Shown: one piece after another, positions 1 through 5,388 of the stretch | Position numbering within the stretch: the stretch's first letter is position 1 | How the letters are laid out: each line of letters begins with the position of its first letter | Assembly (NCBI GenBank): GCA_038826135.1 | Contig: JAWBON010000077.1 | Span: 1 to 5,388 of the forward strand | Direction: 5' to 3' | DNA length: 5,388 nt | Source of the DNA: Candidatus Odinarchaeota archaeon | Lineage (GTDB): Archaea; Asgardarchaeota; Odinarchaeia; Odinarchaeales; Odinarchaeaceae | Translations under genes and position numbers: made by a program | The notes under the pieces: model-generated | The model's input: only the letters and a program-made list of their open reading frames with translations | Told to the model about the DNA's origin: nothing | Databases searched by the model: none

Positions 1-785
1 ATTGTTATTATCCTCCCTATGTCAACCGGCTTGGGGATTTGACCGGTCAACTCTTTTACATCTAAGGGTTTTAAAGCTACTATAACAATGTTTTCCGCTT
101 TACTGCGTGTTATTATCTCCAACGCTTTAAGTTCGCCAACTATTCTACCTTTATTAAGGCCTACAACAATATGGGGGCTTACATCCAAGCCGGCTTTTGT
201 TAACGCTTTCAACGCTTTTTCAAAATCCCCGGGTTTCTTATCTAAATGATAGATTTCTCTTATAGTCTCCGTGTCACCTATTATGTCAATCATAGCGGAT
301 TCAACACCAGCCTCTTTTAACGCTTTAGCGGTAGAGTAATCTATCAAACCAGTGTGAACCGCTATCTTCATCCCTAGGTGTCTGTGAAGCTCGCCGATAG
401 CGTTTATAAAAGGAGTCAACGGCACCGCCCCGTTCATGTCAGAGCCGCCGCTTATTAAAAGACCTCTAGCCCCCTTCTTAAACAAATTTTTCCCAAGTTT
501 TAAAAGCTCTTCCGGAGTGGTGGCACTGTGCATAGACTCTAAAAGCCTTCCTTTACAATGCTCACACATCAACAGGCATCTTCTACCTGTAACTGAAACA
601 GACTGGAAGACCCCTTCCCCGTTTTTCTCAAATCCCTCAGTATCATATTTTAATATGCTGGGAGCGTAAAAATTTATAACTTCTTCATGGCATTCTCGTG
701 TCAGCCTCCAACCCCGCTCCAGGTATTCACCGTAATCCCTAGGAGAGCTGTTAAATATTCTCTGCGCTTCTTTTTCAAAACTCAT
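1..785 (-). CDS. lipS2: Radical SAM protein, LipS2-type subunit of the two-component (LipS1/LipS2) lipoyl synthase; 3'-partial, runs off the left edge
   Basis: Manual translation of the reverse strand from ATG at 785 gives 261 codons without a stop to the window edge: MSFEKEAQRIF...INFYAPS...FQSVSVTGRRCLLMCEHCKGRLLESM...GLLISGGSDMNGAVPL...IAVHTGLID...AMIDIIGD.ETIREIYHL...VSPHIVVGL..G.IVGE.KALEII... The CX3CX2C motif is C70/C74/C77 (nt 578-555). The combination S(V/L)TGxxCxLxCxHC, ISGG, HTG, DxxG and PHIxxGL matches my recollection of the Thermococcus kodakarensis TK2248/LipS2 family. The C-terminal GC(M/A)R and CC motifs reported for LipS2 would lie beyond the window. The divergent lipoate ligase supports the call. 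Confidence 0.8.
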   Translation of the reverse strand, partial: MSFEKEAQRIFNSSPRDYGEYLERGWRLTRECHEEVINFYAPSILKYDTEGFEKNGEGVFQSVSVTGRRCLLMCEHCKGRLLESMHSATTPEELLKLGKNLFKKGARGLLISGGSDMNGAVPLTPFINAIGELHRHLGMKIAVHTGLIDYSTAKALKEAGVESAMIDIIGDTETIREIYHLDKKPGDFEKALKALTKAGLDVSPHIVVGLNKGRIVGELKALEIITRSKAENIVIVALKPLDVKELTGQIPKPVDIGRIIT

Positions 786-872
786 ATTTTAACACTAGAA
801 AATTACAAGCCTGTTTTAATATTTAAAAATAGTTTTATATATTGTGTTTTTAAACTTGATAACGATCTTGAA
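786..872. promoter_or_regulatory. Divergent archaeal promoter region shared by lipS2 and the lipoate ligase gene
   Basis: 87-bp AT-rich gap between head-to-head ATGs (785 on -, 873 on +). The plus strand has TTTATATA at 834-841 preceded by an A-run. The minus strand has TTTTTAAA at 829-822 preceded by AAAAC. Each box lies 32-37 nt from its ATG. No Shine-Dalgarno is visible for either gene, implying short-leader or leaderless transcripts. Confidence 0.55.
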
Positions 873-2435
873 ATGGAAACTTGGAGAGTTGTTGACACCG
901 GTCTTCTCACAGGCGCTGAAAACATTACATATGATCGAGTTATCTTAGACGCTCGAGCGGAGGGTTTGGTTCCTAATACCTTCCGTTTTCTAAGATTTAA
1001 TCCACCGGTAGCGCTAGTAGGATATCACCAATCAATTGAACAGGAGATTCGAATCTCTTACTGTATAGAAAATAATATTGACATTAACCGGCGGATAACC
1101 GGTGGCGGTGCAATATACTTCAGCCCGGAGCATCTTGGCTGGGAGGTTTTCGCTCAACTGGATGGGGATAGATTCCCGTATAAGGTTGACCTGCTTTATA
1201 AACGGCTTTGCAATGCAGCTGTTAAAGGCCTGCGTAAACTCGGCTTGAACGCTCGTTTCAGACCTAAAAACGATATTGAAATAGGGCATCGTAAAATAAG
1301 TGGAACAGGCGGAACCAGCAACGGCGGAGCCTTCATGTTTCAAGGCACGCTCCTTGTAGATCTAGATATTAATAAAATGCTTAGAGCGTTAAGAGTCCCT
1401 GTTAAAAAACTATCTGATAAAGAAATAGACAGTCTTAAAGACCGTGTTACAACTATAAAATGGGAGCTAGGATATATTCCCTCCTACGCTCAAATAAAGG
1501 AGGCTATTTTAGAAGGCTTCAGTGAAGAGTTTAAAATCGTTTTTGAAGAGCAAGATCTTACAGAGTTTGAGAGAAAAGAGTTTTTAGATAAACTCCCCTA
1601 CTTCAACTCAAAGGACTGGGTTTACGGGATAAGATCCGCTGGCAGTCTTGAAAACTCTCTTTTCACGCTTAGAAAAACCCCCGGCGGGCTTGTTAAACTA
1701 GCTTTATCCGTGGATGTTGAATTAAACTCGATAACGTCAGCTTTCATCACAGGCGATTTCTTCGCATACCCCCCAGGAGTCATATACGATTTCGAAGCCG
1801 GTTTAAAACACATCCACCTAGACATGAAAGAAATAAATAATGTGTTAAAAAAACTGGGTGAACGTGACTTTCAAATTCCCGGCGTGAAGTTAAACGATTT
1901 TCGAAGCCTGTTTCAAGAAGCTGTTGAAAGAGTAAAATACACACGTTACGGGCTTACACTCAGCGAAATAAATAATATCTTTCTCGTAAACAGAAAACTC
2001 GACTATTTTATCGATCACGGTGTTGACACGCTTCTTCTACCTTACTGTTCGAAGCTTCTCTCCTGTAAGTTCCGACACTCGGAGGGTTGTACAATATGCG
2101 AACAATGTTCTGTAGGGGAAGGCTATAAACTCGCTTTAAAATATAATCTGAAACCTATAACAATAGTTAACTACGAGCACCTAGAGGAAAACCTGGCGGA
2201 ACTAGATAAAGCAGCCTCTAAAGGATATATAGGCTGCTGCTGCGAGCAATTCTATGAAAAGCATCAACCAGACTTTGAGAAATTTAAAACCCCAGGCCTC
2301 CTTATCAACATAGAGCAGACCACATGCTATGATCTGGGTCTTGAAAAGGAAGCCTATAAGGGCAGATTTGAAAGCCAAACCTCTATTAACACCCCGCTCT
2401 TGCAAAAAATCCTCGGATTAATATTTAAAAACTAA
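873..2435 (+). CDS. lplA: Lipoate/octanoate-protein ligase: LplA catalytic domain + LplB-like (Lip_prot_lig_C) domain + C-terminal Cys-rich DUF116-like domain, 520 aa
   Basis: From ATG 873: METWRVVDTG...N...D (typical LplA N-terminus), FLRF.PP.ALVGYHQ, RRITGGGAIY (nt ~1089-1118), PKNDIEIG.RKISGTGG with the catalytic Lys at nt 1293, and FQGTLL. The accessory domain KTPGGLVK...FITGDFFAYP spans nt ~1674-1930. The tail (nt ~2019-2432) has 9 Cys: LLLPYCSK..SC..R...CTICEQC...IGCCC...TCYDLG. The ORF-track start at 687 would add 62 non-homologous residues overlapping the lipS2 gene. Confidence 0.9.
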   Translation: METWRVVDTGLLTGAENITYDRVILDARAEGLVPNTFRFLRFNPPVALVGYHQSIEQEIRISYCIENNIDINRRITGGGAIYFSPEHLGWEVFAQLDGDRFPYKVDLLYKRLCNAAVKGLRKLGLNARFRPKNDIEIGHRKISGTGGTSNGGAFMFQGTLLVDLDINKMLRALRVPVKKLSDKEIDSLKDRVTTIKWELGYIPSYAQIKEAILEGFSEEFKIVFEEQDLTEFERKEFLDKLPYFNSKDWVYGIRSAGSLENSLFTLRKTPGGLVKLALSVDVELNSITSAFITGDFFAYPPGVIYDFEAGLKHIHLDMKEINNVLKKLGERDFQIPGVKLNDFRSLFQEAVERVKYTRYGLTLSEINNIFLVNRKLDYFIDHGVDTLLLPYCSKLLSCKFRHSEGCTICEQCSVGEGYKLALKYNLKPITIVNYEHLEENLAELDKAASKGYIGCCCEQFYEKHQPDFEKFKTPGLLINIEQTTCYDLGLEKEAYKGRFESQTSINTPLLQKILGLIFKN

Positions 2436-2438
2436 AAG

Positions 2439-2450
2439 GCAGCCGGCTGC
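2439..2450. repeat. Perfect 12-bp GC-rich palindrome GCAGCCGGCTGC
   Basis: Read directly; it equals its own reverse complement. It lies 3 bp after the ligase stop codon and about 13 bp upstream of the BRE-like element of the next promoter. Confidence refers to its existence; function is unknown. Confidence 0.85.
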
Positions 2451-2462
2451 AAGTTGGTAAAT

Positions 2463-2479
2463 CGAAACATATTTATATA
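2463..2479 (+). promoter_or_regulatory. Archaeal BRE-TATA promoter for the B12-radical SAM gene
   Basis: CGAAA (BRE-like, 2463-2467) followed by TTTATATA (2472-2479). The predicted start near 2503 would give a leader of about 35-40 nt containing the RBS. Confidence 0.65.
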
Positions 2480-2527
2480 ATTAAATTTCACAACTAAACA
2501 CAGTTATCGTGCTCTTAATGCTTTTAG

Positions 2528-2532
2528 GGAGG
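2528..2532 (+). promoter_or_regulatory. Shine-Dalgarno sequence
   Basis: GGAGG (within AGGGAGGGGAG) ending 7 nt before ATG 2540. Confidence 0.7.
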
Positions 2533-2539
2533 GGAGCAT

Positions 2540-4126
2540 ATGAGCAGGATAATATTAACCGCTGATGAAACACTTATGACAGAGTACGGCGGGGCATCTT
2601 TTCTAGGCTTCATACTATGCGCTCCAAGACGGATTCTCCCCAATTTTCTGATAAAATATGTAATATGCCCGCATCCCAGAATGAGGGACGGCGAGGTTTT
2701 AGCCCCACCATACTCCCTACGAAAAGTTGAAGCCTCACTTGTTCAGAACGGGTACAGTAGAGAAGATATTAAGTTCATTCACCCTTCTAAATTGAATGAA
2801 TCAGTCTCCGAGAAAACTAGAATAATCGGTATAGACGTGGTTGACCCTATGGGGCGCGGCCCTGTCTCATGGACTTTACGCCACCTTCTAGGCGGCGGTA
2901 AACCGGCAACACAACTTGCTTTTCTCTCATTGATGAGAAGGATTAAGCCGCTTAAAGAAAAATATGGTTTCAAAGTGATTTTAGGCGGCCCTGGAGCTTG
3001 GCAGGTTACTGATAAAGAAGCTGAAACGCTAGGCATCGATGTCAGATATTACGGTCAAGCTGAGTTAACACTCCCCCAGGTAGTGGATAAACTCATCCGC
3101 GGCGAGCAAGTTCCACCAGTGGTTAAAGCCGCGCCGCCTAAACCAGAACAAGTATACCCGATACTCGGACCTGCCAGATGCGGGTTCGTTCAGATAACTG
3201 AAGGATGCGGTAGAGGCTGCAGATTCTGCGGTCCAACTCAGGTGCCTTGGAGAAGCATCCCCCTAGACATAATAGAGAAAGAAGCCAGGTTAAGCATCGC
3301 CGCCGGGGAGAGAAACCTATATCTTCTAAGCGAAGACTGGTTAAGATACGGGTCCAGCAGCTTCCGAGAGCTTAACATAAACGCATTACTGAAAATGCTG
3401 CAAACTCTCAGAAGCATACCCGGAGTGGATAAAATAGTTTCAACACATGTAAACTTCAGCACAATGAAGCTTGCAGGCGTAAAACAAGTGGAAGAATTAA
3501 ACTATTACATGGGAGTCAACGAAGATGAACCATGGATCGGCCCTCAAATAGGTTTAGAAACAGGCAGCCCCCGCCTACTTGAAAAATACATGCGCGGAAA
3601 AGTTCTACCATATACACCTCAAGAATGGCATGAAGTAGTGGTTGAAGCCTGTCAAATCCTTAAAGACGTCTACTGGTATCCCTGCATAACAATGATAACA
3701 GGATTACCGGAAGAAACCGATGATGATATAATGCTTACACTAGAACTTCTAGACGATCTTAAAGGAACACCCGCCTGGTTCTTCCCGTTATTCTTCATAC
3801 CCATAGGAACGAGCGCTCTCAGCCGTCAAGAATTCTTTAAAACATATCTTATGAATGAAGCCCGCTGGGAGCTTGTAACCAGAAGCTGGAAACTCAGCGC
3901 AGCATTTGCCTTAAAATATATTAAGCATGTAACATCAGGAGCTAAAATGTCTTTAACACAAATCTTCTTAAACAAGCTTTTCTCCAGACTATCCGATGAA
4001 ACCCTGAGATTCATAGATAAAATCGGTAGCCAACCAGCACAAATGTTAACAATGCTTAAAAACGTGGATCTCACAAAACCGGGAAAACCGTTAATGAAAG
4101 CTTTAGTATCAATAATCGCTAGGTAA
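2540..4126 (+). CDS. Cobalamin (B12)-binding domain radical SAM protein (COG1032-like), substrate unknown, 528 aa
   Basis: Long ORF with an RBS. The N-terminal region has PYSLRKVEASL, RIIGIDVVDPMG.GP, KVILGGPGAWQ and YGQAE (equivalent to the GEGE motif of B12-binding domains). The radical SAM motif is ITEGCGRGCRFC (C223/C227/C230, nt 3206-3229), followed by SEDWLRYG, IGLETGSPRLL and ITGLPEET core motifs. No DxHxxG motif is seen. Confidence 0.85.
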   Translation: MSRIILTADETLMTEYGGASFLGFILCAPRRILPNFLIKYVICPHPRMRDGEVLAPPYSLRKVEASLVQNGYSREDIKFIHPSKLNESVSEKTRIIGIDVVDPMGRGPVSWTLRHLLGGGKPATQLAFLSLMRRIKPLKEKYGFKVILGGPGAWQVTDKEAETLGIDVRYYGQAELTLPQVVDKLIRGEQVPPVVKAAPPKPEQVYPILGPARCGFVQITEGCGRGCRFCGPTQVPWRSIPLDIIEKEARLSIAAGERNLYLLSEDWLRYGSSSFRELNINALLKMLQTLRSIPGVDKIVSTHVNFSTMKLAGVKQVEELNYYMGVNEDEPWIGPQIGLETGSPRLLEKYMRGKVLPYTPQEWHEVVVEACQILKDVYWYPCITMITGLPEETDDDIMLTLELLDDLKGTPAWFFPLFFIPIGTSALSRQEFFKTYLMNEARWELVTRSWKLSAAFALKYIKHVTSGAKMSLTQIFLNKLFSRLSDETLRFIDKIGSQPAQMLTMLKNVDLTKPGKPLMKALVSIIAR

Positions 4127-4129
4127 AAC

Positions 4130-4160
4130 TTATATTTTTTGTGTGGTGAAACTACTTTTT
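4130..4160 (+). terminator. Putative archaeal oligo-T intrinsic terminator
   Basis: T6 at 4135-4140 and T5 at 4156-4160 in a pyrimidine-rich stretch directly after the stop codon at 4126. Confidence 0.4.
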
Positions 4161-4372
4161 AAATTATTTATTTACCTTTTATTTCAATAAGCTCCCCCAC
4201 TATTCTATTCTTTCAGGGCTATCTTCACAAGTCATCAACACTTTTTAGAGTATTTAAACAGATGATTCTATCTAATTTAATTCAATTAGTTTAATACTCA
4301 CGGTTAAATACGCGTTTAGTAAAAAATAATAAAAATATTTTTTAATTGTTAAAGAACTACGTCAATGTATAT

Positions 4373-4379
4373 GGAGGAG
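4373..4379 (+). promoter_or_regulatory. Shine-Dalgarno sequence
   Basis: GGAGGAG; the GGAGG core ends 7 nt before ATG 4385. Confidence 0.75.
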
Positions 4380-4384
4380 TTTAG

Positions 4385-5077
4385 ATGGATTATGAGATAA
4401 AATATAGTCCCTCATATTCAATGCTTGTAGTTAAACTTAAACCTGATGAGACAATAACCGCTGAAGCTGGTGCGATGACATATATGACTCCAAATTTAGA
4501 GATTAAAACAAGAAAAAGAGAGGAGAGCATCTTAAAATCTCTTAAAGTAGCTATACTCGGGCAGCAATCCTTCTTTGTTAATGATTATACTGCCCGGGGA
4601 GGACCAGGTGAAATAGGTTTAGTCTCAGCGCCTTTAGGGGATATCGCTAAATTAGACGTGAATGAAAAAAATGGCTACATCATTCAGCAATCCGCTTATA
4701 TAGCTTCAACACCAGGAATAGAATTAGATACAAAATGGCAGGGATTTGTTAAAGGAATCTTCGGTCAAAGCCTCTTCATGATCAAAGTGGAGGGAGAAGG
4801 TTACGTTTTTCTAAACAGTTTCGGAGCTCTAGATAAACATGTTCTAAAACCTGGTGAAAGCCTTATAGTAGATAACTATCATCTAGTAGCATTTAGTAGT
4901 TCATGCAATTATAATGTTAAAAAATTCGGTGGCTTAAAATCGACTATACTAGGAGGAGAAGGCCTAGTCACGGAGATAAAGGGACCAGGGGAAGTATATG
5001 TTCAAACAAAAAATCTTAGAGAATTTATTGAATGGCTCTGGACTCTAATAGGCCCAAGAATCAGCAGAGCGCGATAA
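4385..5077 (+). CDS. AIM24 / TIGR00266 family protein (DUF124, TRAP-like beta fold), 230 aa
   Basis: Family-typical pattern: YEIKYSPSYSMLVVKLKPDETITAEAGAMTYM, QSFFVNDYTA..GPGEIGLV..PLGDI, IQQSAYIAS..GIELDTKW.G, LFMIKVEGEG.VFL.SFGAL, L.PGE.LIVD..HLVAF, LGGEGLV....GPGEVYVQTKN. Strong RBS upstream. Confidence 0.9.
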   Translation: MDYEIKYSPSYSMLVVKLKPDETITAEAGAMTYMTPNLEIKTRKREESILKSLKVAILGQQSFFVNDYTARGGPGEIGLVSAPLGDIAKLDVNEKNGYIIQQSAYIASTPGIELDTKWQGFVKGIFGQSLFMIKVEGEGYVFLNSFGALDKHVLKPGESLIVDNYHLVAFSSSCNYNVKKFGGLKSTILGGEGLVTEIKGPGEVYVQTKNLREFIEWLWTLIGPRISRAR

Positions 5078-5306
5078 CAATAATCTTAGTATAGATATAA
5101 AACTTCTTAAACCATTAACGGTTCACTACCTATATTATCCTCATTTATAAAATTGAATTTCTCTTTTTCTTAAAATATTAAGATTGTCTAGTTGAAATTT
5201 TGTTCTATTTTTTTGATATATATTTATTTCTAGGGCTGGAATGATTTAAACACTTTAATTTGATTTTGTTGAATATTTACAAAAATATATTAGTTTTGAT
5301 TAATTT
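5078..5306. other. Very AT-rich non-coding region with several oligo-T tracts (possible terminator for the AIM24 gene)
   Basis: No ORF in the track. T-rich tracts at about 5158-5171 and T7 at 5208-5214. G+C is visibly far below that of the flanking genes. Confidence 0.5.
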
Positions 5307-5387
5307 ATATAATAAGTATAAAATAATATAATAAGTATAAAATAATATAATAAGTATAAAATAATATAATAAGTATAAAATAATATA
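5307..5387. repeat. Perfect tandem repeat, 19-bp unit ATATAATAAGTATAAAATA x4 plus a partial fifth copy
   Basis: Identical units at 5307-5325, 5326-5344, 5345-5363 and 5364-5382, then ATATA at 5383-5387. The single G of each unit falls at 5316, 5335, 5354 and 5373 (period 19). There are no spacers. Confidence 0.97.
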
Positions 5388-5388
5388 G

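Follow-up and report, generated by a model that had tools for sequence, protein, structure and literature searches.

A divergent LipS1-type/lipoate ligase-DUF116 gene pair as probable half of a second, split lipoate-assembly module in Odinarchaeum

We have analysed a window, that is, the whole 5,388-nt stretch of DNA on contig C77 of an Odinarchaeum genome, and conclude that its positions 1-2435 very probably hold a divergent gene pair of LipS1/LipS2-type, LipA-independent lipoate assembly, representing half of a split second four-gene module that exists beside a complete operon on contig C13. The pair consists of a radical SAM gene, here termed lipS1' (3..785, - strand), and a lipoate-protein ligase gene (873..2435, + strand).

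Results

Layout of the divergent pair

The head-to-head arrangement of the two genes across 87 bp, as described in the initial annotation, was borne out by the reading frames, start codons, Pfam Radical_SAM match and ligase domains. The features are as follows.

3..785, - strand: lipS1', codons 1-261 of a 327-codon gene for a predicted LipS1-type radical SAM lipoyl synthase; final 66 codons on contig C100
786..872, no strand: spacer between the divergent start codons, 87 bp, AT-rich, read directly from the sequence
873..2435, + strand: predicted lipoate/octanoate-protein ligase, Lpl(AB) architecture with C-terminal DUF116, 520 codons; Pfam LplA-B_cat, Lip_prot_lig_C and DUF116
915..1520, + strand: LplA/LipB-fold catalytic domain, PF21948 E 6.6e-45, with RKISGTGG lysine motif
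1680..1910, + strand: LplB-type accessory domain, fused in frame; PF10437 E 1e-5, NCBIfam LplB E 6.3e-9
1920..2432, + strand: DUF116 domain with eight invariant cysteines, PF01976 E 2.5e-8
2540..4126, + strand: 528-codon radical SAM gene 3' of the ligase gene, matching TIGR04013 and MiaB-like models only weakly

The lipS1' frame begins with an ATG at 785 and is open for 261 codons through the left end of the window, and the conserved ligase start, METWRV, corresponds to the ATG at 873. The spacer contains two TATA-like runs, tttaaaaata and ttttatatat, and is probably a shared promoter region.

Identity of the radical SAM gene

The lipS1' product matches Pfam Radical_SAM, and its CX3CX2C core, C70-x3-C74-x2-C77 (CLLMCEHC), is invariant in 78 LipS1-type sequences. 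The only lipoyl-synthase model matched by the part encoded in the window was NCBIfam LipS1, NF053742 (E 1.2e-49, 169 bits, profile positions 7-194), with the LipS2 model NF053743 giving no match at E<=0.01; the label 'LipS2-like' previously attached to 3..785 was thus not upheld. The left end of contig C77 overlaps contig C100 by 147 nt, of which 146 are identical in an anchored comparison and the one mismatch is synonymous, and the C-terminal piece encoded on C100 scores 53 bits on LipS1 profile positions 161-268. Full-length orthologues from the same genus reach 222-225 bits on NF053742, slightly under the curated cut-off of 230 bits.

The C-terminus encoded on C100 carries C276 within GCAR and ends in CC (C323/C324, in YCC) rather than in a LipS2-type CxxC. 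In LipS1 of T. kodakarensis (TK2109), the auxiliary [4Fe-4S] ligands are C230, C276 and C277, i.e. the GCxR cysteine and a C-terminal CC, and in LipS2 they are C85 and a C-terminal CxxC in a GCPxCNRP context (PMC9585515). The initial annotation had these motifs swapped, proposing GC(M/A)R and CC as a test for LipS2 and assigning GCPxCNRP/CxxC to LipS1; the former two were indeed found, but they are the LipS1 ligands, and the latter belongs to LipS2. The fully conserved H159 of TK2109 has been proposed as the fourth ligand (PMC9585515). Both H144 and H205 of lipS1' are invariant across the 78 LipS1-type sequences, and the spacing of H205 would fit H159, the cysteine equivalences to TK2109 numbering having likewise been taken from spacing rather than from a direct alignment. 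No residue that is conserved in 93% or more of these sequences is missing from lipS1'.

A tree constructed without BioB, TK2109, TK2248 and Thioalkalivibrio TK90_0641-0644 separates LipS1 from LipS2 with SH-aLRT 100, placing lipS1' on the LipS1 side, where it groups with its genus orthologues (support 100) outside the operon-type LipS1 clade (support 97). The LipS1 backbone is poorly supported, and the LipS1 genes linked to ligase-DUF116 form no demonstrated single clade apart from the operon type. Tanabe et al. (2023) list the Odinarchaeia LCB-4 orthologues of the window pair as LipS1 (score 357) and LplA (residues 2:511). The window gene is best annotated as LipS1-type, not as lipS2. A search of PDB sequences with the C13 LipS1 returned no solved LipS1 or LipS2 structure, the best matches being PylB and BioB.

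It is extremely improbable that the radical SAM gene encodes LipS2, the C8 sulfur insertase, with lipS1 and a carrier gene just past the left end of the window. A lipS2 would likewise be a BioB-like radical SAM gene and lie beside a lipoate ligase gene, but model, tree and motifs (GCAR and CC, vs GCPGCNRP and CxxC in the true LipS2 of this genome) refute a LipS2 identity, and the sequence to the left of the window holds neither predicted partner. Located there instead are the remainder of lipS1', a Rieske ferredoxin gene and then unrelated genes, an arrangement also present in a closed relative.

Ligase-DUF116 fusion

The ligase matches NCBIfam lipoyltrans (E 1.9e-47) and is matched by PDB lipoate ligases at E 3e-27 to 1e-12, with R141, K142, I143, S144, G145, T146, G147 and G148 invariant in 14 diverse homologues. 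Its scores are below curated cut-offs (161.9 bits vs 280 for TIGR00545, 110.7 bits vs 550 for the LplAB model), as are those of the LplA encoded on C13, and from its sequence the window ligase is considered a diverged subfamily. It shares 80% identity with a protein assigned by its source to Candidatus Odinarchaeum yellowstonii, and full-length fusions from many phyla are 45-55% identical to it. The LplB-type accessory domain is required for the adenylation step.

In the DUF116 domain, eight cysteines are arranged as C-x5-C-x7-C-x2-C-x2-C ... CC ... C and are invariant in 37 sequences, probably constituting a metal or Fe-S site. The AlphaFold model of the domain (pLDDT 93.7) has a flavodoxin/Rossmann-like alpha/beta fold from which function cannot be read: Foldseek returned nothing at E<=1e-3, the likeness to flavodoxin/Rossmann-like folds being generic, VIA-align gave a best Z of 7.3, to designed proteins, with no specific PDB relative, and an ESM Atlas search matched only DUF116 clusters, all with scores <0.9. 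A literature search yielded no paper joining DUF116 with a lipoate ligase and none describing the fusion. The fusion is highly conserved, occurs in at least 80 species-level genomes of more than ten phyla and marks one of the two types of lipoate-assembly set.

Genome inventory and the split module

The genome belongs to the genus Odinarchaeum and is 93% complete. In a profile search of the genome, the LipA model reached at best 15.6 bits (cut-off 310) and LipB gave no match, the only two proteins of LplA/LipB fold both being ligases. The genome contains two GcvH-type carrier genes, on contigs C1 and C5, together with gcvT and gcvP, and GcvH itself is the only match to the lipoyl domain PF00364. 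The predicted absence of lipA and lipB, and with it the proposal of a LipA-independent LipS1/LipS2 plus ligase route, was therefore supported. A complete lipS2-lplA-lplB-lipS1 operon is located on C13 (LipS2, carrying GCPGCNRP, 333 bits; LipS1, 289 bits). The window pair forms one half of another copy of the pathway, which is split, and the locus is not the only lipoate machinery of the organism. The expectation that partner genes lie downstream or elsewhere in the genome failed for the left side and held for elsewhere, with LipS2 and a second LipS1 encoded on C13 and the GcvH-type carriers in the genome.

We surveyed 80 loci containing ligase-DUF116 in genomes other than this one. A gene for a FAD protein of the geranylgeranyl-reductase family is present in 65 of the 80 loci, at a median gap of 15 bp to the ligase gene, LipS2 and LipS1 homologues in 60 and 56, respectively, and a GcvH-like gene no more than 10 kb from the ligase gene in 21. 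In most of the loci, ligase, LipS1, LipS2 and the FAD oxidoreductase are encoded together, and by this comparison lipS1' and the ligase gene appear as one half of a four-gene module composed of lipS2', lipS1', lpl(AB)-DUF116 and a lipT-like flavoprotein gene. Many anaerobes, bacterial as well as archaeal, carry it in compact form.

In Odinarchaeum the four genes are divided between two sites, lipS2'-lipT lying approximately 30 kb from lipS1' and the ligase gene. In the closed genome G002, the genes for Rieske ferredoxin and lipS1' (leftward) and for the ligase and the 528-residue radical SAM protein (rightward) lie together, and lipS2' (259 bits) abuts a LipT-like gene 33 kb away, the two being neighbours of an HDAC-like gene; the arrangement is the same in G001, with a gap of 28 kb, and in G003 the lipS2'-lipT pair is on a separate contig. 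Neither lipS2' nor lipT was found in the present assembly, in which their expected place is the end of contig C79 and the second set is incomplete as assembled.

The 528-codon radical SAM gene adjoins the ligase gene in three genomes of the same genus but was unmatched in all 80 ligase-DUF116 loci of other lineages (tblastn, E<=1e-5), and is, on this distribution, a genus-specific neighbour rather than a conserved member of the module. A role for it as LipS2 substitute was rejected, given that searches outside the genus did not find it and that sister genomes possess a true lipS2'.

Comparison with known systems

The window protein resembles LipS1 (TK2109) and LipS2 (TK2248) of T. kodakarensis as a BioB-like radical SAM protein with CX3CX2C (PMC9585515), keeps the GCxR cysteine, C-terminal CC and invariant histidines of LipS1 (PMC9585515), and likewise occurs in an organism lacking LipA. 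It differs in being a paralogue outside the Asgard operon-linked LipS1 clade that scores just under the NCBIfam cut-off, and in the linkage of its gene to a fused Lpl(AB)-DUF116 rather than to split LplA/LplB, a comparison made with the published features of TK2109.

The wider module, comprising LipS1, fused Lpl(AB), LipS2 and a FAD oxidoreductase gene adjoining the ligase gene, corresponds to the sLpl(AB)-LipS1-LipS2-LipT clusters of sulfur oxidisers with sHdr-LbpA (PMC10332631, PMC6067878), and is often near genes for GcvH-like carriers and CCG/Hdr-like proteins. With the authors' own models, the Odinarchaeia LCB-4 orthologues of the window set score higher (LipS1 357, LipS2 475) than the operon set (264 and 254) (PMC10332631, PMC6067878). 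In contrast to these clusters, however, the window-type ligase has an additional DUF116, which PMC10332631 and PMC6067878 do not mention, hosts of the DUF116 module are mostly anaerobes (Chloroflexota, Thermodesulfobacteriota, Bathyarchaeia and Asgard archaea) and not sulfur oxidisers, the carriers near the module usually lack the paired cysteines of LbpA, and in Odinarchaeum the module is in two places.

The lipS2-lplA-lplB-lipS1 operon has been described as 'typical for Archaea' (PMC10332631). It follows the same pathway logic and is present here on C13, its four genes scoring over or near model cut-offs, but its ligase is split and lacks DUF116, its genes run in one direction and abut one another whereas the window pair is divergent, and its LipS1 is ~33% identical to the same-genus orthologues of the window protein (tblastn). 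The stand-alone DUF116 proteins (PF01976) of methanogens and Bacillota belong to the same cysteine-rich domain family as the ligase C-terminus; these are, however, free-standing, uncharacterised proteins of ~140-200 residues, whereas the window domain is part of a fusion with an entire lipoate ligase.

Discussion

From the gene identities, motifs, gene order, contig join and genome inventory, all observed directly, we infer a chemistry, an acyl substrate and a carrier for the window set. The ligase would load octanoate or lipoate, at the expense of ATP, onto the lysine of a GcvH-type carrier, possibly with a preference for octanoate. By analogy with T. kodakarensis LipS1, the lipS1' product would act as a radical SAM sulfur insertase, adding the C6 sulfur to the 8-mercapto-octanoyl-lysine that a LipS2 produces. 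Electrons or sulfur might be supplied by DUF116, the Rieske ferredoxin or LipT.

It is plausible, although we would put it at clearly below even, that the window set is a dedicated second line rather than a redundant one, in which ligase-DUF116, LipS1', LipS2' and LipT mature the orphan GcvH-like carrier of C1 (ETGKW) and the C13 operon serves the glycine-cleavage GcvH of C5 (ESVKAT). This is consistent with the GcvH-like genes near the ligase in the survey, which gave 25 locus carriers; of those keeping the lysine, all but two have K-W/F/Y, as does C1, their identity being 37-51% to C1 and 31-44% to C5, and their genes often adjoin those of GlcD-like FAD oxidases and of CCG-domain (HdrD/HdrB-like) proteins. 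Published work indicates that two ligase families tell GcvH from LbpA by surface charge, and the net charges of C1 (0) and C5 (-9) would be in keeping with such discrimination. The pairing is, however, a statistical association, the C1 gene is unlinked to any of these genes in this genome, and C1 does not have the two cysteines typical of LbpA. In addition, we rejected the rule that C1-type carriers always go with ligase-DUF116, because relatives with DUF116-free ligases (G007, G012, G017 and G018) encode such carriers too (44-56% identical).

Alternatively, lipS1' could encode a paralogue that has diverged away from lipoate synthesis and now inserts sulfur into, or otherwise modifies, a different substrate, perhaps in concert with the radical SAM enzyme of 528 residues. 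Its score just under the LipS1 cut-off, the complete standard set already on C13 and its position in the genus, apart from lipS2' and in the neighbourhood of another radical SAM gene, would all agree with such a change of role. We nevertheless regard this as improbable: lipS1' retains the full complement of LipS1 cluster ligands and invariant residues, the same subfamily occurs in operons with LipS2 and lipoate ligase across phyla, the linked LipS1 is the sole LipS1-type match found in several ligase-DUF116 genomes (e.g. G005), and the 528-residue enzyme was not found in the 80 loci of other lineages.

Returning to lipoate assembly by a second set, a broader and still more tentative proposal is that Lpl(AB)-DUF116, LipS1', LipS2' and LipT form a distinct second lipoylation line that is found widely among anaerobic bacteria and archaea, the Asgard archaea included. 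The line might mature GcvH-like carriers having an aromatic residue after the lipoyl-lysine, which would work not in glycine cleavage but with redox enzymes of GlcD-like and CCG-domain (Hdr-like) type, and the eight-cysteine DUF116 domain might bind Fe-S cluster(s) that provide the LipS enzymes with electrons or sulfur as long as the carrier stays docked. If DUF116 does supply electrons or sulfur, this would be relevant to the upkeep of the sacrificial auxiliary clusters in lipoyl synthases. That Odinarchaeum, whose genome measures ~1.3-1.4 Mb, maintains a pair of LipS1/LipS2 plus ligase sets in parallel, together with two GcvH-type carriers, suggests that the duplication is functional.

Gene content and the divergent pair

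The source genome comprises 1.26 Mb in 105 contigs and is 93% complete; one whole contig (C77) forms the window, in which four genes are found.

Genes of the window
3..785, minus strand: radical SAM gene lipS1', running off the window's left end
873..2435, plus strand: ligase of the Lpl(AB) type, 520 codons
2540..4126, plus strand: radical SAM gene, 528 codons
4385..5077: AIM24/TIGR00266 gene (E 2e-65)

lipS1' and the ligase start at ATG codons at 785 and 873, respectively, the latter opening a conserved N-terminus (METWRV in an alignment with 13 homologues), and are separated by an AT-rich spacer of 87 bp. The head-to-head layout described in the initial annotation is therefore retained, but the radical SAM gene, described there as LipS2-like, belongs to the LipS1 family. 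Sequence identity of the ligase is 80% to a protein that its source names as from Candidatus Odinarchaeum yellowstonii; on this basis and on that of topoisomerase VI-like genes on contig C13, the organism is assigned to the same genus of Asgard archaea. The 528-residue radical SAM protein, encoded 104 bp past the ligase on the same strand, has weak B12-binding-like and MiaB-like matches and is 88–89% identical and syntenic in three same-genus genomes; the position of the AIM24 gene, which has no evident tie to lipoylation, is also kept within the genus. No tblastn match to either gene was obtained in any of 80 ligase-DUF116 loci from other genomes and, as judged by these searches, both are neighbours within the genus only and not members of the module.

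The radical SAM gene encodes a LipS1-type protein

Family model, motifs and phylogeny all assign the gene to LipS1. The 261 in-window residues match NCBIfam LipS1 (NF053742; E 1.2e-49, profile positions 7–194), and the LipS2 model NF053743 gave no match to them at E<=0.01. The gene continues on a second contig, C100, as the reverse complement of window 1-147 overlaps C100 1-147 across 147 nt with one synonymous mismatch, C/T (GAC/GAT), strain microdiversity at this difference probably having broken the assembly; the part of the gene on C100 aligns to positions 161–268 of the LipS1 profile. The join is independently supported by an identical gene order in the closed same-genus genome G002, in which the Rieske and lipS1' genes face left, the ligase and 528-residue radical SAM genes face right, and AIM24 lies ~1.4 kb beyond.

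Joining the two pieces gives a protein of 327 residues that ends in ...LLGCARPGG...FIPYCCSFI. The LipS1 auxiliary cluster requires C230 and the CC pair C276/C277, probably along with a conserved His (Neti et al., PMC9585515), while that of LipS2 uses C85, C276 and C279 (CxxC) (PMC9585515). The lipS1' protein shows the LipS1 pattern and not the LipS2 pattern. Both C-terminal motifs that had been proposed as a check, GC(M/A)R and CC, are indeed present on the C100 continuation, but they mark LipS1; the two motif assignments had been reversed. The true LipS2 of this genome, on contig C13, has GCPGCNRP. All positions conserved at >=93% in a 78-sequence LipS1-type alignment are retained, including C70/C74/C77, H144, H205, C276 and C323/C324 (lipS1' numbering). 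A maximum-likelihood tree separates LipS1-type proteins from LipS2 (support 100) and groups lipS1' with three same-genus orthologues (100), outside the Asgard operon-type LipS1 clade (97), but does not resolve the backbone among LipS1 lineages. Full-length same-genus orthologues score 222–225 bits, slightly below the NCBIfam cut-off of 230.

Lipoate genes elsewhere in the genome

LipS1 and carrier partners had been predicted just left of the window. A Rieske ferredoxin gene followed by unrelated genes is found there instead; the genes left of lipS1' on C100 and in the G002 order include neither a lipS2 nor a second lipS1 nor a carrier gene.

C100 431-760: Rieske [2Fe-2S] ferredoxin, 109 residues, directly downstream of lipS1'

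The lipS1'-Rieske arrangement is kept in the genus. The ferredoxin may donate electrons to the radical SAM enzyme.

The predicted LipA-independent pathway is borne out by the genome-wide search, which located LipS1/LipS2 and ligase genes as well as GcvH carriers. LipA is absent (best match 15.6 bits versus a cut-off of 310), and the only two LplA/LipB-fold proteins in the genome are both ligases, thus no LipB or LipM was found. A compact operon on C13, which also carries topoisomerase VI-like genes, has the order lipS2 (333 bits)-lplA-lplB-lipS1 (289 bits), described as "typical for Archaea" by Tanabe et al. (PMC10332631). Two GcvH-family genes are present. The first, on C5, lies 4.5 kb from gcvT and has the lysine context ESVKAT; gcvP is on C60. 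As C5 GcvH is the sole PF00364 lipoyl-domain match in the genome, no 2-oxoacid dehydrogenase E2 was found. The second is an orphan.

C1 3323-3751: orphan GcvH-like carrier, lysine context ETGKW, no cysteines, net charge 0

A single LipS2 was found in the assembly. In all three same-genus genomes, a second LipS2 (lipS2', 250–259 bits) abuts a LipT-like gene, 33 kb (G002) or 28 kb (G001) from the ligase. Orthologues of the genes flanking this pair sit on C79, which ends within an HDAC-like gene (4799-5037), the gene directly preceding lipS2' in G002. Thus, the missing pair coincides with an assembly break and gives no evidence of gene loss; the second LipS2 probably lies in the gap.

The ligase-DUF116 fusion and its module

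The ligase C-terminus is a DUF116 domain (window 1920-2432) with eight invariant cysteines. Its AlphaFold model is confident (pLDDT 93.7) and has a flavodoxin-like alpha/beta fold, for which structural comparison returned no informative PDB relative. At least 80 species-level genomes encode full-length fusions with 43–51% identity; they come from phyla including Chloroflexota, Thermodesulfobacteriota, Bacillota, Nitrospirota and Actinomycetota, and also from Thermoplasmatota, Bathyarchaeia, Nitrososphaerota, Thermoproteota and several Asgard lineages.

Clustering of all ORFs in the 80 loci detected a geranylgeranyl-reductase-family FAD protein in 65, mostly as the gene that follows the ligase, with a median gap of 15 bp, and termed LipT-like on position and family only, together with homologues of LipS2 (60/80) and LipS1 (56/80) and a GcvH-like gene (21/80). 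CCG-domain (HdrD/HdrB-like), GlcD-like, HdrA-like and DsrE-like genes also recur. The linked LipS1 genes are nearer to lipS1' (~37–49% identity, 180–275 bits) than to the C13 LipS1 (28–39%, ~145–215 bits). The module has the same gene content as published lipS1-sLpl(AB)-lipT-lipS2 clusters.

In five loci (L051, L072, L046, L044 and L047) of Nitrososphaeria, Bathyarchaeia, Desulfosarcina and an actinomycete, the lipoate assembly module has beside it, ~1–5 kb from the ligase, a recurring set of three genes, for a GlcD-like FAD oxidase, a CCG-domain Fe-S protein and a GcvH-like protein. This set is a hint that anaerobes have a redox system that depends on lipoate and is as yet uncharacterised.

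Proposed function and relation to known systems

The ligase would probably adenylate octanoate or lipoate and transfer it to the carrier lysine. By analogy with the order of events in T. kodakarensis (PMC9585515), a LipS2 would probably then insert sulfur at C8 and LipS1' at C6, with electrons that may come from LipT, the Rieske ferredoxin or DUF116. All but two carriers beside ligase-DUF116 genes in other phyla have a K-W/F/Y signature, as in the C1 carrier, whose net charge is 0 versus −9 for the C5 glycine-cleavage GcvH; a recent preprint reports that ligase families discriminate GcvH from LbpA via surface charge. A division of labour between the two ligase sets and carriers is a possible reading of these features. 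C1-type carriers also occur in relatives lacking the fusion, thus the association of K-aromatic carriers with ligase-DUF116 is loose.

For Odinarchaeia LCB-4, three entry sets are given by Tanabe et al. 2023 in their supplementary file 10 (PMC10332631): an operon (LipS2 254, LplA, LplB, LipS1 264), a separate LipS2 scoring 475, and the adjacent MDVT01000007.1_1245 LipS1 (357) and _1246 LplA (residues 2:511, 1566 nt). The last two are orthologues of lipS1' and the window ligase; paralogue-bearing genomes were left out of the published trees (PMC10332631). The window pair thus belongs to a known system with orthologues already tabulated. We found no mention of DUF116 in the text or the searched supplements of that study (PMC10332631), nor any paper combining DUF116 with a lipoate ligase. 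Two points retain interest: the fusion of the ligase to DUF116, for which we found no description, and the duplication of the lipoate pathway.

Follow-up and report, generated by a model that had tools for sequence, protein, structure and literature searches.

The question that this locus raises is why a lipoate ligase should carry, at its C-terminus, a cysteine-rich domain, and what such a domain may contribute to a pathway in which the source of the low-potential electrons used by the radical SAM synthases LipS1 and LipS2 and the renewal of their sacrificial cluster are open questions (PMC13692748; PMC10332631). The window, i.e. the whole stretch of DNA that was analysed, corresponds to the entire contig C77 (5388 bases) of a genome of 1.26 Mb that is 93% complete. 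The proteins encoded in it have their nearest relatives in organisms named Candidatus Odinarchaeum or Odinarchaeia. The window contains four genes, arranged as follows:

3 to 785, minus strand: gene of a radical SAM lipoyl synthase of the LipS1 type, truncated at the 3' end by the contig edge
786 to 872: divergent intergenic region of 87 bp separating lipS1 from the ligase gene, from the coordinates
873 to 2435, plus strand: Lpl(AB)-DUF116 fusion gene with a 520-residue product (translation of 873 to 2432, Pfam) and the stop codon at 2433-2435
2540 to 4126: gene of a 528-residue radical SAM protein
4385 to 5077: AIM24-family gene

Another contig of this genome, C100, carries the remainder of lipS1 followed by a Rieske gene. 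The ATG at position 873 is the true start of the fusion gene, because the orthologous proteins start with METWRVVD; these share 86%, 80% and 67% identity with the window protein and are equal to it in length. The presence in one protein of LplA, LplB and a cysteine-rich C-terminal domain is confirmed, and by a wide margin it is not a product of chance. Within the gene the following parts can be distinguished:

915 to 1520, plus strand: LplA catalytic domain (residues 15-216), in which the RKISGTGG motif contains the catalytic lysine, K141 (PF21948, LplA-B_cat, 154 bits)
1680 to 1910, plus strand: LplB accessory domain, residues 270-346 (PF10437, Lip_prot_lig_C, 25.8 bits with a cut-off of 24)
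1950 to 2432, plus strand: divergent soluble DUF116 domain, residues 360-520 (PF01976, 34-37 bits)
2046 to 2108, plus strand: cysteine loop C392-x5-C398-x7-C406-x2-C409-x2-C412, immediately past strand beta2 (alignments and model)
2235 to 2243, plus strand: C455-C456-C457 at the end of strand beta4, with C456 and C457 conserved and C455 variable
2325 to 2327, plus strand: C485 in the invariant TCYDLG motif, past strand beta5 (alignments)

The ligase part retains the residues K141, G50, Q53, R73, R74, N133 and D134, which are invariant among 86 aligned sequences. The NCBIfam profiles of the curated ligases are all matched under their equivalog cut-offs, with scores of 161.9 bits for TIGR00545 (cut-off, 280), 110.5 bits for LplAB NF053751 (cut-off, 550) and 35.9 bits for LplB (cut-off, 65); the fusion protein represents a separate clade within the ligase family and is not an equivalog of any of the curated enzymes. 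The original prediction held that the characterised ligases do not contain the additional domain, and the length of H. denitrificans sLpl(AB), approximately 361 residues (PMC10332631), bears this out.

The assignment of the C-terminal domain to the DUF116 family, which the original prediction had advanced, was upheld by the PF01976 profile, with 34 bits against a cut-off of 25 and a match that covers residues 364-487; residues 370-520 taken alone scored 35.5 bits, and 37 bits were obtained in the whole-genome scan. When the same residues 370-520 were compared with all of Pfam at E values up to 1, DUF116 was the sole match, with no Fer4, CCG, Nfu, IscA or IscU among the families retrieved. The N-terminal boundary needs to be moved: it had been placed at nucleotide 2019, while in the models the fold begins near residue 360 (nucleotide 1950). 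Translation of the gene showed nine cysteines at precisely the positions that had been listed (392, 398, 406, 409, 412, 455, 456, 457 and 485). A functional role is supported for only eight of the nine, as comparison with 74-86 homologues shows eight of them to be conserved and C455 to be variable. Specifically, C392, C398, C406, C409, C412, C457 and C485 are invariant in alignments of 74, 56 and 86 sequences, position 456 is a Cys in at least 90% of the 86 sequences, and position 455 is a Cys in only 36% of the homologues and a Ser in most. The domain is under purifying selection, with dN/dS values within the genus of 0.04-0.10, equal to those of the ligase part; over the family as a whole the two parts are conserved to a like degree, with mean identities to the window protein of 44.8% (domain) and 43.1% (ligase).

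The AlphaFold2 model of the isolated domain (pLDDT, 92.4; pTM, 0.88) shows a five-stranded parallel beta-alpha-beta sheet of the flavodoxin-like type, in which each conserved cysteine is found immediately past strand beta2, beta4 or beta5; the model of the full-length protein was obtained with a pLDDT of 91.2 and a pTM of 0.81. The cysteines are thus predicted to lie at the C-terminal edge of the sheet, which is where flavodoxin-like folds carry their cofactor (FMN in flavodoxin). The predicted fold agrees with that proposed for canonical DUF116 proteins by Makarova et al. 2015 (PMC5898192), who used HHpred and described DUF116 as a flavodoxin-like, metal-binding, electron-transfer domain. Searches by shape in the ESM Atlas returned DUF116 clusters at TM values of 0.74-0.97, including a stand-alone DUF116 cluster at 0.74, and a cluster of polyprenyl synthetase-DUF116 proteins at 0.69. 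Comparisons with proteins of established structure returned generic similarities: Foldseek of the domain against the PDB gave no match below an E value of 0.1, the top VIA-align Z score of 7.4 was reached by designed Rossmann proteins, CheY-like receivers and type II dehydroquinase, a similarity of generic fold only, and the profile search against the PDB sequences gave nothing significant, the best being an alignment of the CxxCxxC stretch to HCAR (5dqr) at E 0.27. A feature search of the ESM Atlas from which the DUF116 and LplA families were set aside produced only weak leads, e.g. Prismane at 0.78.

Comparison with canonical DUF116 proteins helps to define what is general and what is peculiar in the domain fused to the ligase. 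Among the matches to PF01976 in 201 Asgard genomes, a canonical class that scores 100-166 bits is distinct from the ligase-fused class that scores 30-45 bits. The alignment of the two classes (Asgard canonical DUF116 proteins) shows that seven cysteines are shared, namely C392, C398, C406, C409, C412, C457 and C485, including the CxxCxxC motif, the five cysteines of the loop (C392-C412) being the counterparts of the N-terminal five in canonical DUF116. The eighth conserved cysteine, C456, is found in the ligase-fused subfamily only, unlike in canonical DUF116/COG1852/arCOG02078. Two N-terminal transmembrane helices, a trait typical of DUF116 proteins that lies outside the Pfam definition of the family, are typical of arCOG02078 (PMC5898192), whereas none is present in the fused domain, which directly follows LplB. 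Furthermore, canonical DUF116 stands alone or is joined to other proteins, e.g. polyprenyl synthetase, while that of the window is joined to a ligase.

The fusion had also been regarded as a Rosetta-stone clue for the function of DUF116 at large. This extension did not hold, as the surroundings of canonical DUF116 genes proved free of lipoate genes both in 16 loci from Planctomycetota (±9 kb), most of which encode a DUF116-polyprenyl synthetase fusion, and in 20 Asgard loci (approx. 3.3 kb). For the family at large, a generic redox role is therefore all that may be extrapolated. The possibility that DUF116 proteins are general partners of flavoproteins of the geranylgeranyl reductase (GGR) family was also considered and rejected, since the 16 Planctomycetota loci contain no GGR or LipT gene save one weak 51-bit match.

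The ligase-fused domain is itself widespread. A phmmer search with residues 360-520 against 1.84 billion cluster representatives returned 180 proteins only, nearly all of them ligase fusions of approximately 520 residues, and a profile built from 15 sequences, when used to scan 185,579 species genomes, found relatives of the domain in 248 of them, distributed over at least 15 phyla. The archaeal hosts include Odin-, Thor-, Jord- and Baldrarchaeota, Bathyarchaeia, Thermoproteota, Thermoplasmata and Altiarchaeales, the bacterial ones Chloroflexota, Desulfobacterota, Planctomycetota, WOR-3, Actinomycetota, Cloacimonadota and Bacillota; the fusion-bearing species (approx. 250) are uncultured anaerobes. 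Split-gene loci, which come from long-read contigs and in which the splits may be frameshift errors, retain the order ligase, DUF116, LipT. Other architectures were observed, too. One is a single protein joining ligase, DUF116 and LipT; it is encoded on one 5.3-kb contig, with the first approximately 60 residues of LplA in another open reading frame, so that a frameshift of the assembly is possible. In further proteins the ligase-DUF116 unit is joined to a CdhB-like Rossmann domain. The relevant papers on DUF116/PF01976 that were retrieved by full-text search do not deal with lipoate, and the fusion is mentioned neither there nor in the lipoate papers that were consulted.

The gene neighbourhood provides the most direct indication of the process in which the domain may take part. 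For the best 80 of the loci from the profile scan, open reading frames were called and searched with blastp for similarity to LipS1, LipS2, LipT and the ligase. Both LipS1 and LipS2 were found in 61 of the 80 loci, a strong co-occurrence of the kind that the original prediction had anticipated. The link with lipT, which had not been considered earlier, is even stronger: in 65 of the 78 assessable loci the ligase-DUF116 gene is immediately followed, on the same strand, by that of this GGR-like flavoprotein, mostly with overlapping stop and start codons, whereas the flavoprotein gene is found elsewhere in the locus in 8 and is absent from the locus in 5 of the 78. The flavoprotein in question corresponds to LipT as described by Tanabe et al. 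(PMC10332631). An attempt to predict the complex of LipT with the DUF116 domain gave no answer (score, 0.01; mark, 0.32) and favours neither side. In one locus the genes of TusA and of a DsrE-like protein adjoin the cluster.

In the genus to which the window belongs the cluster is split. The pairing of the ligase with LipS2 and LipS1 in the original prediction is wrong for the neighbours of the fusion gene in the window: the divergent gene is LipS1-like, as its 261-residue fragment scores 169 bits with the NCBIfam LipS1 profile versus 12.6 bits with that of LipS2, and its full-length orthologue reaches 221.6 bits with the former, both scores being below the LipS1 cut-off of 230, with LipS1 being by far the top match; the downstream 528-residue radical SAM protein gave no LipS2 match. 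The layout, in which the genes of a Rieske ferredoxin and LipS1 diverge from that of the ligase-DUF116 protein, itself followed by that of the 528-residue radical SAM protein with AIM24 beyond, is common to three congeners. In these, the profile search detected a second LipS2 (250-259 bits) that directly adjoins LipT approximately 30 kb from the ligase. The LipS2-LipT pair was not found in the present 93%-complete assembly, an absence that may be due to a gap. Loss of LipT from the Odin lineage with retention of the domain was considered and rejected, given the LipS2-LipT pair some 30 kb away in the three congeners. The 528-residue protein was also discarded as a substitute for LipS2, as it has no LipS2 match and belongs to a multi-copy family, which is present in 53 of the 201 Asgard genomes, many of them with no DUF116 match. 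It adjoins the ligase only in this genus, and therefore no link of this family with lipoylation is seen. Elsewhere in this genome, contig C13 carries an operon of the T. kodakarensis type, lipS2-lplA-lplB-lipS1, the LipS2 of which is the only one found in the assembly. Two GcvH-family genes were also identified; their gene contexts are uninformative.

What may the domain do? A putative role in the supply of electrons or Fe-S centres is compatible with the evidence. As a more specific proposal, the DUF116 domain would be an Fe-S electron relay from LipT to the radical SAM clusters of LipS1 and LipS2, a reading that we put forward tentatively and to which we would assign somewhat less than an even chance. 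The eight conserved cysteines would bind iron-sulfur centres, most simply two clusters, and the domain would be a ferredoxin built into the Lpl(AB)-LipT-LipS1/LipS2 pathway of lipoate assembly. It would accept electrons from the FAD of LipT and hand them to the clusters of LipS2 and LipS1, with the ligase part serving meanwhile as a platform that grips the octanoylated H-protein. The relay is favoured because of the match to PF01976, the eight near-invariant cysteines, the predicted fold, the dN/dS values, the wide occurrence of the ligase fusion, the order of the LipT and LipS genes, the order retained in the split loci and the further fusions, as well as the independent description of DUF116 as an electron-transfer module (PMC5898192); metal binding, the type of cluster, the interaction partners and the direction in which electrons flow are what we infer. 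LipT has already been put forward as the electron source of LipS1/S2 (PMC10332631), in a role described only as 'possible' (PMC13692748; PMC10332631; bioRxiv 10.64898/2026.10.01.755906), and flavoproteins of the GGR family are found to work with Fe-S proteins from the same locus (PMC10821996).

Several observations count against the relay, among them the existence of a characterised pathway that does not contain the domain, the distance of approximately 30 kb at which lipT and a second lipS2 lie from the ligase in this genus, the pair not having been found in this assembly, the searches that found neither a solved relative nor a match to the Fer4, CCG or Nfu families, and the possible frameshift in the one triple fusion. 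With respect to the first, the four genes lipS1-slpl(AB)-lipT-lipS2 of Thioalkalivibrio suffice in E. coli (PMC10332631). The proteobacterial pathway thus runs without the domain, which would therefore be an accessory component that generic carriers can replace.

The direction of electron transfer also deserves consideration. In the GGR enzymes known so far, ferredoxin passes electrons to FAD (PMC10821996), i.e. in the reverse direction with respect to that of the proposed relay. LipT not only belongs to the geranylgeranyl reductase family, as judged from its scores of 166-172 bits with TIGR02032 (cut-off, 158.8), but also retains the GGR catalytic cysteine (Cys44, which is invariant) and a motif, GYGWLFPK, similar to the YxWxFP of GGR. 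As GGRs take electrons from ferredoxin and LipT keeps their catalytic cysteine, a reverse flow can be envisaged, in which the DUF116 domain would be a ferredoxin-like donor to LipT, and LipT the terminal reductase of a hydrophobic chain, e.g. an unsaturated C8 precursor of octanoate, or an acyl or dithiolane arm on a carrier protein. Archaeal GGRs indeed use ferredoxins encoded in the same locus, some of them without NADPH (PMC10821996), and the gene order and the translational coupling would fit such a scheme equally well. However, the established chemistry of LipS1/LipS2 does not require a reduction step of this type (PMC9585515, PMC13692748), the proteobacterial pathway has LipT yet no DUF116, and a GGR-family neighbour is missing from the 16 Planctomycetota loci of canonical DUF116. 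We regard this alternative as unlikely.

Similarly unlikely, in our opinion, is a function of the domain in the supply of clusters or sulfur, whereby its Fe-S centres would restore the auxiliary clusters that LipS1/LipS2 sacrifice, in the way that NfuA serves LipA, and LipT would supply the electrons for their reassembly. In favour of such a function, LipS1/S2 spend an auxiliary cluster as the source of sulfur and its regeneration is an acknowledged open question (PMC13692748); it would also be served by the tethering of the domain to the protein that holds the substrate, and the TusA and DsrE-like genes found next to the cluster in one locus would be in line with it. Against it, the eight cysteines, rigidly held in what is predicted to be a well-packed monomeric fold, resemble fixed redox centres and not a labile site, no likeness of the domain to Nfu, IscA or IscU was found, and other members of the DUF116 family are found in settings of a different kind, e.g. 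the polyprenyl synthetase fusions. The two functions might also be combined, with ligase-DUF116 and LipT forming a self-contained lipoylation machine in which one Fe-S centre would relay electrons from LipT and the other would be handed over to rebuild the auxiliary clusters of LipS1/LipS2. This is a speculative scenario that we hold to be improbable; if true, it would explain how LipS1/LipS2 turn over in anaerobes with no known Nfu-type partner.

Equally improbable is a non-redox function, in which the cysteines would hold structural zinc and the domain would be a docking scaffold or would gate the ligase as a sensor of redox state or metal: two Zn(Cys)4 sites could be built from eight cysteines, and the pTM of 0.81 of the full-length model suggests a domain packed against the ligase instead of hanging free, but the CxxCxxC motif, which is common to canonical DUF116, is commoner in Fe-S than in zinc sites (PMC5898192), and both the tight coupling to flavoprotein and radical SAM genes and the fusions to further nucleotide- or flavin-type domains indicate redox chemistry.

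An eight-cysteine domain set between the ligase and LipT in approximately 250 species, and no less conserved than the ligase, is a concrete candidate for the component that is missing from the LipS1/LipS2 pathway, and one branch of DUF116 gains its first pathway context, which does not extend to canonical DUF116. The split cluster of this genus, the comparison of seven versus eight cysteines, the negative contexts of canonical DUF116 and the neighbourhood counts are new here.

The system that bears the closest resemblance is the sLpl(AB)-LipS1/LipS2-LipT pathway (Cao et al. 2018; Tanabe et al. 2023, PMC10332631; for T. kodakarensis LipS1/LipS2, PMC9585515), the components of which are common to the fused system: an LplA plus LplB ligase, two radical SAM synthases and a GGR-like flavoprotein, with the lipT gene following that of the ligase. 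The differences are that the characterised ligases are devoid of the 160-residue DUF116 domain and that in this genus the cluster is split, with lipS2-lipT located approximately 30 kb away in the congeners. By analogy, the logic of a flavoprotein combined with a low-potential carrier, proposed here, would be similar to that of the donors to LipA and LIAS, i.e. E. coli flavodoxin reductase/flavodoxin and human FDX1, respectively (PMC13692748), and the carrier proposed here is likewise predicted to be flavodoxin-like in fold. These proteins, however, are unrelated in sequence to the DUF116 domain, which would carry putative Fe-S centres on its cysteines instead of FMN and is fused to the ligase. 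Finally, in the case of M. acetivorans GGR and its adjacent ferredoxin (PMC10821996) a GGR-family flavoprotein is likewise encoded beside a dedicated cysteine-rich redox protein; there, the partner is a conventional ferredoxin that donates electrons to the flavin for the reduction of a C=C bond, whereas here it has the predicted DUF116 fold.

Besides the ligase-DUF116 gene and the divergent lipS1 of the window, the organism's own genome contains, as a separate and complete unit, a T. kodakarensis-type operon, lipS2-lplA-lplB-lipS1 (contig C13:16834-19887; LipS2, 333 bits, LipS1, 289 bits), so that two LipS1 paralogues and two ligases are present. Two GcvH-family genes are also found (C5:2379-2762 and C1:3359-3700), the former adjoining a gene for a Ras-family small GTPase (PF00071, 143 bits; L011:2041-2586, + strand), a family typical of Asgard archaea.

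On its other side, lipS1 is followed by a co-oriented gene encoding a 108-residue Rieske-type [2Fe-2S] ferredoxin, an arrangement seen in each of the genus's four genomes:
C100:431-757, own genome
L019:5293-5619 (-), congener
L020:5445-5771 (-), congener
L001:6551-6877 (-), congener
Its product could be an extra electron carrier for the lipS1/ligase-DUF116 cluster.

Downstream of the ligase-DUF116 gene, the window comprises:
2540..4126 (+), 528-residue radical SAM protein (CGRGCRFC motif; B12-binding-like domain at the N-terminus)
4127..4384, AT-rich spacer (GC approx. 0.31-0.33 in windows covering it) upstream of the next gene
4385..5077, AIM24-family gene (PF01987, 220.7 bits)
The 528-residue protein gave no match to LipS2 and only weak, MiaB/TIGR04013-like ones. 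Its family is found in 53 of 201 Asgard genomes, with one to five copies in each, adjacency to the ligase being limited to the window's genus. A relative (L157:7577-9112, + strand; 186 bits) was detected in one Planctomycetota genome, directly upstream of a gene for a DUF116-polyprenyl synthetase fusion (L157:9183-10928), a second, independent adjacency of the family to a DUF116 gene that may be due to chance. The downstream position of the AIM24 gene is retained in the congeners, with other genes inserted between in some of them.

The ligase-DUF116 unit also occurs within larger fusions. At L168:208-4698, ligase, DUF116 and LipT are joined in one protein of 825 residues; next to it come a radical SAM gene and, beyond that, TusA and a DsrE-like gene for sulfur relay. 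The contig measures 5.3 kb and may carry a frameshift, since the first approximately 60 residues of LplA are encoded by a separate ORF upstream. In P0195 (1117 aa) and P0207 (670 aa), ligase-DUF116 is joined to a CdhB-like domain (PF02552, CO dehydrogenase epsilon; fusion locus, L169:6001-8013). Chemotaxis and flagellar genes surround the P0207 gene, with neither LipT nor LipS nearby.

In the window's own assembly, no second LipS2 paired with a LipT gene was found. Each of the three congeners has such a pair (LipS2, 250-259 bits), approximately 30 kb away from its ligase-DUF116 gene:
L139:9109-11275 (-) (= G001:C1:1245108-1247274)
G013:C3:53347-55429
G024:C79:739-2824
An alignment of 42 LipT sequences (e.g. 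L016:9629-10687, - strand) revealed an invariant Cys44 and a conserved GYGWLFPK motif, which resemble the catalytic cysteine and the YxWxFP motif of geranylgeranyl reductase, respectively; this similarity in primary structure is a hint that LipT might have retained the ability to bind a hydrophobic chain.
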